From positions 24,893 to 88,892 of the forward strand of contig CAZYVT010000007.1 of the NCBI GenBank assembly GCA_964651335.1: DNA of 64,000 bases, written 5' to 3'. Within the stretch, counting starts at the first letter, position 1. The number at the start of each line of letters is the position of its first letter. The notes under the pieces were generated by a model, which worked only from the letters and a program-made list of their open reading frames with translations, was not told where the DNA came from and ran no database searches. This document shows positions 1 through 64,000 of the stretch, in pieces. The position numbers were made by a program, and so were the translations under genes. Source of the stretch: an uncultured Enterobacteriaceae bacterium (GTDB lineage: Bacteria; Pseudomonadota; Gammaproteobacteria; Burkholderiales; SG8-39).

Positions 1-992
1 CCGAACATGTGCTCGCCGCGCCCGACGCAGGAGAAGTAGAGAGCGCCCTTTGGCGGCGCGGCAAGGCCCGCCCTGAGCTCCGCGAGAATGCGCGCCAGGT
101 CCTCGCGCGCGCTGGCCGCGTCGCGCTTGCAAAACAGGATCTCCGAATTCCGCTCTACGGCGTCGCCGATCGCGATCAGCTTTTTCCGCGGGTCGATCGC
201 GACCAGGTTGCGCACCAGGTAGTCTCCGCCCGCGCGCCGGTCGGCCTGTCCGGAGCCGGGGACGCTCAATCCAACATGGACGAACTGCGCGGCTCGCTCA
301 AGATCGCGCGCCAGCAATTCCCCCACGTCTTCGCGGAACACATCGAGGGCGGGACGCCCGTCCAGAGTGACGATCACGTTCGCGACGCACTCGGTCACGC
401 GATGGCGGGGAGTGCCCCCGCTCTCCGCCATTGCCTGCAGCGGGCTGCAGCCTTGAGTCAGCCGGGTCTTCACGCCGACCTCGGTGCTGAGAAGCACGCC
501 GGACAGCCCTCCCGAGATGACGTCCTTCGCCACCTGCACGCTGCGTCCGCGCGAGCTGGACAGGCCACCCACCAGGTAGCCGCTTTCGACCTTCGAAGAC
601 ATGTCGGCGATCAGTGCTGCAATGTCAGGCGTATTCGGGTCGGCGTGCACCACGGCGAAATGCGCCGCGCCGGGTGCGACGGGGGCGCGCGAGCGCCCCG
701 AAAATACATGGTATTGCCCCTTCTGCAGATCAGTCGCCATGAGGACCAGCGCCGGTTCGTCGAGATATTCGATCCCGGTCGCTAGGATCCCGACGCCGAC
801 CGTGCCTACCCAATCGACAATGCCGGTCCGGACGCGCAATTCGGCGACGATCCTCTCCGCGTGCGGCACCAGTGCGTCGGTGAAGTAGATGAAACCAAGC
901 CCAGTTCCCGCAGAACCAAGCTGCGCAACGCAGGCATCGACGCATTCCTGCCACGTCGCGCCCGACGCATGCGCGTAGCGGAAGCGGCTCAC
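1..992 (-). CDS. FIST-domain signal-transduction protein (C-terminal end leaves the window at the left edge)
   Basis: Own translation of the minus strand from GTG at 992 gives VSRFRYAHASGATWQECVDACVAQLG...GALYFSCVGRGEHMF, with no stop down to base 1. It has a FIST_C-like YFSCxGRG motif. A GTGA overlap joins it to the stop of the upstream gene (989-992). It is absent from the ORF track because it runs off the edge. Confidence 0.6.
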   Translation of the reverse strand, partial: MSRFRYAHASGATWQECVDACVAQLGSAGTGLGFIYFTDALVPHAERIVAELRVRTGIVDWVGTVGVGILATGIEYLDEPALVLMATDLQKGQYHVFSGRSRAPVAPGAAHFAVVHADPNTPDIAALIADMSSKVESGYLVGGLSSSRGRSVQVAKDVISGGLSGVLLSTEVGVKTRLTQGCSPLQAMAESGGTPRHRVTECVANVIVTLDGRPALDVFREDVGELLARDLERAAQFVHVGLSVPGSGQADRRAGGDYLVRNLVAIDPRKKLIAIGDAVERNSEILFCKRDAASAREDLARILAELRAGLAAPPKGALYFSCVGRGEHMF

Positions 993-1375
993 TTGCGGTT
1001 CTTCGGCTGCGCGGGCGGCTCTCCCGGCTTGGGCGCCGGCGCGCTTCCGCTCATCGCCTGCTGCAGGGCCGTCCAGGGCCAGAGCATCGGGTTCGGCTGC
1101 TGGGCGCCGGCCGAGGCCGCTTCCATTCCCGCTTCCGCGGTCGCCCGCATCGCCTGCAGCGCTGCCTTCTGTACCTCGAGCCCCTGAATCGCCATGCGCA
1201 GCATATTGAGGTTCATCGAAAGCCAGGCTTCGACCGCCCTCAGCTCGGCGACGCGCTTTTCAATCTCCTGTGGATCGAGCGTGGGCATTGCCATCCCCGG
1301 CACCGGAATGCCGAGCGGACTCCAGAGGCGGCGGAACATCTCGAACGGGTCCTGCGGGGTCTGGGAATCGGCCAT
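989..1375 (-). CDS. PhaM-family PHA-granule associated regulatory protein (putative)
   Basis: 128 aa. The core PTLDPQEIEKRVAELRAVEAWLSMNLNMLRMAIQGLEVQKAAL matches my memory of the betaproteobacterial PhaM-family N-domain. The tail is Pro/Ala/Lys-rich. Confidence 0.55.
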   Translation of the reverse strand: MADSQTPQDPFEMFRRLWSPLGIPVPGMAMPTLDPQEIEKRVAELRAVEAWLSMNLNMLRMAIQGLEVQKAALQAMRATAEAGMEAASAGAQQPNPMLWPWTALQQAMSGSAPAPKPGEPPAQPKNRK

Positions 1376-1378
1376 GGT

Positions 1379-2557
1379 TCATGTCTCCTCGAAAAAGGTT
1401 CGCACTTCCGCGGCGCGGCTCGTGGTGTCCTGGTAGCCGAGGTCGATCAGGGCGCGGCAGAACTCTCGCTCGAAAAGCAGGTAGCTCACCAGGTTGGAGC
1501 CGGCGCGGTTCAACGCGCCCGTGGGCCGCAGAACAAAGCGCACCATCGGCGGCAGCTCGTGCACAAAGCGCGCCGCGATCCGTTCGATCGGGTGCGAGGG
1601 CGAAATGAACAGCACTTTTACCGGGCGCAGCTCGATCTTGCGCAGCGCGAAAATTTCCGCCGGAACCACGGTCAGCGTACGGTTGATGCGCTCCAGCCGC
1701 TCGATGTCCACCATCAGGCTGTCGAGAAAGATGGAGTTGAGGGCGTGGCCCGCAATCTGCGCCAGCGAAGGATAGATGTTCGAGCGCGAGCGCGCCTCGT
1801 CTGCGCTCTGCCGGCCGGTACCGACGACCACGATCCGGTCCGCGCCGAGGTGCAGGGCCGGGCTCACCGGCGCGATCTGCCGCATCGAGCCATCGCCGAA
1901 GTACTCGCGATGCACCTTGACCGCCGGAAAAATGAAAGGCAGCGCCGAGGAGGCAAGCAGGTACTCGAGCTTGAGCGGCACCGCGGCGCCGATTCGCTGC
2001 TGGCGCTCCCAGCCTTCGAGCCCGGACACGCCCTGGAAGAACGCGACGCTCTGCCCCGAGGTGTATCCGGAGGCGGTCACGCTCACCGCGTACAGCGACC
2101 CGGCGTCAATGTTCTGCTGGATGCGGTCAAAGGGCAGGAATTTTTCCAGCATGCCCCGGAGCGGGGCGTTGTCCAGCAGGGAAATCGGATTCTGCCGCGA
2201 AATCCAGGAAAGAGCGCCAAGCCAGCGCAATCCCCTGCCCATGATGCTCGCGACGTCGGTGCGGTAGACCAGCTCGCACCGCATGTGCTCCCATACGTCG
2301 AGCAGGTTTCCCACTGCCTGCGTGAAATTGTCCGCGAAAACCGCCAGCGCCGCCGCATTGATGGCGCCCGCCGAGGTGCCGCACAGGATCGGAAACGGAT
2401 TTTTCGTCGGGTTGCCGAGGATGTCGCGCACGGCCTTGAGAACGCCGACCTGGTAAGCGGCACGCGCGCCGCCCCCGGTCAGCACCAGCCCGGCGCGGCC
2501 CTGCGCGGGGGTTACCGGAAACGGCGCCGCGGTGTTCGCGGCGGCATCGCTCGCCAT
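1379..2557 (-). CDS. patatin-like phospholipase family protein
   Basis: 392 aa with the oxyanion GGGARAAY motif and the nucleophile elbow GTSAGAINAA. A DGS(M) Asp motif lies later in the protein. Confidence 0.85.
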   Translation of the reverse strand: MASDAAANTAAPFPVTPAQGRAGLVLTGGGARAAYQVGVLKAVRDILGNPTKNPFPILCGTSAGAINAAALAVFADNFTQAVGNLLDVWEHMRCELVYRTDVASIMGRGLRWLGALSWISRQNPISLLDNAPLRGMLEKFLPFDRIQQNIDAGSLYAVSVTASGYTSGQSVAFFQGVSGLEGWERQQRIGAAVPLKLEYLLASSALPFIFPAVKVHREYFGDGSMRQIAPVSPALHLGADRIVVVGTGRQSADEARSRSNIYPSLAQIAGHALNSIFLDSLMVDIERLERINRTLTVVPAEIFALRKIELRPVKVLFISPSHPIERIAARFVHELPPMVRFVLRPTGALNRAGSNLVSYLLFEREFCRALIDLGYQDTTSRAAEVRTFFEET

Positions 2558-2570
2558 GCGGGGGTTCCGG

Positions 2571-4865
<2,295 letters not shown>

Positions 4866-4963
4866 CTCCGCTCCTTCCCTCGGATGCAAACCCGCTGCCG
4901 CCGTCCGTACGGGGCGTCGATTATAGCAATCCGTGCATCCGTATAATCGTCTGCACGATTGGC

Positions 4964-6127
4964 ATGGTCGAACGCATTCTGACGGCGCGGCGCGTGGCGG
5001 AGATCCAGCCTTTCGAGGTGATGGAGGTGATGGCGCGCGCGCACGCGCTCGAGGCGGCGGGAAAACACGTCGTGCACATGGAAATCGGCGAGCCGGATTT
5101 CACCGCACCCGCATCCGTGGTCGAGGCAGCGGTGAAGGCGTTGCGCGACGGCATCACCAGCTACACGCCGTCGCTCGGCATTGCTCCGCTGCGGGAGACG
5201 ATCGCTCGCTTCTACGGCGAGCGCTTCGGCGCCCTGGTCGCGCCGTCGCGCGTCGCAGTCACCGCGGGTGCGTCGGGCGGGCTGCTGCTTGCTCTTGCGC
5301 TCTACACCGAGCCCGGCGACGAATTTCTCGTGCCCGATCCAGGATATCCCGGTTACCGGCATTTCGTGCGCGCCTTCGAGGGCGTCGCAAAACCGGTTCA
5401 GGTCGACGCGGCGACGCAATTCCAGCCGACGCTGGACATGGTGCGCGGGGCGTGGGGACCGCGCACGCGCGGCCTGCTGCTCGGCTCGCCCGCGAACCCC
5501 ACCGGCACCGTGATCCCGGCGGGCGAGCTGCGCCGGATCGCCGAGTACGTGGCGCTGCAAGGCGGCATCCTGATCATGGACGAGATCTACCAGGGGCTGG
5601 TGTACGGATCGGAGCCATCGACCGTGATCGGCGCCCCCGGCGAGATCGTGGTGGTCAGCAGCTTTTCCAAGTACTTCTGCATGACCGGCTGGCGGCTCGG
5701 CTGGGTCGTGCTGCCGGAGGAGCGCGTGCGCGAATTCGAGAAGCTCGCGCAGCACTTCTTCATTTGCCCCGCGACGGTCGCGCAACACGCGGCGCTTGCG
5801 GCATTCAGGCCGGAGACCCTCCAGGTCCTCGAAGCGCGGCGCGCCGAGTTCGCGAGGCGACGTGATTTTCTGCTTCCCGCGATCGAACGCGCCGGGCTCG
5901 CCGTGCCCGCGCGGCCGCATGGCGCTTTCTACGTGTATGTCGACTGTTCGCGTTACGGGGACGCGAAACACTTTGCACTCTCGCTGCTGGAGCGCGAGGC
6001 GGTGGCCGCAACTCCAGGGACGGACTTCGGGCAGAATCGGACGCAACGCTTTGTCCGTTTCGCCTATACGCGCGGCATGGCAGACCTCGAGGAGGCCGCC
6101 GCGCGGCTGCAGCGCTTCTGCAACTAG
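4964..6127 (+). CDS. pyridoxal-phosphate dependent aminotransferase (class I/II, aspartate aminotransferase-like)
   Basis: 387 aa with GEPDF, the PxNPTG-like SPANPTGTV, the SFSKYFCMTGWRLGW PLP-lysine motif, and a C-terminal RFAY. Confidence 0.85.
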   Translation: MVERILTARRVAEIQPFEVMEVMARAHALEAAGKHVVHMEIGEPDFTAPASVVEAAVKALRDGITSYTPSLGIAPLRETIARFYGERFGALVAPSRVAVTAGASGGLLLALALYTEPGDEFLVPDPGYPGYRHFVRAFEGVAKPVQVDAATQFQPTLDMVRGAWGPRTRGLLLGSPANPTGTVIPAGELRRIAEYVALQGGILIMDEIYQGLVYGSEPSTVIGAPGEIVVVSSFSKYFCMTGWRLGWVVLPEERVREFEKLAQHFFICPATVAQHAALAAFRPETLQVLEARRAEFARRRDFLLPAIERAGLAVPARPHGAFYVYVDCSRYGDAKHFALSLLEREAVAATPGTDFGQNRTQRFVRFAYTRGMADLEEAAARLQRFCN

Positions 6128-6177
6128 AAACCCGCGGATTGTCCGGAACGTTTGCGGTGCGCTGGGCCGGGCACGGT

Positions 6178-6203
6178 CACGCCGCTGCGCGGCGTGGTTC
6201 TTT
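6178..6203 (+). terminator. possible intrinsic terminator after the aminotransferase gene
   Basis: Stem CACGCCG / CGGCGTG with a 5-nt loop, followed by GTTCTTT. It lies between convergent genes. Confidence 0.4.
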
Positions 6204-6900
6204 AGGTCGCAGCGCGCCGTGCGCGCGCGATCATCTGCCCCAGGCGGGCACGCTCCGCTAGAACCTTGCCCGAGTACTGCGAGGTGGGTTCGTCGAAGGC
6301 GCCGGCGTACATCTGGAGCGCGGTGTCGGTCTCGCCGAAGCGCCGCAGGTACTGACGCAGAATCTGCGTACCGATCCGGATATTGATCTCCGGGTCGAGC
6401 AGTGCCGTTTCCCCCCCGTGCTCGAACAGTTTGTCCTGATGATACTTCGGCACCACCTGCATCAGGCCTTTCGCGCCCAGGATGCTCTGGGCGACGGGGT
6501 TGAACTTGGATTCGACCGCCACCACCGCAAGGATCAGCAACGGATCGACCCGATGCTCGGCGCCCGCCCGGTACGCGCTGGAGACAACCGTCGCGATCGC
6601 CTCCTCGGCCACGCGATAGCGCCTGGAAATGAACTCCGCGACTGCGCGCTGCTCGCGGTCGCTCTCCCCTGCCGCAGGCCGGATCGGATCGGCACTGCCA
6701 CTCCGGACGGTCGGATCGTCCGCAATGTCCGGCGCCACGGATACCGCACCCCGCTGCAACAGGGTCTCCCGCGTGCCGGGGGCGGCGACCGCCAGCAGGG
6801 TCGCCAAGCCCACCAGGGCAAGCAACCCGCGCGCAAGCGAAAACACGCGCAGCGCCGCCGAGAATCTCGCGAATCGGACTGAACTGTACGGTGCTTCCAT
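6202..6900 (-). CDS. lytic transglycosylase (SLT domain) protein
   Basis: ESKFNPVAQSILGAKGLMQV catalytic-Glu motif and an N-terminal hydrophobic anchor. Start taken at ATG 6900, preceded by GGAGGTGCGAA. The track ORF starts at 6930. Confidence 0.8.
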   Translation of the reverse strand: MEAPYSSVRFARFSAALRVFSLARGLLALVGLATLLAVAAPGTRETLLQRGAVSVAPDIADDPTVRSGSADPIRPAAGESDREQRAVAEFISRRYRVAEEAIATVVSSAYRAGAEHRVDPLLILAVVAVESKFNPVAQSILGAKGLMQVVPKYHQDKLFEHGGETALLDPEINIRIGTQILRQYLRRFGETDTALQMYAGAFDEPTSQYSGKVLAERARLGQMIARARRAAT

Positions 6901-7366
6901 TTCGCACCTCCGCAAATCTGGCGCCGCCACTTGCGTCCACCGGCGCGTGCCTGTCCCTTTACCTTTAGAAAGACAGTGGGCACGGTGGTCCTGGGTTCAG
7001 GCCCTGCGAGTCTGCGACCCGGGCCTGGTGTGCGCCGTACCAGGAAAATGAATCCGCCCCCGGCCGGCACGTCAAATGCTGAAGTCTCAGCACCTGTTAT
7101 TGCGACGCAATCATTTAATTTTATTACATATTCGGCATATTTGTCAAATGCTTCCGAAAAACTTGGTGAGGCATGTTTGCGCATCGCGTCAAGCCAGTGT
7201 ACGACCTCGCGGCAGCATATCGGGCAACCCCGTGAGGACGCTACAATACGTCCCGTGGTTGAGACTCTCTCGACTCGTCGGATGAGTTGACAGAAGCCGC
7301 GGACCACCCCGAGTCAACCAGTGCGAGCTGATTGACCAGGGTGATCCGCTGAGCTTCAAAGGGCCC

Positions 7367-7390
7367 GGCGAGGGGCATTCGCCCCTCGCC
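7367..7390 (-). terminator. perfect 10-bp GC hairpin downstream of the histone-like gene
   Basis: GGCGAGGGGC-ATTC-GCCCCTCGCC lies 22 nt after the stop at 7412. The trailing U-tract is weak (TTTGAAG on the minus strand). Confidence 0.45.
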
Positions 7391-7411
7391 CCATTCCCGA
7401 TCGGTTCCCGG

Positions 7412-7720
7412 TTACGGCCGGGATCCGGTTGGAAACGGCCATGCGGCCGCTGGATTCAGCGCGGTTCTCGCGCCGGGGGTCGCAGCGGTAGACGGCGGAG
7501 ATACTGGAATCGCCGTCACGGGTGCCACAGGGCTGGCCTCAGATTTTGCGGGCTTTGCGGACGCCTTTTTCTTCTTCTTGGCTGGCTTCTTTTTCTTGGC
7601 GGCCTTTTTCCTGCCCGTTGCCTTTTTGGCTACCTTCTTCTTCGAGGATTTCTTCTTCTTAGATGCTTTCTTCTTCTTCTTTTTCTTTGCGGTTTTCTTG
7701 CCTTTTTTCTTCGTTGCCAT
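7412..7720 (-). CDS. lysine-rich histone H1-like / AlgP-like nucleoid protein
   Basis: 102 aa. The first ~55 residues are almost only K/A/S/T (MATKKKGKKTAKKKKKKKASKKKK...), and the C-terminal half is Pro/Ala-rich. A strong SD (AGGAGATCGCT) sits directly before the ATG. Confidence 0.7.
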   Translation of the reverse strand: MATKKKGKKTAKKKKKKKASKKKKSSKKKVAKKATGRKKAAKKKKPAKKKKKASAKPAKSEASPVAPVTAIPVSPPSTAATPGARTALNPAAAWPFPTGSRP

Positions 7721-7833
7721 AGCGATCTCCTATTGAGAGTTGCACAAGAAAGCCCGGCCCTGTCGGACCGGACTATTCAACCGCCCGCGGGGGTGAACTC
7801 CCGCGAACGGATTGAATTCTTCAGAATCGCGCA

Positions 7834-8082
7834 TCAGCCACCGCTTTTCGCGAGCAGATCCTGATAAAGGATGTCCGGGTCGAGCCGGATGCCGCCCTCC
7901 CAGGTCACTGTCGCCGTCGCCGGGTCGACGCGCACCTTCTCGAATTCGCGCACGTCGCGCCAGAGCTTGAAGGCGCCGATTTCGAGCAGATTGCCGAGGA
8001 ACACGCTGCCCTCCAGGCCGTCGTCGAACCGGATCCACAGCCTGTAGTCCTCTTCAGCCTTGCATGCGGTCACTCTGTGCAT
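7834..8082 (-). CDS. DUF2442 domain protein
   Basis: MHRVTACKAEEDYRLWIRFDDGLEGSVF...WEGGIRLDPDILY follows the typical DUF2442 pattern. ATG 8082 is preceded by GGAGA. Confidence 0.65.
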   Translation of the reverse strand: MHRVTACKAEEDYRLWIRFDDGLEGSVFLGNLLEIGAFKLWRDVREFEKVRVDPATATVTWEGGIRLDPDILYQDLLAKSGG

Positions 8083-8113
8083 ATTCGATTCTCCGGGCAA
8101 GATTGGCACCGAC

Positions 8114-8281
8114 TCAGTCCCAGCTCAGCGCGCCTCCGGTCTGATACTCGATCACCCGGGTCTCGAAGAAATTCCGTTTGATTTTGTAGTCGGCGTATCG
8201 GCCGCGTGGCGCGGCGTGGCGCTCAGGGACAGTGACGCTCAACGCCGCGTCATTCGTCACACTGTCCTGAGCAATCTGCAT
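8114..8281 (-). CDS. hypothetical small protein (55 aa)
   Basis: ORF MQIAQDSVTNDAALSV...YKIKRNFFETRVIEYQTGGALSWD sits immediately upstream of the DUF2442 gene. I recognise no family for it. Confidence 0.3.
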   Translation of the reverse strand: MQIAQDSVTNDAALSVTVPERHAAPRGRYADYKIKRNFFETRVIEYQTGGALSWD

Positions 8282-8345
8282 GCCTTCGTCTCCCCGCCCC
8301 TGTTCCCCCGCCGCGGCGCCTCCTCGGGCCGCCTCGACAGGAACC

Positions 8346-8357
8346 ACTATATATAGT
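8346..8357. promoter_or_regulatory. AT-only perfect palindrome ACTATATATAGT upstream of the small-ORF/DUF2442 pair
   Basis: A 12-nt perfect palindrome in an otherwise GC-rich region. It could be a -10 element or an operator. Confidence 0.3.
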
Positions 8358-8483
8358 ACCAAGATGTCACTTCGAAACTAAGTCTAGTACGCGCAATGTA
8401 CCCGCGGGGAAAACATTTTGCAAGCGGCCGCGCACGGCCGGGAACCACGCAGCGAATCGCGGCAGGCGGGAAACGCGCGTCGG

Positions 8484-9029
8484 TCAGCCCGTCGCGAGGG
8501 CGGCGAACAGACGCGGCCATTCAAACAGGCCGCCGGGATCGGTCTTGCGCCCCGGCGCGACGTCGCTGTGCGCCGCGACCTCGCGCAGCGGCAGCGCTAC
8601 GCGCAACGCGCGCACCAGGGCGGAGAGCTGCGAGTACTGCGCGTCGGCGAATCTGCGGTCTCCGGTTCCCTCGAGCTCGACTCCGACCGAAAAGTCGTTG
8701 CAACGATGGCGAGCGCGCCAGCAGGAGGCGCCGGCATGCCAGGCGCGTCGATGCACCGGCACGAACTGGATGAGCTCACCGCCGCGCCGCACAAGAAAGT
8801 GCGCCGATACGCGCAAGGAGCGCAGGTCGCCAAAGGCGTGGTGTGCCGTCGGATCGAGCCGGTTCGTGAACAACCGCTCGATCGCGTCGCCGCCGAACTC
8901 GCCTGGCGGCAGGCTGATCGCGTGGAGCACCAGAAGTGTCACCACCGCGCCGGGCGGACGGTCATCAAGGTTCGGCGATGCGACCTGCCTGGCGCAGGCG
9001 TGAAGGCCATCCAGACCGATCAACGTCAA
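8484..9029 (-). CDS. ampD: 1,6-anhydro-N-acetylmuramyl-L-alanine amidase
   Basis: 181 aa with VLHAISLPPGEFGG, HFLVRRGGELIQFVP, RAWHAGAS and NDFSVGVELEG. The start overlaps the pilR stop. Confidence 0.85.
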   Translation of the reverse strand: MTLIGLDGLHACARQVASPNLDDRPPGAVVTLLVLHAISLPPGEFGGDAIERLFTNRLDPTAHHAFGDLRSLRVSAHFLVRRGGELIQFVPVHRRAWHAGASCWRARHRCNDFSVGVELEGTGDRRFADAQYSQLSALVRALRVALPLREVAAHSDVAPGRKTDPGGLFEWPRLFAALATG

Positions 9030-10372
9030 GCGCCGGGTCCGCCGGATCCGGGCTCCCGGATGCCGAGGCGCTGCATGCGGTAGCGGAGCGCCCGAAACGT
9101 GATCCCGAGGATTTTTGCCGCCGCGGTACGGTTGAAGCCGGTCTTCGTCAGCGCATCCAGGATGGCCTTGCGTTCGACGCCGTCTATGAATTCCGGCAGT
9201 GATTCGCCTGGCTCCCGTCCCGCCTCGAGCAGTGGACCGAGGTTCAGATCCTCGGCCCCGATCTCGTCGCTGTTAGACAGGGCGAGCGCCCGTTCAAGAA
9301 TATTCTCCAGTTCCCGGATGTTGCCGGGAAACCCGTACCGCATCAGCTCGTCCACGGCGTCGCCGCCGAGCCGCGCCGCGCGCCGGTCGTTGAGCTGCGC
9401 CACCCGCGCGACGATTGCCGAGGCGATCAGCGGGATGTCCTCGCGGCACTCCCGGAGCGGCGGCATCTTCAGTTCGATGACGTTCAGGCGGTAGAACAGG
9501 TCCTGGCGGAACCGGCCGGCCGTGACCAGGGCCGCGAGGTTCTGGTGCGTCGCACAGATGATCCGCACATCGACCGGCTCCTCCTGCGTGGCGCCGACCT
9601 TGCGGACCCGCTTTTCCTGGATCGCGCGCAGCAGCTTCACCTGCATGGGCAGCGGCAGCTCGGCAACCTCGTCGAGAAACAGAGTTCCACCATTGGCCGC
9701 CTGGAAGAACCCGTCGCGGTCGCGCTCCGCACCGGTAAACGCACCCCTGCGGTAGCCGAAAAACTCGCTTTCCATCAGCTGTTCCGGAATCGCGCCGCAG
9801 TTGACCGGCACGAAGGGCCGGTCGCGGCGCGCGCCGTGCGTATGAATCAGGCGCGCCGCAAGCTCCTTGCCGCTGCCCGACTCGCCCGAGATGTAGACCG
9901 GCGCCTGGGTGCGCGCGAGCTTGGCGACGGTTTCGCGCACGGTCCTGAGCGGCGCGCTCTCGCCGAGAAGCGGCTGCGCGCCGCTCGCGGCATCGGCGCG
10001 CTCGGGAAGCGAAAGCGCCGATTTGACCAGCACGCGCAGCTGGTCGAGTCCGATCGGCTTGGACACATAGTCGAACGCGCCCGCCTTCAGCGCCGCGACC
10101 GCGTTCTCCGTGCTGCCATATGCGGTGATCACCGCGACCGGCAGATCGTGCCCCAGACCGGCGATGTGGCGAACCAGCTCGAGTCCCTCGCCGTCCGGCA
10201 GGCGCATGTCGGTGAGACAGAGGTCGAACTGCGCGTCTTTCAGCCGTTCCCGGGCCTCGCCGACCGTGCTCGCGGTATCGACCGCGAGGCCCATCTTGAC
10301 CAGCGTGAGCTCGAGCAGCTCGCGAATGTCGGGCTCGTCGTCGACGACCAGAACACGGCCCGAGCGCGCCAC
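9026..10372 (-). CDS. pilR: sigma-54 dependent response regulator PilR
   Basis: It aligns along its whole length with P. aeruginosa PilR as I remember it (VVDDEPDIRELLE.TL, CLTDMRLPDG, SGESGSGKEL, GAFTGA, ESEFFG, and a C-terminal Fis-type HTH). GTG start at 10372, 20 nt after the pilS stop. Confidence 0.85.
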   Translation of the reverse strand: MARSGRVLVVDDEPDIRELLELTLVKMGLAVDTASTVGEARERLKDAQFDLCLTDMRLPDGEGLELVRHIAGLGHDLPVAVITAYGSTENAVAALKAGAFDYVSKPIGLDQLRVLVKSALSLPERADAASGAQPLLGESAPLRTVRETVAKLARTQAPVYISGESGSGKELAARLIHTHGARRDRPFVPVNCGAIPEQLMESEFFGYRRGAFTGAERDRDGFFQAANGGTLFLDEVAELPLPMQVKLLRAIQEKRVRKVGATQEEPVDVRIICATHQNLAALVTAGRFRQDLFYRLNVIELKMPPLRECREDIPLIASAIVARVAQLNDRRAARLGGDAVDELMRYGFPGNIRELENILERALALSNSDEIGAEDLNLGPLLEAGREPGESLPEFIDGVERKAILDALTKTGFNRTAAAKILGITFRALRYRMQRLGIREPGSGGPGA

Positions 10373-10392
10373 CGCGGTTCGCTCGCCGCGCT

Positions 10393-11985
10393 TCACGTTC
10401 GCGTCTCGCGGCACAGCATCCTGAAATGCGCTCCCTTCATGTCGTTCACGTACTCGAGCGCGGCGCGATTGGCAGCGCACAGTTCGCGTGCGAGATAAAG
10501 CCCGAGCCCCGTTCCCTTGCTCTCGGTGGTGAAAAAGGGCTCGAACAGCTGCGCCTGATCTTCCAGCGCGACACCCGGGCCGTTGTCAACAACGTTCAAT
10601 TCTACTTGACGGGCAAGCGCTCGAAGCTCGATCCGCACGCTGCGCGGTTCCGTCCTGGCGTAACGCACCGCGTTTCGCAGCAGGTTCCAGAGCACCTGGC
10701 GCAGGTGCTCGCGGTCGAACTCGACCGCGGCCTCGCGCGCGGCCGTAAGCGCAAAACGGTCGCTCGGCACGGATTCGTTGGCCGCGAAGTCCTCCAGGAA
10801 TCCCGGCAGCCAGGCCTTGAGATCGATCCGCTCGGCGGCGATCCGGTCGCGGCGGTTGAGCTGCATGATGTCCGACACGAGGCGGTCCAGCCGCCGCGTG
10901 TTGTCGCGGATGATCTGCGTCAGGCGTTCGCGATCATGCTCGCCCCTGTCCTCCTCGAGGAGATCAACCGAATGACTGATCGCCGACAGCGGATTGCGGA
11001 TCTCGTGCGCGATGTTCGCCGTCAGCCGGCCGAGTGCCGCGAGCTTGAGCTGCCGGGCCTGCTCGCGCGAGCGCGAGACGTCCTCGACGAACAGCACGGT
11101 GAACTCTTCCCCCGCGCCGGCCTCGACGAGCCGCACGCGCAGTTCCCGGCCGTGCACGTCGACGTCGGCGGGCGGGCTCCAGACTCGCTTTTCGCGCCAG
11201 GCGCGCCAGGTCTCGCCGAACGCCGGTACCAGCCGGGCGAGTTCCGTTCCGACCAGCGCCTCGACGTCAAGCAGGCGCTGCGCCTGGGGGTTGTGCTGCG
11301 TTACTCGCCCCTCGCGGTCCAGTACCAGCACGCCGTCCTGCATGTCGGTGATCACCAGTTGGTTGACCCGCATTTGATTCTCGAGCTCCTGGCCGCGCTG
11401 GCGCGCCAAGAGCTCGCTCGCGGAAACCCGCTGCGCCAGCCAGCTGGTGACGCCGGCGCTGGCAAAGCAGCCGATCGCCAGCAGCCCCGGCTGCAGGTAG
11501 TTCGCTTCGGGCGCGTCGAACGCGAGCACCCAGTAGCCTTGCTCGAGCAGCAGTGCGATTGCGGCGAGCGCTGCATACAACAGCGAAAGCCGCCGCGGCG
11601 CGACCAGCGCCGCGCCAATGAGCGAAATCAGCAGCATGATGCCCAGGCCGCTGCGGATCCCGCCGCTCGCATACATGAGCAGAACGATGGCGACGACATC
11701 GGTAAAGGCGTGCACCGACAGCTGCAGATTGAATCGGTCGTGCCACCCGCGCAGCAGCCAGTGAAACGCCACGCCGAAGGCGAGGTAGGCGCCGCAAACG
11801 CCCCGAAAAACATCGATCCGGTGCGAGCCCAGGTTGAACGTGTCGCCGTACATCGCCGACGCCCCGAGGAACAGCGTCGCGATTCCGATGCGGTACAGGT
11901 TGAAATACCGCAGCGAGATCCAGAACGATTCCGGCTTGCCCGGATCGCTTCCGAACAGGCCCGAGTAGCGCGGCGGTGCGTCCAT
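10393..11985 (-). CDS. pilS: sensor histidine kinase PilS (multi-TM N-domain, PAS, HisKA, HATPase)
   Basis: Start at MDAPPRYSG gives 530 aa. There are about six hydrophobic helices, then the H-box LTANIAHEIRNPL and the N/G boxes (NLLRNA, DNGPGV, GTGLGL). The ATG overlaps the stop of the PP0621-like gene. Confidence 0.75.
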   Translation of the reverse strand: MDAPPRYSGLFGSDPGKPESFWISLRYFNLYRIGIATLFLGASAMYGDTFNLGSHRIDVFRGVCGAYLAFGVAFHWLLRGWHDRFNLQLSVHAFTDVVAIVLLMYASGGIRSGLGIMLLISLIGAALVAPRRLSLLYAALAAIALLLEQGYWVLAFDAPEANYLQPGLLAIGCFASAGVTSWLAQRVSASELLARQRGQELENQMRVNQLVITDMQDGVLVLDREGRVTQHNPQAQRLLDVEALVGTELARLVPAFGETWRAWREKRVWSPPADVDVHGRELRVRLVEAGAGEEFTVLFVEDVSRSREQARQLKLAALGRLTANIAHEIRNPLSAISHSVDLLEEDRGEHDRERLTQIIRDNTRRLDRLVSDIMQLNRRDRIAAERIDLKAWLPGFLEDFAANESVPSDRFALTAAREAAVEFDREHLRQVLWNLLRNAVRYARTEPRSVRIELRALARQVELNVVDNGPGVALEDQAQLFEPFFTTESKGTGLGLYLARELCAANRAALEYVNDMKGAHFRMLCRETRT

Positions 11986-12218
11986 CAGTCGTCCCGCGGC
12001 CCGAGTCGCCCGTGCTCTTCGCTGCAATACTGGCGTCCGTCCGCGTCGCGCGACTCCGAGCGCGGCAGATGCACGCCGCAGTGCGCGCAACGCACCAGCT
12101 CTCCGCGCGCAGGCCCCGGTGGCGAGCCCTCGCCACGCCTCGAACGGCCGGCGAGCGCGCTGCGCACGAGCCAGATCAGGATGAACAGCGCAACGACGAG
12201 CAGGATGAAGCGGCCCAT
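11985..12218 (-). CDS. PP0621-family small membrane/zinc-ribbon protein
   Basis: 77 aa with an N-terminal TM helix (MGRFILLVVALFILIWLV) and CxHCGxH...YCSxxH motifs. It sits in the usual position upstream of pilS. Confidence 0.6.
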   Translation of the reverse strand: MGRFILLVVALFILIWLVRSALAGRSRRGEGSPPGPARGELVRCAHCGVHLPRSESRDADGRQYCSEEHGRLGPRDD

Positions 12219-12257
12219 GGCTCAATTATGACGGGCCTACCGCAACATTGGGGGGAT

Positions 12258-12334
12258 TGGTCGGGGTGACTGGATTTGAACCAGCGACTCCTGCGTCCCG
12301 AACGCAGTACTCTACCAGGCTGAGCTACACCCCG
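12258..12334 (-). tRNA. tRNA-Pro (anticodon CGG)
   Basis: The reverse complement CGGGGTGTAGCTCAGCCTGGTAGAGTACTGCGTTCGGGACGCAGGAGTCGCTGGTTCAAATCCAGTCACCCCGACCA folds as a cloverleaf. The anticodon loop is TTCGGGA. Confidence 0.9.
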
Positions 12335-12349
12335 AAGCCGATGACGCCG

Positions 12350-13318
12350 CTAGTGACTTCGCGTCACGGAAAAAGCGGCCAATTCTAGCAAAGATTCCCT
12401 GTGCGCCGAGCCCGGCAGCCGCTCGAGCGCGCCTCGCGCGGCGTCGACCTCGCGGCGCGCGGTCTCGCGCGCGTACGCAAGTGCGCCGGTCGCTTCGATC
12501 GCCGCGATCACACGCGGAAAATCGTCCCGGCCGCCCTCGACCAGTGCGCGCCGCACGATTGCGGCCTGCTCGGGCGTCCCCGCCGCCATCGCGCGAATCA
12601 GCGGCAGCGTGGGTTTGCCTTCGCCGAGATCGTCGCCCAGGCTCTTGCCGATCTCCTGCGTGTCGCCGGAATAGTCGAGCACGTCGTCGATCAGCTGGAA
12701 GGCGGTGCCCACATGCATGCCGTATTCGGCGAGCGCCTCCTCGACGCCGGGCGCAACGCCGCCGAGAATTCCGCCGAGCCGGGCCGCCGCCTCGAACAGC
12801 TTCGCGGTCTTGCGGCGGATCACTTCCAGGTAACGCGGCTCGTCCACGTCGGCGTTGTGGCAGTTCAGGAGCTGCAGGACTTCGCCTTCCGCGATGGTAT
12901 TGGTCGCGTCGGCGAGCACGCGCATCACTCGCATGCTGTCCACGCTGACCATCATCTGGAATGCGCGCGAATAAACGAAGTCACCCACCAGCACCGACGC
13001 GGCATTGCCGAACGCCGCGTTCGCGGTCCTTCGGCCGCGGCGCAGTTGCGACTCGTCGACGACGTCGTCGTGCAACAGCGTCGCGGTGTGAATGAACTCG
13101 ATGACCGCCGCGAGCCCGAAGCGCGCCTCGCCGCGATATCCGACTGCGTCCGCGGCCAGCAGCAGCAGCGCCGGCCGCAGGCGCTTGCCGCCGCCGCCGA
13201 TGATGTACTCGGCGACTTGGCGAATCAGCGCCACGTCCGAGTCGAGCCGCGCGCGGATCACTTCGTCTACGCGCCGCATGTCCGCGGCGACCGGAGCGAG
13301 AAAAGGCAGGGTTTCCAT
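12350..13318 (-). CDS. ispB: octaprenyl diphosphate synthase
   Basis: 322 aa with both aspartate-rich motifs (LLHDDVVD and FQLIDDVLDY). Confidence 0.9.
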   Translation of the reverse strand: METLPFLAPVAADMRRVDEVIRARLDSDVALIRQVAEYIIGGGGKRLRPALLLLAADAVGYRGEARFGLAAVIEFIHTATLLHDDVVDESQLRRGRRTANAAFGNAASVLVGDFVYSRAFQMMVSVDSMRVMRVLADATNTIAEGEVLQLLNCHNADVDEPRYLEVIRRKTAKLFEAAARLGGILGGVAPGVEEALAEYGMHVGTAFQLIDDVLDYSGDTQEIGKSLGDDLGEGKPTLPLIRAMAAGTPEQAAIVRRALVEGGRDDFPRVIAAIEATGALAYARETARREVDAARGALERLPGSAHRESLLELAAFSVTRSH

Positions 13319-13418
13319 GCGGGCGGGGCGCGAAGCTTAGCACAGGGGGCTTTGACGGGCGAGAACGAAATCCCCTATAATTCCAAGACTTTGCGGGTCA
13401 ACAGCGGGTCCATTTCCA

Positions 13419-13736
13419 ATGTACGCAGTGATGAAGTCAGGCGGCAAGCAATACCGCGTCAAGGCGGGCGAATCGGTACGCGTCGAGACGTTGACGGCGG
13501 CGGTCGGCGCGGCGGTGTCGTTCGATCAGGTCTTGATGGTCGGCGAGGGCGAGGGAGCGCGCATCGGGGCGCCGTTCGTCGAAGGAGCGAGAATCCATGC
13601 GACCGTCGTATCGCACGGTCGCGGTGAAAAGATGAAGATCTTCAAGCTGCGCCGCCGCAAGCACCACCAGAAAACCCAAGGGCACCGGCAGTCCTACACC
13701 GAGGTGCGCATCGACGACATCGTGACGCAGGGGTGA
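13419..13736 (+). CDS. rplU: 50S ribosomal protein L21
   Basis: [14 protein letters not shown]...KFKRRKHHQK-like sequence. Confidence 0.95.
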
Positions 13737-13739
13737 CGA

Positions 13740-13997
13740 ATGGCACACAAGAAAGCAGGCGGGAGTTCGCGCAACGGCCGTGATTCGCAGGCCAAGCGCC
13801 TGGGAGTGAAGGTGTTCGGCGGAGAACGTGTCAACGCGGGCCAGATCCTGGTGCGGCAGCGCGGCACGCGGGTGCACGCGGGCACCGACGTCGGCATGGG
13901 GCGGGATCACACGCTGTTCGCGAGAGCCGCCGGTACCGTCGAGTACGCGACCAAGGGCCGTGACAACAACAAGATCGTGAGCATAGTACCTGCTTAG
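13740..13997 (+). CDS. rpmA: 50S ribosomal protein L27
   Basis: [24 protein letters not shown]... Confidence 0.95.
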
Positions 13998-14020
13998 GAC
14001 GAGCGTCCGACTCCGCGTAA

Positions 14021-14050
14021 AGCCCTATCATGGTCGATAGGGCTTTTTAA
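14021..14050 (+). terminator. rho-independent terminator/attenuator between rpmA and obg
   Basis: Stem AGCCCTATC / GATAGGGCT with loop ATGGTC, followed by TTTTAATTT. Confidence 0.6.
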
Positions 14051-14060
14051 TTTCCAGGCC

Positions 14061-15098
14061 ATGAAATTCATCGACGAAGCGAGAATCCAGGTGCACGCCG
14101 GCAACGGCGGCGACGGCAGCGCCGCGTTCCGGCGCGAGAAGTACGTGCCGCGCGGCGGCCCGTCTGGCGGCGACGGCGGCCGTGGCGGCAGCGTCTGGGC
14201 GGTCGCCGACCGCAACATCAATACTCTCGTGGACTACCGCTTCGCGCGCATTCACCGCGCCGAGAGCGGCGAACACGGGCGCGGCGCGGACCAGTATGGC
14301 CGCGCCGGCCGCGATATCGAGCTGCGGATGCCCGTCGGCACGATCGTGCGCGAAGCGCAAAACCGCGAAACCATTGCCGACCTCGCGAAGGACGGCGCGC
14401 GTGCGCTTCTCGCAAAGGGCGGTCGGGGCGGATTGGGCAACCTCCATTTCAAGTCGAGCGTCAACCGCTCGCCGCGCCAGTTCACTCGCGGCGAGACGGG
14501 CGAAAACCACGAGTTGGCGCTCGAGCTGCGCCTGCTTGCCGATGTCGGGCTGTTGGGACTGCCGAACGCAGGCAAGTCCACCTTCATCCGCGCGGTTTCC
14601 AGCGCGCGGCCGAAAGTCGCCGACTACCCCTTCACGACCCTCGATCCCTCGCTCGGGGTGGTGCGGATCGGTCACAACGCCAGCTTCGTGGTCGCCGACA
14701 TCCCGGGCCTGATCGAGGGTGCTGCCGAGGGCGCAGGGCTCGGACACCAGTTTCTGCGCCACCTTGCGCGTACCAAGCTGCTGCTGCACCTGGTCGACAT
14801 CGCGCCGCTCGACGAGACTTCCGACCCGGCGCGCGACGCGCGCGCAATCGCGCTGGAACTGAAGAAGTACGACGAAACGCTCTACCGGAAACCGCGCTGG
14901 CTGGTGTTCAACAAGACCGATCTGGTGGCGGACGCCGAGGCACGCGTCCGCGGAATTCTGCGCACGCTGCGCTGGAAGGCCCCATGGTTCAGGATCTCCG
15001 CGCTGACCGGCGAAGGCTGTCGCCAGGTCTGCGCCGCGGCCTACCGATTCATCGCCGTGCGCAAGGAGCGCGCGGTGCGCCCTCGTCGCGCGGCGTGA
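14061..15098 (+). CDS. obg: GTPase Obg/CgtA
   Basis: [19 protein letters not shown] glycine-rich Obg fold, then the G1 motif GLPNAGKST and the DIPGLIEGA motif. Confidence 0.95.
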
Positions 15099-15108
15099 GG
15101 GCCGCAGC

Positions 15109-16230
15109 GTGCCGCGCGGACCGATCGCAGCTGCGAAAACCCTGGTCGTGAAGGTAGGATCTTCGCTCGTCACCAACGATGGGCGCGGCCTCGATGTTGA
15201 AGCGATCGCGCGCTGGGCTGCGCAGATCGCACGCCTGCACCAGGCGGGGAAGCGGTGCATCCTGGTTTCCTCGGGCGCAATCGCCGAAGGCATGCAGCGC
15301 CTCGGCTGGACGCGTCGCCCGCATGCGATGCATGAACTTCAGGCCGCCGCGGCGATCGGGCAGATGGGGCTGGCGCAGTGTTACGAATCCTGTTTTCGCG
15401 AGCACGGCCTCGCCACCGCGCAGGTGCTCCTGACGCATGCCGACATGGCCGACCGGCAGCGCTACCTCAACGCGCGTTCCACGCTCCGGACTTTGCTCGC
15501 ACTCGGAGTGATCCCGGTGATCAACGAGAACGATACCGTGGTCACCGACGAGATCCGGTTCGGCGACAACGACACCCTCGGGGCGCTGGTCACCAATCTG
15601 GTGGAAGCCGACGCGCTCGTGATCCTCACCGACCAGGCGGGACTGTACGACGCCGATCCGCGCCGCCACCCCGGAGCCCACCTTGTCGCCGAGGCAAAGG
15701 CAGGCGATCCGCGGCTTGAGGATATTGCCGGCGGCACCGGAACGGGCATCGCGAAGGGCGGCATGATCAGCAAGGTACTCGCCGCAAAACGAGCCGCGCG
15801 CAGCGGCGCGCACACGGTCATCGCGTCCGGTCGCGAGACCGACGTGCTGTTGCGGCTGGCAAACGGCGAGCGACTCGGCACTCTGCTGCTCGCGCAGACC
15901 CAGCCGCTTGCGGCGCGCAAGCAGTGGGTCGCCGATCACCTCAATGTTGCCGGGCGCTTGAGGCTGGACGCAGGCGCGGTCAAGGCGCTGGTGCGCAATG
16001 GCAAGAGCCTCCTGCCGATCGGCGTGACCGACGTCATCGGCGAGTTCGTACGCGGCGAGGTCGTGGGCTGCGAGGATCCGGAGGGCCGTGAGGTTGCGCG
16101 AGGTCTGATCAACTACTCCGCGGCAGAGACGCGCCTCATCCTGCGGCGTCCCTCCAGCGAAATCGAAAGCGTTCTCGGCTACGTGGACGAGCCGGAACTC
16201 ATCCACAGGGATAATTTGGTACTTCTCTAG
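15109..16230 (+). CDS. proB: glutamate 5-kinase (with PUA domain)
   Basis: [17 protein letters not shown], and a C-terminal PUA-like region. GTG start. Confidence 0.95.
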
Positions 16231-16763
16231 AACCTCCCGGGGCTCGCGCGCACCGGCGCGGAATGAGGATGGCCGCCTCGGCTGAGCGCGTCGAGCCCTT
16301 CGGCGGCGTCGAAGATTGGTATTCTCTGGGGGCAAAAATAGTCGCGCCAGAGAGCGTGGCGCCAGCGCTGGACGCTCTTCTGCTCGATCGGCCGCCAATC
16401 CGATGCGCGCGCCGCCCAGCCGCCGCCGGTGTGGCCGTAGGCGTAGATCTTGTACATGCCGGTCTTGCATCGAATGCCCTCGTACGTCACGTTTTCTGCG
16501 CCTGCGGCGCTGCGCGCGAGCAGCGCATAGCGCACCACGCCGTCAGGGCTTACGGAAAGAGAAGCCCGGTCGATGAAGAATCGGAATTGCGTTGCCGCGC
16601 TGACGTAGAACTCGACCAGGTCCCCGGCCTTCGGGTAGGCAGGAAGCTTGACATCGCCCTCGGTCCAGTTGCGCTCTTCCTGCTCGATTTCCCAATCGGA
16701 TTTCGGCTGCGCTGCGACGTGCGCGGCGCAAAATACAAGCAGCAGCGCGAGAATGCGCCTCAA
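16227..16763 (-). CDS. CNP1-like family periplasmic protein
   Basis: 178 aa with a signal peptide. [20 protein letters not shown]...[23 protein letters not shown] is the typical CNP1-like pattern. The stop overlaps the proB stop at a CTAG. Confidence 0.7.
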
Positions 16764-17341
16764 GAGAGGTCGCCGGCGAGCGCAGCCTTCGTTTCCGGGG
16801 CCGCCTCGACGCTGGCTCGGTAGTTCGGGTGATCTACGCCGATCTGCAGGCCGACCCCGTACCTGAGGGCTTGGCGCATCTCATTGCTCAGCTCGAGGCG
16901 CAGGAAGTGCACCGACGAAGTCTTGTCCTCGGTTTCGCGCTCGAGATCCTCGTCCGCGATCGCGTAGACGCGACCGCAGCCCTCGACCTGCACCCAGACC
17001 CGGTCCTCGATTCCCTTGAGCGCGGCGAGCTGCCTGTGACGCTCCCCGACGTCCGGATACTCGAGCATCATGGTCGCTTTCCAGTTGCTGCCGTCGGGAA
17101 CGAGCGGATTGTAGACGTCGAGCTCGCCCCGAATGCCGTCGTCTTCGAAAATGCGCTCGATGCGCAGCATCTCCTGGATCTGATAGCGCACCGTGAGCTC
17201 GTCCTCGAACAGCAGAGTCAGGTGCGCCCCCAGATGCACGGTGCGGTGCTTCTTGTGTTCCATGACGCGGGCGCGAAACTCCCTTCGCGCCCGCGCGTAG
17301 GCTTCGAGCGAGAGCAGGCTCTCGCGCGCGATCTGCGGCAT
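16760..17341 (-). CDS. DUF3501 family protein
   Basis: Start taken at [23 protein letters not shown]. Contains [28 protein letters not shown]. It sits in the usual position downstream of rubrerythrin. Confidence 0.7.
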
Positions 17342-17375
17342 CCCCCGGCCAGGAAAAGACTGAACGCGGCGCCGG

Positions 17376-17795
17376 TCAGTCGACCAGCGCGTCCAGCGCC
17401 TTCTGAAAGCGGTTGGCGTGCGAGCGCTCGGCCTTGGCAAGCGTTTCGAACCAATCGGCAATTTCCGTGAAACCCTCCTGGCGCGCCTCCCTGGCCATCC
17501 CCGGGTACATGTCGGTGTACTCGTGCGTTTCTCCCGCGATCGCGGCGTGCAGGTTCAGCCGCGTCTTGCCGATGGGCTTGTCGGTGGCGGGATCGCCGAC
17601 CGGTTCCATGTACTCGAGGTGTCCGTGGGCGTGGCCGGTCTCGCCTTCGGCAGTGGATCGAAACACCGCCGCGACGTCGTTCTGGCCCTCGACGTCGGCC
17701 TTGGCAGCGAAATACAGATAGCGCCGGTTGGCTTGCGATTCGCCCGCGAACGCGGCCTTGAGATTGTCGTGGGTCCTGGATCCTTTCAGTTGCAT
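17376..17795 (-). CDS. rubrerythrin-family diiron protein (no rubredoxin domain)
   Basis: 139 aa with [19 protein letters not shown] and ExxH motifs ([19 protein letters not shown]). Confidence 0.85.
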
Positions 17796-17847
17796 CGTCG
17801 CCTCCTGTGCGAATGTGGGCCTGGAGCCGGAACCTTATCCTCCGGTG

Positions 17848-17888
17848 CGCAATTGATCAAATTGAATATTGCAATTCTTTCAATTGAA
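17848..17888. promoter_or_regulatory. AT-rich promoter/operator candidate with repeated CAATTG palindromes upstream of rubrerythrin
   Basis: CAATTG at 17850 and 17881, with CAAATTG and GCAATT between them. This is the only AT-rich stretch in the rubrerythrin/CBS intergenic region. Confidence 0.3.
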
Positions 17889-17905
17889 GCGGGCTATGCT
17901 GCAGT

Positions 17906-18532
17906 TCAGCGGCCGAGCGCGCTCTCGATCTCGGAGAACGTGCGCGCGACCTCGCCGCCGCTCTGCAGCGCGACCCCGAGCTGGCGCGCCAGCTGCGAGA
18001 TCGAGAAGATGCCGCGCACCATCGCGCGCCGCACCGGCTTGTCGAGCGGACCCTTCGGCGGGAGTACGTCGTAGTCGACCACCAGCGCATGCTGGCGCCC
18101 GGCGCGGCGCAGCGTCTCGAGAACGTGGCCGACGCGTCCGCCCTCGACGTCCGGGAGCGCGAGCACCTCGACGAGGTCCGCCGGCGTCATCACGTCGGCG
18201 ACCGTCAGTTCGTCGCGCCCCATGCCGCGCTCCATCGCCACGCGCATCGCTTTCTCGCCCAGGACCTCGGTCGCCGTAAGCACGCCGAGCACTGCCTCGC
18301 GTTCGTCGACGACCAGCAGCAGGCGCACGCCGCGGGTGATCATGAGCTGCCTGGCGCCCCCGATCGGCGCCTGCGGCCGGATCGTCGCCGCGGTCGCTCG
18401 CGCAAGATCGGTCATCACGTCGAGGGCCGGCGACTCGCGCGTCACGCGCGGGGCCTGCGGTTGCGTCGGCCGCCGAAAACCGGCGCCGTCGCCGAGCTCA
18501 CGGATCGGAAGAGCCTGATACTGTCTGTCCAC
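17906..18532 (-). CDS. CBS domain-containing protein
   Basis: 208 aa with two CBS-like repeats (VMTDL...[20 protein letters not shown] and [13 protein letters not shown]...HALVVD). Confidence 0.75.
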
Positions 18533-19040
18533 GGGTGACCTCCGGGCGCCTTGCGCGGAGACGCCGGTCGATGTTCAAGAAACGGTACAGCTCGTTCAGC
18601 GCCTGCTGGTAGACCTCACGCTTGAACTCGATCACGGCATCGAGCGGCACCCAGTAGTCGTGCCAGCGCCAGGCGTCGAATTCCGGGTGGCCGCTCGCGC
18701 GCAGCTTGACGTCGCAGTTGCGCCCGACCAGCCGCAGCAGATACCAGATCTGCTTCTGTCCGCGGTAGGTGCCGCGCGAGTCGCGGCGGATCCACTGCGC
18801 CGGCACTTCGTAGCGCAGCCAATGGCGGGTGCGCCCGAGGATCCGGACGTGGTCCGGCCGCAACCCGATCTCCTCTCCGATCTCGCGGTACATCGCCTTC
18901 TCCGGCGTCTCGCCGCGTTCGATGCCGCCCTGCGGAAACTGCCAGGCGTGCTGGTGCACTCGCTTGCCCCAGAACACCTCGTTGCGGGAGTTTGCGAGGA
19001 TGATGCCCACATTCGGCCGGTAGCCGTCGCTGTCGAGCAT
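18498..19040 (-). CDS. rppH: RNA pyrophosphohydrolase (Nudix)
   Basis: [27 protein letters not shown]...[28 protein letters not shown] contains the Nudix box. It is the C-terminal part of a spurious 827-aa track ORF. Confidence 0.9.
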
Positions 19041-19139
19041 GGCAACACCACCTAGGCTAGAATTCCCGCTGCATTCTTCCATAGCCCCGCACCAAAGACA
19101 ACGCCGTGCGGCGAACGTTTCTCCGCCGGCCCCGACGCG

Positions 19140-20861
19140 ATGCGCGCCTCGCAAATTTTCATCGCTACGATCAAGGAAGCGCCGGCCGAAGCCGAGCTGG
19201 TGAGCCACAAGCTCATGCTGCGTGCGGGTCTCATCCGCCGGCTCGGCTCGGGCCTGTACACCTGGATGCCGCTGGGGTTGCGGGTCCTGCGCAAGGTGGA
19301 GGCCGTGGTACGCGAGGAAATGAACCGCGCCGGCGCGCTCGAGGTCCAGATGCCCTGCGTGATTCCGGCCGAACTCTGGCAGGAGAGCGGCCGGTGGGAG
19401 GCCTTCGGCCCGCAGATGCTGAAAATCAAGGACCGTCATGAGCGCGATTTCCTGTTCGGCCCCACCCATGAAGAGGTGATCACGGACATCGTGCGGCGCG
19501 AGGTGAGGAGCTACCGCCAGCTGCCGGTGCATTTCTACCAGATGCACACCAAGTTCCGCGACGAGATCAGGCCGCGCTTCGGCGTCCTGCGCGCGCGCGA
19601 ATTCCTGATGAAGGACGGCTATTCCTTTCATGCCGATCACGCGGACCTCGAACGCGAGTACCGGAACATGCACGACACCTATGTGCGCATCTTCACGCGG
19701 CTGGGGCTCGGATTCCGCGCCGTTGCCGCGGATCCCGGGGCCATCGGCGGCACGGGTTCGCACGAGTTCCACGTCCTTGCCGATTCCGGCGAAGACGCGA
19801 TTGCCTGGTGTCCGCAGTCCGCCTATGCCGCGAACGTCGAGCTTGCCGAGGCGGTCGCGCCCGCCGCCGGGCGCGCTCCCGGCACGGAACGGATGAAGAA
19901 AGTGCCGACACCGGGCAAGACCAGGTGCGAGGACGTGGCCGAGCTGCTCAAACTTCCGTTCCAGCGCACGGTCAAAGCGGTCGCGGTAATGCATGACGGC
20001 GGATTTGCGCTTCTGCTGGTGCGCGGGGACCACGGCTTGAACGAGTTGAAGGCCTCGAAAACGCCAGGGTTGAATCCCTTTCGTTTCGCCAGCGACGCCG
20101 AAATCGTGCACGCGCTCGGGGGCGCGCCAGGCTACATCGGACCACCCCTCGGAGGGAGCGCCCGGCCCGGCGTCCGCGTGATCGCGGACCGCACGGTCGC
20201 GGCGATGGCAGATTTCGTCTGTGGTGCGAACGAGGAGGGTTTCCACCTTACCGGCGTCAACTGGGGGCGCGACGCACCGGAACCGGAAGTCGCGGATCTG
20301 AGAAATGTGGTCGAGGGCGACCCCAGTCCGGATGGCGCAGGAACGCTGAGGATTCAGCGCGGCATCGAGGTCGGTCACATCTTCCAGCTTCGCACCAAGT
20401 ACTCCGAGGCGATGAAGGCTGCGTATCTCGACCAGAATGGGGTATCGAGACCGATGGAGATGGGGTGCTACGGAATCGGGGTCACGCGCATCGTCGCCGC
20501 CGCGATCGAGCAGAACCACGACTCGCGCGGCATCACGTTTCCACGCCCCATGGCTCCGTTCGAGGTGTGCCTGGTGCCGATCGGCTACCACAAGAGCGTC
20601 GCGGTGCGCGACTGGGCCGACCGGCTCCATGCCGAGCTTGCGGCGGGCGGCATGGACGTGCTGCTCGAGGACCGCGAGGAACGCCCGGGCGTGCTGTTCG
20701 CCGACATGGATCTCATTGGCGTCCCGCACCGGATCGTGATCTCGGACCGCGGGCTCGTCGCCGGCGAGGCGGAATACAAAGGCCGCCGCGACGCCGGACC
20801 GACGAACCTGCCGCTGGCGCAAGCCGCCGCGTTCCTGCGCGAACGCCTCGCGTCCGCATGA
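19140..20861 (+). CDS. proS: proline--tRNA ligase
   Basis: 573 aa with the [30 protein letters not shown] start, class II motifs, and an INS editing domain. Confidence 0.95.
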
Positions 20862-21463
20862 AACGGATCGCGGCGCTCCTGTTCGCGGCCGCAATCCTCG
20901 CCCTGCCGCCGTCCGCATTTTCCGGCACCCAGGTCTACGAGCCGCTGGCCGACAGCGTGCGATCCGCGCTGTATGCGGCAATCGCCGACCGGGCGGTTCC
21001 GGTCTTCAATTTCAGGAACCCGCAGCATGCGCATCAATGGCTCTATGAGATGTCGAACAGATTGCAGAAGCGCATTCCGGACCGCAAGGAACGCGTTGCG
21101 CTGCTCAAGACCGTGCACTATGAGGCGACGCGGGCAGGGCTCGATCCGCAGCTCGTTCTGGGAGTGATCGATCTGGAATCCGGCTTTCGCAAGTACGCCG
21201 TGTCCACGGCCGGGGCGCGCGGCTACATGCAGGTGATGCCGTTCTGGACCAAGCTCATCGGCAATGCGCGCGACAACCTGTTCCACCTGCGCAGCAACCT
21301 GCGCTACGGCTGCGTGATCCTGCGCCACTACCTGACGCTGGAAAATGGCGACTACTTCCGTGCGCTCGGCCGCTACAACGGCAGCCTCGGCCGCCCCGAA
21401 TACCCCAGCGCCGTGCACGCGCTGTGGCGCGGACGCTGGAAGTACGACGGACCCATCGGATAG
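20858..21463 (+). CDS. lytic transglycosylase domain (SLT) lipoprotein/periplasmic protein
   Basis: [17 protein letters not shown] signal sequence and [30 protein letters not shown]. An ATGA overlap joins it to the proS stop. Confidence 0.8.
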
Positions 21464-21465
21464 CC

Positions 21466-22431
21466 GTGCTGCGCGCTCTTCGAGCCAACCCGCGCTTGCT
21501 GAGCTGGTTCTACGGTTTCACGCCGCCGGAACGCGGCGCCATCGTGCTCCGGAATCGGCGCGTGTACATCGTGCCGACGCGACTGGGCTGGATGTTTGCG
21601 GGAACGCTCGGGATCCTGCTGCTCGGTTCGATCAACTACTCGCTTGCGCTCGGATTTGCCCTTACGTTCGTGCTCGGCGGCATGGGATTTGCCGGCATGG
21701 TGCACACGGCGCGCAATCTGGCGCTGCTCGCGGTGAGTCCAGGGCGCGCCGACCCGGTCTTTGCGGGCGAGGCAGCGCAGTTCCGGCTGCACCTCGACAA
21801 CCGATCGCGCTTCGACCGTCCTTCGATTCTCGCGCGCCATCTCGCGTCGGGCGCGCAGCTCGTCGTCGACGTCGCCGCGAATTCGGTCGCGGTGGTGGTG
21901 CTCGCCGTGCCGACGGAGCGGCGCGGCCGGCTCGCGCTCGGGCGCGTGATGCTCGAGACGCGTTTCCCGCTCGGTCTGTTTCGGGCGTGGAGCTATGTGG
22001 AGCCGGACGTGCGCTGTCTCGTGTATCCGCGCCCCGCGCGTAGCCCGCTGCCGCCTCCCGATGCAGAAGCCGCAGGCGGCGGGGCGCGCACCCACGCGCA
22101 GGGCAACGACGATTTTTCCGGGCTTCGCGCCTACCAGGCCTCCGATTCGCCGCGGCACATTGCATGGAAGGCGGTGGCGCGCACCGGCGACATGCTTACC
22201 AAGCAGTTCGCGGAGGACGCCGCCGCGGAGCTTTGGCTCGAGTGGGAGCGCACGCCCCAGCGGCTCGGGACCGAAGAGCGGCTGTCGCTGCTCACCGGCT
22301 GGGTGCTCGACGCGGAACGGAGCGGCGCGAGCTACGGGATGCGCCTGCCGGGCGCCGAGATCGCCACCGGCCGCGGCGACGCGCAGCGCGCCGACTGCCT
22401 GAATGCGCTCGCCTTGTACGACAGGCCATGA
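21466..22431 (+). CDS. DUF58 domain-containing protein
   Basis: Two N-terminal TM helices, then FSGLRAYQASDSPRHIAWKAVAR (the DUF58 core). The start is ambiguous: GTG at 21466, or the track start at 21424, which would overlap the upstream gene. Confidence 0.75.
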   Translation: MLRALRANPRLLSWFYGFTPPERGAIVLRNRRVYIVPTRLGWMFAGTLGILLLGSINYSLALGFALTFVLGGMGFAGMVHTARNLALLAVSPGRADPVFAGEAAQFRLHLDNRSRFDRPSILARHLASGAQLVVDVAANSVAVVVLAVPTERRGRLALGRVMLETRFPLGLFRAWSYVEPDVRCLVYPRPARSPLPPPDAEAAGGGARTHAQGNDDFSGLRAYQASDSPRHIAWKAVARTGDMLTKQFAEDAAAELWLEWERTPQRLGTEERLSLLTGWVLDAERSGASYGMRLPGAEIATGRGDAQRADCLNALALYDRP

Positions 22432-24395
22432 CCGCGCCGCATCCGCTTGCGCCCGAGGTCCGTCCGCTGACCGCGCGAGACCTCGCCGGACTGATTCTGG
22501 CGCTCGCGATCGTGGCGGCTCCGCACGCACTGCGCGCGCCGTGGTGGCTCGCGCTGCTGACCCTGTGCATGTACGGCTTGCGTGCAGTGGCGCTGGTCCA
22601 CCGCCAGGCGCTGCCGGCGCGCTGGCTGCTGTTTCTCATCGCGGCGGTGGCGATGCTCGGCGTGTGGGTGGAATACCGCACGCTTTTCGGCCGGGTGGCC
22701 GGAATCGTGTTGCTTCTGCTGTTCTCCGGCCTGAAGCTGCTCGAAACCCGGTCGCACCGCGACGCATTCGCCGTCGTGTTTCTCTGTTACTTCCTCATGA
22801 TCACCAATTTTCTCTACACGCAGAGCATTTCCGCGGCGCTGGCGATGTGCCTGGGGCTCGGGGTCATCACCGCGACGATGGTCGGATTCAGCGCGCCGCA
22901 GCGCTCGCTGCGGGCGAATATTCGCACCGCGGGCATGCTTCTCGCCCACGCCGCGCCGGCAGGGCTCCTGCTGTTCCTGCTTTTTCCGCGGATCCAGGGG
23001 CCGATGTGGGGGCTGCCGCAGGACTCGCAAAGCGGCGTCACCGGCCTCACCGACACCATGTCACCGGGGACTCTCGCGCAACTCGCGCAATCGGATGCAC
23101 TCGCCTTTCGCGCCGAATTCACGGCGCAGATCCCGGCGCCGCGCCAGCGCTACTGGCGCGGACCGGTGTTGTCGGACTTCGACGGCCGTACCTGGCAAGC
23201 CGGCCTGGTGCACCTCGCAGAGGCGCCGTCGCCGCCGCGGGACGGCGCGACCTATCGCTACACCGTGTTGCTCGAGCCGCACCCGCGGAACTGGCTGTTC
23301 GCGCTCGAATCGCCGGTGCGGATTCCGCCGCAGGCAAAATTCACTTCGGACAGGCATCTGGTCTCGGCTTCGCCGGTGCGCAATCGCCTGCGCTACGACA
23401 TGGTCTCGGTCGCAGACGCGCAGCCCGACCCTCGCGAGGATCCGATACAGTTGCGCCGCGCACTGCGGATCCCGTCCGGCTACAACCCGAAGGCCAGGGC
23501 GCTTGCCGATGAATGGCGGCGCGCCGCACGCGATCAGGAGGAGATCCTTGGCCGCGCCGTGGACTTCTTCCGCACCGGGCGGTATGTCTACACGCTTGAA
23601 CCCCCGCTGCTGGGGCGCGACTCGGTGGACGAGTTCCTGTTCTCGACGCGGTCCGGATTCTGCGAGCATTTTGCCTCGGCTTTCGTCTTCCTGATGCGCG
23701 CAGCGGGCCTGCCGGCGCGTGTCGTTACGGGCTATCAGGGCGGAGATCCGAATCCTGTGGACGGCATCCTCACGGTGCGCCAGTCCGACGCGCACGCCTG
23801 GGCCGAAGTGTTCGTCTCAGGCCGCGGCTGGCTGCGCGCCGATCCGACCGCCGCAGCGGTGCCCGGTCGCGTCGAAGAAGGCCTTGCCCGGTCCGTGCCC
23901 GGCGGCGCCGGGCTTGCGCTCCTGATGCGGCCCGAATTCGAATGGCTGCGCGGAATACGCTACAACTGGGAAGCGCTCGTGCACCAGTGGAATGTCCGGG
24001 TGCTCGGCTACAACCCGGAACGCCAGCGCGAATTCATGTCGTGGTTCGGCATGCAGAGCGCCGACTGGAGGGAGCTCGCCGCGGCGCTGTCTGCCGCAAT
24101 GGGCGTGTTCACGTTGTCGCTGCTTGCCTGGTCGCTGCGGCGCTGGGCGCGGCCGGACCCGGTGCAGGCGGCATGGCTGCGGTTTTGCCGCAAGCTCGGC
24201 GCCCGCGGTTTTGCGCGCGCACCGCACGAAGGTCCGCGCGACTACTCGGATCGCGCCGCGCGCAACGCCCCGGCGGCGGGCGCCGCCATCCGGCGCATTG
24301 GAGATTTGTACATCGCACTTCGCTACGGGAAAACGGCGGCGGCGGAAGAGGTCGCCGAGCTGCAGCGTCTGGTACGCGCATTGAAGTTCGCATGA
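22428..24395 (+). CDS. TgpA-like transglutaminase (DUF3488 membrane domain + transglutaminase core)
   Basis: Start at MTAPHPLAPEV, with an ATGA overlap. A multi-TM N-domain is followed by GFCEHFASAFVFLMRAAGLPARVVTGYQGG...DAHAWAEV, which carries the Cys-His-Asp core. Confidence 0.8.
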   Translation: MTAPHPLAPEVRPLTARDLAGLILALAIVAAPHALRAPWWLALLTLCMYGLRAVALVHRQALPARWLLFLIAAVAMLGVWVEYRTLFGRVAGIVLLLLFSGLKLLETRSHRDAFAVVFLCYFLMITNFLYTQSISAALAMCLGLGVITATMVGFSAPQRSLRANIRTAGMLLAHAAPAGLLLFLLFPRIQGPMWGLPQDSQSGVTGLTDTMSPGTLAQLAQSDALAFRAEFTAQIPAPRQRYWRGPVLSDFDGRTWQAGLVHLAEAPSPPRDGATYRYTVLLEPHPRNWLFALESPVRIPPQAKFTSDRHLVSASPVRNRLRYDMVSVADAQPDPREDPIQLRRALRIPSGYNPKARALADEWRRAARDQEEILGRAVDFFRTGRYVYTLEPPLLGRDSVDEFLFSTRSGFCEHFASAFVFLMRAAGLPARVVTGYQGGDPNPVDGILTVRQSDAHAWAEVFVSGRGWLRADPTAAAVPGRVEEGLARSVPGGAGLALLMRPEFEWLRGIRYNWEALVHQWNVRVLGYNPERQREFMSWFGMQSADWRELAAALSAAMGVFTLSLLAWSLRRWARPDPVQAAWLRFCRKLGARGFARAPHEGPRDYSDRAARNAPAAGAAIRRIGDLYIALRYGKTAAAEEVAELQRLVRALKFA

Positions 24396-25381
24396 AGCAG
24401 CTGCTCTGCTTCGGCGCCCTGCTTTCCTGCTGCGCAGCACTGGCAGGGGACCCGCCGCAGACGCCGTATGGCAGCCGGCCGGCGGTGCGCGCATTCGTGC
24501 AAGAGATGGTACGGCGCCACGGTTTCGTGGAGCGCGAGCTCGTGTTCGCGTTTTCGCGCGCCCGGCGCCAGGCCGCCGTTCTGAAGGCGGTGACGCCGCC
24601 CACCGACCGCGCGCGGTCGTGGGCCGAGTACCGCGCAACGTTCCTCGACGACCGCCGCATCGAGGCCGGGATCGAGTTCTGGCGCATGCACCGCGCAGCG
24701 CTCGAGCGCGCGACCCGGGAATACGGAGTTCCCGAAGAAGTGACCGTTGCGATCATCGGGATCGAAACGTTCTACGGCCGCAATACCGGCCGCTGGCGCG
24801 TGATCGACGCGCTCACCACCCTTGCGTTCGATTATCCGCCGCGCGCCGAGTTCTTCCGCGCCGAACTCGAAAATTACCTGCTGCTCGCGCGCGAGACCGG
24901 AACCGACGTCTTTTCCGCGCGCGGGTCCTACGCGGGCGCGATCGGCATCCCGCAATTCATGCCGGGTAGCTACCTGAAATTCGCGGTCGACTTTGACGGC
25001 GACGGGATCATCGACCTGACCGCCAATCCGGCCGATGCGATCGGCAGCGTGGCGAACTTCCTCAAGCAGCACGGCTGGCGGCGCGGCGAACACGTGCTGC
25101 TCGCCGCGGAGATCCAGGGGGAGGCGTTTCGACCCTACGCGGACGGCAGCGTGCTGCCGCGCCACACGCTGGAAGATTTGGCGAAGGCAGGCGTCGCAGC
25201 GGGGGGGGCGACGACGCCGAAGACCCTCAAAGCAGTGCTCATCGAGCTCGAGACGCCGGGGCGCCCGAGCGAATTCCGCCTCGGGTTCGACAACTTCTAC
25301 GTGCTGACGCGTTACAACCGGTCGAGCTTCTACGCTGCCGCGGTGGCGGACCTTGCGGCGGCGCTGCGCGCGGCGCGCTGA
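24392..25381 (+). CDS. mltB: lytic murein transglycosylase B
   Basis: MKQLLCFGALLSCCAALAG signal sequence, then IIGIETFYGRNTG, GSYAGAIGIPQFMPGSY and FDGDGIIDL. An ATGA overlap joins it to the tgpA-like stop. Confidence 0.85.
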   Translation: MKQLLCFGALLSCCAALAGDPPQTPYGSRPAVRAFVQEMVRRHGFVERELVFAFSRARRQAAVLKAVTPPTDRARSWAEYRATFLDDRRIEAGIEFWRMHRAALERATREYGVPEEVTVAIIGIETFYGRNTGRWRVIDALTTLAFDYPPRAEFFRAELENYLLLARETGTDVFSARGSYAGAIGIPQFMPGSYLKFAVDFDGDGIIDLTANPADAIGSVANFLKQHGWRRGEHVLLAAEIQGEAFRPYADGSVLPRHTLEDLAKAGVAAGGATTPKTLKAVLIELETPGRPSEFRLGFDNFYVLTRYNRSSFYAAAVADLAAALRAAR

Positions 25382-25415
25382 TCGGGATCGGTGCGGCGGA
25401 AGGGCGGACCGCTGC

Positions 25416-26360
25416 TCAGCCGGGAGGCAGGTAGTGAAGCGGATCGACCGGCTTGCCGGACTTGCGGATTTCGAAGTGCAGCTTGGGCGCCTCGGCGTCA
25501 GTGTCGCCGAGCTCCGCGATCTTCTGGCCGCGCACCACCTGCTGGCCTTCCTTCACCAGAATTTCGCGGTTGTGAGCGTAGACGCTGTTGAACCCGTTGT
25601 CGTGCTTGATGACGATCAGCTTGCCGTAACCGCGGATCCCCGTGCCGGTGTACATCACGCGCCCTGGCGCTGCTGCGACCACCGGATCGCCGATCCTGCC
25701 GCCGATGTCCACGCCCTTGTTGTTCGGCTCGGCAAATCCCGTCAGTACTTTGCCCTTCGCGGGCCAGACGAAGTCGATCGCCTCCGGGTCGCGTTCGGCA
25801 GCCCGCGACGGCTCCGGCTTGGGCGCAATCGCGACCGGCTGGGGCGCAGGCTTCACTGCCGGGGCCGCGTCGCCTTGCGAGAGGATGACGAGGTTCTGTT
25901 CCGAGTACGGCAGGCGCAGCGCCTTGGGCGCCGTCTTCATCGCGCCGTCGCCCTGACCTTGTCGCGCCATCGCGGCCGGATCGAGCGGGCGCGATTCGAC
26001 CGGGCCCGCGCCGCGCGCGGCACCGATTTGAACCTGCGGTTGTTCCTCCGGCGAGGCAAGGCGAAGAGCTTGCCCGACCCGGATCTTCGCCGGATCGTCG
26101 AGCTTGTTCCACTGCGCCAGGTCCCGGTAGTCCACGCCCTGCTCCAGCGCAATGCTGTAGAGGGTGTCGCCCCGCCTGACCGTGTAGGTTGCCTGCGGCG
26201 CCGCCGAGGCGCCCGGAACGGGCGTCGGTTGTACCGCCGGCGGTTTGGGGGCGGTAACGGGGGCCGGCCGGCGGTCGTCCACCGGGGCCGCTGCACGCTG
26301 CGTCGCGCAGCCGGCGGCGAACAGGCACGCCGCGCCAACCACCATTGCGATCCTCATCAT
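25416..26360 (-). CDS. nlpD: LysM + M23 peptidase lipoprotein NlpD
   Basis: Start at [18 protein letters not shown] (lipobox). LysM region [15 protein letters not shown]23 motifs [22 protein letters not shown] and HFEIR. Confidence 0.85.
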
Positions 26361-27034
26361 GCCTTTCCGCTCTCGAGCGGGACAAAACGCACCGGGTCGA
26401 GCGCCGTCTCGCTGTAGCCGCGCACGCCACGCTCGATCAGAATCAGCCGCTGCGCGCTCGCGGTTGCGCCGCGCACCGGAATGATCATTCTGCCACCCGG
26501 CGCAAGCTGCCGTAAGAGGGGCTGCGACGCCTGCATCGCGGCGGCGGCGACGATGATGGCGTCGAACGGCGCCGCCCTTTCCAGGCCCAGATTGCCGTCT
26601 CCGTGCACCAGGCGCAGGTTGCGCAGCCGCAGCTCGCGCAGGTTTGCGCGCGCGCGCTCGAGCAGTTCCTTGATGCGCTCGACCGAGTACACCTCTTTCG
26701 CAAGGTGCGCGAGCACGGCGGCCTGGTAGCCGCATCCGGTGCCGACTTCGAGCACCTTGCCGAGCTCCCTGCCGTTTGCCAGCTGTTCGATCATCCGTGC
26801 CACGACGTAGGGCTGCGAGATCGTCTGCCCGAAGCCGATCGGCAGTGCGGTGTCCTCGTATGCCCGGTGCGCCAGCGCCTCGTCGACGAACACATGGCGC
26901 GGCACCGACGCCATCGCGGCGAGCACCCGCTGGTCGCCAATTCCCTTTTCGCGCAACCGCTCCACCATTCGCGCGCGGGTGCGCTGCGAGGTCATGCCGA
27001 TCCCGAGAAGATTCCTGGTCCTGGGCGCGTTCAC
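26357..27034 (-). CDS. pcm: protein-L-isoaspartate O-methyltransferase
   Basis: [10 protein letters not shown], and [16 protein letters not shown] as the SAM motif. Confidence 0.95.
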
Positions 27035-27774
27035 TTCGCCAGCCAGTCCTTCACCAGCGCAAGTTGTCCATGCAACGTGAGGTCCACCTGCAGAGGCGTG
27101 ACCGAAACGCGTTTGTTCGCGACGGCGTGAAAGTCGGTGCCCGGCCCGGCATCCTGCGCATCTCCGGCGGCGCCGATCCAGTATGCGTTCTCCCCGCGCG
27201 GGGTTTGCACTTTGACCACCGGCTCGGCCTTGTGGCGCCTGCCGAGACGCGTGATTTCGACACCCCCCAGATCGGATGGCGCCACGCTCGGCACATTGAC
27301 GTTCAGCAGTACCGGCTGCGTCATCGGTACGCGCCTGAAGCGCTCCACCAACTGCACCGCGATTGCCGCGGCGGTCTCGAAATGGCGTCCGGTCTTGCTC
27401 GCCAGCGAGACGGCGAGCGAAGGGATGCCGAGCAGAAAGCCTTCGGTCGCGGCAGCGACAGTGCCGGAGTAGATCGTGTCGTCGCCCATGTTGGCACCGA
27501 GATTGATCCCCGAGAGCACGATGTCCGGAACGAAATCGAGCAACCCGGTCACGGCGAGGTGCACGCAGTCCGTCGGGGTTCCGTTCACCGAATAGAACCC
27601 GTTCGGCGCCCGCCGCACCGTGAGCGGGCGGTCGAGCGTGAGCGAGTTCGAGGCGCCGGAGCGATCGCGCTCGGGAGCGACGACGGTCACCTCGCCGAGC
27701 GCGGCGAGACGCTCCGCGAGCAGCGTGATGCCGGGAGAGAAATAGCCGTCGTCGTTCGAGAGCAGGATGCGCAT
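27031..27774 (-). CDS. surE: 5'/3'-nucleotidase SurE
   Basis: [38 protein letters not shown]. Confidence 0.95.
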
Positions 27775-27816
27775 GGCGGAACGAGCGGATTGTATCCGCC
27801 CGATCCGCAAGCCGCG

Positions 27817-28287
27817 CTAGAGACGCTCGGCAAACCTGCTATGGCCGGCGTCTTTCATCAGGTCGGTGAACTGCGTGCCGCGCATGCGGACCAACACCTG
27901 ATGGTCACCGCCCTCGAAGTACACCTCCGCCGCCGATTCGATGCTGTGATCGACCACGGTCTCCATGCCGTACGCGACTCCCAGCGGCGGCACCGCGCCC
28001 CGCTCGCAGTCGGCGAACAGCCCCGCAAGCTGTTCCTCCGTCGCGAAGCGCAGACGGCGATGCAGCTGCCGGTCGAGGTCGGCGACGCGCACCTTGCAGT
28101 CGGCGGGCACGACCGCCATCAGGTACCCGTGCTCGTCCTCCAGAATCACTGATTTCACGAGGCAACCCGCCGGGATGTGCGCTGCGCGCGCGGTCTGCCG
28201 GCTGCTCATCGTCGGCTCGTGAAACACCACGTCGTACTGCGCGCCTTTCGAGGCGAGGAAGTTCTGCAGGGTGATTGCGATCGCCAT
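27817..28287 (-). CDS. YbaK/EbsC-family (aminoacyl-tRNA deacylase-like) protein
   Basis: Start at [38 protein letters not shown] and GAVPPLG are typical of the YbaK/ProX fold. Confidence 0.7.
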
Positions 28288-28358
28288 GACGGCCTCCTGT
28301 GCAACGCGAGAGAATGGAAAACAAAGTATAGGCGCATGCCGCGTGAGTTCAAGAGCCC

Positions 28359-29309
28359 TTGCGGCAGGGTCGCACTTGCGGCGCCTTGGATACAATTTAT
28401 CATCCTGTTTCTCAGCCTTTCGTGCCTCGCGTCGCATTGATCGTCAACCCGTCCGCCGGGCGCGGAGCCGGCGAGCGCCTGGCATCGGCGGTGCGTGCGC
28501 GGCTTCAAGAGCGCGATCTCCGCTGCGAAGTGCGGCTCACGAGGGCGCCCGGAGAGGCCACGGCACTGGTGGCTGCGGCGCTTCGCGATGGCGCCGACTG
28601 CGTGGCCGTCGCGGGCGGCGACGGCACGGTCAACGAAGCGGTCAACGGCTATGTTGGAACCGCTCGCGCAGATCAGGCGCTCGCGGTCATCCCGGTCGGC
28701 ACCGGAAACGATTTTGCGAAGATGCTCGGTGTGGGGGGCGACTGGCGTCTCGCCTGCGAAAGGATCGCTGCGGGCCGGCGCCGGCGCGTGGACCTGGGAC
28801 GCTGCAACGGCAGGATCTTCGCCAACGGTATCGGCGCCGGATTCGACGCGCAGGTCGCGCTCGAGGCGAACGGTATCCGCTGGCTGCGCGGGAACGCCGT
28901 ATACGGCGTTGCCCTCGCCCGCACGCTGCTGCTGCGTTACGCGACGCCGCACGCCCGCATCGTGCACGATGCGGGCGTGCTCGAGGGGCGCATTACGATG
29001 ATGGCGGCCGCGAACGGCACCACCTACGGCGGTGCGTTTCGCATGGCACCGGATGCGGACATTGCAGACGGACTGCTCGACCTCGTCGTCGCCGACTCAC
29101 TGTCACGCATCGGGATTTTGGGCCTCGTGCCGCACGTCATGCGCGGCACACACGTCGGACGGGCCGGCGTGACCGTGCTGCGCACCAAGCGCGTGGTGGT
29201 GGAGACGGACGAGCCGCTCGTCGTGCACGCCGATGGCGAGATCATCGACCGCGCGGCGAGGCGGCTTGAGGTCGACGTGTTGCCCGGTGCACTGCTTGCA
29301 ATCGCCTGA
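28359..29309 (+). CDS. diacylglycerol/lipid kinase family protein (YegS/BmrU-like)
   Basis: ALIVNPSAGRG, VAVAGGDGTVNEAVNG, PVGTGNDFAK. The exact start is uncertain. Confidence 0.8.
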   Translation: MRQGRTCGALDTIYHPVSQPFVPRVALIVNPSAGRGAGERLASAVRARLQERDLRCEVRLTRAPGEATALVAAALRDGADCVAVAGGDGTVNEAVNGYVGTARADQALAVIPVGTGNDFAKMLGVGGDWRLACERIAAGRRRRVDLGRCNGRIFANGIGAGFDAQVALEANGIRWLRGNAVYGVALARTLLLRYATPHARIVHDAGVLEGRITMMAAANGTTYGGAFRMAPDADIADGLLDLVVADSLSRIGILGLVPHVMRGTHVGRAGVTVLRTKRVVVETDEPLVVHADGEIIDRAARRLEVDVLPGALLAIA

Positions 29310-29320
29310 ATGATGGTATC

Positions 29321-31516
29321 GTGCCCCGGCGGCAACGGAGAGTACGCGGGCAGGGGGCCGGCTTGAGCGCGGACACGGCGAAGTACTGGGCCTTCATCAG
29401 CTACAGCCATCGCGATGCGAGGGTGGCCACGGCATTGCAGCGCGCGCTCGAAACCTACCGCCTCCCCCGGCGGCTCGTGGGCACGGTCACCGCGTTGGGT
29501 GCGCTACCCGCCTTCCTCAAGCCCGTCTTCCGCGACCGCGACGAAATGCAGGCGGGCGCGGACCTCAAGGCCACGGTCCGCGAGGCCCTGGAGCAAAGCC
29601 GCTACCTCATCGTCGTGTGCTCGCCCGAGGCGGTGCGCTCGCCCTGGGTGAACCGGGAAATCGTCGAGTTCAAGAAGCTGCACGGCGAAGCGCGCGTGCT
29701 CGCTCTCATCGCCGCGGGAGAACCTTTCTCCAGCCGCATGCCCGGGCGCGAAGCCGAGGAATGCTTCCCTGAGGCGCTGCGCTTCGCGCTCACGTCTGCG
29801 GGCCTGCCGCAGGGCGAGGCGCTGGAACCCATCGCCGCCGACCTGCGCCCGCAGGGTGACGGCAAACGCCGGGCAATGCTCAAGCTAGTGGCCGGCATGG
29901 TGGGCGTAGGCGTGGACGAACTGGTGCACCGCGATGCGCACCGCCGCGCGCGCCGCATGGCGATGGTGGCGAGCGCCTCGCTGGCGGGCATGGCGGTGAT
30001 GGCGGTGCTCACCGTCATGGCCGTGCAGTCGCGCATCGAGGCGCAAAGCCAGCGCGTGCAGGCCGAAGACCTGATCGAGTTCATGCTCGGCGACCTGCGC
30101 AAGAAGCTCGACGCCGTCGGGCGCCTCGACGTGCTCGACTCGGTGGGGGAAAAAGCGCTCGGCTACTACGCCCGGCAGGAAGCCGACCGGCTCGATGCCG
30201 ATGCACTGGGGCGCCGCTCGCGCGCCATCCACCTCATCGGCGAGATGCGCGAGCAGCGCGGCCAGCTCGAGGATGCGCTCGCCGCCTTCCAGAGCGCTGC
30301 CGACACCACCGCGCACCTGCTCGAGCGCTCGCCCTACGACGGCCAGCGCATCTTCGACCATGCGCAAAGCGTCTACTGGGTCGGTTACATCGCCTGGCAG
30401 CGCGGCCAGGCGAAGGCGGCCGAGGAGGCGTTCCGCAAGTACCTGGAGCTCGCGCAGCAGTTGGTACGCATCGACCCGAACAATCTCGACTGGGAAGTGG
30501 AACTCGCATCCGCCCATATCAACCTCGGTACCGTGCTGCTCGGCACTTCACGTCCCGCTGACGCCCTGAAGGAATATGCCGAGGCGAGCGAGCCGCTTTC
30601 GCGGCTTTCCGCAAGGCGCCCTGAGCTCGTGTTCGAACTTGCGCACAACTTTGGCTGGATCGCGAAAGCGCGGGAGGCGCTCGGGGACTACGACGCTGCC
30701 ATCGCGGCGCAGCAGACCAAGATCGAGCTGTTTCGCAAGGTGCCGGCTGCCGAGAAGAACAAGCAAGTGCAGCGCGGCCTGCAAAACGGTGCGGTCGAGC
30801 TCTCACTTCTTGAATTGGCAAGGGGCGATCTGAAGGCCGCCGAACAGTATGCACGCGACGCAGTGCAGCGTGCCGATGCACTCGTCGCAGCCGACCCGGA
30901 AAACCGTTTCTGGCAGGCGCAGCTCCATGTCGCGGACTGGGTCCTTGGCGAAGCGGAAGCCGCACTGGGGAATCGCGGCGAGGCGCGCCAGCACGTTCAG
31001 CGTGCGCTCGATGGAGCAGACAAGCTGATCGCGATCGACGCCTCGGTCGCGAACGTGCAAGTCAAATTAAAAGGCCGCGCGCTGAAGCTCGCGGCTCAAC
31101 TCGCGCTGGCGGAGAAGCGCAACGGACCCGGCGCCGAAATCGAAGCTTATCTAGCCAAGATCGGCGACTTCATCGCGCAGGGCAAAATCCTGGACAATGA
31201 GCAGGGCGTGATCGTGGCTCAGGCCGAACTGATGCTGGGCGATTTGCTCGCCGCCGAGCAAAGGCAAGATGCCGCAGCAACCCATTGGCGTGCCGCCGCC
31301 GAGCGGGCGCAGCAATACGCCGAGTATGGTAACGTGCCTGCTCTTACCCTGCTCGCGCATGCGCGGCTTCGGCTGGGGTCGGTCGAGCAGGCCAGCAAAA
31401 TCGCCATGCGTATCGAGTCCACCAGTTACCGGCACCCCGCGTATGCCGATCTTGTCCGTCTGCTATCGAACGGTGCGGGGCCGTCGATCGCGCAACCAGT
31501 ATCGAGGAGGCCCTAA
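29321..31516 (+). CDS. TIR domain - single TM - TPR-like repeat protein
   Basis: N-terminus reads YWAFISYSHRD...VFRDRDEMQAGADL...YLIVVCSPEAVRSPWVNREIVEF (a TIR with the SxWxxxE glutamate). A linker AADLRPQGDGKRRAMLKLVAGMVGVGVDELVHRD leads to RRARR plus the hydrophobic span MAMVASASLAGMAVMAVLTVMAV. About 490 aa of helical-repeat sequence follow. The alternative start is TTG at 29363, with AGGGGG 5 nt upstream. Confidence 0.8.
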   Translation: MPRRQRRVRGQGAGLSADTAKYWAFISYSHRDARVATALQRALETYRLPRRLVGTVTALGALPAFLKPVFRDRDEMQAGADLKATVREALEQSRYLIVVCSPEAVRSPWVNREIVEFKKLHGEARVLALIAAGEPFSSRMPGREAEECFPEALRFALTSAGLPQGEALEPIAADLRPQGDGKRRAMLKLVAGMVGVGVDELVHRDAHRRARRMAMVASASLAGMAVMAVLTVMAVQSRIEAQSQRVQAEDLIEFMLGDLRKKLDAVGRLDVLDSVGEKALGYYARQEADRLDADALGRRSRAIHLIGEMREQRGQLEDALAAFQSAADTTAHLLERSPYDGQRIFDHAQSVYWVGYIAWQRGQAKAAEEAFRKYLELAQQLVRIDPNNLDWEVELASAHINLGTVLLGTSRPADALKEYAEASEPLSRLSARRPELVFELAHNFGWIAKAREALGDYDAAIAAQQTKIELFRKVPAAEKNKQVQRGLQNGAVELSLLELARGDLKAAEQYARDAVQRADALVAADPENRFWQAQLHVADWVLGEAEAALGNRGEARQHVQRALDGADKLIAIDASVANVQVKLKGRALKLAAQLALAEKRNGPGAEIEAYLAKIGDFIAQGKILDNEQGVIVAQAELMLGDLLAAEQRQDAAATHWRAAAERAQQYAEYGNVPALTLLAHARLRLGSVEQASKIAMRIESTSYRHPAYADLVRLLSNGAGPSIAQPVSRRP
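29384..29725 (+). other. TIR domain region of the 29321-31516 protein
   Basis: Residues ~22-135. The putative catalytic Glu (NRE) is encoded at 29657-29659. Confidence 0.7.
29957..30025 (+). other. predicted transmembrane helix (residues ~213-235)
   Basis: A run of 23 hydrophobic residues, preceded by HRRARR. By the positive-inside rule this places the N-terminal TIR in the cytoplasm. Confidence 0.6.
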
Positions 31517-31855
31517 ATGGCAATTGTGCCCATTACCGTCATACCTGCATCATCGTCTTGCGCCCCTCCCACCGCCGGTGCAAACGTCAGGGAGCCTACG
31601 ATCTTCATGTTCACACTCGCCGACCCGGCACATTGGGAATGGCAGGGAACGTCCCCTGTTGTCGTCCAAAATGGCGCGCAGGAATTCTACGATTCGTTCA
31701 TCCACCCCAACGGCAGAAATGTGGTGCTGTTCGACAAAAATACTGACGGTACCGGTAGCCCTACCCCCGCTACCAAATACAAGTACACCGTGACGATCGT
31801 CAACATAACAACCGGCGTGCCAATGTCAATCGATCCGTTCATTCAGAATCAATGA
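31517..31855 (+). CDS. small hypothetical protein (112 aa), translationally coupled to the TIR gene
   Basis: The ATG lies directly after the upstream TAA (TAAATG). The composition looks beta-rich (KYKYTVTIVNITTG) and the protein ends IDPFIQNQ. It has no signal peptide and I recognise no family. Its GC is lower than its neighbours by eye. Confidence 0.55.
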   Translation: MAIVPITVIPASSSCAPPTAGANVREPTIFMFTLADPAHWEWQGTSPVVVQNGAQEFYDSFIHPNGRNVVLFDKNTDGTGSPTPATKYKYTVTIVNITTGVPMSIDPFIQNQ

Positions 31856-31979
31856 GCAGTAGCGTCTGAGCCTCCGCGGCGGATTGTGATATCGCCTGAG
31901 GTGGCGGCGGCGTGAGCGTCAACGTTCTTATAACCGACGTCCTTGCCGCCGCCAATTGCGGCGCGCCGCCGAATCAATA

Positions 31980-33791
31980 ATGACCGCCCCTGCGCACACG
32001 GCCATCCGCGAAGCGCTCGATGCCGGCCTAAACACCGAGGCGCTGGACCTAGCCCGCAAGGCGGTGCTCGACAGCCCGAGCGCCGCCGAGCCCCATTACC
32101 TCGGCGCACTGGCCTGTGTCCGGATGGGTGCGATCAGTGAAGCGGAAAAATGGCTTGCGCGGGTCGATCGCGAGCTTCTCGGGCATAGCCCGCTCGCGGC
32201 CGATTTCTGGAGCCTTGCGGGAAGGATCGCAAAGGAGCGTTATTCCGCCGCGAGCGATAAGACTCAGGCGGCTGCGCGTGAGCGCGCTCGCATTGCGATC
32301 GATTGCTATCAGCAAGCGTTCGGGATCAGCGGTTCTGCCTATCCCGCGGTCAATGCCGCCACCTTGGCGATGCTTTCCGGCGATGCGGCGCTTGCCCGCA
32401 CCCTCGCACGCCAAGCTCTAAGCACACTGGGTACGAGCGGCGATCACTGGCACCACGCGACCTCGGGCGAAGCCCAGTTGCTCCTCGATGAATTTGACGA
32501 GGCTCGCGACCATTACAGAGAAGCCTATCGACTGGCCGGAAACAGGTTCGGCGATATTGCCTCGATGCGCCGGCAACTCCTGCTGATCGGTTCGACCGCC
32601 GCGCGCGAGCTGCTGGAAGTCATTCCCGCCCCGCGTGTCATCGCGTTCTCCGGGCACATGATCGATCACCCGACCCGGACCACGCCGCGATTTCCCGCCA
32701 GCCTCGAGGGGAAAGTGGCGTCCGCCATACGGGAAACACTCGCGAGTCTCGGTCCCTCGATCGGATACACGCAGCCAGCCTGCGGCGCCGACATCCTGTT
32801 TCTCGAGGCGATGCAGGATTCGGGCATGCAAACCCAGATCGTGCTGCCCTTCGCGAAGGCTGATTTCGTCGAAGCAAGCGTGAGCTTCGCCGGAGGGACG
32901 TGGGTCGCCCGCTTCGAGCGCGTTCTCGACCGTGCGACCCGGATCGTCCTGGCTACCGAAGAGGCTTTCCTGGGAGATCGCGTGTTATTCGAGCACGCGG
33001 CGCACCTGATCCAGGGAATGGCATTCCTGCGCGCCAGGGAGCTCTCGACGCAGCCGCTGACGCTGACCGTGCACGAACCCGGATCGCGGGAGCTTGCTGG
33101 CGGTACCGCGGCGAGCGCTCGAATCTGGACGCGTAATGGAGGCGAGGTCGAAAACATCGACCTGGCGGCGCTGCGCGGCAGCGATCCGGTCGATCGGGAA
33201 GGGGATGACGAGGACGGGTCGGTAAATCCCCCCGATCAATCCGCGCGGCCCAGAAGCTTGAAGAGCCTTTATTTCGCCGACATCAGCGGCTTTTCCAGGA
33301 TGCCGGAAGAGTACACACCCCATTTCGTGGAAATGTTTCTGGAAACCTGCAAAAGAACGCTCGATTCACTCGAGCATCAGGCGGTCGACGCCAACACGCG
33401 CGGAGACGCTCTTTTCATCGTCTTCGAGCTGCCGAGCCACGCGGCGGAATTCGCCGTTCGCTTGCAAAAAGCGGTGAGCAGGATCGACTGGCCTGCGTTC
33501 GGACTTGCTGAGGAAACCCGCGTCCGGATGGGACTTCACACCGGTCCGGTCTTCGACATCTTCGATCCGGTCATGTCGAAGACCACGTTCTATGGAACGC
33601 ACGTAAACCGGGCGGCCCGGCTTGAGCCGATCGTGCAGCCTGGACATATCTTTGTGACCGAAGCATTTGCAGCTTCGCTCGTCGCCGATAACGAGGATCG
33701 CTTCACCTGCGACTACATCGGCGCCATGCCGCTCGCCAAGCAGTTCGGCGAAGCGCGGTTGTACCGGCTGCGGTGGGCCGACGAGGACTGA
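31980..33791 (+). CDS. multidomain protein: helical (TPR/DUF4071-like) N-domain + Rossmann (SLOG-like) module + class III adenylate/guanylate cyclase domain
   Basis: ATG at 31980; the track ORF begins at TTG 31956. N-domain: SAYPAVNAATLAMLSGD. Middle module: RVIAFSGHMIDHPTRTTPRFP...ACGADILFLEAMQDSGMQTQIVLPF. C-terminal cyclase domain: LYFADISGFS, RGDALFIVF, RMGLHTGPV, GTHVNRAARLE. Confidence 0.8.
   Translation: MTAPAHTAIREALDAGLNTEALDLARKAVLDSPSAAEPHYLGALACVRMGAISEAEKWLARVDRELLGHSPLAADFWSLAGRIAKERYSAASDKTQAAARERARIAIDCYQQAFGISGSAYPAVNAATLAMLSGDAALARTLARQALSTLGTSGDHWHHATSGEAQLLLDEFDEARDHYREAYRLAGNRFGDIASMRRQLLLIGSTAARELLEVIPAPRVIAFSGHMIDHPTRTTPRFPASLEGKVASAIRETLASLGPSIGYTQPACGADILFLEAMQDSGMQTQIVLPFAKADFVEASVSFAGGTWVARFERVLDRATRIVLATEEAFLGDRVLFEHAAHLIQGMAFLRARELSTQPLTLTVHEPGSRELAGGTAASARIWTRNGGEVENIDLAALRGSDPVDREGDDEDGSVNPPDQSARPRSLKSLYFADISGFSRMPEEYTPHFVEMFLETCKRTLDSLEHQAVDANTRGDALFIVFELPSHAAEFAVRLQKAVSRIDWPAFGLAEETRVRMGLHTGPVFDIFDPVMSKTTFYGTHVNRAARLEPIVQPGHIFVTEAFAASLVADNEDRFTCDYIGAMPLAKQFGEARLYRLRWADED
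32631..32960 (+). other. Rossmann-like beta-alpha-beta module (SLOG/LOG-DprA-like by pattern only)
   Basis: Alternating predicted strand and helix segments with a G-A-D...E helix-cap motif. The assignment is from pattern memory, not from a search. Confidence 0.4.
33255..33770 (+). other. class III nucleotide cyclase homology domain
   Basis: Metal-binding Asp codons at 33279-33281 and 33405-33407, and the Asn-Arg pair in HVNRAARLE. Asn (33393-33395) sits at the position 4 residues before the second Asp, which is Lys in adenylate cyclases and Glu in guanylate cyclases. Confidence 0.75.
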
Positions 33792-33803
33792 CAGAGAAGG
33801 GAT

Positions 33804-33880
33804 TGGTCGGGGCGGTGAGATTCGAACTCACGACCACCGGCACCCCATGCCGGTACGCTACCAGACTGCGCTACGCCCCG
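33804..33880 (-). tRNA. tRNA-Pro (anticodon GGG)
   Basis: The reverse complement CGGGGCGTAGCGCAGTCTGGTAGCGTACCGGCATGGGGTGCCGGTGGTCGTGAGTTCGAATCTCACCGCCCCGACCA folds as a cloverleaf. The anticodon loop is ATGGGGT. Confidence 0.9.
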
Positions 33881-33932
33881 AATGGGAAAATTCTAACAGA
33901 CAGGCTCCGCGCCTCGCGCGCAGCCGCGATCG

Positions 33933-34319
33933 CTACGCGCTCTGAAGTGAATCCAGCAGTTCGCGCAGCTCGCGCTTGACCGCCGCGAGATCGACGCCCG
34001 AGGCGCCTGCACGGGCACGGCCGGGCGGTTCCGGCTTCTCGTCCCCGGTGAACGCATGGTCGAGGCGGTTGCGTGCGCCGCTGATGGTGAAGCCTTCCTC
34101 ATACAGCAGCTCGCGAATCCGGCGGATGAGCAGCACCTCATGGTGCTGATAGTAGCGGCGGTTGCCGCGGCGCTTGACCGGCTTGAGCTGCGTGAACTCC
34201 TGTTCCCAGTAGCGCAGCACATGGGGCTTGACCCCGCACAGCTCGCTCACCTCACCGATGGTGAAGTAGCGCTTCGCGGGGATCGGCGGAAGTTCAGCCT
34301 TCTTGCGGTTTGGCTCCAT
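33933..34319 (-). CDS. MerR family transcriptional regulator
   Basis: [28 protein letters not shown] motif. It sits in the conserved position downstream of ihfA. Confidence 0.8.
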
Positions 34320-34605
34320 GGCGAGCCTTCTCCACCATGGCCTTCAGCTTCTGGCTGGCGTGGAACGTGACCACGCGCCGTGCGCTGATCGGGATTTCTT
34401 CGCCGGTTTTGGGATTGCGACCCGGACGCTGCGGCTTGTTGCGCAGTTGAAAGTTGCCGAAACCCGACAGTTTCACCGCTTCGCCGCGCTCCAGCGCGCC
34501 ACGAATTTCCTCGAAGAACGCCTCAACCATGTCCTTGGCCTCGCGCTTGTTCAGCCCTACTTTCTCGAACAAGAGATCCGCCAGTTCGGCTTTGGTCAAA
34601 GTCAT
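34294..34605 (-). CDS. ihfA: integration host factor subunit alpha
   Basis: [34 protein letters not shown]...[12 protein letters not shown]. Confidence 0.95.
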
Positions 34606-34664
34606 CCCAACCCCCTGAAAGTCCTGTTATTTGTCTACATGCGCCCGCGGTGGTGTGGTTTTTC

Positions 34665-37058
34665 TTAGCGGAGGCTGGCGCCGAAACGCCGCCCCAAGAG
34701 GGCGACCAGTGCGGCACACGCCGCATCCGCCTCCGAACCCGTAAGGGCACGTTCAGTATGTTGCATAACTACCCGAAATGCAATGCTTTTTTTCCCTTGC
34801 GGGAGGTTCAGTCCCTGGTAAAGATCAAACAAACCTACGTCCTGGACGATGTCCGGCCTTTCGGCGCTGATCGCGTCAAGGATCCGCCCAACCGCGACGT
34901 TCGAACCCACCAGCAGGGCGATGTCGCGTACCACCGCTGGAAATCTCGGCGGTGCCGAGGGCGTGGGTAACGGGACCCGTTCGAGGCTTGCGGCGTCGAC
35001 TTCGAAAAGTACGACCGCTTGCGGCAGATCGTACTTCTGCTGCCATCGCGGGTGCAGCTCGCCCAGCGAGCCGATCTCGGCTCCTTCGAGCAGCACGCTC
35101 GCCGCGCGGCCCGGATGGAGCGCCGGATGCACGATCGCCTCGAACTTCAGCTGTGCTGGATGATAGAGCGCCTCGAGGTCGGACTTGAGGTCATAAAAGT
35201 CCACTGCGCGCGTGGAGTCTCCCCACTGTTCCTCGACGCAAGCGCCAAAGGCGGCCGCACCGACGCGGATTGGTTGCGCGACCCCCGCCACCGACAGCGG
35301 ACCGTCTATCACTTGCGGGTCGCGGCGGTACACGCGCCCGATCTCGAACACGCGGATCCGAGACAGTTTCCGCGCCTGGTTGTAGCGCACGTTCGCGACC
35401 AGAGATCCGATCAGCGTGGAACGCATGACCGAGAGCTGGCTCGCGATCGGATTGAGCAGGCGAATCGGATTCGATTCGCCGGCAAAATCCGCCTCCCAAT
35501 CCGGCTCGACGAACGCGAAGTTGATCGTCTCGTGGTAGTCGCACGCCGCGAGCCGCTCGCGCACCGCGTGCAGCGACCGGCTGGTCTCCGAAGGCGCGCT
35601 CATCCTGGCAAGGGTCCTCGGCGGATGGGCGGGGATGTTTTCGAAGCCGTGAATCCGCGCCACCTCCTCGATCAAGTCCTCCTCCGTCTCGAGGTCGAAG
35701 CGGTGCGGAGGCGGCGAGACCACGAACGCGGCGTCGGCGCCGCCGCCCTCGCGCCGCGCCGGAAGCGCAAGGCGCGCGAATGTGTCCGCCATCTCGTCCG
35801 TCGCGATCGGCATGCCAATGACCTTCTGCGCGCGCGCGACGCGCATGCGTACCGGCTTTCGCTCCGGGAGACGGGTGACCGTGTCGTCGACCGGCCCGGG
35901 TTCGCCGCCGCAGATTTCGCGCACGAGCCGCGTGATGTACTCGATGTGATCGGCCGTGGTGGCGAAGTCGACGCCGCGCTCGAAGCGGTGACCCGCATCG
36001 GTGGTAAAGCCCAAGCGACGGGCCCGCCCTGCAATCGCCTGCGGCCACCAGAACGCCGCCTCGATGTAGATCGCGGTAGTGTCCGGCGAGACCGCGGTCT
36101 GTTCACCGCCCATCACGCCGGCGAGCGCTTCCACGCCGCGCTCGTCGGCAATCACGCCCAGGGTAGCGTCCACAGCGACCGTCTGGCCGTTCAGCAGCTC
36201 GACCGTTTCGCCCGCTCGGCCCCAGCGCACGACCAGCCCGCCCAGCACCTTGCCCAGGTCGAAGATGTGCGACGGGCGACCGAGCTCGAGCATCACGTAG
36301 TTCGAGATGTCGACCAGCGCGGAAATCGGCCGCTGGCCGGCTCGTTCGAGCCGCAGCTTCATCCAGTCGGGCGTCGCAGCGCGTGCGTTCACTCCGCGCA
36401 CCACGCGGCCGGAAAAGCGACCACACAGGTCAGGTGCCTCGATGCGCACCGGAAGCGTTTCGGCAAGGCATGCCGACACTGGCGTGAACGCCGGCGGCGT
36501 CAGCGCCGCGCGGGTCAGCGCCGCCACCTCCCGCGCCACGCCCAGAACAGAAAGGCAGTCGCCGCGGTTCGGCGTCAGGCTGACCGCGAACACGCGCTCG
36601 TCCAGATCGAGCGTACAACGCACGTTTTCGCCCGTCTCCGCATCGGCAGGCAGCTCGAGCAGGCCCGCGTGATCATCCGAAAGTCCCAGTTCGCGCGCCG
36701 AGCAGAGCATCCCGAAACTCTCGATGCCGCGCATCCTCGCCTGCTTGATCTCCAGACCGCCCGGCAACCGCGCGCCGGGAAGCGCCAGGGGCGCCTTCAT
36801 CCCGGCGCGAACATTCGGCGCTCCGCAGACCACCTGCAGCGGTCCGCTGCCCGCGTCCACTCTGCACACGGTGAGCTGATCGGCGTTGGGATGCCGATCG
36901 ACCGAGAGCACGTCCGCCACCACCACGCCGGAACACGCAGGCCCAACGGGTTCGCAGGACTCCACTTCCAGTCCGGACATTGTGAGCAAGTGCGCCAGCT
37001 CTTCGGCCGCAAGCGGCGGATCGCAGAAGCTTCGCAGCCAGTTTTCAGGAACGTTCAT
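34665..37058 (-). CDS. pheT: phenylalanine--tRNA ligase beta subunit
   Basis: MNVPENWLRSFCDP start (ATG 37058; the track uses TTG 37079). It has B3/4, B5 and FDX-ACB regions and is about 797 aa. Confidence 0.95.
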   Translation of the reverse strand: MNVPENWLRSFCDPPLAAEELAHLLTMSGLEVESCEPVGPACSGVVVADVLSVDRHPNADQLTVCRVDAGSGPLQVVCGAPNVRAGMKAPLALPGARLPGGLEIKQARMRGIESFGMLCSARELGLSDDHAGLLELPADAETGENVRCTLDLDERVFAVSLTPNRGDCLSVLGVAREVAALTRAALTPPAFTPVSACLAETLPVRIEAPDLCGRFSGRVVRGVNARAATPDWMKLRLERAGQRPISALVDISNYVMLELGRPSHIFDLGKVLGGLVVRWGRAGETVELLNGQTVAVDATLGVIADERGVEALAGVMGGEQTAVSPDTTAIYIEAAFWWPQAIAGRARRLGFTTDAGHRFERGVDFATTADHIEYITRLVREICGGEPGPVDDTVTRLPERKPVRMRVARAQKVIGMPIATDEMADTFARLALPARREGGGADAAFVVSPPPHRFDLETEEDLIEEVARIHGFENIPAHPPRTLARMSAPSETSRSLHAVRERLAACDYHETINFAFVEPDWEADFAGESNPIRLLNPIASQLSVMRSTLIGSLVANVRYNQARKLSRIRVFEIGRVYRRDPQVIDGPLSVAGVAQPIRVGAAAFGACVEEQWGDSTRAVDFYDLKSDLEALYHPAQLKFEAIVHPALHPGRAASVLLEGAEIGSLGELHPRWQQKYDLPQAVVLFEVDAASLERVPLPTPSAPPRFPAVVRDIALLVGSNVAVGRILDAISAERPDIVQDVGLFDLYQGLNLPQGKKSIAFRVVMQHTERALTGSEADAACAALVALLGRRFGASLR

Positions 37059-37071
37059 GTCGCATTCGTGC

Positions 37072-38088
37072 TCAGGCAAACTGCTTGAGAAAGCGAAGAT
37101 CGCCGTCGAAGAACAGCCGCAGATCGTCGATTCCGTAGCGCAGCATGGTCAAGCGCTCAAGGCCGCTGCCAAACGCAAAACCCATGTAGCGCTCGGGATC
37201 GAGTCCGAAATTGCGCACCACGCTCGGATGCACCTGCCCGGCGCCCGAGATCTCGAGCCAGCGCCCCCTCAGCGGCCCCGAGCCGAATTGCATGTCGATT
37301 TCCGCCGAGGGCTCGGTGAACGGAAAGTACGACGGCCGGAAGCGCACTTCGAGTTCGTCGCTCTCGAAAAAGCGTCGCAGGAAGTCCGTGTAAACGCCTT
37401 TCAGGTCCGCGAAACTCACGTTCTCATCGATCCATAGCCCCTCGACCTGGTGAAACATCGGCGAGTGCGTGGCGTCGGAGTCGACGCGATAAGTGCGCCC
37501 CGGCGCGATCACCTTGAGCGGTGGACGGTGCATCCGCGCGTACCGTACCTGCATCGGGCTCGTATGCGTGCGCAGCAGGAGCTGCAACCCGTCGGCGTCC
37601 TTGAGGTCCACGTAGAACGTGTCCTGCATCGAGCGTGCGGGGTGGTTCTCCGGATTGTTGAGCGCGGTAAAGTTGTACCAGTCGGTCTCGATCTCCGGAC
37701 CTTCGGCGACGTCGAATCCGACCGAGCGGAAGATCTGCTCGACTCGGTGCCACGTGCGGGTGATCGGGTGCAGCCCTCCCCGACTGCGGCCGCGCCCGGG
37801 AAGCGTCACGTCCAGCGCCTCTCCGGTGAGCTTCGCCTCCATGCGCGCCTGCGCCAGTTCGGCGCGGCGGCGCTCGAGGGCGGTCTCCAGCCGCTCCTTG
37901 GCCGCGTTGATCGCCTGGCCGGCGCCTCGCCGTTCCTCGGCGGAGAGCTTGCCCAGCGACTTGAGCCGCACCGTCAGTTCGCCGCTCTTGCCGAGGTAGC
38001 GCGCCTTGGTGTTTTCAAGCGAAGCCGGGTCTCCTGCGGCCGCAAGCTCCGCGAGAGCACGCGCGACGATGGTTTCTAGGTCTTGCAT
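37072..38088 (-). CDS. pheS: phenylalanine--tRNA ligase alpha subunit
   Basis: 338 aa with HPITRT, FTEPSAE and class II motifs. Confidence 0.95.
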
Positions 38089-38172
38089 GCCGGAACCTCA
38101 CCTCTCCCGGCCTCCCTCACGTCACCCCCTCCCTCGCCCTCCCGTTCGCAACGGGGAGGGAATCGGTGCGGG

Positions 38173-38532
38173 TCAATGAGCGAGCGCCGCCTTCGCCCGG
38201 CCGGCGATCTGCGCAAACGCGGATTTGTCGCGCACGGCCAGATCGGCGAGCACCTTGCGGTCAATCTCGATCCTGGCGCGCTTCAGGCCCGCCGTGAACG
38301 CACTGTAGGTGAGCCCGAGTTCGCGCACCGCGGCGTTGATGCGGGCGATCCAGAGACCGCGAATTTCGCGCTTGCGCTGGCGTCGGTCGCGGTAGGCGTA
38401 CTGCCCTGCCTTCATGACCGCCTGTTTGGCTACGCGATAGACGTTCTTGCGGCGGCCGCGAAAGCCTTTCGCCTGCGACAGGACCTTCTTGTGGCGCGCG
38501 CGAGCCGTGACACCGCGTTTCACGCGTGGCAT
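38173..38532 (-). CDS. rplT: 50S ribosomal protein L20
   Basis: [18 protein letters not shown]...; the internal ATG of a longer track ORF. Confidence 0.95.
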
Positions 38533-38542
38533 GGCGCACTCC

Positions 38543-38743
38543 TCAGCACGAATACGGCAGCATCGCGCGGACCTGCCGCCTGTTGCTGTCGTGAACGGAT
38601 GTGGTACCGCGCAGGTGGCGCTTCCTCTTGGTGGTCTTCTTGGTGAGAATGTGGCGCATGTAGGCACGCGAGCGCTTGATCGAGCCGCCGGGGCGGATCT
38701 TGAAGCGCTTCGCGGCCGACTTCTTGGTTTTCACCTTCGGCAT
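38543..38743 (-). CDS. rpmI: 50S ribosomal protein L35
   Basis: [24 protein letters not shown]... Confidence 0.95.
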
Positions 38744-38887
38744 GAGTCCGATTCCTTCTGTTGGAGCTTGACGCCGGGTGGCCCGCCGCGCGGACGCTTT
38801 CGCTACCCGGACATCACTTGTGCAGTGCCATGTCCAAACGTCTGGCGGTGCGGCACGCACTGTCGCGCCGCAGCGCATCGTTGTTCT

Positions 38888-39466
38888 TCAGGCCACTGCG
38901 GGCTTCTCCGCCTGCTTTGGCGCCGCCTTCCTCACCTTGGGTGCCGGGCCTTTCTTCTTCGGCGCCAGCACCATGACCATCTGCCTGCCCTCGAGCTTGG
39001 GGAACTGCTCGACCGTACCGCAGGCCTCGAGATCCTTTTTCACGCGTTCCAGGATGCGCAGGCCGAATTCCTGGTGCGCCATTTCGCGCCCGCGGAACCG
39101 CAGCGTGACTTTCGTCTTGTCGCCCGCTTCCAGGAACGCGATGAGTTTGCCGAGCTTCACCTGGTAATCGCCCTCGTCGGTCCCGGGGCGGAATTTGATC
39201 TCCTTGACCTGGATCTGTTTCTGCTTGAGCTTGGCCTCGTGCGCCTTCTTCTGCTCGCGGTAGCGGAATTTGCCGTAATCCATGAGCTTACAGACCGGCG
39301 GCCTTGCAAGCGGTGCGATTTCCACCAGGTCCACGCTCTGCTCTTCTGCCAGCTTGAGCGCTTGCGCCACGGGCACGATGCCCAGTTGTTCTCCGCTATC
39401 CGACACCAGCCGCACCTCAGGCGCGGTGATCTCCCCGTTGATGCGTTGCGATCTCTCGAGTGCGAT
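38888..39466 (-). CDS. infC: translation initiation factor IF-3
   Basis: ...[24 protein letters not shown]... is the conserved IF-3 sequence. The frame is open upstream to 39508 with no ATG/GTG/TTG before the RINGEI motif. The best start is ATC at 39466, 9 nt after GAGGAG. Confidence 0.85.
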
Positions 39467-39508
39467 GAGCGAGTTCTCCTCTGTTCGCCAAAAAAACCGG
39501 CCGTGCTG

Positions 39509-41410
39509 CTACGCGCCCGCCTCGCTGCGGAGGCGTGCAGTGAACGACTCGAGCGCCATGGCCCCGAGATCTTCACCGCCGCGCGTACGCACGGCCACCG
39601 TTCCGGCCTGCATCTCCTTCGCCCCCACGATCAGCTGGTACGGGAGCTTTTGCAGGCTATGTTCTCGAATCTTATAGGAGATTTTTTCGTTCCGCAAATC
39701 TGCAGAGGCGCGGAAGCCGGCCTGCCGCAGGCGTTCCGCGACATCCGCCGCGTAGGTCGCCTGATGCTCCGAAATGTTCAGCACCACCACCTGCTCGGGC
39801 GCGAGCCACAGCGGGAATGCACCGGCGTAATGCTCGATCAGAATGCCGATGAAGCGCTCCATCGAGCCGACGATCGCACGATGCAGCATCACCGGAGTGT
39901 GGCGCCTGTTGTCCTCGGCGACATACTCCGCACCGAGAAGTCCCGGCATGCTGAAATCCACCTGCATGGTGCCGCATTGCCATGAGCGGCCGAGGCTATC
40001 CTTCAAATGGTATTCAATCTTGGGCCCGTAGAATGCGCCTTCGCCCGACAATACCGAAAACTCCACGCCGGACCGACGAAGGGCATCCATGAGCGCGCTC
40101 TCCGCCTTGTCCCAGACCTCGTCGGAGCCGATGCGCTTTTCCGGCCGCGTCGCGGCCTTGTAGATGATGTCGCTGAAACCAAAGCGCGCATACACCTTCT
40201 GCAGCAGCGCGGTGTAGTTCACGCATTCGTCGAGGACCTGATCCTCGGTGCAGAAGATGTGCCCGTCGTCCTGCACGAATCCGCGCACGCGCAGCAGGCC
40301 GTGCAGCGCGCCGGAGGGCTCGTTGCGGTGGCACGACCCGAACTCGCCGTAGCGCAGCGGCAGATCGCGGTAGCTCCGCACGCCCTTGTTGTAGATCAGG
40401 ATGTGCCCGGGACAGTTCATCGGCTTGATCGCGTAGTCGCGATTCTCCGACGAGGTCGTGAACATGCTGTCGCGGAAGTTTTCCCAGTGCCCGGTGCGCC
40501 GCCACAGAGCCACGTCAAGAATTTGCGGCCCGCGCACCTCGCGGTAGCCGTTTTCGCGGTACACGCGCCGCATGTACTGTTCCACCTGCTGCCACAGGCT
40601 CCAGCCCTTCGGGTGCCAGAAGACCAGGCCCGGAGCCTCTTCCTGCATGTGGAACAGGTCGAGTTGCGTGCCGAGGCGGCGGTGATCGCGCTGTTCGGCC
40701 TCCTCGAGCATCTTCAGGTGCGCGTCGAGATCCTCCTTGTTCGCCCAGGCGGTGCCGTAGATCCGCTGCAGCATTTCGTTCTTCGAATCGCCGCGCCAGT
40801 ACGCGCCCGCCACGCGCATCAGCTTGAACGCCTTGATCTTGCCGGTCGATGGAACGTGCGGGCCCCGGCACAGGTCCGTGAAGTTGCCCTGCTCGTACAG
40901 CGAGATCGCATCGCCCTCCGGAATCGCGCTGATGATTTCGGCCTTGTACAGCTCGCCCTGGTCGAGGAAGAATTTCACCGCTTCAGCGCGCGCCATTTCC
41001 CTGCGCAACACCGGCAGATCGCGTCTTGCGATCTCGGTCATTCGCTGCTCGATCGCCCCGAGATCCTCTGGCGTGAACGGCCGCGGGTACGAGAAGTCGT
41101 AGTAGAAGCCGTTCTCGATCACCGGTCCGATGGTGACCTGCGCCTCGGGGAAGAGCTCCTTGACCGCGTGCGCCAGCAGGTGCGCGGCGGAGTGGCGCAG
41201 GACCTCTACACCCGCGGAATCCCTGTCGGTGACGATCGCGACATCGGCGTCGGACTCGATGCGGAAGTTCGTGTCGACCAGCTTGCCGTCCACCTTGCCG
41301 GCGAGCGCCGCGCGCGCCAGCCCTGCACCGATCGACGCGGCGACCTCCGCCACGGTTACTGGACCGGGGAAGCTTTTGACGGAACTGTCCGGAAGCTTGA
41401 TCTTCGGCAA
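39509..41410 (-). CDS. thrS: threonine--tRNA ligase
   Basis: 633 aa that aligns from residue 1 with E. coli ThrS (MPxIxLPDxS...). TTG start at 41410. Confidence 0.95.
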
Positions 41411-41417
41411 GAGGTTC

Positions 41418-41462
41418 TGGTAGGCGCGATTGGACTCGAACCAACGACCCCTACCATGTCAA
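41418..41462 (-). repeat. 45-nt duplicate of the 3' half of tRNA-Val (att-type direct repeat, island distal end)
   Basis: TGGTAGGCGCGATTGGACTCGAACCAACGACCCCTACCATGTCAA is identical to 47049-47093. The sequences differ on both sides of the repeat. Confidence 0.9.
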
Positions 41463-41601
41463 TCTCGCAGCTGGCAATGCGGTCGTTCCGAATCAATATT
41501 TTACGCTACCCGGTTCCGTGGCGGAACGACCGTAGACGCCAGAACCTGACACGATTGGCCTCAAACGTGTACCCACCCAGGGCAGCACCGATCTCGCGCA
41601 T

Positions 41602-41808
41602 TCAGGCCGGAGCGCGCTCCCGGCGCGGCGCGTTTTGCACCAGGTAGTCGAGGATTTCTCCCTGCATGCGCTCGATCTCAAGGCGATAGCCCGAACTCAA
41701 CGCCGACCATTCCTCCGGCCGCGCCGTGTTGCGCAGCGTCTCAAGCGTGTGCTCTAGCTTAGCGAGGCGCTCGCGCGACACCGCCAGCTCCTGCTCGTTA
41801 CGTATCAC
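41602..41808 (-). CDS. small hypothetical helical protein (68 aa), antitoxin-like N-terminal pattern
   Basis: GTG start. MIRNEQELAVSRERLAKLEHTLETLRN... suggests a coiled coil. A short upstream ORF remnant overlaps its start at a GTGA. Confidence 0.4.
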   Translation of the reverse strand: MIRNEQELAVSRERLAKLEHTLETLRNTARPEEWSALSSGYRLEIERMQGEILDYLVQNAPRRERAPA

Positions 41809-42250
41809 GGCATGACCTCCAATAATCCGCGCCTGGTTCCATCGCGCTTAGTTTGCCATGTCTCGAGGAACTCCTGCATATCGGCCTCCAGGAGCATGCC
41901 TTGGCGTATCCAGAACACGCTCGCCCCGAATCGCGCCTCCCCCGACGAGGGCAAAGCTGGGCACTCTTGGCTACTCAGGATACCGTTGAGTTAGCAGTTT
42001 GCCGATGAATGGCCGGTTTCTTCCAGGAGCGACAGGCAGGGTTCGGCCAAAAGCAACGGTCATTCGCTACCCCTTAACCTTGGTGAACGGCGGGCCAGCG
42101 CGATGCTCGCCGATGGCACGACGCTGGCGGCCCATCCGTTCCACCTAAAGTTAAAACTCATTGTTCCGCCACCTCGCGGGTTTTCTTCAGAAGTCGCAGC
42201 GCCAAGGGCTCATTCGCGAGGTATCGGCAACAATCAGAAATTCAGACGCG

Positions 42251-42853
42251 CTATTGGCTGGAAGGAATGCTTAGCACGGCTTGCTCAACCACCTGCAGCA
42301 ACTTCTTCCGACTCACTCCGACCTTCGCCATGACACCCAACCCCGTCATCACTGTTGCAAAGTAGTGAGAGAGGACCGCCGGATCAACGCTCCCTGGTAA
42401 CGTGCCAGCGGCACAATCCGCCCGAAACCTATCCCGCAGCAAGGCAACGGAGTTCTCCACGGACGCCGTCAGCGCCTCGCCTATTTTCTTTGGCATCGCC
42501 ACTGACCCGCAACCGGTCGCACCATTGACGACGAAACATCCAGCCGGAAGCTTGGGCGATGTGAGCATACTGACCACCGATACCAAAAAAGAACGCACAG
42601 CCTTGCGCGGATCAGGATCCGCATCAAGCGCCGCCTTGTGCTGAGCACCTTGCTGCGCACCATAGAGGTTCAGAGCGTGCAGGTACAACGAAGCCTTGTC
42701 GCCGAACGCGGCGTAGAGGCTGGGCTTGTTGATTCCCATCGCCTCGGTGAGGTCGGCCATCGACGACCCCTGATAACCATTGCGCCAGAAGATTTCTAGC
42801 GCTTTCGCCAAGGCTTCGTCCTTGTCGAAGGTACGTGGGCGTCCTTTCTCCAT
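42251..42853 (-). CDS. TetR/AcrR family transcriptional regulator
   Basis: MEKGRPRTFDKDEALAKALEIFWRNGYQGSSMADLTEAMGINKPSLYAAFGDK is the canonical TetR HTH. It is divergent from the MBL gene. Confidence 0.85.
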   Translation of the reverse strand: MEKGRPRTFDKDEALAKALEIFWRNGYQGSSMADLTEAMGINKPSLYAAFGDKASLYLHALNLYGAQQGAQHKAALDADPDPRKAVRSFLVSVVSMLTSPKLPAGCFVVNGATGCGSVAMPKKIGEALTASVENSVALLRDRFRADCAAGTLPGSVDPAVLSHYFATVMTGLGVMAKVGVSRKKLLQVVEQAVLSIPSSQ

Positions 42854-42972
42854 TTTTTGCCCCTTGCAGAAAGCTGTTGACATTAATTGTACCACTCGGT
42901 ATAGTTTGTACCGCCCGGTACAGATATGCCGCTTCCAGTCCCGTTTTCCAACTCCTCAAAAGGGGTCACAAA

Positions 42973-44118
42973 ATGAAAGAAATGTTCTCGCCTAACAGAA
43001 GCGGCTTACATGCTTTGGTACGGAATCGCCTCGTCACTCTTGCTTCAATTTCACTACTTGCCATTGGCATGCAAGGTGTGACGGCTGCATCTGTGAAAGC
43101 TGCTGAAATCAAGGGCACCCAGCCGACGGCCTGGGGACCATCGTATCCCAACATGCCGGAAATTGTGCCGCCAAATGTCCGCGCATCCGAATATGCCGCA
43201 GTCCCGGAAAAGGATGTTCCGCCTATCGACGCTGAAAAAGGGTACCGCGTAGAGAGCTTCGGTGGCGGAGTCTATATGGTTACCGAGGGCGCATATCAAA
43301 TGATGCTGGTGGTGTCGGATGCTGGAGTCATTGTTGTGGACGCACCGCCAACCATAGGGCCCAAGATTCTGAAAGCAGTTCAGGATGTTGCGCCAAAGAA
43401 GAAAATCGCGGCTCTCATATACAGCCACGCGCATATCGATCACATCGGATTTGCCGGTGAAATAGTCAAAACCAATCCGACCATGAAAATTATCGCCCAC
43501 GACGAAACGAAGAAGATTCTTGTACGGGCGAACGATCCAACCCGTCCACTACCAACGCTGACGTTCAAGAGTCAGGACAAGAATTACCCGTTCAGAATAG
43601 GAAATCAAACACTACAGCTCCAGTATCCTGGCCCAAATCACGTGGCTGGCAATATCGGGATTTACCATTCAGAACAAAAGGTGTTGATGCTGGTGGACGT
43701 AATATTTCCGGGCTGGATGATGTGGCGGCGCTTTGCCGTGTCTCAGGATATTCCGGGCTACTTCAATGTGGTGAAGACACTTAACGCACGGTGGGACTAC
43801 AAAGCCCTGATTGCCGGACACGTTGGGAGAACTGGAACACGATCGGATGCTGATGCACAGCTCGAATTTATGACGGATCTGCACGATGCAGCGTATGAAG
43901 GACTCACGACCATAAAACCGGGTACAACTGTCAATCCGAAGAATGGAAATAACCCGTGGGCGTTTTTCAGAGACTATATCGATCAGGTAACAAATCACTG
44001 TGTCAACAAAGTCAGTCCCAAGTGGGCTTCTCGACTTGCGGCGTTCGATGTGTGGATCTACGATCAATGTGCAGCAATGGAGCAAAGTCTTCGGATCGAT
44101 GGGCCAAGCCTGAAATAG
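42973..44118 (+). CDS. MBL-fold metallo-hydrolase, secreted
   Basis: Start at MKEMFSPNRSG with a signal-like LASISLLAIGMQGVTAASVKA. HxHxDH motif YSHAHIDHIG, with His residues later in the protein. Confidence 0.8.
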   Translation: MKEMFSPNRSGLHALVRNRLVTLASISLLAIGMQGVTAASVKAAEIKGTQPTAWGPSYPNMPEIVPPNVRASEYAAVPEKDVPPIDAEKGYRVESFGGGVYMVTEGAYQMMLVVSDAGVIVVDAPPTIGPKILKAVQDVAPKKKIAALIYSHAHIDHIGFAGEIVKTNPTMKIIAHDETKKILVRANDPTRPLPTLTFKSQDKNYPFRIGNQTLQLQYPGPNHVAGNIGIYHSEQKVLMLVDVIFPGWMMWRRFAVSQDIPGYFNVVKTLNARWDYKALIAGHVGRTGTRSDADAQLEFMTDLHDAAYEGLTTIKPGTTVNPKNGNNPWAFFRDYIDQVTNHCVNKVSPKWASRLAAFDVWIYDQCAAMEQSLRIDGPSLK

Positions 44119-44287
44119 CTTTGGCGATTCACACCTCTCCAACGCTCGGACCGCCGATGCCGTTCGAGGTCTACAATAAAATGTCCGATGACGACGCCCG
44201 AGAGGCGCGCCGGTGGGCATCAAGACTCAGGCCGCGACCCGATAACTGAAGCTTGACGTAACGCTGCAAAGCGAAGAGGAGAAAACC

Positions 44288-45196
44288 ATGAATCGTCGGC
44301 GCATCGAATTTCGAACTACATTTTTGTTGCTCGTCGGTCTGACAATCCTGGGATGTTCGGACAATAAACAGACCGGCGCGTCAACCGGGCGCCTGCTCGG
44401 CGCCAACTCCAGCGTGGGTAAAGGGACGGTGAGCAGCTACGCCGAGTTTGACAAGAGCGGCGCACCCAAGGCAATCGGCATCGTTTTTCATGCGGGAGCG
44501 TTGGACGGGCTTCCCAGTGCACCTTCCGACGGGCATCACTGCTTTGACCAGAACAAGGATGAGAAGATTGACTTGGAGAAAGAGTGCTTCGGCGCCCACG
44601 AGTGGGTCATCCCGCTGCCCAGCGAGGCGGCTCGGCGTGCAGAGATTCCGTTCAAATGGGCGGGTTTGAACTGGAACCCGCATGGACATATCCCGCCCGG
44701 GGTGTATGACCTGCCTCATTTCGACGTCCACTTTTACATCGAGCCGATCGAGAATATCTTTGCCATCGCACCGGGTCCCTGCGGCCCTGATAATGTGCGC
44801 TGCGACCAGTTCAAGCTTGCGACCAAGCCGCTGCCGTCCAACTACATGCACGCCGACTTCAAGAGCGTGGATGCGGTGGCTCCGGCGATGGGCGATCACC
44901 TGGTCGACCTGACGAGCCCCGAATTCAACAAGAAGAAGTTCACGCAAACCTGGATCTACGGCGCCTATGACGGTCGCGTCACGTTCTACGAGGAGATGTT
45001 GACGCTCGAGTACTTGTTGAGCCAGCCGGCCACGTGCTTTCCGCTCAAGTCGCCGCCAGCCGTGGGCGTCAGGGGTTACTATCCCACCCAGCACTGTATC
45101 CGCTACCTCGCCCAGGCCAACGAGTACACCGTCTCAATGGAAAATTTCGCGCTGCGTGAAGCCAGCGCTCCCGAAGCTCCCCGAACTGAGCGTTGA
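44288..45196 (+). CDS. hypothetical lipoprotein
   Basis: FLLLVGLTILGCSDNKQ lipobox. 302 aa with an HFDVHFY motif. Family not recognised. Confidence 0.55.
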   Translation: MNRRRIEFRTTFLLLVGLTILGCSDNKQTGASTGRLLGANSSVGKGTVSSYAEFDKSGAPKAIGIVFHAGALDGLPSAPSDGHHCFDQNKDEKIDLEKECFGAHEWVIPLPSEAARRAEIPFKWAGLNWNPHGHIPPGVYDLPHFDVHFYIEPIENIFAIAPGPCGPDNVRCDQFKLATKPLPSNYMHADFKSVDAVAPAMGDHLVDLTSPEFNKKKFTQTWIYGAYDGRVTFYEEMLTLEYLLSQPATCFPLKSPPAVGVRGYYPTQHCIRYLAQANEYTVSMENFALREASAPEAPRTER

Positions 45197-45417
45197 TATG
45201 CGGAGGTGGGGTTTCCAGGCAGGCATGCCCATGGTCGGCTATATCGTCGGCTGGTCGCTTGTAGCGGCCGCCTTCGTGAATGTGAGGACGGGTTTTGTAT
45301 ACCCTCGTTCATTGTTCGGATGTTCTTCGGTTAAGGTGGTCTGTGAGTAATTTATGAGCCTAACCAAGCCTAACCAGTAAGCGGATATCCTTCCATCATT
45401 TGAGAGGAGCGCGGCAC

Positions 45418-46368
45418 TTGTCGGAGAAAAAGGTCATCGCAATCATCGGAGCCACGGGTGCGCAGGGGGGAGGGCTCGTCCGCGCGATCCACGCCGATCG
45501 CGAGGGTCCATTTGTCGCGCGGGCACTCACGCGCAAGCTCGAGTCGGAAAAAGCCCGGGCGCTCGTCAAGCTTGGCGTAGAAGTCGTGGCAGGCGACGCC
45601 GACGATCCGCCAAGCCTAAACCGGGTGTTCGCCGGGGCGTACGGCGCCTACTGCGTCACCAACTTCTGGGAGCACTTCTCGGCGGAACGGGAGGGCGCCC
45701 AGGCCACGGCGATGGCTCGGGCAAGTCGGAAGGCCGGCGTCCAGCACGTCATCTGGTCGACACTCGAGGACACGCGCAAGTGGGTGCCCCTCGACGATGG
45801 CCGGTTGCCGACGCTTCAGGGCAAGTACAAGGTGCCGCACTTCGACTCCAAGGGTTCGGTGGATCGCGTTTTTGCCGAGGAGGCAGGGCCGACCACGTAC
45901 CTTCTCGGCTCATTCTACTGGGAGAATTTCATCTACTTCGGCATGGGGCCGCGGAAGGGGCCCGACGGAGACCTCGTACTCGCGCTGCCGCTCGGGGGCG
46001 TCAAGCTTCCAGGCATCGCAGCCGAGGACATCGGCAAGTGCGCCTATGGTCTGTTCCGTCGCGGCACCGGCACGGTCGGCCAGCGGTTCGGCATCGCCGG
46101 TGAGGTCCTGTCCGGCCCGGAAATGGCGGCGAAGATGGGGCGCGCCCTCGGGCGCAACGTCAGCTTCAATGACGTGCCGTTCGATGTCTACCGCGGCCTG
46201 GGCTTCCCCGGCGCGGAAGATCTCGGCAACATGTTTCAGTTCCAGGCCATTCTCGGCGATGAGTTCCTCCGTAGCCGCGACCCCGAGCGCTCACGCTCGC
46301 TGAACCCGGAGCTGCTCTCGTTCGACGCCTGGCTCGGCGCCAACATTGCTCGCATCCCGATCGGGTAA
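45418..46368 (+). CDS. NmrA-family NAD(P)-binding protein
   Basis: KVIAIIGATGAQGGGLVRA is a Rossmann motif. TTG at 45418 is preceded by GAGGAG. The track start is TTG 45400, in the same frame. Confidence 0.8.
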   Translation: MSEKKVIAIIGATGAQGGGLVRAIHADREGPFVARALTRKLESEKARALVKLGVEVVAGDADDPPSLNRVFAGAYGAYCVTNFWEHFSAEREGAQATAMARASRKAGVQHVIWSTLEDTRKWVPLDDGRLPTLQGKYKVPHFDSKGSVDRVFAEEAGPTTYLLGSFYWENFIYFGMGPRKGPDGDLVLALPLGGVKLPGIAAEDIGKCAYGLFRRGTGTVGQRFGIAGEVLSGPEMAAKMGRALGRNVSFNDVPFDVYRGLGFPGAEDLGNMFQFQAILGDEFLRSRDPERSRSLNPELLSFDAWLGANIARIPIG

Positions 46369-46432
46369 GGTCGGGGAGAGGCATCTCAAACTCACCGTGC
46401 CACACTGGTGGCCCTGGCGTTCGACAGCCTAG

Positions 46433-47035
46433 GCACCAAACCCGGACCTGACGCGGGAGCAGTTCGTTGCGCTCGTGGGCGCCGCAACCGAACAGAAACG
46501 CGCGCCCTATCTCGCGGACCTGATTACCGTCGCCGTGATGACCGGGTGCCGTCGGGGCGAGCTTCTCGGGCTGGAGTGGTCTCGGGTTGGTCTCGAAGCT
46601 AACACGATCCGCCTTGGCGCATCGGATACCAAGGCGGGTAAGGCGCGGTTGGTGGCGATCAACCAGGCGGCACGGGAAGCGCTGCTGCGGCGAAGCGAGT
46701 ACCGGGCGAAGCATTGTCCGGACACTACCTGGGTATTCTGTGGGCGCCAGGGCAAACGCATAGCGGGAATCAAGACGTGCTTCCGCCGTGCGTGTAAAAA
46801 CGCCGAGCTGGTCGGCGTGCAATTCCACGATCTGCGGCATACGTGCGGATTGTGGCTAGCGCAGGCGGGCGTGCCGCAAAGCCATATCGCGGAGGTGCTG
46901 GGTCATAGCACCTTGCGCATGACGGAGCGGTACACGCACATGGCGCCGGTGACGGCTCGGGCTGCGGTAGAGAAGCTGGAGGGGGTACCCAAAATGGTAC
47001 CCACTGGACCAGCGGAGGAAGTTGCAGCGTTGTAA
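46433..47035 (+). pseudogene. truncated tyrosine recombinase/integrase (C-terminal catalytic domain only)
   Basis: TGCRRGELLGLEW...FHDLRHTCGLWLAQAGV...LGHSTLRMTERYTH carries the R...HxxR...Y catalytic residues. The frame is closed by TAG at 46430-46432, and only about 200 codons remain, with no N-terminal SAM-like or arm-binding domain. Confidence 0.75.
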
Positions 47036-47048
47036 CTGCTTGAAAGTT

Positions 47049-47125
47049 TGGTAGGCGCGATTGGACTCGAACCAACGACCCCTACCATGTCAAGGTAGTG
47101 CTCTAACCAGCTGAGCTACGCGCCT
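47049..47125 (-). tRNA. tRNA-Val (anticodon GAC)
   Basis: Reverse complement AGGCGCGTAGCTCAGCTGGTTAGAGCACTACCTTGACATGGTAGGGGTCGTTGGTTCGAGTCCAATCGCGCCTACCA. The anticodon loop is TTGACAT. Confidence 0.9.
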
Positions 47126-47147
47126 GAAAGCGGCGAATTCTACCGCA

Positions 47148-48671
47148 TCAGCCGCGGCCGAGCGCCGCCGCCTTCCTTTCCGACACCCCGCTCACCGCCA
47201 GCTTCATCCCGACTTCCTTCCAGTGGCCCGCTTCCGACTCGAGCGCATCGGAGGTGAGCGGATTGTCATCCAGCCACGCCTGCGGCAGCGCGAGCGCGAA
47301 TCCCGCCTGGTCCGTCGCGACGCGCAACAGCGGAATTTTTACGTCGGTGCGGCTGCGTGCGAAGAGCGTCGCGAGGCGCAGTGCGCAGACCAGAAGCCAA
47401 TCGCCGCCTTCCAGCCCGGCGTCCTGTACTTTGGTGAGTTTGCCGCGCTGCGCGAGCACGATGCGCGCCAGCCGCTGCTGCTCCATGCGCGAGAAGCCGG
47501 GCATGTCCGCGTTCGAAAGCACGTACGCGGAGTGCTTGTGGTATTGCGCGTGCGCGATCGAGAGCCCGATCTCTGCAAGCCGCGCCGCCCAGGCGAGCAT
47601 GAGCCGGTCGACGTCGTCTTCGCGCGCCTCTTCGGCACCCGAGATCAGCTCGTCGTAGATGCGCAGCGCGACGCCGCGCACGCGCTCGGTCTGCGCCGCG
47701 TCCACGCGGTAGCGCCGCATGAACTGCGCGACCGTGGCCTCGCGCATGTCCCTGTGCTGCACCCGTCCGAGCAGATCGTAGAGCACACCGTGCCGGAGCG
47801 CGCCTTCGGAAACGGTCGCCGATTCGATGCCGAGCTCGTCGAATACGGCGCCGAGAATCGCCACCCCTCCCGGAAGAACCGGCGCGCGGTTTTCGCGCAG
47901 GCCGGCGATCCGTCCGGGATCGGCCCATTCATGCTTGAGGAGGAGAGCGCGCAGCCGCTCCAGCCCCTCGCGTGTGATCCCCGATTCGGTCCAGCCGTTC
48001 TCGCGCAGGATCGCCTCGATCGCGCGCGCCGTTCCCGAGGAAGCGACCGCCTCCTGCCATCCGAACGCCCGGTATTCGCGCACCATGCCCGAGAGTTCCT
48101 GCCGCGCCGCGAGCTCCGCCGCCTTCATGCGCTGCTTGTCGATCCTGCCCTCCGGAAAGTGTCCGAGGCTCCAGCTCACGCAACCCATGTAGAGCGATTC
48201 AGTCAGCTTCGGCTCGAGGCCCGCGCCGATGATGAACTCGGTCGAGCCGCCGCCGATGTCGACCACGAGGCGCCCGTGCGCGGCCGGCGGCAATGAATGC
48301 GCCACGCCCAGATAGATCAGCCGCGCCTCCTCGCGCCCGGCGATGACCTCGATCGGAAAACCGAGCGCCACGCGCGCCTCGCGCAGGAACTGCGCCGCGT
48401 TCTTCGCGACACGCAGGGTGTTGGTTCCTACCGCGCGCACCGCCTGCCGCGGAAAGCCGCGAAGCCGCTCGCCAAAGCGCGCCAGCGTCTCGAGCGCACG
48501 CGCCTGCGTGGCGCGGTCGATGCGCTTTTCGGCGGTGAGGCCGGCGCCCAGGCGCACCGCTTCGCGCAGTGCGTCCAGCGGATAGATCTGGCCGTCCATG
48601 ACGCGGCCGACCTGCAGGTGAAAGCTGTTCGAACCGAGGTCAACCGCCGCAAGGAGATTGGGTCGGGTCAT
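47148..48671 (-). CDS. ppx: exopolyphosphatase (Ppx/GppA family)
   Basis: AAVDLGSNSFHLQV, DIGGGSTE, and a C-terminal HD-like region. 507 aa. Confidence 0.9.
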   Translation of the reverse strand: MTRPNLLAAVDLGSNSFHLQVGRVMDGQIYPLDALREAVRLGAGLTAEKRIDRATQARALETLARFGERLRGFPRQAVRAVGTNTLRVAKNAAQFLREARVALGFPIEVIAGREEARLIYLGVAHSLPPAAHGRLVVDIGGGSTEFIIGAGLEPKLTESLYMGCVSWSLGHFPEGRIDKQRMKAAELAARQELSGMVREYRAFGWQEAVASSGTARAIEAILRENGWTESGITREGLERLRALLLKHEWADPGRIAGLRENRAPVLPGGVAILGAVFDELGIESATVSEGALRHGVLYDLLGRVQHRDMREATVAQFMRRYRVDAAQTERVRGVALRIYDELISGAEEAREDDVDRLMLAWAARLAEIGLSIAHAQYHKHSAYVLSNADMPGFSRMEQQRLARIVLAQRGKLTKVQDAGLEGGDWLLVCALRLATLFARSRTDVKIPLLRVATDQAGFALALPQAWLDDNPLTSDALESEAGHWKEVGMKLAVSGVSERKAAALGRG

Positions 48672-48791
48672 GGTTGGCTCAAATTAACACCCCCGCCCCG
48701 CGACCGCAAACCCGCCCCTGTTCGCTGTAAAATAGGCGCAACAAGAGCCGTATACCCTAGCCCGGTTTGAGGCGCGCAAAGCGCTCCCGCA

Positions 48792-50924
48792 ATGGTCAAG
48801 AAATCCCTGCCCCCGGCGCATTTCCTCAACCGCGAGCTCGGCCTGCTCGAATTCAACCGCCGCGTTCTCGCGCAGGCGGCGGACGATTCGGTACCCCTGC
48901 TCGAGCGGCTGCGGTTCCTGACGATCGTTTCGTCGAACCTCGACGAATTCTTCGAGATCCGGGTCGCGGGTCTGAAGGAGCAGATCAAGCTTGGCGTGAA
49001 AGAATCCGGCCCCGACGGCAAGTCCCCTGTGGAGTTGTTTGCGCTGGTCTCGGCGAAAGCGCACACCCTGGTCGCCGAGCAGTACAAGCTGCTGAACGAG
49101 GTGCTGCTGCCGGCGATGGCCCGGGAAGGCATCGTCTTTCCCAAGCGCGAAGCGTGGACCGAGCCGCAGCGCGCCTGGGTGCGCGACTTTTTCTTTCGCG
49201 AGCTGCTGCCCGTGCTCACGCCGATCGGTCTCGATCCGGCGCACCCGTTTCCCAGAGTGCTCAACAAGAGCCTCAACTTTGCCATCGAGCTCGAGGGGCG
49301 CGATGCGTTCGGGCGCAAGTCGCGGGCCGCGATCGTGCAGGCGCCCCGCGCGCTGCCGCGCGTAATCCGCCTGCCTGCCGAGGTCGCCGGTGCACCCAAC
49401 GCGTTCGTGTTCCTGTCCTCGATCCTGCACGCGCACCTCGACGAGCTCTTCTCGGGCATGGAGGTCAAAGGTTGCCACCAGTTCCGCGTCACCCGCAATT
49501 CGGACCTGTTCGTCGATGAGGAAGAGATGAAGAACCTGCGCATCGCGGTGCAGGGCGAGCTGCTCCACCGGCACTTCGGTGACGGCGTGCGGCTCGAGGT
49601 CGCCGACAGCTGTTCGCCGTCCACCAGCGAATTTCTGCTGCAGCAGTTCGCACTGGCGGAAGACGACCTGTACCGGGTGGCAGGGCCGGTGAACCTGTAC
49701 CGCCTGCGCGAGGTGCCCGACCAGGTCGAGCGGCCCGACCTCAAGTATCCGCCCTTCCAGCCCGGGTTGCCCGAGCCGCTGGTGCGCATCCGCGACATCT
49801 ACGCGGCGCTCAGGCAACAAGACGTGCTGCTGCATCACCCCTACCAGTCGTTCCTGCCGGTGATCGAGTTCATCCGCACTGCGGTCACCGATCCGCGGGT
49901 CATCGCGATCAAGCAGACCGTGTACCGCACGGGCACCGACTCGGAGCTGATGGACATCCTGATCGACGCCGCGCGCCTCGGCAAGGAAGTGACGGTGGTG
50001 CTCGAGCTGTTGGCGCGCTTCGACGAGGAAGCCAACATTACATGGGCGTCGCGCCTGGAGGAGGTCGGCGCGCACGTCATCTACGGCGTGGTCGGCCACA
50101 AGACGCACGCCAAGATGGCGCTGGTCGTGCGCCGCGAGGAAACTCCGCAGGGCCCGGCGCTCAGGCGCTACGTCCATCTTGCGACGGGAAACTACCATCT
50201 GCGCACCGCGCGCCAGTACACCGACTTCGGCCTCATGACCGCCAACGAGGAGGTCTGCTCGGACGTGAACGAGGTCTTCAAGCAGCTCACCGGGCTGGGG
50301 CGCGCCAGCCGCATGAAACACCTCTGGCTGTCGCCCTTCACGCTGCACCGCCGCGTGGTCGCCGCCGTGCGCAACGAGGCGCGCATCGCCAAGGAAGGCC
50401 GGCCGGCCAGGATTGTCGCAAAGATGAACGCGCTGCTCGAGCCGGAGCTGATCGAGGAGCTCTACACGGCCTCCCAGGCGGGGGTACGGATCGACCTCAT
50501 CGTGCGCGGCGTGTGCGCGCTGCGCCCCGGGATCGAGGGCCTTTCGGGCAATATTCGCGTGCACTCGATCGTCGGCCGTTTCCTCGAACACACGCGCGCG
50601 TTCTATTTTCAGAACGACGGCGCGGAGGACGTATACCTCGCGAGCGCCGACTGGATGGACCGCAATTTCTTCCGCCGCATCGAGTTGTGCTTTCCGGTGC
50701 TCGATCCGGCGCTCAAGCAGCGCGTCATCCGCGAAGGGCTGCAGAGCTATCTCGACGACAGCGCGCAGACCTGGGTCATGAATGCCGAAGGCGGCTACGA
50801 GCGCCCCGCCGCGCGCCGCGGCCGGCAGCGGCCCGTGCAGGAGGAGCTGCTGCAGCTGCTCACCGCGCCCGCCTGGTCGGCCGCCGTGCGCGTGGCTGCC
50901 GAGGAAATGCCGCGCGTGGCGTGA
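48792..50924 (+). CDS. ppk: polyphosphate kinase 1
   Basis: FLNRELGLLEFNRRVLAQAADDSVPLLERLRFL aligns with the E. coli PPK N-terminus. 710 aa. Divergent from ppx. Confidence 0.95.
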   Translation: MVKKSLPPAHFLNRELGLLEFNRRVLAQAADDSVPLLERLRFLTIVSSNLDEFFEIRVAGLKEQIKLGVKESGPDGKSPVELFALVSAKAHTLVAEQYKLLNEVLLPAMAREGIVFPKREAWTEPQRAWVRDFFFRELLPVLTPIGLDPAHPFPRVLNKSLNFAIELEGRDAFGRKSRAAIVQAPRALPRVIRLPAEVAGAPNAFVFLSSILHAHLDELFSGMEVKGCHQFRVTRNSDLFVDEEEMKNLRIAVQGELLHRHFGDGVRLEVADSCSPSTSEFLLQQFALAEDDLYRVAGPVNLYRLREVPDQVERPDLKYPPFQPGLPEPLVRIRDIYAALRQQDVLLHHPYQSFLPVIEFIRTAVTDPRVIAIKQTVYRTGTDSELMDILIDAARLGKEVTVVLELLARFDEEANITWASRLEEVGAHVIYGVVGHKTHAKMALVVRREETPQGPALRRYVHLATGNYHLRTARQYTDFGLMTANEEVCSDVNEVFKQLTGLGRASRMKHLWLSPFTLHRRVVAAVRNEARIAKEGRPARIVAKMNALLEPELIEELYTASQAGVRIDLIVRGVCALRPGIEGLSGNIRVHSIVGRFLEHTRAFYFQNDGAEDVYLASADWMDRNFFRRIELCFPVLDPALKQRVIREGLQSYLDDSAQTWVMNAEGGYERPAARRGRQRPVQEELLQLLTAPAWSAAVRVAAEEMPRVA

Positions 50925-50971
50925 CCGCGGGAAATTTGAATGACGGCGGTGCATGGTAGAGTCGCCGCCCC

Positions 50972-51340
50972 ATGCAGAGTCCGCGTAAAGGAACGACCGG
51001 CTTACGCCGATTGATCAACGCGACACGGTACTCGCTGTCCGGGTTCGCGGAGGCGGCGCGCCGCGAAGACGCTTTCCGCCAGGAGCTGATCCTCGCCGCG
51101 GTGCTGGTTCCGCTGGGGCTCGCGCTGGGCGTGAACGGAATCGAACGCGCGCTCCTCGTCGGCAGCGTGCTGCTTGTGCTGATCATCGAGCTGCTCAATT
51201 CCGCGGTCGAGGCGACCGTGGACCGTGTCTCGCTCGACGCCCACGACCTCGCCAGGCGCGCCAAGGATCTCGGCAGCGCCGCAGTGATGCTTTCGCTCGT
51301 GAATGCAGCAGTCGTCTGGCTGCTCGTGCTCGCCCCTTGA
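50972..51340 (+). CDS. dgkA: diacylglycerol kinase (membrane, DgkA type)
   Basis: 122 aa. LINATRYSLSGF...AFRQEL...ELLNSAVEATVDR is the typical DgkA pattern. Confidence 0.9.
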   Translation: MQSPRKGTTGLRRLINATRYSLSGFAEAARREDAFRQELILAAVLVPLGLALGVNGIERALLVGSVLLVLIIELLNSAVEATVDRVSLDAHDLARRAKDLGSAAVMLSLVNAAVVWLLVLAP

Positions 51341-51360
51341 GCGGACCGGACCGACTCTTG

Positions 51361-51954
51361 TTATTGGTCCTTGAGCGCCTCGAAATTGATCATCAGCCTG
51401 ATCTCGTCGCTCATTGCGGGGATGCCGAACTTCATGCCGAACTCGGACCTTTTCAGGAAACCCGACACGTTGCCGCCGCAGGCGGGTCGCTTGGCAAGCG
51501 GATGATCCTTGCACAACCAGCGGTCGATCTTCAGCGTCACGGGCTTGGTGGCGCCCAGAAGGGTCAACTGGCCTTCGATCTCCGAAGGATTGTCGCCGCT
51601 GAATTTCACGTTGGTGGACTTGTAGCTCATCTGCGGAAATTCGGCGACGTTGAAGAAGTCGGCGCTCCTCAGGTGCTCGTCGCGCGTGCGCGGCCGGCTG
51701 CCCCTGTCGTTGTCGCCCGTCGTGACCGATGCGGTCTCGATCGCGAGTTCCACACTCGCAGTCTTTGCCGCGCGGTCAAGAGTGAACTTGCCGCTCATCT
51801 TGTCGAACCGGCCCCAGATCATGGACAGCCCTAAATGATCGATGCCGAAGTGCGGGAAGCTATGGATCCGATCGACCGTGTAGCTCTCGCTTTGCGCGGA
51901 CGCGGCGAGCGGAAGAGCGGCGAAAATCGCGCCGACGAAGACAGCTTTTTTCAT
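51361..51954 (-). CDS. YceI family periplasmic protein (copy 1)
   Basis: Signal peptide, then YTVDRIHSFPHFGIDHLGLSMIWGRFDK...RDEHLRSADFFNVAEFP. Confidence 0.85.
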   Translation of the reverse strand: MKKAVFVGAIFAALPLAASAQSESYTVDRIHSFPHFGIDHLGLSMIWGRFDKMSGKFTLDRAAKTASVELAIETASVTTGDNDRGSRPRTRDEHLRSADFFNVAEFPQMSYKSTNVKFSGDNPSEIEGQLTLLGATKPVTLKIDRWLCKDHPLAKRPACGGNVSGFLKRSEFGMKFGIPAMSDEIRLMINFEALKDQ

Positions 51955-52043
51955 GCAGTGTTCTCCTTTAGTCGTGACAGGGAAAAGTCATATCACGCTA
52001 TCGCAGTGCCTGTAAACAGCTGACGGTGCGCGCCTATTCCGGG

Positions 52044-52631
52044 TCAATCCTTGAGCGCCTCGAAGGTTACGACGATCTTAACCTCGTCGCTGGTTGCCGG
52101 GACGCCCCAGGTCATGCCGAAGTCGGTTCGCTTGAGCGCGCCGACGGCATTCCCTCCGCAGATCCACCGCTTCGTGACCGAATGCGGCGCGCATCTCCAG
52201 CGGTCCACCGTAAGGGTCACCGGCCTTGTCACGCCGAGAAGCGTCAGCTGACCGCGAACTTCGGCGGGGACGTCACCGTTGAATTTCACGTCGCCGGCTT
52301 TGTAGAGCATGCGTGGAAACTCGATGCTGTTAAAGAAATCCGCACTTCGCAGATGCTCGTCCCGGGACCGCGGCCGATCCCCCCTGGTATTGTCTCCGGT
52401 CGTCACCGACGCAGTCTCCACCGTGAAATCCAACCTGCCCGTCTTTGCCTGACGGTCGATCGTGAACCCCCCGGTCGACTTGTCGAACCGCCCCCAGATC
52501 GTGGAAAAGTCGTTGTGGTCAACGGCGAAGTGTATGAACGTATGGCGAGGATCAAACGTGTAGGACTCCGGCGCAGCGGCCGCGGCTAGCGGCAGCATTG
52601 TGAAAGTCAGGTACATCACGACTTTATTCAT
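52044..52631 (-). CDS. YceI family periplasmic protein (copy 2)
   Basis: Start at MNKVVMYLTF. YTFDPRHTFIHFAVDHNDFSTIWGRFDK...RDEHLRSADFFNSIEFP. It is a tandem paralog of 51361-51954. Confidence 0.85.
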   Translation of the reverse strand: MNKVVMYLTFTMLPLAAAAAPESYTFDPRHTFIHFAVDHNDFSTIWGRFDKSTGGFTIDRQAKTGRLDFTVETASVTTGDNTRGDRPRSRDEHLRSADFFNSIEFPRMLYKAGDVKFNGDVPAEVRGQLTLLGVTRPVTLTVDRWRCAPHSVTKRWICGGNAVGALKRTDFGMTWGVPATSDEVKIVVTFEALKD

Positions 52632-52666
52632 CGCATCCCCCTTTTTCCGCGACTCCATGGAACAAA

Positions 52667-53488
52667 TTACCCGGACGGCCCGCGACTCGACTGCCAGGCG
52701 AGAAAACATGAAACCGCGGCGACACACAGCGTAAGCGTCGAGATCGCCACCACCTGCCCCCAGATCGGCCACTTGGCCGGAACGGGTACCCGCGCCGCCA
52801 ACGGAACAAACGCCATGACCGCGAGCGCGTACCAGGGGAGCTGGGCGAGGTAGAACGCCGCCGAACCGAGCAATCCCGCGAGCAAGCCCGCCGTCAGCGT
52901 GAAAGTAATGCCTGCGAAGATCCGTTTTCCGGTGAGCATCTGCACCAGCAGGAACGCGCTCGACGCCGTGCCAAATGCCATCGCGTATAAACCCAGCGTG
53001 GCTGATGCAGCGAACACTGCCGCGGCGCCAGTACCCAGCCCCAGCGCGAAGCTCGCCGCTCCCGCCCGGACCGAATCGTCGCGCAGCGTGAGCGAAATGC
53101 CGACCAGCCAGGCGACGTATAACGCCGTGCCGCCGCCGAGAAGCAGCGCCTGGGCAAACTCCTTCTGCCGCAGAACCGCCAGAAACACCCAGATCGAGGC
53201 GGCACCGAGTACCACCCCGAAAAGCGGCGCCGTGATGCGCGTCGGTCTGAACGCCAGATCCGCAGCGACCCCGACCGCGGGCACCATCAGGCCGAGCAGC
53301 ACGATTTTGCGAACCGTAGTCATGGGACTGAACTGGAATCCGACCACCAGATACACCGCCACGGCAAATCCTGCGACAGCAGCAAGTCCCGCGAGCCGCA
53401 GTGGAGCCAGGATTGCGCTCGCGACCAGACCGGCCAAGAACGGCATGATGACGCCCTGGACGACCGGGTGTATGAGCCACTCTTGCAC
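52667..53488 (-). CDS. hypothetical polytopic membrane protein
   Basis: 273 aa, almost entirely hydrophobic helices rich in A/L/G/V. Family not recognised. Confidence 0.5.
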   Translation of the reverse strand: MQEWLIHPVVQGVIMPFLAGLVASAILAPLRLAGLAAVAGFAVAVYLVVGFQFSPMTTVRKIVLLGLMVPAVGVAADLAFRPTRITAPLFGVVLGAASIWVFLAVLRQKEFAQALLLGGGTALYVAWLVGISLTLRDDSVRAGAASFALGLGTGAAAVFAASATLGLYAMAFGTASSAFLLVQMLTGKRIFAGITFTLTAGLLAGLLGSAAFYLAQLPWYALAVMAFVPLAARVPVPAKWPIWGQVVAISTLTLCVAAVSCFLAWQSSRGPSG

Positions 53489-53598
53489 GGATCCTCTCGG
53501 TAAATCTCGCGCTTAACCTGGACGCCCTCTGCGTGTTCGGATCCGCAGGCAGCCGGTAGCACAGGCAATCTCGTCGAATCTCAGGCACGCAAGATGAC

Positions 53599-55776
53599 TC
53601 ATGCGCGCGCCACGCGGATGACCCCGTGCACGTCCCTGACTGCAGCCAGTGCGCGCCGCAGCTGCCCCAGATCCTCGACGCCGAACGTGAAGCGCATGTA
53701 CGCAAGGTCGTCGCGGCTCCGGGTGCGCACCGCGGTGACGTTGATGCGCTCCCGGGCAAGAGCATCGCCGATGTCGCGCAGCAGCCCCTGGCGATCGTTC
53801 GCCGTGACCACGATTTCCACCGTATAGGCACCGCCCGGCTTTGCTCCCCAATCCGTTTCGATCAGGCGCTCGGGATGCGTTTCGGCCAGGCGCTTGAGGC
53901 TCGCGCAGTCCTCGCGGTGGATCGAGACACCCTTGCCGCGGGTCACGAAGCCGCGGATCGGATCGGGCGGCACCGGCTTGCAGCACTTCGCAAGCTGCGT
54001 GAGCAGCCGGTCGACGCCCACGACGAGAATTCCACTGTCGCCCTCGCCTCTGGACTTGCGTGCGGGCGCGGGAGGTGGCGGAGCCACCGGCTGCGGTGCC
54101 GCGATCCCCGCGAGCGCGCGCAACGCCGACTGCAACTGGCGCAGATTCACTTCCTCGCGCGCCACCGCGGCGAACAGGTCGTCCGGCTTCGGGAAACCCA
54201 GCCGCTCGGCCAGCGCTTCCAGGTTCGCCTGCGAGGCGCCTTCGCGCCTCGCCTCCTTGTCGACGATCGCGCGGCCCTCGCTCACCGTTTCCGCAAGCGC
54301 CTGCGCGTTGAACCATTGCCGCACCTTCTGTCGCGCCCGATGGCTCTTGAGAAAGCCGCGTTCCGGATTCAGCCAGTCGCGCGAAGGGCCGCCGGACTTT
54401 GCGACCACGATCTCGACTCGCTGCCCGCTCCTGAGCGGCGTGTCGAGCGGCGCGATGTGGCCGTCTACCTTCGCTCCCCGGCAGCGATGCCCGACGTCGG
54501 TATGCAGTGCATAGGCGAAATCCACCGCTGTCGCGCCGGCCGGCAGGTCGATGACCTTGCCCTGCGGAGTCAGCACGTAAACCGTATCGTCGAGCGCCGC
54601 CTCGCGCGTCTTCTCGGTCCAGCTCACGCTTCCGGCGACTTCATCGCGCCACGCGAGCAGCTGCCTGAGCCACGCGATCTTCTCGTCAAACACGCTCTGC
54701 GCCCGGGCGGACTTGCCCTCCTCCTTGTAGCGCCAGTGCGCCGCGACGCCGAACTCGGCCTGGCGGTGCATTTCCTCGGTGCGAATCTGCACTTCCACCG
54801 TCTTGCCGCCCGGACCGATCACCGCCGTGTGCAGCGACTGGTACTGGTTGCCCTTGGGCCGCGAGATGTAGTCGTCGAACTCCTTCGGGATCGGCTGCCA
54901 CAGGTCGTGCACGACACCGAGCGCCGTGTAGCAGTCCCGCGTCGTCGCGGCGATCACCCGGAGCGCACGCACGTCGTACACCTCGGAAAATTCCAGGCCC
55001 TTCGAGCGCATCTTGCTCGAGATCGAGTAGATGTGCTTCGGCCGCCCGGCGATTTCGGTCCTCACGCCGGCCGCGGCGAGCCCCGCGCCCAGGGTGCGCA
55101 TTGCATCCTTGATGTATTGCTCGCGCTCGGTGCGCCTGTCCTCGAGCATGCGCGCGATTTTCCGGTACAGATCGGGCTCGAGAAAACGGAACGACAGGTC
55201 CTCGAGCTCCCACTTGAGCTGCCAAACGCCGAGCCGGTTGGCGAGCGGCGCATAGATGTCGAGCGTCTCGCGCGCGTAGGACTCGCGCTCCTGCATCGGA
55301 TTCTTCGCGAACCAGCGCAAGGTCTGCGTGCGCGAAGCAAGCCGGATCAGGACCACGCGCACGTCCTGGACCATGCCGAGCACCATCTTGCGCAGCACCT
55401 CATTTTGTCGTTCGGCGCTGCCGCGCGTGAGGACACGCAGCCGGTACAGGCTTTCAACGCCGCCGGCCAGCGCAGCGATCTCCTCCCCAAAGCGCTCGCG
55501 CAGCCGGTCGAGACCGCCCAGTTGCTTGGGCGCGGCGAACAGCACGCCCGCCGCGCGCGCCTGGGAATCGAGCCCGACCGCAGCAAGGCTGGCCGCGAGC
55601 CCGAGCGCGTGCAGCCAGACCGGCTCTCCGGTCGACAGGACTTGTCCCGCGTACAGCGGCTCGGCGAATTCGAGCGCGCGTGCGATGAGCGCGCGGCCCT
55701 CCCCCGCGATCCCGTCGGCGAGTGGCTCAAGCGCCGCGGCGCTGTTCTGCGGATGCAACTGAACCACAGAAACCAT
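53599..55776 (-). CDS. relA: GTP pyrophosphokinase RelA ((p)ppGpp synthetase I)
   Basis: 725 aa with the synthetase core (RPKHIYSISSKMRSK...YQSLHTAV) and TGS and ACT regions. The N-terminal HD hydrolase motif is degenerate (VLFAAP in place of LLHD), which indicates RelA rather than SpoT. Confidence 0.9.
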   Translation of the reverse strand: MVSVVQLHPQNSAAALEPLADGIAGEGRALIARALEFAEPLYAGQVLSTGEPVWLHALGLAASLAAVGLDSQARAAGVLFAAPKQLGGLDRLRERFGEEIAALAGGVESLYRLRVLTRGSAERQNEVLRKMVLGMVQDVRVVLIRLASRTQTLRWFAKNPMQERESYARETLDIYAPLANRLGVWQLKWELEDLSFRFLEPDLYRKIARMLEDRRTEREQYIKDAMRTLGAGLAAAGVRTEIAGRPKHIYSISSKMRSKGLEFSEVYDVRALRVIAATTRDCYTALGVVHDLWQPIPKEFDDYISRPKGNQYQSLHTAVIGPGGKTVEVQIRTEEMHRQAEFGVAAHWRYKEEGKSARAQSVFDEKIAWLRQLLAWRDEVAGSVSWTEKTREAALDDTVYVLTPQGKVIDLPAGATAVDFAYALHTDVGHRCRGAKVDGHIAPLDTPLRSGQRVEIVVAKSGGPSRDWLNPERGFLKSHRARQKVRQWFNAQALAETVSEGRAIVDKEARREGASQANLEALAERLGFPKPDDLFAAVAREEVNLRQLQSALRALAGIAAPQPVAPPPPAPARKSRGEGDSGILVVGVDRLLTQLAKCCKPVPPDPIRGFVTRGKGVSIHREDCASLKRLAETHPERLIETDWGAKPGGAYTVEIVVTANDRQGLLRDIGDALARERINVTAVRTRSRDDLAYMRFTFGVEDLGQLRRALAAVRDVHGVIRVARA

Positions 55777-55793
55777 GCTGTATTGTATGACGC

Positions 55794-56675
55794 GTGCGAG
55801 CGAATCCTCACCTGCTGCTGATTCTCACCGCGCTGTTCTGGGCAGGTCACTGGATCGTGGCGCGCGCGGTGGTGCCCTACGCAACGCCGGTGGGGATGGC
55901 GTTCTGGCGCTGGACTGCGGCAGTCGTGATCCTTGCGCCGTTCGCCTGGCCGCATTTCCTGCGTGACGCGGCCAAGCTGCGCGCCGGATGGAAACCGGTG
56001 CTGTTTTTCGGCACCTGCGGGACGGTGCTCTACAACTCGATCGGCTACATGGGGATCCAGCAGACGAGCGCGACCAATGCCGTGCTGCTGCAGTCGGTGA
56101 CGCCGGGAATCATTCCGCTGGTTGCCTGGCTTTTGTTCCGCGAGCGTATCGGGCCGCGCGTCGCGCTCGGCCTCGCGGTGTCGTTTTCCGGCGTGCTCGC
56201 CATCGTCTCGCGGCTCGATGCTGCGGTGCTCGCCGGGCTCGAATTTGCGCCCGGCGACCTGTGGCTGCTCGCCAACATTTTTCTCTGGGCGCTCTACACG
56301 GCTTGTCTGCGCTGGAAGCCGCAGGACCTGCACCCGCTTTCTTTCATGCTCGCGATCATGGCGGCGGGACTGGCGACCGGGCTTCCGGCGTACGCGCTGG
56401 ACGTCGCCGCCGGCGGGCGCGTCGAAGCAAACCCGGGCGTGGTGGCCGGGATCTTGTATCTGGCCGCGTTCCCTTCAGTCCTCTGCTACGTCATGTGGAC
56501 CAAGGGCGTGGCAGAAATCGGCGCCGCCAAGGCGGGCGCCTACTTGCACCTGATTCCGCTCGCCGGAAGCCTCATGGCCATGGTTTTTCTGCACGAGCGC
56601 CTGCATCTCCACCACGTCGCCGGCATCCTGCTCATCTTCTCAGGCGTGTATCTGGTCTCGCGCGGTGGCCGCTGA
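55794..56675 (+). CDS. DMT-superfamily (EamA) transporter
   Basis: 293 aa with about 10 TM helices and duplicated EamA-like halves. GTG start. Confidence 0.8.
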   Translation: MRANPHLLLILTALFWAGHWIVARAVVPYATPVGMAFWRWTAAVVILAPFAWPHFLRDAAKLRAGWKPVLFFGTCGTVLYNSIGYMGIQQTSATNAVLLQSVTPGIIPLVAWLLFRERIGPRVALGLAVSFSGVLAIVSRLDAAVLAGLEFAPGDLWLLANIFLWALYTACLRWKPQDLHPLSFMLAIMAAGLATGLPAYALDVAAGGRVEANPGVVAGILYLAAFPSVLCYVMWTKGVAEIGAAKAGAYLHLIPLAGSLMAMVFLHERLHLHHVAGILLIFSGVYLVSRGGR

Positions 56676-57448
56676 TGGGTTGGCTTCGGAACTGGAAACG
56701 CAGGCGCATCCTCGAGCGGCACCCGCTCGACGAAACGGCGTGGCGCCGCGCGCGCGCGCGTCTGCCATTTCTCGCCGGGCTATCGGCGGATGAGGAACGG
56801 CGGCTGAAGGAAATGGCGATCGTGTTTCTGGCGGAAAAGGAGTTCACGCCGGTGCGCGGCGCGCGGCTCTCGGAGGACGACCGGCTCTCGATCGCCGTGC
56901 AGGCATGCCTTCCGGTGCTGGAGCTCGGCCTCGACTGGTACGACGGCTGGGTCGGGATCGTCATTCATCCGGCCGACTTCCGGGTCAGGCGCGCGGAAGC
57001 CGACGCTCACGGCGTGGTGCACGTGTGGGACGACGAACTCGCCGGGGAATCGTGGCCGGGCGGGCCGGTGGTGCTCTCGTGGGAAGCGCTGGACGAGGCG
57101 GGGACGGTCGCCAGAGGGGGCGTGAACGTCGTAATCCATGAATTCGCCCACATGATCGACATGACGGGCGGCGTGGCAGATGGCGTGCCGCCGCTTCCCT
57201 CGCGCGCCCGGCGCCAAGCGTGGATCGAGGTCTTCGACCGCGAGTTCAAGCGCTTCTGCGAGGACGTGGATGCGGGGCGCGACACCTTGCTCGACCCCTA
57301 CGCCGCAGAGAACGAAGCGGAGTTTTTCGCCGTCGCGAGCGAAGCGTTCTTCGAGTCGCCGCATGCGCTGAGGTCGGAGTTCCCGGACCTCTACGTGCTC
57401 TTCAGCCGCTTCTACCGGCAGGACCCGGCGAAGCGCCTGAAGAGCTGA
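56675..57448 (+). CDS. mtfA: M90-family zinc peptidase MtfA-like
   Basis: Start at MGWLRNWKRRRIL. Contains the HEFAHMID zinc motif and YAAENEAEFFAVASEAFF. Confidence 0.8.
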   Translation: MGWLRNWKRRRILERHPLDETAWRRARARLPFLAGLSADEERRLKEMAIVFLAEKEFTPVRGARLSEDDRLSIAVQACLPVLELGLDWYDGWVGIVIHPADFRVRRAEADAHGVVHVWDDELAGESWPGGPVVLSWEALDEAGTVARGGVNVVIHEFAHMIDMTGGVADGVPPLPSRARRQAWIEVFDREFKRFCEDVDAGRDTLLDPYAAENEAEFFAVASEAFFESPHALRSEFPDLYVLFSRFYRQDPAKRLKS

Positions 57449-57494
57449 ATCTCGGGTGCTAGAATTCTTCCAACTTCAATCGCAGGCGATCGCC

Positions 57495-57746
57495 ATGGCA
57501 AACGTTCAAATTCCGGACACTCTCTCCAGGAGGCTCGATCGCTACGCCGCGGCCCACGGCCGTGATCGCGCGCACGTGGTCAAGGAAGCGCTTGAGCGCC
57601 AACTCGATGCGCTTCTCTGGTGGAAACGTGAAGTCCGAAAAGGAATCGCGCAGGCGGATGCCGGCACCCTCGTTCCAGCGGAGCAAGTAATGCGACGCGC
57701 GCGCGCCCTTCTCGCCCGGCATGGCCGCAAGCCGGCGACGCGTTGA
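57495..57746 (+). CDS. parD: ribbon-helix-helix antitoxin (ParD/CopG family)
   Basis: MANVQIPDTLSRRLDRYAAAHGRDRAHVVKEALERQL is an RHH fold. It overlaps the downstream toxin gene. Confidence 0.7.
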   Translation: MANVQIPDTLSRRLDRYAAAHGRDRAHVVKEALERQLDALLWWKREVRKGIAQADAGTLVPAEQVMRRARALLARHGRKPATR

Positions 57747-58011
57747 TTTCACCAAGCGGGCGGCCACGGAGTATCTGAAGGGCCTCCTCTATATCGCTGC
57801 CCAAGACCTGTCCGCGGCCACCTTGGTCCAGGACCGGATCGAAGACGCTCTGACACTGCTTCCGCAGCAGCCCCAGATAGGTCGTCCCGGCGTCGTTCCG
57901 GGTACACGTGAGTTCCCGGTCAGCAAAACTTCATACACGATCGTGTATCGGGTTCGCGCTCGCGCAATTCAGGTGCTGCGAGTTCTGCATCAGCGACGGC
58001 GCTACCCCTGA
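57721..58011 (+). CDS. parE: RelE/ParE family toxin
   Basis: 96 aa. ...PQIGRPGVVPGTREFPVSKTSYTIVYRVRARAIQVLRVLHQRR is the typical ParE C-terminus. Confidence 0.75.
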   Translation: MAASRRRVDFTKRAATEYLKGLLYIAAQDLSAATLVQDRIEDALTLLPQQPQIGRPGVVPGTREFPVSKTSYTIVYRVRARAIQVLRVLHQRRRYP

Positions 58012-58028
58012 TCGATGCGCCTCGGACG

Positions 58029-58505
58029 ATGAAAACGTTCCTGATCGTCTTTCACACGCGCGGCGTGAAGACTGCGCAACTCGCCGAGGCGGTCGAGCGC
58101 GGCGCGCGCGCGGCGCTCAAGGAAGCCGAGGCCGAAGGCGAGGTGCGCGTCGTCGTGAAGCGCTGCGTCGAGGCAGGCCCCGAGGACGTGCTCGAGGCCG
58201 ACGCCCTGGCGCTCGGCACGCCGGAGAACTTCGGCTACATGTCCGGGATGATGAAGGACTTCCTCGAGCGAGTGTTCTATCCCTGCGAAGGCAAAGTAGA
58301 GGGCCGGCCCTGGGCGCTCTTCGTCAGCGCCGGCCAGGACGGAACCGGTGCAATCACGTCGGTCGAGCGCATCGTCACCGGGTTGCGGCTGAAGAAAGTT
58401 TGTGAGCCGATCCTGGCGCTACGCGAAGTGACGCCCGAAATCCTTGCGCGATGCGAGGAGTTGGGCGCCACGCTCGCAGTGGGCATCGCGGTCGGGGCGC
58501 TCTAG
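58029..58505 (+). CDS. flavodoxin-like fold protein
   Basis: MKTFLIVFHTRGVKTAQLAEAV...LGTPENFGYMSGMMKDFLERV has a flavodoxin/NAD(P)H-oxidoreductase-like topology. Confidence 0.65.
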   Translation: MKTFLIVFHTRGVKTAQLAEAVERGARAALKEAEAEGEVRVVVKRCVEAGPEDVLEADALALGTPENFGYMSGMMKDFLERVFYPCEGKVEGRPWALFVSAGQDGTGAITSVERIVTGLRLKKVCEPILALREVTPEILARCEELGATLAVGIAVGAL

Positions 58506-58570
58506 GACGGCGATCACGTAGCCGAGCCGATCACCGGCGGTGCTCGACCCTCAAGTGCAGCGCCGGAAGA

Positions 58571-59980
58571 TTACGCTACGGGAGCCCGCAGATGCCAATC
58601 GGTGGCGCGCTGGTAGGCATGCCCGAGGCGAAACAGCAGCGGCTCGTCAAAAGGCCGGCCGATCAGCTGGAAGGCGCAGGGCAGCCCATGGGGCTGGAAA
58701 CCGCAGGGCACGGCAAGCGCAGGGAGCCCCAGGTAATTCACCGGACGCATCAGGCGCGTCACCTGTGCCAGCACCTGGCCCATCTTCTGTCCGCCGCCCA
58801 CGTCGGTCTCGGCGATCGTGGGCGTGGCAAACGTCACGCAGGGAACGTGCAACGCGTCCACCCCCGACATGACTTCGGCAAGCCATGCTTTCAGCGCGTG
58901 ATCGCGCAGCCTCAGGGCGTTGATGTACTGCGTCGCGCTGATCGCCGCGCCGAGCTCGAGCCGCGCGCGCACCTGGTCTGAATAATCCTGCGGCCGCTCG
59001 CGCAACCAGTTTGCGTGCAGCGCCGCCGCTTCCGCGGCGATGATCGCAGTGCCGGCCTGATTCCACGGCTCGATCGCCGGAACACCCACTTCCACGATCT
59101 CGCATCCGAGCGAGCGGAACACATCGAGACTCGTGCGTACCAGCGTCTCGATCGCCGGATCCGCGCCGTCGTAGAAATAGCCTTTCGGCACGCCGACCCG
59201 CAGGCCTTTCACCGGGCGCTCGAGCGCCGCGAGGTAATCGGGTACCGGCTGCCCGCTCGTGGTCGGATCGGCGGGGTCGCTGCCGGCGATCACGCCGAGA
59301 ATCAGGGCGCAGTCCTCGACCGTACGCGCAAGCGGTCCCACGGTGTCCATGGAAAAGGACAGTGGCATCGCACCGGCACGAGACACGCGCCCGTAGGTCG
59401 GCTTGATGCCGGTGACTCCGCAAAAATGCGCGGGCAGCCGGATCGAGCCGCCGGTGTCCGAGCCGAGCGCGGCGAAGTTGGCGCGCGCTGCAACCGACGT
59501 CCCCGCGCCGCTCGAGGAGCCGCCGGTGATGTAATCCGGGTGCCAGGCATTGCGGCAGTGGCCGAAGTGATAGTTGTGGCCGGTCGGGCCGTAGGCAAAT
59601 TCGGTCATGTTCAGAACGCCGAATTGCACCGCTCCCGCGGTGTCGAGGCGCTGCAACGCCGTTGCGGTCGCCGGCGCCGGCCGGTCACGCATGATTTTCG
59701 AGCCGCACGAGGAGGCCACGCCTTCGCGGTAATACATGTCCTTGTGCGCCATCGGCACGCCGGCAAGCGGTCCGCGCACCCTGCCTTGCGCGATCTCCGC
59801 GTCCACGAGGCGAGCCGCGGCGATCGCGGCGTCTTCGTCGATCCGGAGGAAGCAGTTGAGCCGCGCGTGCGCGCGCCGGGCGGCGGCGATCGTCTCCTGC
59901 ATCGCCTCGGCAGCCGATGCCTTGCGCGCGCGGATCCGCCGCGCGAGCTCTGCGGCGGATAGCTCCGTCAGTTCGCTCAT
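58571..59980 (-). CDS. amidase-signature family amidase (GatA/AtzE-like)
   Basis: 469 aa with [13 protein letters not shown] and [12 protein letters not shown], the Ser-cisSer-Lys signature region. Confidence 0.85.
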
Positions 59981-60159
59981 TTCGAGCCCTGTTCGAGGGT
60001 ACGGAAAAATCCAGATGGTTCCTGCTCGAACGCGAGCGCGCGCGTCGCCGCGCGCTCGGCCTCGAGCTGCGCGGCAAGCGTGCGCGCAACGGACTCGGCG
60101 CGCTCCTCCGGCAACCGCACACCCTGCAATGCAAGCATTCGAAGCACGATCTCGTTCAT
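59977..60159 (-). CDS. small amidase partner candidate (GatC/AtzG-like, 60 aa)
   Basis: MNEIVLRMLALQGVRLPEERAESVARTLAAQLEAERAATRALAFEQEPSGFF. Four-nt overlaps join it to both neighbours (ATGA at 60156-60159; stop overlapping the amidase start). Confidence 0.4.
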   Translation of the reverse strand: MNEIVLRMLALQGVRLPEERAESVARTLAAQLEAERAATRALAFEQEPSGFFRTLEQGSK

Positions 60160-60797
60160 AGCGCCACCTTGGGCGGCAACCCGGCGCCGCGCCCGAGCCG
60201 CCCGTCGTCCAGCGGCTCGCCCGCCACCTGGCGGAGGGGAATCACACCGCCCCAGATCGGCAGGGCGTAGTCTTCCTCGTCGTCCACCGGCGGGCCGGTC
60301 CGCACCTTGGCCGATGCTTCCTCGATGTGCATGCCGAGCACCGTGGTCGCCTTGAGCTCCTGCTGACTGACCGGACGGAGTTCCTTCCACCGCCCAGGAT
60401 AGAGCCGCTCGACGAACGTCTGCATCTTTGCGAGCTTTTCTTCCGCCTGCTCGACCTTGTAGGGCTTTCCGAACAGCATTGCCGAACGGTAATTGATGGA
60501 TTTGTGGAAACCCGAGCGCGCGACCACCAGTCCGTCCACGATCGTTACCGTCAGGCAGACGTTCGGGCGCTTTTCGAGCGCGCGCAGCATGCGGCTCTTC
60601 GAAGAACCATGCCAGTACACGGCGTCGCCCTCGCGCCAGTAGGCAGTCGGAGTCACGTAGGGCTGGCGGTCGATCACGTAGCCGAGGTGGCAGATGAACG
60701 CGGCGTCGAGGATGCCGTAGATCATCTCCCGGTCGTAGTGCGCGCGCCCGGGGAGGCGCCTGATTTTCGTGCGGTCCGTTGGCGTAAAGGCTTTCAT
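60156..60797 (-). CDS. pyridoxamine 5'-phosphate oxidase family (flavin-binding split-barrel) protein
   Basis: TKIRRLPGRAHYDREMIYGILDAAFICHLGYVIDRQPYVTPTAYWREGDAVYWHGS is the typical PNPOx-family pattern. Confidence 0.8.
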   Translation of the reverse strand: MKAFTPTDRTKIRRLPGRAHYDREMIYGILDAAFICHLGYVIDRQPYVTPTAYWREGDAVYWHGSSKSRMLRALEKRPNVCLTVTIVDGLVVARSGFHKSINYRSAMLFGKPYKVEQAEEKLAKMQTFVERLYPGRWKELRPVSQQELKATTVLGMHIEEASAKVRTGPPVDDEEDYALPIWGGVIPLRQVAGEPLDDGRLGRGAGLPPKVAL

Positions 60798-60821
60798 TGT
60801 GGCGGTAAACTCCAGGGCCGG

Positions 60822-62141
60822 ATGTTACCAGCGCCTCAAATAACCTCGGATCTGGCGCGCGATCGCGCCGCGTGCAGCGCCTACTGGCTGCATTTGCGCG
60901 AATTGGTGTCGCGCCTGCCGCCGAAGCCGAAGCGCAACCCGGGTGAGAGCGCAGCGGCTGCGGCAAATCTCGCGGCAGCGCGCGAGCTGCGCATGCGGTT
61001 CCTGCGCGCGCATGCGTCGCGCATCTACGACGAGCTGACTGCAGGACGCGCGACTTTCGTGCGGCTCGACCAGCTTTGCCTGCGCGCGGCCGCCGAATTT
61101 CCGGGACTCGTGCCCTCGGCGCGTGATCTCGAGGCCGAGGCGCGCGCCGCGCAGCGCGACAAGGACGGGCTGGAGATCGATCAGGGCTTGTTTCTCGCGC
61201 ACGTGCTTTTCGATCCCGGAGCCGGAGCGCACCTCTGCCATGCGATGCTGCTGCCGCGCGAGGACTCGCACGCGCGCCTGTCCGAGTTCGAGCGCTCGGG
61301 CGAGATTGACCTCGGTCCCGTGCGCCTGCGGCGTCAGGGAAAGACGGCGGTGCTGACGATGAGCAACCCGCGCTTTCTTAACGCCGAGGACGAATCGACC
61401 CTCGATGCGATGGAGATCGCGGTGGACCTGGCGCTGCTCGATGCGCAAACCGAGGTCTGCGTGCTGCGCGGCGGCGCGATCCCGCACCCGAACTACGCCG
61501 GCCGGCGCGTGTTCGGTGCCGGAATCAATCTCACGCACCTGTACCAGGGAAGGATCCCGTATCTCTGGTACCTGTTGCGCGACCTCGGCTACGTCAACAA
61601 GCTCTACCGGGGTCTGGCGCTTCCCGATGCCTCCCCGGAGGAAGATTCCGTAGAGAAGCTCTGGGTCGCGGCGGTCGAGGGATTCGCGATCGGCGGCCAC
61701 TGCCAGATCCTGCTCGCAGTGGACTTGACGCTTGCCGAAGACGGCGCCTACCTGACGCTGCCGGCGCGCAAGGAAGGGATCGTGCCCGGCGCGGCCAACC
61801 TGCGCCTGCCGCGCTTCGTCGGCGATCGCATCGCGCGCCAGGCGGTGATGGCCGAGCGCCGCATCGAATGCGCCAGCCGCGAGGGACGCCTGATCTGCGA
61901 CGCGATTGTCCGACCGGAAGAGATGGATGCCGCGATCGAGCGCACCGTCGCAAGCCTCACCGGCTCCGGCGTGGTCAGCGCTGCGAGCAACCGGCGCGCA
62001 TTCCGCGTGGCGCAGGAGCCGCTCGATACGTTCCGCCGCTACATGTCGGTCTACGCGCGCGAGCAGGCGTACTGCCATTTCAGCCCGGCGCTAATCGCGA
62101 ACCTCGAAAAGCACTGGAACGCGGCCAGTCGCCGCCGCTGA
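60822..62141 (+). CDS. crotonase-fold protein resembling DpgC-type cofactor-independent acyl-CoA dioxygenase
   Basis: 439 aa from MLPAPQITSD. A long helical N-domain is followed by the enoyl-CoA hydratase core (VLRGG...GRRVFGAGINLTHLYQG...EGFAIGGHCQILL). Confidence 0.6.
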   Translation: MLPAPQITSDLARDRAACSAYWLHLRELVSRLPPKPKRNPGESAAAAANLAAARELRMRFLRAHASRIYDELTAGRATFVRLDQLCLRAAAEFPGLVPSARDLEAEARAAQRDKDGLEIDQGLFLAHVLFDPGAGAHLCHAMLLPREDSHARLSEFERSGEIDLGPVRLRRQGKTAVLTMSNPRFLNAEDESTLDAMEIAVDLALLDAQTEVCVLRGGAIPHPNYAGRRVFGAGINLTHLYQGRIPYLWYLLRDLGYVNKLYRGLALPDASPEEDSVEKLWVAAVEGFAIGGHCQILLAVDLTLAEDGAYLTLPARKEGIVPGAANLRLPRFVGDRIARQAVMAERRIECASREGRLICDAIVRPEEMDAAIERTVASLTGSGVVSAASNRRAFRVAQEPLDTFRRYMSVYAREQAYCHFSPALIANLEKHWNAASRRR

Positions 62142-62166
62142 GCGCGGCGCGCTGCTTGTGCAGGAA

Positions 62167-62625
62167 CTACCTGGGCGCGGCGGCGTCCAGGATCGCCAGA
62201 AAGGCACGCGAATCGCGGTAGCCGACGAACTGCTGCGCGCGCCTGCCCTGCTCGTCGAGGATCACAACGGTCGGGGTGCCGGTCACGCCTAGGTGCCTCG
62301 CGAGGTTCTTCTCCGAGCGCGCAACGCCGTCCACCCACACCGTTTCGCGCGCGCCGAAAATATTCACAGCCAGGAGGACGAAGCGGCTCCGTAGCCGCTC
62401 CACCACAGCGCGGTCGGCCAGGGTGGTGCGCGCCATCTTGAGGCAGGCCGGACAGCCGTCCTGCTCGAAGAACACGACTACGCGCCGGCCCGCCTTGGCG
62501 GCGTCGCGCAAGTCTTCGGGGACTATCAGGAATGAATCGCTGAAGGTTCCCTTGGGCGCGTGCTCGGTCGCGCCGGCGAAGGTGAGCAAAGGAAACAGCA
62601 GCAATGCGATTAGTGCGGTACGCAT
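62167..62625 (-). CDS. periplasmic thioredoxin-fold protein
   Basis: Signal peptide MRTALIALLLFPLLTFAGA and the CxxC motif in FFEQDGCPACLKM. Confidence 0.75.
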   Translation of the reverse strand: MRTALIALLLFPLLTFAGATEHAPKGTFSDSFLIVPEDLRDAAKAGRRVVVFFEQDGCPACLKMARTTLADRAVVERLRSRFVLLAVNIFGARETVWVDGVARSEKNLARHLGVTGTPTVVILDEQGRRAQQFVGYRDSRAFLAILDAAAPR

Positions 62626-62656
62626 GGGCGCTATTCCATTTTGGCAAGTCCGCTAT

Positions 62657-63514
62657 TCAGGCCGCAAGAAGAAATTCGCGCACGATCCTGATCTGGTCTT
62701 CGTGCATCAGCGTCGGCGCGTGTCCGACAGCGGGGATTTCGACCACTTTCGCCTTCGGGCCGCGCTCGCTCATCCGGGCGCAGGTGTCGCGCGTGAGCAG
62801 GTCGGATTGCTCGCCGCGCAGGACCAGCGTCGGACACTTGACCGTGTCGTAGTGCGGCCAGAGTTCGAGGTCCTTGTCCGGCATCGACTTGCGGTACGGC
62901 TCGGCGATGCGGGGGTCATAGTGAAATCGGTAGCTGCCGTCCGCGTTCTTCCGCACGACCACTTCGGTCAGGAAGCGCCACTCGGCGTCGGTATGCGGGC
63001 CGAACGAGGCACTGACCGCGCGCACCAGCTGCTCGGCGGCCTCGATCGTCGGCAGCGGCGGCGCGACCCCAAGGTATGTGGCGATGCGCTCGATCGATGC
63101 CTTGGTCACGACCGGCCCGGCATCGTTCAGTACCAGCCGCGACACCGGTGTGCCGTTTTGCGCCGCCAGAAACATGCCGATCAGACCGCCCATTGAGGTT
63201 CCCACCCAATGCACGCTTTCCACGTCGAGGCGAGCGATCAGTGTCACCATGTCGGCGACGTACTGCGGAAATTCGTACAGCATCGGGTCGGCGAGCCATT
63301 CGGAATCGCCGCGCCCCACGACATCCGGGCAGATGACGCGGTAGCGGTCGCTCATTGCCTGCGCAAAGCGCTCGAAATCGCGCGCACAGCGCGTCAGGCC
63401 GTGCACGCAGACGAGCACACGCTCGTTTTCCCGATCGCCCCACTCAAGGTAGGCGATGCGGTGCAGCCCGGCGGGCGAGGCGCACCGCACCGTCCGCGGG
63501 CGCGGGGCCGCCAC
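62657..63514 (-). CDS. alpha/beta hydrolase
   Basis: VLVCVHGLTRCARDFE, the nucleophile elbow GTSMGG, and a C-terminal GHAP His motif. Confidence 0.8.
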   Translation of the reverse strand: MAAPRPRTVRCASPAGLHRIAYLEWGDRENERVLVCVHGLTRCARDFERFAQAMSDRYRVICPDVVGRGDSEWLADPMLYEFPQYVADMVTLIARLDVESVHWVGTSMGGLIGMFLAAQNGTPVSRLVLNDAGPVVTKASIERIATYLGVAPPLPTIEAAEQLVRAVSASFGPHTDAEWRFLTEVVVRKNADGSYRFHYDPRIAEPYRKSMPDKDLELWPHYDTVKCPTLVLRGEQSDLLTRDTCARMSERGPKAKVVEIPAVGHAPTLMHEDQIRIVREFLLAA

Positions 63515-63517
63515 GCT

Positions 63518-63739
63518 TCAGGAGCCGTACTTGAACGACAGCGCGAGCCGCGTGCGGAATGCCGTCACCTTGCCGTTGTCCACCTTCACGTCCAGCTTGA
63601 CCACTTCCGCGATGCGCAGATCGCGCAGCGACGCAGAGGCCGTCTTCACCGCGTTGCGCGCCGCGTCTTCCCACGAAATCGCGCTCGTACCGATCACATC
63701 CACCACTCTGTAGACTGCACCGCCTCCCTTGCTGGCCAT
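63518..63739 (-). CDS. dodecin family flavin-binding protein
   Basis: 73 aa. VYRVVDVIGTSAISWEDAARNAV...LRDLRIAEVVKLDVKVDNGKV is the typical dodecin sequence. Confidence 0.8.
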   Translation of the reverse strand: MASKGGGAVYRVVDVIGTSAISWEDAARNAVKTASASLRDLRIAEVVKLDVKVDNGKVTAFRTRLALSFKYGS

Positions 63740-64000
63740 GATCCACTCCTGGGTGTCGTTGCGGGGAATTCCGCGCCTGCATTATCTGCCTGATCGCCCG
63801 ATTCATGCCAATAGCGGCGCCTGCGCCCCCGTTCGGCCTCGACCCCTACCCCGGCAGGAGAAAGGCGCACCGTGATCGCGCCATTGAGGTCGGTGCGCAA
63901 CACCCTCGCATCGAGCCCCGCATAGCGTTCGAGCACCTCAGGTTTCGGATGACCGAAGCGGTTGCGATACCCGGCCGGGATCACCGCCAGTGCCGGCTGC
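63694..64000 (-). CDS. comEC: ComEC/Rec2 competence protein, C-terminal end (5' part beyond the right edge)
   Basis: ...IPAGYRNRFGHPKPEVLERYAGLDARVLRTDLNGAITV is the conserved ComEC MBL-domain tail. The frame stays open to base 64000. Confidence 0.7.
   Translation of the reverse strand, partial: QPALAVIPAGYRNRFGHPKPEVLERYAGLDARVLRTDLNGAITVRLSPAGVGVEAERGRRRRYWHESGDQADNAGAEFPATTPRSGSWPAREAVQSTEWWM

Follow-up and report, generated by a model that had tools for sequence, protein, structure and literature searches.

Three genes of one strand, here called A, B and C, are flanked by a lipid-kinase gene and tRNA-Pro(GGG) in the window (the whole 64-kb stretch of DNA that was analysed). We propose, with confidence that is evenly poised, that together they make up a single Thoeris-like signalling cassette with a novel output, in which a TIR enzyme would signal through a TPR-S/SLOG protein to a cyclase, and the cNMP to transcription. 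Protein A would be a single-pass membrane receptor, its TIR enzyme lying in the cytoplasm and joined by a single transmembrane helix to a variable TPR region, and B would probably belong to the input side of this TM-TPR module. Once A is triggered, its TIR domain would turn NAD+ into an ADP-ribose-derived messenger, and C would bind this messenger through its TPR-S domain, its SLOG domain or both; this step is proposed because of the linkage of the genes and because of the roles of these domains in Thoeris types VIII and I. Binding would activate the class III cyclase at the C-terminus of C, and the cyclic nucleotide so produced would be read by a CRP/FNR-type regulator, which related cassettes encode but this window does not. 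The pathway would end in altered transcription, not in direct killing.

The locus and its genes

The gene order given in the original prediction agrees with the open reading frames, with the position of the tRNA and with the Pfam domains of the upstream gene (28359-29309; DAGK_cat and YegS_C). Gene A (29321-31516, + strand) is an open reading frame with Pfam matches to TIR_2, ThsB_TIR and TPR, and encodes 731 residues from a GTG codon. An alternative start at 29363 gives a 717-residue form, which is the choice of gene callers elsewhere (P0128). Gene B (31517-31855, + strand) follows without a gap: the junction reads ...GGAGGCCCTAAATGGCA, which places the ATG of B directly 3' of the TAA of A (TAAATG), just as had been claimed, and a GGAGG Shine-Dalgarno sequence is found 7 nt 5' of this ATG. 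Gene C (31980-33791, + strand) sits in a frame open from 31956, and its ATG at 31980 gives a protein of 603 residues identical to P0001. The tRNA-Pro(ggg) (33804-33880) is on the minus strand.

Genes A and C were searched in a database of 5.8 billion proteins. For A, 4109 significant matches were returned, a total that may be inflated by its TPR region, and for C 382; in each case the 120 matches listed are near full length. With these homologues, and with those of B described below, A, B and C are real genes and not chance reading frames.

The neighbours of the cassette are housekeeping genes and no defence island is apparent around it; housekeeping flanks are also seen at the related loci L007 and L008. 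As the original prediction had noted, no obvious killing effector is encoded: the 64-kb window holds no nuclease, NADase, pore or protease as an output domain, and no gene for a CRP-like cNMP receptor. A scan of the locus for promoters and terminators gave nothing above shuffled expectation. Insertion of a mobile element at the tRNA was considered and rejected, as there is neither an integrase nor a direct repeat of the tRNA end.

Domains of the three proteins

The TIR signature with a catalytic glutamate that had been read in A is borne out. The TIR domain (aa 22-135; 29384-29725, + strand), delimited by Pfam and by alignment with the Roq1 TIR, matches TIR_2 at aa 25-129 (E 9e-12) and also ThsB_TIR. 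Its motif S107-P-W-V-N-R-E113 aligns with S-T-W-C-L-E-E of Roq1, and E113 (codon 29657-29659) therefore falls on the catalytic glutamate of plant TIRs; at least 98% of the 119 A-family relatives share this residue. A transmembrane helix is predicted at aa 213-236 (29957-30028, + strand), where the Kyte-Doolittle profile reaches its maximum of 2.0, the sole such segment in the protein. The K+R count around the helix (mean of the 119 sequences) is 4.7 before and 2.6 after, an asymmetry that suggests a topology with the TIR domain in the cytoplasm and the TPR region outside. The conservation profile then outlines a conserved juxtamembrane segment and the TPR region (30029-31513, + strand), with Pfam TPR matches at 313-570, and the final ~300 residues are highly variable. 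Residues 200-323 share homology with the segment that follows the NTPase in nSTAND1 proteins. Pfam finds in A neither the nSTAND1 NTPase domain (PF20703) nor, at E up to 0.1, a cNMP_binding domain, and full-length A has no match among solved structures.

Protein B (112 residues) is modelled by AF2 (pLDDT 80.6) as a soluble beta-sandwich with an invariant C-terminal DPxIxN motif, whose D106-P107 (31832-31837, + strand) are invariant columns in the alignments; 7 close homologues of B are found, and about 30 more distant ones. The best Foldseek matches are entries of SO1698 (E 1.3e-3, probability 1.0, TM 0.52-0.61), annotated in the PDB as an aspartic peptidase. We take SO1698 to be the DUF1888 or 'DP-EP' family of self-cleaving Asp-Pro proteins (PDB 3n55, 3nj*). 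The DPxIxN motif of B aligns with 'DPQIINR' of SO1698, covering D116-P117, and the alignment around the DP motif takes in S114-P115-D116-P117-Q118, residues that were individually mutated in the PDB entries. Fold match and motif alignment suggest a likeness to SO1698, but the sequence profiles are not significant: a narrow profile reaches SO1698 only at E 0.62, and B was rejected as a DP-EP member at the sequence level because a broader profile and Pfam scans return no SO1698 match. Against viral structures (BFVD), B shows generic beta-sandwich matches, none of them significant.

A B-like reading frame follows 52 of 62 TM-TPR genes. The coupling of B to the module, originally predicted, is upheld in this form; its partner, however, is the TM-TPR part of A and not C. 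Sequence identity of B is 49-51% where that of A and C is 73-84%, and by this measure B is fast-evolving. An N-terminal hydrophobic stretch is present in only 7 of 74 B-like proteins and a C-terminal anchor in 5 of 74. The TPR region that B tracks is predicted to be periplasmic, yet most B proteins are without export signals, and for this reason we did not adopt the idea that B partners the TPR region in the periplasm.

Protein C begins with a helical region (31980-32594). The original prediction had described a helical N-domain, and to this its identity can now be added: a TPR-S (PF20308)/DUF4071 domain (32043-32369, + strand; E 7e-14), accompanied by a Pfam match to MAP3K_TRAF_bd (DUF4071; E 1e-7). 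The Rossmann or SLOG-like character foreseen for the middle domain (aa 210-400; 32607-33179, + strand; signature SGH ... GxD ... GGT) is supported by AF2 and Foldseek. The segment RVIAFSGHMID...ACGADILFLEAMQDSG...IVLPF is modelled as a six-stranded alpha/beta domain (pLDDT 84.9), and its top PDB matches all belong to the SLOG superfamily: DprA, ShosA, the MoCo carrier protein, LOG and TRPM2 (E down to 4e-5, probability 1.0, TM 0.42-0.46). The SGH, GxD and GGT loops are invariant in the SLOG domain of the C family, with G225, H226, G269, D271, P290 and G375 unchanged in 69 of 69 sequences. Against the curated Pfam SLOG families C gives no sequence match; a related stand-alone SLOG partner of A matches DNA_processg_A at E 0.005 and YpsA at E 0.34.

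The class III nucleotidyl cyclase domain (33264-33734, + strand; Pfam Guanylate_cyc, PF00211, E 7e-15) completes the protein. Its FADISGF, RGDALF and HVNRAARLE motifs were aligned with sGC-beta, and the domain also with GRESAG4. Both metal-binding aspartates (D434 and D476), the transition-state asparagine (N543) and the arginine (R547) are present and invariant in 14 close relatives, in keeping with the earlier impression of a catalytically complete enzyme. Across 64 diverse C-family sequences, D434 is retained in 60, D476 in 64, R547 in 63 and N543 in 39; Thr or Ser replaces the asparagine in some 40% of the distant members. The base-specifying pair is Asn472/Thr536, neither the Lys/Asp of ATP cyclases nor the Glu/Cys of GTP cyclases, and it varies across the family. 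Regulated bacterial class III cyclases usually carry their sensors at the N-terminus and the cyclase at the C-terminus, as C does.

Gene linkage and relation to known systems

Gene neighbourhoods were surveyed at 67 C-family loci. A TIR gene is found within 7 kb of C in 47 of them, and the rest are mostly truncated contigs. The architectures of these TIR proteins are varied (TIR-TM-TPR, SIR2-TIR with nSTAND1-TM-TPR, TIR-WD40, TIR-TPR and short TIR proteins), and the neighbourhoods span Betaproteobacteria, Spirochaetia, Bacteroidota and Planctomycetota; at one C locus, DUF4062 (DrHyd, a TIR relative) and nSTAND1 take the place of the TIR. An nSTAND1 protein precedes C in about half of the loci. 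The genes for nSTAND1 and C share an overlap of stop and start codons. Seen from A, a SLOG partner is present in 23 of the 29 A-family loci with enough flank, and its SLOG core stands alone, is fused to a multi-TM SLATT-like tail or is embedded in C. C is thus only one of the SLOG proteins that can partner A. Effectors of Thoeris and CBASS are known for keeping one sensor while the output is exchanged. The lone SLOG partners (about 200 residues, without an output domain) lie directly 5' of A and overlap its start. A and B are found without C in some loci, and C without A in others; since A can occur without C, sometimes with a lone, output-less SLOG protein, the cyclase is not essential to the core system. 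The SLOG partner of A could be a regulator or an enzyme.

A, B and C occur together with different flanks in other genomes (L006-L008, L012, L016, L017, L028, L062 and L080-L085), which answers the question of co-localisation that the original prediction had raised, and placement of the cassette is patchy, in differing genomic contexts. In 11 related loci a cNMP_binding + HTH_Crp_2 gene adjoins the cassette, in 9 of them immediately after C and in the other 2 immediately before A. The central claim, a TIR paired with a SLOG-type module wired to a cyclase, gains support from the varied TIRs beside C, from the swapped SLOG partners beside A and from these CRP-type receptors, and the output of the cassette looks transcriptional. 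The original prediction had also named beforehand what would tell against it, namely genes that do not co-localise, a match to a named system, a different fold of the middle domain or a lack of catalytic residues, and none of these was found.

No named system is called at the locus by PADLOC or NCBIfam. PADLOC returns weak matches at the domain level only (SAVED_TIR, PDC-S66, ThsB and PycC), and NCBIfam nothing above cut-off. The parts of the literature covered contain no cassette of a TIR with a TPR-S/SLOG/cyclase protein; in the sections covered, the cyclase partner is likewise absent from the neighbourhood tables for nSTAND1 in Kaur et al. 2021 (eLife 10:e70394), which do not list a TPR-S/SLOG/cyclase partner, and from the tables of the Thoeris survey. 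That survey, in the part covered, cites Burroughs & Aravind 2020 (J Bacteriol) for the ThsI-type TPR domain. The absence of a named match, as first claimed, therefore stands, but the module is not without kin: because the TPR-S of C is the same Pfam domain as in ThsI, we consider it a relative of Thoeris.

The closest comparison is type VIII Thoeris, which consists of a ThsB TIR and ThsI ('CMP hydrolase and TPR'), signals with canonical cADPR and has a TPR domain in ThsI that is presumed to be the cADPR sensor (bioRxiv 10.64898/2025.12.03.692087). In both, a TIR gene with its catalytic Glu adjoins a gene for a TPR-S (PF20308) protein; the domain scores E 1.5e-17 in the ThsI-like type VIII effector of E. 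coli plasmid pKMi029_2 and E 7e-14 in C. The shared logic would be a TIR-made nucleotide read by a partner protein. The differences are also clear. ThsI joins TPR-S to a domain of the CMP-hydrolase type, whereas C joins it to SLOG and a class III cyclase, so that a toxic or growth-arresting effector output, as in Thoeris, is absent from C. The ThsB TIR is short and soluble, unlike the TIR-TM-TPR protein A; a counterpart of B is missing from Thoeris; and type VIII has a defence phenotype, while the immune role of the cassette is putative. C was rejected as a full-length homologue of ThsI (hhalign E 0.43), TPR-S being the only Pfam domain in common.

Type I Thoeris (ThsB TIR with ThsA SIR2-SLOG) likewise places a TIR gene with a SLOG-containing partner, and the SLOG domain of ThsA is a sensor of 3'cADPR. 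The SLOG of C is nearer to DprA than to ThsA in fold, and its output is a cyclase, neither SIR2 nor a pore. The SLOG + multi-TM partners of the A family (DUF4231/SLATT_6-like) resemble the '4TM SLOG' candidates in the part of the Thoeris survey covered (Table S2). The C-terminal half of nSTAND1 proteins, which belong to NLR-like conflict systems, is homologous to A from the TM helix through the juxtamembrane segment to the TPR region; only this half is common, as A has a TIR where nSTAND1 proteins have a STAND NTPase. With cAMP-CRP signalling the cassette shares N-terminal sensors ahead of a class III cyclase and, in the 11 related loci, a neighbouring gene of the CRP/FNR family, but its predicted input is a TIR-derived nucleotide and its base-specifying residues are Asn/Thr.

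Implications and alternative readings

To our knowledge, the characterised bacterial TIR-signalling systems (Thoeris types I-XI) all terminate in a cell-killing or cell-arresting effector, and the characterised immune cyclases (Pycsar, Pucsar and CBASS) all stand at the start of their pathways. The arrangement seen here points to a cyclase downstream of a TIR, and to a transcription factor downstream of the cyclase. If this holds, the cassette would be the first case in which an NAD-derived messenger is relayed to a cyclic nucleotide, and it would show that sensors of the TPR-S and SLOG type can control signalling enzymes besides toxins. It would also provide a tractable bacterial case of a membrane receptor with a TIR output, and a large family (hundreds of members, mostly from uncultured soil Betaproteobacteria) that is missed by the defence-finding tools now in use. 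Three predictions would follow, on the identity of the cADPR isomer, of the cNMP and of the responding regulon. A more elaborate form, which we put forward only tentatively, is a two-tier cascade. A, shaped like a Toll-like receptor with a repeat sensor outside and a TIR inside, would respond to an extracytoplasmic cue, with the putative self-cleaving B in the trigger, and its NAD-derived nucleotide would act on the TPR-S/SLOG-gated cyclase, whose cNMP would reset transcription through a dedicated CRP-type factor. TIR signalling would in this way feed into classical cNMP signalling. We know of no described bacterial system with a two-tier second-messenger cascade of that sort. Weighed against the relay are the occurrence of A without C, the lone SLOG partners, the invariant His226 and Asp271 of the SLOG domain (compatible with catalysis as well as with binding), the Asn to Thr/Ser substitutions, the scarcity of export signals among B proteins, the non-canonical base residues, the lack of a CRP gene in the window and the housekeeping flanks; in addition, the sensor role of TPR-S is itself a presumption of the Thoeris paper, and the PADLOC matches are weak.

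The relay could run in reverse, with C sensing the trigger and making a cNMP, by which A would be switched on to deplete NAD as the effector. Pycsar and Pucsar also set a class III-type cyclase and a TIR protein side by side; the cNMP activates an effector whose cyclic-nucleotide-binding domain is fused to TIR or to TM helices, and in Pucsar 3',5'-cGMP made by the cyclase activates a TIR NADase (bioRxiv 10.64898/2026.08.12.744502). The catalytic Glu of the TIR and the weak PADLOC match of C to the PycC model (E 1.3e-3, 15.9 bits) fit this order. Yet A, unlike the TIR effectors of Pucsar and Pycsar, is without a cyclic-nucleotide-binding domain, PycC is without the two N-terminal sensor domains of C, and some SLOG partners of A come with no cyclase at all. 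Reversal would also leave the SLOG and TPR-S of C with no TIR-linked role, and the cNMP receptor in related cassettes is a CRP-type regulator, not a TIR protein. We judge it improbable; the order of events is probably opposite to that of Pycsar and Pucsar. Slightly better placed, though still unlikely, is a SLOG domain that acts as an enzyme or buffer, processing or destroying the TIR product or another nucleotide and so setting a threshold, while the cyclase is driven otherwise, via TPR-S. LOG-type SLOG proteins are nucleotide hydrolases, the invariant His226 and Asp271 fit catalysis as much as binding, the Gly-rich loops are equally invariant, and the stand-alone SLOG partners have no output domain. 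Against this, the domain comes closer in fold to DprA-type and ligand-binding SLOGs than to LOG, the PGGxGTxxE motif of LOG is not kept (C has GGTAAT), and the SLOG + multi-TM partners of A show a sensor-effector layout.

The preferred relay leaves its purpose to be weighed, as the putative immune role might give way to physiological signalling from the envelope or environment, with A as a receptor of an extracytoplasmic cue and the TIR/cNMP relay tuning gene expression. We regard this as the strongest of the alternatives, a real if minority prospect. In three related loci (L121, L128 and L133) the TM-TPR + B module carries a Ser/Thr kinase in place of the TIR, with an ECF sigma factor upstream; Bacteroidota TPR-S + SLOG proteins adjoin a REC-cyclase and a hybrid histidine kinase; and the CRP-type output partner, the absence of a killing effector and the housekeeping flanks in the window, L007 and L008 agree with it. 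The alternative partners of C, however, are typical parts of conflict systems (SIR2-TIR, nSTAND1 NTPase and DUF4062), the SLOG + SLATT-like partners of A resemble pore effectors, A evolves fast at its sensor end and B throughout, and placement is patchy. Coupling itself might be illusory, with A (and B) a self-contained TIR NADase system and C an unrelated regulated cyclase, adjacent by chance. That A and B occur without C and C without A, and that no terminator or promoter signal can be assigned in the locus, would be compatible with this; we nonetheless consider it very improbable, as C without A has another TIR gene nearby, A without C usually has another SLOG gene, and the A-B-C order recurs with unrelated flanks.

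Organization of the cassette and its two large proteins

The cassette comprises three plus-strand genes encoding A (the TIR-TM-TPR protein, 29321-31516), B (the small beta-sandwich protein, 31517-31855) and C (ORF from 31956, with an ATG start at 31980 that gives 603 amino acids). ORF and tRNA calls confirm the original prediction that they lie between the DAGK/YegS-type lipid kinase gene upstream of A (28359-29309) and the minus-strand tRNA-Pro(ggg) downstream of C (33804-33880). The start of B on the base after the stop of A is likewise confirmed at 31517: in TAAATG the TAA of A immediately precedes the ATG of B, and a GGAGG Shine-Dalgarno sequence for B sits within the 3' end of A. The flanking genes are housekeeping (NlpD-like M23/LysM, Pcm, SurE and a YbaK-type editing domain upstream; MerR, an IHF/HU-type protein and PheT downstream), and an ORF scan and repeat search of the window found no att-like repeat or integrase around the cassette. 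G+C dips to 0.564 at 31500-31999, across B and the B-C spacer, compared with 0.62-0.70 for A, C and the flanking DNA, as would fit a B that evolves fastest or was exchanged most recently. ARAGORN also called a 94-nt tRNA-Ala(tgc) at 34956-35049 (plus strand) within the pheT coding region (34665-37079, opposite strand), which from its size and location looks like a false positive.

Pfam assigns to A a TIR_2 domain (E 9e-12), ThsB_TIR (E 3e-7) and TPR repeats, and no CNBD was found in that scan. In an alignment with the plant TIR protein Roq1, SPWVNRE of A pairs with STWCLEE, placing E113 on the catalytic glutamate. Across 119 full-length relatives, conservation is strong in the TIR domain, at E113 and over the ~170 residues that immediately follow the single hydrophobic helix (residues 213-236), while the C-terminal ~300 residues vary greatly. 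The predicted glutamate of NAD-cleaving TIR domains (SxWxxxE) is thereby borne out. The lysine-plus-arginine value is 4.7 before the helix and 2.6 after it, a charge distribution that suggests a cytoplasmic TIR domain with the TPR region outside. Residues 200-323 are homologous to the segment that follows the NTPase in nSTAND1 proteins, so that A looks like an nSTAND1-type protein in which a TIR domain has replaced the NTPase. A database search returned 4109 significant matches, a total that the TPR region may inflate; the 120 matches listed are near full length. Two metagenomic loci carry two TIR-TM-TPR genes in tandem (L109 374-3448 and L110 457-3458; L-numbers denote loci from other genomes and metagenomes).

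The helical N-terminal domain anticipated for C is present, and its identity is TPR-S (PF20308, E 7e-14, overlapping DUF4071/MAP3K_TRAF_bd). The region between TPR-S and the cyclase, modeled alone (pLDDT 84.9), has as its best PDB matches DprA, ShosA, the MoCo carrier protein, LOG and the N-terminal domain of TRPM2, each of them a SLOG-superfamily protein (E as low as 4e-5, probability 1.0, TM 0.42-0.46). The proposed Rossmann/SLOG-like module is thus upheld by its modeled fold; no curated SLOG sequence family in Pfam matches it. Its loop residues G225, H226, G269, D271, P290 and G375 are invariant among 64-69 non-identical members spanning several phyla. The class III cyclase domain (E 7e-15 in Pfam) retains both metal-binding aspartates, the asparagine and the arginine, and so has the catalytically complete appearance ascribed to it. 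Family-wide, D476 is kept in 64/64, R547 in 63/64, D434 in 60/64 and N543 in only 39/64. The base-specifying pair is Asn/Thr, and hence the product is not predictable. In Planctomycetota a RyR domain (PF02026, E 2e-28) precedes TPR-S/SLOG/cyclase in C homologues (L063 796-3216, also L064 and L065), a curious fusion given that cADPR is an agonist of ryanodine receptors in animals.

Protein B and the TM-TPR module

B matches nothing in Pfam, PADLOC or NCBIfam. Its best model (pLDDT 80.6; the other four are much worse) is an all-beta sandwich. Eleven entries of Shewanella SO1698, a protein described there as an aspartic peptidase, lead its PDB matches (E 1.3e-3, probability 1.0, TM 0.52-0.61). 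In the B-family profile an invariant C-terminal DPxIxN (D106-P107 of B) aligns with SPDPQIINR of SO1698, at a score of only E 0.62. Within this stretch S114-P115-D116-P117-Q118 of SO1698 have been individually mutated in PDB entries; SO1698 cleaves itself at D116-P117. We treat the relation as a lead, because broader profile and Pfam scans fail to confirm it.

Profile scans for all parts of the cassette were run on 84 loci centered on A. B measures 100-220 residues there and occurs in one or two copies; the C-terminal DP is kept in 71 of the 74 distinct sequences. An N-terminal hydrophobic stretch occurs in 7/74 and a membrane anchor past the DP in 5/74, and the remaining sequences look soluble. 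Where a linker and C-terminal transmembrane helix lie behind the DP (L120 8550-9098; L127 7327-7992; L137 8120-8698; L129 5879-6538), Asp-Pro cleavage, if it occurs, would free the beta-sandwich from the membrane. Among close relatives B is 49-51% identical, compared with 79-84% for A and 73-75% for C. A B-like ORF follows 38/48 TIR-type A genes and 14/14 relatives that have a Ser/Thr kinase instead of the TIR domain and an ECF sigma gene on their 5' side, and none was found beside nSTAND1 or TIR-WD40 genes; this ties B to the A-type TM-TPR module rather than to C. Examples of the kinase-type module with its upstream ECF sigma gene are L121 3969-7874, L128 2179-5907 and L133 2242-5299, the last followed by a cyclase-STAND-TPR gene (974 aa).

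Recurrent partners and a proposed relay

Where the flanking sequence suffices, 23 of 29 TIR-type A genes have an adjoining SLOG partner, in three forms: C itself (7 loci); a stand-alone SLOG protein of ~200 residues immediately 5' of A; and a SLOG plus multi-TM protein of ~600 residues past the B genes, with weak DUF4231/SLATT_6 matches. The stand-alone form has the motifs GVTGHR, LAEGxD..LP and GGT in common with C. Compared with the C-family alignment by hhalign it scores E 3.8e-4 at a probability of only 36%, and Pfam DprA hits one member (E 0.005).

C gave 382 significant matches; the 120 listed are near full length, 59-82% identical and generically named. A scan of one genome per species yielded 67 C loci, mostly from uncultured Betaproteobacteria (Casimicrobiaceae, Usitatibacter), with some from Spirochaetia, Planctomycetota, Verrucomicrobiota and Bacteroidota. 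C is preceded by an A-type TIR-TM-TPR gene; by SIR2+TIR and then an nSTAND1 NTPase gene that shares this TM-TPR tail and overlaps the start of C with its stop; by a TIR-WD40 protein and then a 464-aa protein of no assigned function; by a TIR-TPR protein; or by DUF4062 (DrHyd) + nSTAND1 + TPR. In Spirochaetia and Leptospiraceae a TIR gene lies directly 3' of C. With an iterated profile, a TIR domain was found within 7 kb of C in 47/67 loci, most of the others being contigs that end close to C; TIR and C thus co-localize in other genomes. The conserved ~464-aa protein of TIR-WD40-type loci (L036 8450-9844; L038 5782-7176) has no family match; it also occurs on Caballeronia plasmid pSBC2-4 (L160 4508-5899), where a TIR gene and a DUF4231 gene lie close by.

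Candidate output genes adjoin several cassettes. A CRP/FNR-type gene (cNMP_binding E 4e-23, HTH_Crp_2) lies directly 3' of C in nine loci (L035, L036, L038-L042, L047, L061), mostly of TIR-WD40 or TIR-TPR type, three of which end close to C with the upstream gene out of view. A CRP homologue, 42-43% identical, is directly 5' of A in L017 (order CRP-A-B-C) and L092; the 64-kb window has no CRP-type gene. In three nSTAND1-type loci a Bestrophin-like membrane protein (PF14023), which could be a channel-type output, is encoded directly 3' of C (L001 9806-10579; L014 11824-12618; L043 11781-12560). Bacteroidota have a TPR-S + SLOG protein with a different C-terminus and an adjoining REC-cyclase gene.

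That the pairing recurs across unrelated TIR architectures argues, on genomic grounds, for communication between TIR and the SLOG/TPR-S core. The original reading, a TIR paired with a SLOG-like module wired to a cyclase, is supported in essentials, with the corrections given here. The TIR would signal to C, C would respond by making a cNMP, and the cNMP would act on a transcription factor. This direction is favored because the constant SLOG core carries varied outputs, because the sensor domains precede the cyclase in C and because related cassettes encode a CRP-type receptor. We give the relay an even chance of being correct; its weak points are the stand-alone SLOG partners of A, which lack an output, and the invariant SLOG histidine and aspartate, which could mean catalysis.

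As to what the cassette would serve, the evidence points in two directions. An immune system is suggested by its conflict-type partners (SIR2-TIR, nSTAND1, SLATT-like tails) and by the rapid evolution of the sensor end; an envelope-signalling pathway is suggested by the kinase/ECF-sigma relatives, by the transcriptional output and by the housekeeping genes on either side.

Relation to named systems

The cassette matches no named system among those searched, as had been expected of its architecture. We class it as Thoeris-like TIR signalling in which the TIR would belong to a membrane receptor, a protein with a DP motif would be the accessory component and a cyclase would provide the output. 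In Pucsar, cyclase-made cGMP activates a CNBD-TIR protein (bioRxiv 10.64898/2026.08.12.744502); that order, cyclase to TIR, is opposite to the one proposed here, and A has no such CNBD. The available portion of the supplementary tables of Kaur et al. 2021 places TPR-S and nSTAND1 in architectures such as CASPASE+TPR-S and TIR+TPR+TPR-S, and contains no cyclase partner of nSTAND1.

Thoeris types I-XI were defined in a 2025 survey (bioRxiv 10.64898/2025.12.03.692087). In type I, 3'cADPR is bound by the SLOG domain of ThsA; canonical cADPR is the signal to which the type VIII effector ThsI ('CMP hydrolase and TPR') responds, with the TPR of ThsI as the presumed sensor, a prior prediction credited to Aravind and colleagues. 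'4TM SLOG' partners are Thoeris candidates there; two of them were tested, and neither protected E. coli. Plasmid pKMi029_2 of E. coli carries a type VIII-like pair with a TIR that shares 56% identity with the validated ThsB of Yersinia, and the ThsI-like partner of this TIR matches PF20308 (E 1.5e-17), from which we conclude that C and ThsI have TPR-S in common and nothing else. On this IncP conjugative plasmid (L162 2276-5472) the pair adjoins a type VII-like pair of a TIR and a SLATT_1/SLATT_3/DUF4231 protein.

Follow-up and report, generated by a model that had tools for sequence, protein, structure and literature searches.

A predicted single-pass membrane receptor with an N-terminal TIR domain, a TPR-like C-terminal module and a conserved small partner protein in bacteria

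Introduction

Can a bacterial TIR domain be the cytoplasmic end of a receptor that reads conditions at or outside the membrane? This question is raised by a gene for a TIR domain followed by a hydrophobic segment and a long helical C-terminal region, found in a 64,000-nucleotide stretch of contig CAZYVT010000007.1 (assembly GCA_964651335.1), hereafter the window. To our knowledge, all bacterial TIR signalling systems characterised so far, the Thoeris types, are described as sensing infection in the cytoplasm. A literature search for a paper describing a TIR-TPR protein that contains a transmembrane (TM) segment found none. Here we describe the domains of this protein, its predicted topology, the family to which it belongs and the genes linked to it.

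Results

The receptor gene and its domains

Features of the locus are listed in Table 1. In the window, the receptor gene has housekeeping neighbours (surE, pcm, nlpD and pheST). Its open reading frame, 29321..31516 on the forward strand, can be translated from GTG 29321 into 731 aa or from TTG 29363 into 717 aa, and the sequence-only reading had left the start open between the two while judging the Shine-Dalgarno (SD) sequence of the TTG to be the better one. AGGGGG is found 5 nt upstream of the TTG, and no SD sequence is seen upstream of the GTG. The TTG is also the start chosen by gene callers on identical (P0002, 100% identity) and related DNA, and the first residue of the homologues is a Met aligned with it. 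The evidence thus supports TTG 29363 over GTG 29321.

Table 1. Features of the receptor locus (positions in the window)
Feature	Position	Strand	Basis or remark
TIR-TM-TPR gene	29363..31516	+	717 aa from TTG 29363; ORF open from GTG 29321
TIR_2 domain and conserved linker (EECFPEALR ... EPIAADLRP), predicted cytoplasmic	29390..29902	+	Pfam; AlphaFold2 strand/helix alternation, residues 10-180
Glu at the catalytic-Glu position of NAD-cleaving TIRs, within SPWVNREIV	29657..29659	+	Invariant in 30 homologues; Roq1 alignment
HRRARR, positively charged flank of the TM helix, predicted cytoplasmic	29939..29956	+	Directly before the helix
Single predicted TM helix, MAMVASASLAGMAVMAVLTVMAV	29957..30025	+	Kyte-Doolittle, Hessa, homologue conservation
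Juxtamembrane helix with motifs EFMLGDLR and GRLDVLD	30026..30187	+	Column identity 0.82
TPR-like alpha-solenoid, about 20 helices, predicted extracytoplasmic	30131..31474	+	AlphaFold2; Foldseek; Pfam TPR_8
C-terminal motif YRHPAYADL, Arg and Pro invariant	31427..31453	+	Homologue alignment
Partner gene, 112-aa beta-sandwich protein	31517..31855	+	ATG abuts TAA of the TIR gene; GAGGAGG upstream
Asp-Pro, invariant, in the DPxIxN motif at the partner's C-terminus	31832..31837	+	Candidate self-cleavage or docking site
Gene 3, candidate signal receiver/effector: TPR-S, SLOG-like and class III cyclase domains	31956..33791	+	Start perhaps ATG 31980
TPR-S domain, gene 3	32043..32369	+	Pfam PF20308, E 7e-14
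SLOG-like domain, gene 3	32637..33173	+	Homologous to the recurrent neighbour domain (hhalign 98.1%, E 1e-13)
Class III nucleotidyl cyclase domain, gene 3	33264..33734	+	Pfam Guanylate_cyc, E 7e-15

The Pfam TIR_2 model (PF13676) matches residues 25-129 with an E-value of 9e-12 (46 bits versus a cut-off of 28), which places the protein among TIR-domain proteins. ThsB_TIR (E 3e-7; 31.2 versus 21.2) and TIR (23.6 versus 21.3) also exceed their cut-offs. In the AlphaFold2 model of the receptor (pLDDT 83), a TIR fold is followed by a low-confidence helix over the hydrophobic segment and then by a solenoid. Strands at residues 10-13, 81-86, 112-116 and 157-160 of the TIR part alternate with helices (pLDDT about 80-90), giving the domain a predicted flavodoxin-like beta/alpha fold. 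Conservation of the TIR domain and its linker is high, with a column identity of 0.79-0.81 in the homologue alignment. The Glu that had been picked out earlier as catalytic in type bears out that assignment, being invariant across 30 homologues and aligned, although weakly (E 0.04), with the Glu of SSTWCLEEL in the SxWCxxEL motif of the plant TIR Roq1. The receptor thus appears to retain the conserved SxW(C)xxE arrangement of enzymatic TIR domains and may have NADase or cyclase activity.

The C-terminal region had been read as a helical-repeat or TPR-like domain of about 490 aa. This is in line with a TPR_8 match at residues 348-380 (E 7e-8; 32.5 bits versus a cut-off of 25.7) and with the modelled solenoid, which spans residues 257-704 of the 717-aa form, about 450 aa, mostly with pLDDT above 90. 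Among the Foldseek matches of the solenoid (E about 1e-8) are the TPR superhelices of LGN/Pins and OGT and designed CTPR proteins; with the whole receptor model, Foldseek retrieved nothing beyond generic TPR superhelices. We call the domain TPR-like because its repeats, at about 42-45 residues, are longer than the canonical 34.

Transmembrane helix and predicted topology

The sequence-only reading proposed one strongly hydrophobic span at about residues 213-235, preceded by HRRARR, and used the positive-inside rule to put the N-terminus inside and the C-terminus outside. Both span and flank are found where it placed them. Residues 213-235 form the sole segment above 1.6 on the Kyte-Doolittle scale (19-residue window; peak 2.02), and the runner-up peak, 1.55, lies within the TIR domain. 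Summed simply on the Hessa scale, the TM 21-mer comes to +0.55 kcal versus at least +11 for every other segment. Among 81 homologues, 75 have a hydrophobic segment above 1.6 and the remaining six a similar, weaker one; Ser, Gly and Leu are nearly invariant in the helix columns, and one Ala is invariant. Exactly one TM helix is thus supported by hydropathy, by the Hessa scale and by conservation. In the 15-residue flanks of the 75 homologues, Lys and Arg together average 5.2 before the helix and 3.2 after it, being more numerous on the N flank in 66 and less numerous in none. The conserved helix with its charge bias, the output domains that require the cytoplasm and the Sec or lipoprotein signals of a few partners (both described below) support the predicted orientation, computational as all this evidence is, with the TIR domain inside and the TPR-like domain outside. 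Cysteine makes up 0.28% of the C-terminal domain versus 1.26% of the TIR domain, and no bias toward even numbers of cysteines, a disulfide-type signal, was found in the C-terminal domain (none, one, two and three cysteines in 50, 88, 80 and 20 proteins, respectively).

The sensor module behind other output domains

The TM helix, juxtamembrane helix and TPR-like region, including the YRHPAY motif, recur at 35-57% identity behind other N-terminal domains. These include Pkinase (L083, E 8e-42; P0252), Trans_reg_C with BTAD (P0240) and Guanylate_cyc with nSTAND1 (P0223). The juxtamembrane helix is the best-conserved part of the sensor module and is common to the kinase, BTAD and nSTAND1 versions. 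All three kinds of output need cytoplasmic substrates or DNA, which argues for an N-terminus on the inside. With a cut-off of E <= 1e-30, 735 cluster representatives carry the module. One family search matched more than 4,100 proteins, and the family is present in at least 385 GTDB species-representative genomes of Alpha-, Beta- and Gammaproteobacteria and Opitutae, with receptors 52-83% identical across classes. Cultivable carriers include Rhizobacter sp. SG703 (L021) and Sphingomonas alba SE158 (L049). The receptor family is widespread, uncharacterised and without a name. Matches of about 500-620 aa were considered as possible proteins consisting of the TM-TPR module only; those inspected proved, with few exceptions, to be kinase or TIR forms cut short on partial contigs, so they provide no evidence of a signal-anchored stand-alone sensor.

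A conserved partner gene

By treating the receptor gene in isolation, the earlier reading overlooked the partner and SLOG-like genes, which are more telling on function than the topology. The partner gene is translationally coupled to the TIR gene and has a GC content of 53% versus 66% in the latter. In 73 of 84 loci the TM-TPR module is followed by a member of the partner family, independent of the output domain; these include kinase loci (L042, L061 and L083), a BTAD locus (L085, E 1.5e-15) and an nSTAND1 locus (L086, E 8e-5). Profile searches of Pfam, PADLOC and PDB found no family for the partner protein, and a fold search of BFVD returned only generic Ig-like and beta-sandwich matches. 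The best fold match is SO1698, a DUF1888 protein of Shewanella oneidensis that cleaves itself at an Asp-Pro (PDB 3n55 and mutants; Foldseek E 2e-5, TM 0.57-0.63). Both proteins have an Asp-Pro close to the C-terminus, but there is no sequence-level match in Pfam or PDB that would make the partner a DUF1888 member. In the partner, whose C-terminal peptide reads DPFIQNQ in the window copy, D106, P107 and N111 are invariant in the homologue alignment; the Asp-Pro of SO1698, read from the names of the PDB mutants, is D116/P117. By analogy, self-cleavage of the partner at Asp-Pro is possible, the likeness of the two sites consisting in their position near the C-terminus.

The cellular location of the partner is a difficulty. 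An N-terminal export or anchor signal is present in five of the 84 partner homologues and missing from 79, with clear Sec or lipoprotein signals at L010, L036 and L068. The partner in the window has no signal peptide, its N-terminus being directly a beta-strand of the fold. It is not easy to see how a signal-less and hence presumably cytoplasmic partner could bind a periplasmic TPR domain directly. Tat export, in which the partner would be carried along by a twin-arginine signal anchor inside the receptor, was considered and rejected, because the TatP-type pattern RR.[FGAVML][LITMVF] precedes the helix in only 58 of 157 TIR-type and 0 of 16 kinase-type members, and the partners of the latter are signal-less even so.

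SLOG-like neighbours and gene 3

The third gene of the locus was a candidate for a conserved neighbour, but in its TPR-S/cyclase form it is limited to close relatives and a few others, about six loci. Its conserved part is the SLOG-like domain and not the cyclase. In 49 of 84 loci a SLOG-like domain is encoded beside the TIR version, and its gene often overlaps the start of the TIR gene or sits directly downstream. None of the three non-TIR loci checked (L083, L085 and L086) has it. Thirty-five of the 84 loci are without a SLOG-like gene, about 20 of them with ample flanks. In 27 loci the domain is fused to a multi-TM C-terminus (Pfam DUF4231, E 3e-5, and weak SLATT matches), and this SLOG-SLATT/DUF4231 fusion is the form found in most alpha- and gammaproteobacterial loci. 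About 14 SLOG-like proteins stand alone, and for 11 of these the gene lies immediately upstream of the TIR gene; the cyclase type accounts for about six loci. We use the term SLOG-like for both the neighbour domain and the middle domain of gene 3, their assignment to SLOG being based on profile matches that are recurrent but weak (DNA_processg_A, E 0.005-0.02; YAcAr, 0.075; YpsA, 0.34-0.7; DprA (3uqz), 0.095; ShosA, 0.002).

Discussion

Proposed mechanism

We consider it probable that the protein is a single-pass inner-membrane receptor built on a mobile cassette of TM-TPR module and partner, triggered from the outside and signalling by a Thoeris-like route from TIR to nucleotide to effector. 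It would consist of a cytoplasmic N-terminal TIR domain, one TM helix, a periplasmic juxtamembrane helix and a TPR-like solenoid of about 450 aa. The TM-TPR module and the small beta-sandwich protein encoded downstream would together form a two-gene sensor cassette, joined in evolution to various cytoplasmic outputs. Once a cue at or outside the membrane had driven its self-association, the TIR domain would produce a signal nucleotide by cleaving or cyclising NAD+, and the linked SLOG-like protein would recognise this nucleotide. In the window version, whose SLOG-like domain shares a protein with TPR-S and a class III cyclase, a cyclic nucleotide would be made as output; in the majority of alpha- and gammaproteobacterial loci the signal would pass instead to a SLATT/DUF4231-type membrane effector.

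Relation to known systems

Thoeris systems are the closest in predicted logic. SLOG is the sensor in type I and SLATT the effector in type VII, and the effector of type VIII bears a TPR (bioRxiv 10.64898/2025.12.03.692087); the prediction that this TPR acts in TIR signalling is credited there to Burroughs and Aravind (J Bacteriol 202:e00365-20, 2020). As in these types, a TIR domain with a catalytic-type Glu is genetically linked to SLOG-like, SLATT/DUF4231 or TPR-S proteins, and a NAD-derived signal would pass from TIR to effector. By contrast, descriptions of ThsB present it as a soluble sensor in the cytoplasm, whereas the TIR protein of the window is 717 aa long and predicted to span the membrane, with a large, predicted periplasmic TPR sensor and a small partner gene, and the effector encoded in the window terminates in a class III cyclase. 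Known Thoeris models did not recover the locus: the PADLOC ThsB model gives a marginal match to the receptor (E 0.001, 16 bits), NCBIfam ThcB4 of Thoeris type III scores 13 bits versus a cut-off of 220, and no ThsA-type model matches at the locus.

Bacterial TIR-TPR proteins have been described before, for example in group 6 of Toshchakov and Neuwald 2020 (PMC7075850), in the BcTir/Tpr pair and in the 824-aa 'tetratricopeptide repeat protein' of PDB 9m0n/9umd. They are likewise large, with an N-terminal TIR followed by C-terminal TPRs, but the descriptions consulted mention no TM helix between the domains, and they belong to another TIR subgroup and other phyla and have no known partner gene. 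In topology class, with a cytoplasmic output and a periplasmic domain, the predicted receptor resembles one-TM sensors such as ToxR/CadC-like regulators and Hanks kinases with extracytoplasmic sensors, and direct homologues of the TM-TPR module do carry BTAD/Trans_reg_C or Pkinase outputs; it differs from them in having a TIR output and a sensor module with its own conserved partner. The resemblance to animal Toll-like and IL-1 receptors is one of architectural analogy and not of demonstrated whole-protein homology. Here the TIR is at the N-terminus and the sensor at the C-terminus, the opposite of the animal order; the repeats are TPR-like and not LRR or Ig, and the TIR keeps the enzyme-type Glu, unlike the TIRs of Toll-like receptors, which are scaffolds.

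Alternative explanations

The sensor cassette could be on the cytoplasmic side, with the helix a mere anchor or the TPR otherwise accessible from the cytoplasm and binding a small partner directly, like STAND/Avs-type and RRNPP-type TPR sensors. This would suit the lack of export signals in most partners and the initial beta-strand of the window copy, the translational coupling, which suggests a stoichiometric complex, the C-terminal repeats of nSTAND1 proteins, which usually regulate the NTPase from the same side of the membrane (P0223), and the cysteine counts. However, a uniformly hydrophobic helix of 23 residues with charged flanks is too short for a hairpin and would leave the large domains on opposite sides; the N flank is consistently more positive than the C flank, and three partner homologues have clear export signals. 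We therefore regard a cytoplasmic cassette as unlikely. An inverted receptor, in which the TIR lies outside and the TPR in the cytoplasm, is highly improbable: the cytoplasmic look of the partner is the only point in its favour, whereas the flank charges are never higher on the C side, no N-terminal signal peptide is present to export a folded TIR domain of 200 aa, and NAD+, the ATP of the kinase, cyclase and NTPase versions and the DNA of the BTAD version are all cytoplasmic.

The topology could also be as predicted and the TIR a non-enzymatic oligomerisation domain or scaffold, the protein being a housekeeping factor of envelope signalling or assembly beside which SLOG-like genes are incidental. 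High conservation and a core-genome setting would fit this, as would the 35 loci without a SLOG-like gene, the kinase and DNA-binding outputs of the same module, which are typical of ordinary signal transduction, and PADLOC, which returned weak TIR matches at the locus and no system call. But the Glu is invariant at the catalytic position of a conserved SxWxxxE motif, SLOG-like genes adjoin or overlap the TIR gene in many of the 49 loci that have them and were not seen at the three non-TIR loci checked, and the SLATT/DUF4231 fusions are of effector types known from nucleotide-signalling systems; we think a non-enzymatic TIR rather unlikely. A more specific variant of outside-in signalling is speculative and, in our view, quite doubtful. 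In it, the partner cleaves itself at Asp-Pro or is released on lysis, which would account for the missing export signals in most partners, and its DPxIxN tail, from the same or neighbouring cells, is a ligand of the periplasmic TPR groove that switches on the TIR, or the kinase, BTAD or STAND output in paralogous cassettes, as a danger or kin signal in Gram-negative bacteria. If true, this would be a bacterial analogue of a Toll-like receptor or of RRNPP-type peptide sensing, ending in NAD-derived second messengers.

A role in phage defence is possible, but the receptor is more highly conserved than is usual for an immune sensor and is set among housekeeping genes in the window, and outputs such as kinase and BTAD point to general signalling more than to defence.

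Significance

If the proposed receptor is correct, a TIR domain wired through one TM helix to an extracytoplasmic repeat sensor would be the first case of receptor-type, outside-in TIR signalling in bacteria, the arrangement that animals use in Toll-like receptors. A ligand identified for the cassette would explain several signalling families together, given that kinase, DNA-binding and STAND-NTPase outputs are also found on it. The linked SLOG-like effectors, SLATT-type and cyclase-type, would open the path from TIR to nucleotide to effector to a direct test.

Start and domain organization of the TIR-TM-TPR protein

The open reading frame at 29321-31516 is genuine. The sequence-only reading had left its start open between GTG 29321 and TTG 29363, and the evidence favours the latter. 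Gene callers use TTG 29363 on identical DNA (protein P0002), it has AGGGGG 5 nt upstream while no Shine-Dalgarno sequence precedes GTG 29321, and homologues start with a methionine aligned to TTG 29363. The TIR domain is matched above threshold by Pfam TIR_2 (E 9e-12) and also by ThsB_TIR; NCBIfam and PADLOC gave only weak, TIR-level matches. Pfam further matches TPR_8, and weaker TPR matches reach approximately residue 570. The glutamate earlier proposed as a mark of NADase competence sits in SPWVNREIV and is unchanged across 30 homologues. Its aligned counterpart in the plant TIR Roq1 is the Glu of SSTWCLEEL. This is the catalytic position in TIR NADases. As anticipated, the hydrophobic span is single: only residues 213-235 (731-aa numbering, counted from GTG) exceed 1.6 in a Kyte-Doolittle scan, and the 21-mer of this segment scores +0.55 kcal in a simple sum on the Hessa scale, versus at least +11 elsewhere. 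An AlphaFold2 model built with a 30-sequence alignment (pLDDT 83) contains a TIR fold, a low-confidence helix across the hydrophobic segment, then a single long juxtamembrane helix and, where the TPR-like repeat domain had been proposed, a solenoid of about 20 helices with pLDDT mostly above 90. All Foldseek matches in PDB were TPR superhelices (LGN/Pins, OGT and designed CTPR proteins). Every element of the initial observation is thus confirmed. For structural comparison, a solved 824-aa 'tetratricopeptide repeat protein' (PDB 9m0n/9umd) may be useful and may be the nearest TIR-TPR protein of known structure; its match to the TIR region is weak (E 0.09, with the SxWVxxEI motif aligned).

Features of the three-gene locus (window positions) and of comparable loci
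Feature	Position or loci	Strand	Remarks
TIR-TM-TPR gene	29363-31516	+	717 aa from TTG
Glu codon	29657-29659	+	
Hydrophobic segment MAMVASASLAGMAVMAVLTVMAV	29957-30025	+	Kyte-Doolittle; HRRARR directly before
Partner gene	31517-31855	+	ATG abuts TAA of TIR gene; GAGGAGG upstream; 112 aa
Gene 3	31956-33791	+	Pfam: TPR-S plus Guanylate_cyc
tRNA-Pro(GGG)	33804-33880	-	Immediately after gene 3
Class 1, recurrent domain fused to ~395-aa C-terminus	27 loci		2-4 hydrophobic helices; downstream of partner gene
Class 2, standalone recurrent domain	~14 loci		~200-230 aa
Class 3, recurrent domain fused to class III cyclase	~6 loci, window included		
Sec signal peptide	Partner ORFs L010, L068		
Lipobox (LLAG|C)	Partner ORF L036		
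N-terminal TM helix	Partner ORFs L012, L050		

Distribution, topology and exchange of output domains

One homology search returned over 4,100 full-length matches, each about 715 aa long and all under generic names (such as 'TIR domain-containing protein' or 'TPR repeat protein'), and at least 385 stretches in a species-representative genome set encode a relative. The 80 loci fetched for comparison all come from diderms, namely Betaproteobacteria (Rhizobacter, Methylibium, Rubrivivax and others), Gammaproteobacteria (Lysobacter, Luteimonas), Alphaproteobacteria (Sphingomonas, Sphingomicrobium, Caulobacterales) and Opitutae. Thirty aligned TIR-TM-TPR members share 52-83% identity, with column identity peaking in the TIR domain, linker and juxtamembrane helix (0.79-0.82) and dropping to its minimum of 0.53 in the distal half of the solenoid. 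In the TM helix, Ser, Gly and Leu are almost invariant and an Ala is fully so, suggesting that it is a specifically packing helix rather than a passive anchor.

Topology was judged by comparative tests across homologues. The hydrophobic segment exceeds 1.6 on the Kyte-Doolittle scale in 75 of 81 homologues, the remaining six having a weaker version of the same sequence. Within its 15-residue flanks, Lys plus Arg average 5.2 N-terminally and 3.2 C-terminally; 66 of the 75 homologues have more on the N side, and none has fewer there. Cysteine content is uninformative in this respect.

Domain content, gene linkages and exchange of the module were established computationally. In three of the fetched loci (L042, L061 and L083) a Ser/Thr kinase (Pkinase E 8e-42 in L083) replaces the TIR domain, followed at ~50% identity by the module, namely the TM and juxtamembrane helices and the TPR solenoid with its C-terminal YRHPAY motif. 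An exhaustive search with the module yielded 5,995 cluster representatives (735 at E ≤ 1e-30), in which TIR-type (~700-740 aa) and kinase-type (~880-935 aa) proteins form separate length classes. Further architectures join Trans_reg_C and BTAD (P0240) or Guanylate_cyc and nSTAND1 (P0223) to the TM helix and module. One 596-aa protein from this search, P0237, has three hydrophobic helices (ELQRRNVIRTGTAYAVSAWVILQ...) at its N-terminus instead of a soluble output domain. NAD+, ATP or GTP, and DNA are cytoplasmic. The needs of all four output types thus argue for a cytoplasmic N-terminus, and with one TM helix the TPR domain would then have to be outside, an orientation that we consider likely.

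The partner gene

An ORF at the position of the partner gene was present in the first three relatives that we inspected. Scanning for ORFs that end in DP.[IVL].N picked up one downstream in 58 of 79 loci, and an HMM built from these ORFs matched a partner in 73 of 84, practically all of those that leave space downstream. The gene is often present in tandem, with a second copy ~450-550 nt downstream of the first (e.g., the L001:10583-10980 region; also L012, L019, L034, L043, L045, L046, L049, L052, L060, L063, L066, L069, L070 and L079); the window has one. Non-TIR versions have the partner downstream as well: kinase (L042, L061, L083), BTAD (L085, E 1.5e-15) and nSTAND1 (L086, E 8e-5), the last as an uncalled ORF. 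The partner is thus tied to the TM-TPR module rather than to the TIR domain. The family diverges fast (mean column identity 28%), keeping M1, Y90, D106, P107 and N111. The low GC content of the window copy (53%, GC3 63%, versus 66%, GC3 81%, in the TIR gene and 63% in gene 3) fits this divergence.

No Pfam family was found for the 112-aa protein. Its AlphaFold2 model is an all-beta sandwich (pLDDT 89.7), and its top PDB fold matches are entries of Shewanella oneidensis SO1698 (E 2e-5, TM 0.57-0.63), described there as an aspartic peptidase; no match to SO1698 or PDB was found at the sequence level. The SO1698 mutants in PDB (S114A, P115A, D116A, P117A, Q118A) indicate an Asp-Pro site near the C-terminus. 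SO1698 belongs to DUF1888 and undergoes self-cleavage at Asp116-Pro117. The invariant Asp-Pro of the partner lies six residues from the C-terminus, which makes it a candidate for self-cleavage or for a docking tail.

Among 84 partner homologues, most, including the window copy, whose first residues form a beta-strand of the fold, carry no export signal; five have an N-terminal export or anchor signal. If the partner binds the TPR domain, the exported variants would agree with a periplasmic solenoid but the majority would not, and hitch-hiking through the Tat pathway does not rescue the mismatch. This is the main reason for retaining the explanation that the module works on the cytoplasmic side, which we consider unlikely. 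The mismatch also motivates the low-probability reading that cells release the partner or its cleaved tail.

Linked SLOG-like effectors

When neighbouring ORFs were clustered all against all, a recurrent domain emerged that has the pattern VGVTGHR...LAEGADR...VLPF...WDG..G.GGT and whose HMM matched in 49 of 84 loci. Repeated weak matches to the SLOG-superfamily models DprA, YpsA, YAcAr and ShosA led us to name it SLOG-like, with moderate confidence. It occurs in three classes. The C-terminus of class 1 matches DUF4231 (Pfam, E 3e-5) and, weakly, SLATT_3/6/1. Eleven class 2 genes lie directly upstream, ending at or overlapping the TIR gene start, and three lie downstream at contig ends. The middle domain of gene 3 is homologous to the recurrent domain (hhalign 98.1%, E 1e-13, 158 columns). 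Where gene 3 starts is uncertain: TTG 31956 opens the ORF, and ATG 31980 (MTAPAHT...) is an alternative. No SLOG-like gene was found in the three non-TIR loci checked (L083, L085, L086), a small sample that fits a specific link to TIR. At L022, from an uncultured betaproteobacterium, the frame continues past the partner ORF into a protein with caspase-like His/Cys motifs (FINCHGG ... AAECCYG), suggesting another effector type tied to the cassette of module and partner gene, on a contig that may contain frameshifts.

Comparison with known systems and possible role

Published Thoeris systems provide a precedent for the TIR-linked SLOG-like, SLATT and TPR-S proteins of these loci. In type I, 3'cADPR is bound by a SLOG domain, type VII has a cADPR-responsive SLATT effector, and the type VIII effector carries the TPR predicted by Burroughs and Aravind to be involved in TIR signalling (bioRxiv 10.64898/2025.12.03.692087). 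Signalling from TIR to SLOG or SLATT proteins is already established, and bacterial TIR-TPR proteins above 700 aa have been noted (PMC7075850). We found no description in the literature of a TM helix between TIR and TPR (a receptor-type topology), of the obligatory partner gene, or of a TM-TPR-partner cassette that also serves kinase, BTAD and STAND outputs.

The three-gene locus is flanked by a yegS-like lipid kinase gene on one side and a tRNA gene on the other. Insertions commonly occur at tRNA genes, and adjacency to tRNA-Pro, the SLATT-type effectors of relatives and their variable neighbourhoods (e.g., Fic, antitoxin and transposase genes in L003) point to anti-phage defence. High conservation, housekeeping surroundings in the window (surE, pcm, nlpD, pheST) and the kinase and BTAD paralogues speak against defence, which we regard as possible but somewhat short of an even chance; the same three observations favour a general envelope or cell-cell signalling device.

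Activity, ligand and phenotype are what we infer for the system. In the mechanism that we favour, the TPR solenoid, probably with the partner protein, would read a cue present at the inner membrane or outside it, and the conserved juxtamembrane and TM helices would relay it, changing the association state of the cytoplasmic TIR domains. TIR would then turn NAD+ into an ADPR-derived messenger. In the window genome, this messenger would bind to the TPR-S/SLOG-like part of gene 3, which would switch on the cyclase, while in other lineages the SLOG-like/SLATT protein would permeabilise the membrane instead.

Follow-up and report, generated by a model that had tools for sequence, protein, structure and literature searches.

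The 5,586 bp enclosed by two exact 45-nt direct repeats in the window (the whole 64-kb stretch of DNA analyzed here) are an insertion, because related genomes have an empty site with a complete tRNA-Val at the same place. The interval is very likely a small integrative element reduced to a fixed remnant in the tRNA-Val(GAC) gene. It is an ordinary tRNA-integrated remnant of a well-understood kind, lying ahead of the essential gene thrS. An earlier note on this DNA had proposed a decayed island in tRNA-Val with an attL/attR signature, and the proposal is supported by the empty sites, an integrase fragment and an outlying base composition. The chief value of the finding lies in annotation: positions 41418–47093 are horizontally acquired, and the integrase and DUF6932 reading frames are to be flagged as pseudogenes.

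The tRNA-Val(GAC) target and its empty counterpart

The repeats at 41418–41462 and 47049–47093 are identical without a mismatch, and no further copy occurs in the whole 4.0-Mb assembly even when up to three mismatches are allowed. By our own estimate, the chance expectation of an exact 45-nt repeat within 64 kb is ~1e-18. The repeat corresponds to tRNA-Val(GAC) positions 32–76, from the anticodon loop to the CCA end. The identity block opens with the first anticodon-loop base (position 32), a start that would fit the anticodon-centred ‘A’ class of tRNA attachment sites. The element-supplied copy (47049–47093) forms the 3′ 45 nt of the regenerated, intact tRNA-Val(GAC) (47049–47125, minus strand; ARAGORN and Rfam, 67.6 bits), which is the sole gene for this tRNA in the assembly. 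The other copy (41418–41462, minus strand) is the displaced native 3′ fragment, located at the junction far from the integrase and 7 nt upstream of the TTG start of thrS. It receives no tRNA score from ARAGORN or Rfam, and an Rfam search of this fragment together with the adjoining distal arm found no RNA family at E ≤ 0.1. Thus, the identity to the 3′ half of tRNA-Val, on which the earlier note was built, was reproduced as a genome-unique pair, and the sequences flanking the repeats are indeed dissimilar on either side.

In five close relatives (G005, G013, G009, G010, and G006), the site is empty. Each has a single complete tRNA-Val directly upstream of thrS, with its CCA end 5 nt from the TTG start, and the thrS-side flank of the tRNA fragment in the window aligns with these sequences. 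A duplicated tRNA half without an island, named beforehand as the observation that would speak against an insertion, occurs in none of the five.

Other relatives carry related elements, or smaller remnants of them, at the same tRNA. The element of G021 shares the distal arm and the 3′ end of the integrase and has a mer operon as cargo, whereas in G199 the shared parts are the 3′ end of the integrase and ~40 nt of the arm. In G004, the distal arm is shared together with a short look-alike stretch before the tRNA, recognized by eye, and an extra 8.4 kb lies beyond a 0.9-kb remnant; G207 has tandem arms. Judged from these genome comparisons, integration has recurred at tRNA-Val(GAC)/thrS, a hotspot of this Burkholderiales family. 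Its occupants are a higBA pair, a mer operon, pairs with DUF6932 and, here, a TetR-controlled MBL-fold hydrolase.

Ends of the element

Beside the intact tRNA lies a tyrosine-integrase pseudogene (46433–47035, plus strand) consisting of the catalytic domain only (PF00589, E 2e-32), which confirms the integrase fragment noticed earlier; it ends 13 nt from the repeat. The fragment aligns to residues 154–347 of the intact 360-aa integrase of G234 with 63% identity, lacks the N-terminal 153 residues and, compared with L053, is short of 16 internal residues. Its frame is closed upstream by an in-frame TAG (46430–46432), and the first start codon is a GTG at 46475. A full-length integrase of this family matches the phrog_1 integrase. 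In the intact sister elements of G234 and G196, the integrase is followed by an HTH_17 excisionase-like gene. The G234 element additionally has a Rep_trans gene (PF02486), and the G196 contig ends before such a gene would show. A tblastn search of the window with the HTH_17 and Rep_trans proteins of G234 found no match. The far end of the G234 element was sought over 20 kb, but its tRNA is not repeated there.

In the 317 family genomes, every close and intact integrase sits at tRNA-Val(CAC), in a sub-lineage that is ~63–71% identical, and none was found at tRNA-Val(GAC). The form of the complete ancestor is therefore extrapolated from the tRNA-Val(CAC) sub-lineage. No phage structural or packaging genes were found, and the six interior ORFs or pseudogenes (the 68-aa gene, TetR, MBL, lipoprotein, NmrA, and the integrase fragment) contain no phage-type domain in Pfam or NCBIfam. 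The truncated integrase, the absent excisionase-like and Rep genes, and a truncated DUF6932 gene justify the term ‘decayed’ used in the earlier note. From this gene content, the island would be unable to excise by its own means, because its mobility genes are truncated or missing.

At the opposite end, the displaced tRNA fragment is followed by a conserved distal arm (41463–41565) derived from attP. The arm is 74–87% identical in G004, G021, G180, G183, G194, G196, and G207 (two copies in the last), and ~40 nt of it are kept in G199; in total, at least nine related elements share this ~100-nt arm. It contains the 11-bp inverted repeat reported earlier, with CGGTCGTTCCG at 41480–41490 and CGGAACGACCG at 41522–41532. 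In the loop lies AATCAATATTTTA (41491–41503, plus strand), the sole match within the 64-kb window to the IHF consensus, WATCAANNNNTTR, where 0.27 matches were expected by chance. Two functions had been suggested for the inverted repeat. A putative binding site for recombination proteins fits the conserved arm, the symmetry kept in nine elements, and the IHF match, whereas an intrinsic terminator is ruled out: the loop is 31 nt long, a T-run is lacking, and a terminator scan was empty there.

It is unlikely that the inverted repeat (41480–41532) represents an origin of transfer or replication used by a Rep_trans protein, or a structured RNA or terminator, rather than an arm bound by integrase, Xis or IHF. 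The origins of MOBT relaxases contain hairpins. The origin reading is supported by the Rep_trans gene (PF02486) of an intact sister element, and both the origin and the RNA readings are favored by the pairing kept across the nine elements (95% of cells paired and two double changes), by single changes that are mostly G-U-compatible on the plus strand, and by a fold z-score of −2.2. The Rep_trans family takes in MOBT relaxases, as stated in the available portions of two reports (PMC6499999, PMC5704250). However, the covariation was reached in 25–37 of 500 shuffles and is thus within the range of unconstrained related sequences, and no Rfam family was matched. Symmetry is also kept by palindromic protein-binding sites, and the inverted repeat is located close to att, as would be expected of arm sites. 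An RNA structure is a minority reading.

Cargo genes and base composition

Four cargo genes, encoding a TetR-family regulator, an MBL-fold hydrolase, a lipoprotein, and an NmrA-like protein, are intact. The TetR-family regulator (200 aa; 42251–42853, minus strand) has the domains PF00440 and PF16925. A promoter-like TTGACA-17-TATAGT element (42877–42922, plus strand; promoter scan, 11/12 matches) is overlapped by two 16-bp palindromes, TGTACCACTCGGTATA (42888–42903) and TGTACCGCCCGGTACA (42907–42922), which are probably TetR operators. The MBL-fold metallo-hydrolase (381 aa; 42973–44118, plus strand; PF00753) is predicted to be secreted, with a signal peptide read by eye from the N-terminal sequence. 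This protein is distantly VarG-like, with 51 bits against the NCBIfam VarG family (cut-off 750), and it scores 53.6 bits against bla_class_B_core (cut-off 100). A β-lactamase was ruled out, as the scores with all NCBIfam models, those of the B1, B2, and B3 classes and of the VarG family, are far below their cut-offs, and judged from these model scores the protein is an MBL-fold hydrolase with no narrower name. Its gene is absent from all 11 congeners. In the family, there is one orthologue, in G311 (56% identity), whose surroundings, to 1.5 kb, contain neither a TetR nor a lipoprotein homologue. On an unrelated contig, a TetR with the same C-terminal domain adjoins a 76%-identical MBL homologue, and this TetR–MBL pairing is the only part of the cargo block that recurs elsewhere.

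The lipoprotein (302 aa; 44288–45196, plus strand) has the lipobox ILGC and a weak TTHB210-like match; homologues with 66–79% identity are present elsewhere in three congeners, and a 55% paralogue is encoded on contig C23. The NmrA-like NAD(P)-binding protein (316 aa; 45418–46368, plus strand; PF05368, E 9e-46) is absent from 11 of 11 congeners. A defence system was also considered for the cargo and rejected, the MBL, lipoprotein, NmrA, and 68-aa proteins having no PADLOC match.

On the thrS side of these genes lies an intact 68-aa gene (41602–41808, minus strand), the partner of DUF6932, to which Pfam, NCBIfam, PADLOC, and PHROGs assign no family. Stop-free matches to it occur in 23 other genomes, mostly over at least 56 of the 68 residues, and its protein has the conserved core TARPEEWPALSSGYRLEIERMQGEILDYLV. 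DUF6932 itself is reduced to a 3′ remnant, the last 45 codons (41805–41940, minus strand), which aligns with the C-terminal end of the DUF6932 protein that is intact in G004 (148 aa; PF22014, E 6.5e-25). With an overlap of 4 nt, the TGA stop of the remnant runs into the GTG that starts the 68-aa gene. DNA homology to G004, G193, and G230 ends at 41939–41940. Beyond this deletion junction, the spacer at 41941–42250 (GC 0.577) has no recognizable gene, no homology to related elements, and no convincing ORF. DUF6932 is intact in only ~5 genomes, as against 23 with a stop-free 68-aa gene; the small partner thus outlasts the larger gene far more often. The pairing is conserved and has a weak PADLOC candidate match, PDC-M63A (E 1.6e-6). 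The term DUF6932 was not found in the literature searched.

Base composition differs markedly between the parts of the interval. The MBL gene has a GC content of 0.505, the 0.1 percentile of the genome (0.654), and sliding-window values are 0.49–0.55 across 42.6–44.2 kb. The values for the TetR gene, the lipoprotein gene (0.589), and the spacer are 0.58–0.59, while NmrA (0.659) and the integrase fragment (0.638) are genome-like. The claim that the interior is roughly half G+C therefore holds for the MBL gene but is overstated for the remainder. Profiling bears out a foreign composition for part of the interval: by tetranucleotide distance, the TetR–MBL–lipoprotein segment is an outlier (99.7th percentile). 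The mixed GC of the cargo, seen in MBL and NmrA, may stem from more than one event.

Origin of the interval and likeness to known systems

In the favored scheme, a tyrosine integrase would have joined the attP of the element to the single-copy tRNA-Val(GAC) gene. The element’s own copy of tRNA positions 32–76 would now complete the functional tRNA at 47049–47125, and the native 3′ half (41418–41462) would have been moved 5.6 kb off while remaining attached to thrS. Later internal deletions would have taken away the first 153 integrase codons, HTH_17 and any Rep_trans gene, together with the larger part of DUF6932. We infer the crossover position and the order of these events; the insertion, the truncations, and the family relationship to the other elements are observed directly in the genomes.

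Several other origins were weighed against this scheme. That the interval grew by at least two integrations or captures of cargo, one after the other at this tRNA, into a tandem array later fused by deletion, is possible but doubtful. The site is a hotspot, as seen in the tandem arms of G207 and the 8.4 kb beyond the remnant of G004; GC is heterogeneous from MBL through the lipoprotein gene to NmrA; and homologues of the lipoprotein, but not of MBL or NmrA, are native to the genus. Yet the interval contains neither an internal third att copy nor a second integrase, and a single element with mosaic cargo accounts for the data equally well. It is quite improbable that the defective island could still be excised or moved by an integrase and an excisionase acting in trans from a related intact element. 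Both 45-nt att copies are exact, the distal arm is preserved intact together with its inverted repeat and IHF-like site, and the genome has another element with an integrase beside Rep_trans on contig C3, all of which would be consistent with such mobilization. However, the C3 integrase, the best other integrase of the genome, is only ~31% identical to the island’s integrase family (37% to L053) and is therefore unlikely to recognize these sites, and the 317 family genomes include no intact integrase of the tRNA-Val(GAC) lineage. A local tRNA duplication or an assembly artefact, with no site-specific integration, has a negligible probability. Nothing except the repeat itself favors it, and it is contradicted by the empty sites, by the integrase fragment at the expected end, by homologous element ends in other genomes, and by an independent Logan contig (run SRR12685296) that is 100% identical to 41433–45681.

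The 5-nt gap between the CCA end and thrS in the empty-site relatives is too short for a promoter, so the thrS operon would normally be transcribed from the tRNA-Val promoter. The gene infC is located just downstream of thrS. It may tentatively be proposed that the island cut the tRNA–thrS link and that thrS, and probably infC, now needs a promoter of the island; such dependence, together with toxin–antitoxin addiction, could explain why the remnants at this site all retain the distal arm and have in no case been deleted entirely. A consensus scan of 41.4–42.3 kb found no strong sigma-70 promoter toward thrS. Candidate promoters are the tetR promoter, if transcription continues through the DUF6932 remnant and the 68-aa gene, and a −10-like TAAAAT in the conserved arm, weak and with a poor −35 when inspected by eye.

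Among known systems, cis-mobilizable elements (CIMEs) are decayed integrative elements that have kept attL and attR and lost their recombination and transfer genes, and their defining behavior is mobilization in trans. The island resembles them in keeping both att junctions and its cargo while its mobility genes are lost or truncated. It differs in that the genome has no cognate helper integrase, and mobilization in trans would be putative for it. The DUF6932/68-aa pair is comparable to toxin-first HigBA pairs, since its genes overlap by 4 nt and sit at the edge of the element; the minimal remnant that they occupy at this site is of the type that carries a higBA pair in G199, where the pair points away from thrS. 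Unlike those pairs, however, it has no sequence relation to HigB or HigA and its 68-aa protein belongs to no family; a toxin–antitoxin role is putative. A further likeness, to Rep_trans/MOBT integrative mobilizable elements, is provided by the sister element of G234 with its integrase, HTH_17 excisionase-like gene, and Rep_trans gene, although the copy in the window has neither a Rep_trans nor an excisionase gene and a transfer function is putative for the family. As far as the available portions of the two reports extend, the MOBT elements described are from Firmicutes (PMC5704250, PMC6499999).

The closest counterparts are the islands catalogued in Islander (Hudson, Lau and Williams 2015, PMC4383910). 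This integrase lineage and the tRNA-Val(GAC)/thrS site in Burkholderiales had no description in the literature searched. As in those islands, the ends are marked by a regenerated intact tRNA gene and its displaced cognate 3′ fragment in direct orientation on one replicon, the identity block starts at the anticodon loop, and the interval is absent from relatives with an empty attB. The integrase sought by Islander is a PF00589 tyrosine integrase inside the interval that is not of the Xer or integron type; here, a PF00589 integrase, represented by its C-terminal fragment only, adjoins the regenerated tRNA. The difference is that this integrase is a pseudogene, and Islander counts 148 ‘islands with damage’ among 3,919 (PMC4383910). 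A regenerated tDNA with a displaced 3′ fragment is the commonest type there (a 3′ fragment in 3,760 of 3,919 islands), and anticodon-centred sites are used by 2,083 islands (PMC4383910).

Insertion into the tRNA-Val(GAC) gene

The 45 nt at 41418–41462 match those at 47049–47093 at 45 of 45 positions, and the sequences flanking the two copies differ on each side, just as an earlier note had described. The second copy is part of an intact tRNA-Val(GAC) gene (47049–47125, minus strand; ARAGORN and Rfam); of the 39 tRNA genes in the assembly, no other encodes this tRNA. Read in the tRNA orientation (TTGACAT GGTAG ... ACCA), the repeat extends from position 32, the first anticodon-loop base, to the encoded CCA end. 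When up to 3 mismatches were allowed, a pattern search across all 4.0 Mb of the assembly retrieved just two copies, both in the window.

Forty relatives were searched with the thrS-side and ppx-side flanks, and the matching regions were fetched. An empty site was found in five relatives (G005, G013, G009, G010, and G006), each with one complete tRNA-Val(GAC) whose CCA end lies 5 nt from the TTG start of thrS. The earlier note had named a duplicated tRNA half in island-free relatives as the finding that would speak against an insertion; no second half is present at the tRNA-Val/thrS site of these five. The thrS-side flank of the window (...cggcaagaggttc joined to TGGTAGG) aligns with the empty-site junctions of the relatives. 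The interval between the repeats is a site-specific insertion into the tRNA gene, which was regenerated by element sequence. The functional tRNA-Val has a native 5' side and an element-derived 3' side; the native half that was displaced is the fragment now next to thrS. We infer that the crossover took place in or near the anticodon loop. The decayed tRNA-Val island of the earlier note stands both as an observation and as an interpretation.

Cargo and composition

The leftmost part of the island comprises the displaced tRNA fragment and a conserved arm of ~100 nt (41463–41565). Next come an intact 68-aa gene (41602–41808, minus strand), the 3'-terminal 45 codons of a DUF6932 gene (41805–41940, minus strand), a 310-nt spacer, and a TetR regulator gene (42251–42853, minus strand). 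Two 16-bp palindromes with the pattern TGTACCnnnnGGTAyA (42888–42903 and 42907–42922) overlap a strong promoter-like site, TTGACA-17-TATAGT (42877–42905). They lie side by side (TGTACCACTCGGTATA and TGTACCGCCCGGTACA), overlapping the −10 region of the predicted MBL promoter, and the pair at 42888–42922 looks like a double TetR operator. The remaining genes encode a putatively secreted MBL-fold hydrolase (42973–44118), a lipoprotein with a weak TTHB210-like match (44288–45196), an NmrA-like protein (45418–46368), and an integrase fragment (46433–47035) ending 13 nt before the repeat.

At full length (the architecture level), the MBL protein matches the VarG family of NCBIfam with 51 bits where the cut-off is 750, and bla_class_B_core is reached with 53.6 bits against a cut-off of 100. 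Every NCBIfam beta-lactamase cut-off lies far above its scores; a beta-lactamase identity was thus rejected, and we use no name more specific than MBL-fold hydrolase. Its family has many environmental members (1,674 proteins at E ≤ 1e-20), and named ones occur in Ramlibacter and Polaromonas. Since a homologue with 76% identity, carried by an unrelated 216-kb contig, adjoins a TetR gene with the same C-terminal domain, the TetR–MBL pair looks like a unit. MBL and NmrA homologues are present in none of eleven congeners, while homologues of the lipoprotein occur at other positions in three congeners, and the source genome itself has a paralogue; therefore, the cargo is a mosaic.

The lower G+C content noted earlier for the interior is real in direction but does not extend to all of it. 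Against a genome value of 65.4%, the MBL gene has 50.5% G+C, below 99.9% of the 1-kb windows of the genome, and the TetR gene, lipoprotein gene, and spacer have 58–59%, but G+C is close to the host level in the NmrA gene (65.9%) and the integrase fragment (63.8%). In tetranucleotide distance from the genome, the 3-kb TetR–MBL–lipoprotein block ranks at the 99.7th percentile.

Decay of the mobility genes, and the conserved distal arm

The closest full-length integrases are those of sister elements, an intact 360-aa protein in G234 and a 361-aa open frame in G196; each adjoins tRNA-Val(CAC). The window frame aligns with residues 154–347 of the G234 integrase at 63% identity and is closed upstream by a TAG at 46430–46432; the catalytic residues are kept, and the arm-binding and core-binding N-terminal part is lost. 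Compared with L053, a locus of a Burkholderiales metagenome-assembled genome whose integrase is 71% identical, it is missing a further 16 residues that follow the conserved IPNP motif. The G234 element encodes an HTH_17 protein (phrog_2907, excisionase) next to the integrase and a Rep_trans protein (PF02486, phrog_453, replication initiation); tblastn detected homologues of neither in the window. The mobility genes were lost, probably after insertion. The only other family-like integrase in the source genome, ~31% identical, lies beside a Rep_trans gene on contig C3, and we infer that the island is immobile, with no helper integrase in this genome. The C3 element (35.7–38.0 kb, outside the window) is a second, apparently intact one; its integrase is a 370-aa open frame, ~31–37% identical to the present family, next to the Rep_trans homologue.

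The DUF6932 gene is full length in G004 (148 aa; PF22014, E 6.5e-25), and the DNA homology of the window to G004, G193, and G230 stops at 41939–41940, marking a deletion junction. The term "decayed" therefore suits the mobility genes and the cut DUF6932 gene, but not the cargo, whose reading frames are intact. Matches to the 68-aa protein that are free of internal stops occur in 23 other genomes (loci L101–L124), and its core, SSGYRLEIERMQGEILDYL, is almost invariant; the DUF6932 partner, encoded upstream, is intact in only about five of them. Survival of the 68-aa gene without DUF6932 would be the pattern expected of an antitoxin outliving its toxin.

The 11-bp inverted repeat reported in the distal arm is present at 41480–41490 and 41522–41532. 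When nine arms were aligned, including those of elements at tRNA-Val(CAC), a 12-pair palindrome was kept, with 95% of cells paired and two positions changed on both sides; shuffles reach the observed values 25–37 times in 500, within the range for related sequences free of constraint. The 31-nt spacer holds AATCAATATTTTA (41491–41503), the sole match in the whole window to WATCAANNNNTTR, which we take to be the IHF consensus; 0.27 matches are expected by chance, and the pattern was sought after the fact. The earlier note had offered a recombination-protein site or a terminator. The latter is excluded, as both a T-run and a terminator-scan match are absent; no Rfam family matches either. That the repeat would be an origin for the Rep_trans protein is a minority alternative. 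The best reading, which we hold at slightly better than even confidence, is that the repeat would be a docking arm for the integrase or excisionase plus IHF.

Expression of thrS and related elements at the same tRNA

The TTG start of thrS follows the CCA of tRNA-Val by 5 nt in relatives (L043, L044, L045, L051, and L052) and 7 nt in the window (41404–41462), and a TAnAAT box lies ~10 nt upstream of the tRNA 5' end in all genomes read by eye. This arrangement suggests that the thrS operon is probably transcribed from the tRNA promoter. The short distance, together with the lack of a visible Shine-Dalgarno sequence, implies a probable co-transcription with the tRNA and an mRNA that would be near-leaderless after tRNA 3' processing. 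Because the island breaks the link between the tRNA promoter and thrS, a promoter inside the island probably drives thrS now. Of the island genes, just TetR, the truncated DUF6932 gene, and the gene for the 68-aa protein are oriented toward thrS. The remnant in G199 (L128 766–1375) contains only higB-like and higA-like genes, which point away from thrS; read-through from terminal genes therefore cannot be a general rule.

In tRNA-Val(GAC), the anticodon loop spells TTGACA, which is the −35 consensus, and TCGAGT follows 17 nt later. Between tRNA-Val and ppx, the relatives G005, G009, G010, and G006 encode a SixA-like phosphohistidine phosphatase (MELILWRHA...; L043 1073–1600); its gene is missing from the window, where tRNA-Val is 22 nt from the ppx stop (47126–47147), and a 48%-identical copy lies on contig C2 of the source genome. 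The 94-nt tRNA-Ala(TGC) called by ARAGORN at 34956–35049 has no Rfam tRNA match at E ≤ 0.1 and is probably a false positive.

Other genomes of the family also carry the distal arm and the integrase 3' end at tRNA-Val(GAC). The island at this tRNA in G021 (L048, C70:30000–38200) spans 6.2 kb and encodes merR, merT, merP, and merA, named from ORF translations rather than a family scan, along with a class III cyclase-like protein, an HTH_17 protein, and an integrase with an internal deletion. G004 and G199 carry 0.9-kb remnants bounded by two tRNA-half copies, the former with the DUF6932 pair and the latter with the higB-higA pair. The 68-aa gene is retained near the tRNA in G193 and G171 and lies 12 nt from thrS in G125, and G207 has arms in tandem. 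No intact integrase of the tRNA-Val(GAC) sub-lineage was found in 317 genomes of the family. In G004 (L047, C10:53300–64800), thrS and the displaced tRNA half are 8.4 kb apart, and the stretch between them contains no additional att copy; ORF translations there indicate a histidine kinase, an ANTAR response regulator, and a 1,810-aa PAS-GGDEF-EAL protein.

A tRNA with a native 5' and an element-derived 3' side, accompanied by a displaced native half, is the usual pattern for islands integrated in tRNA genes. Among the 3,919 islands catalogued in Islander, a 3' fragment is present in 3,760, and anticodon-centred sites account for 2,083 (PMC4383910). The island is a damaged, new member of the commonest genomic-island class, located at a hotspot also occupied in related genomes.
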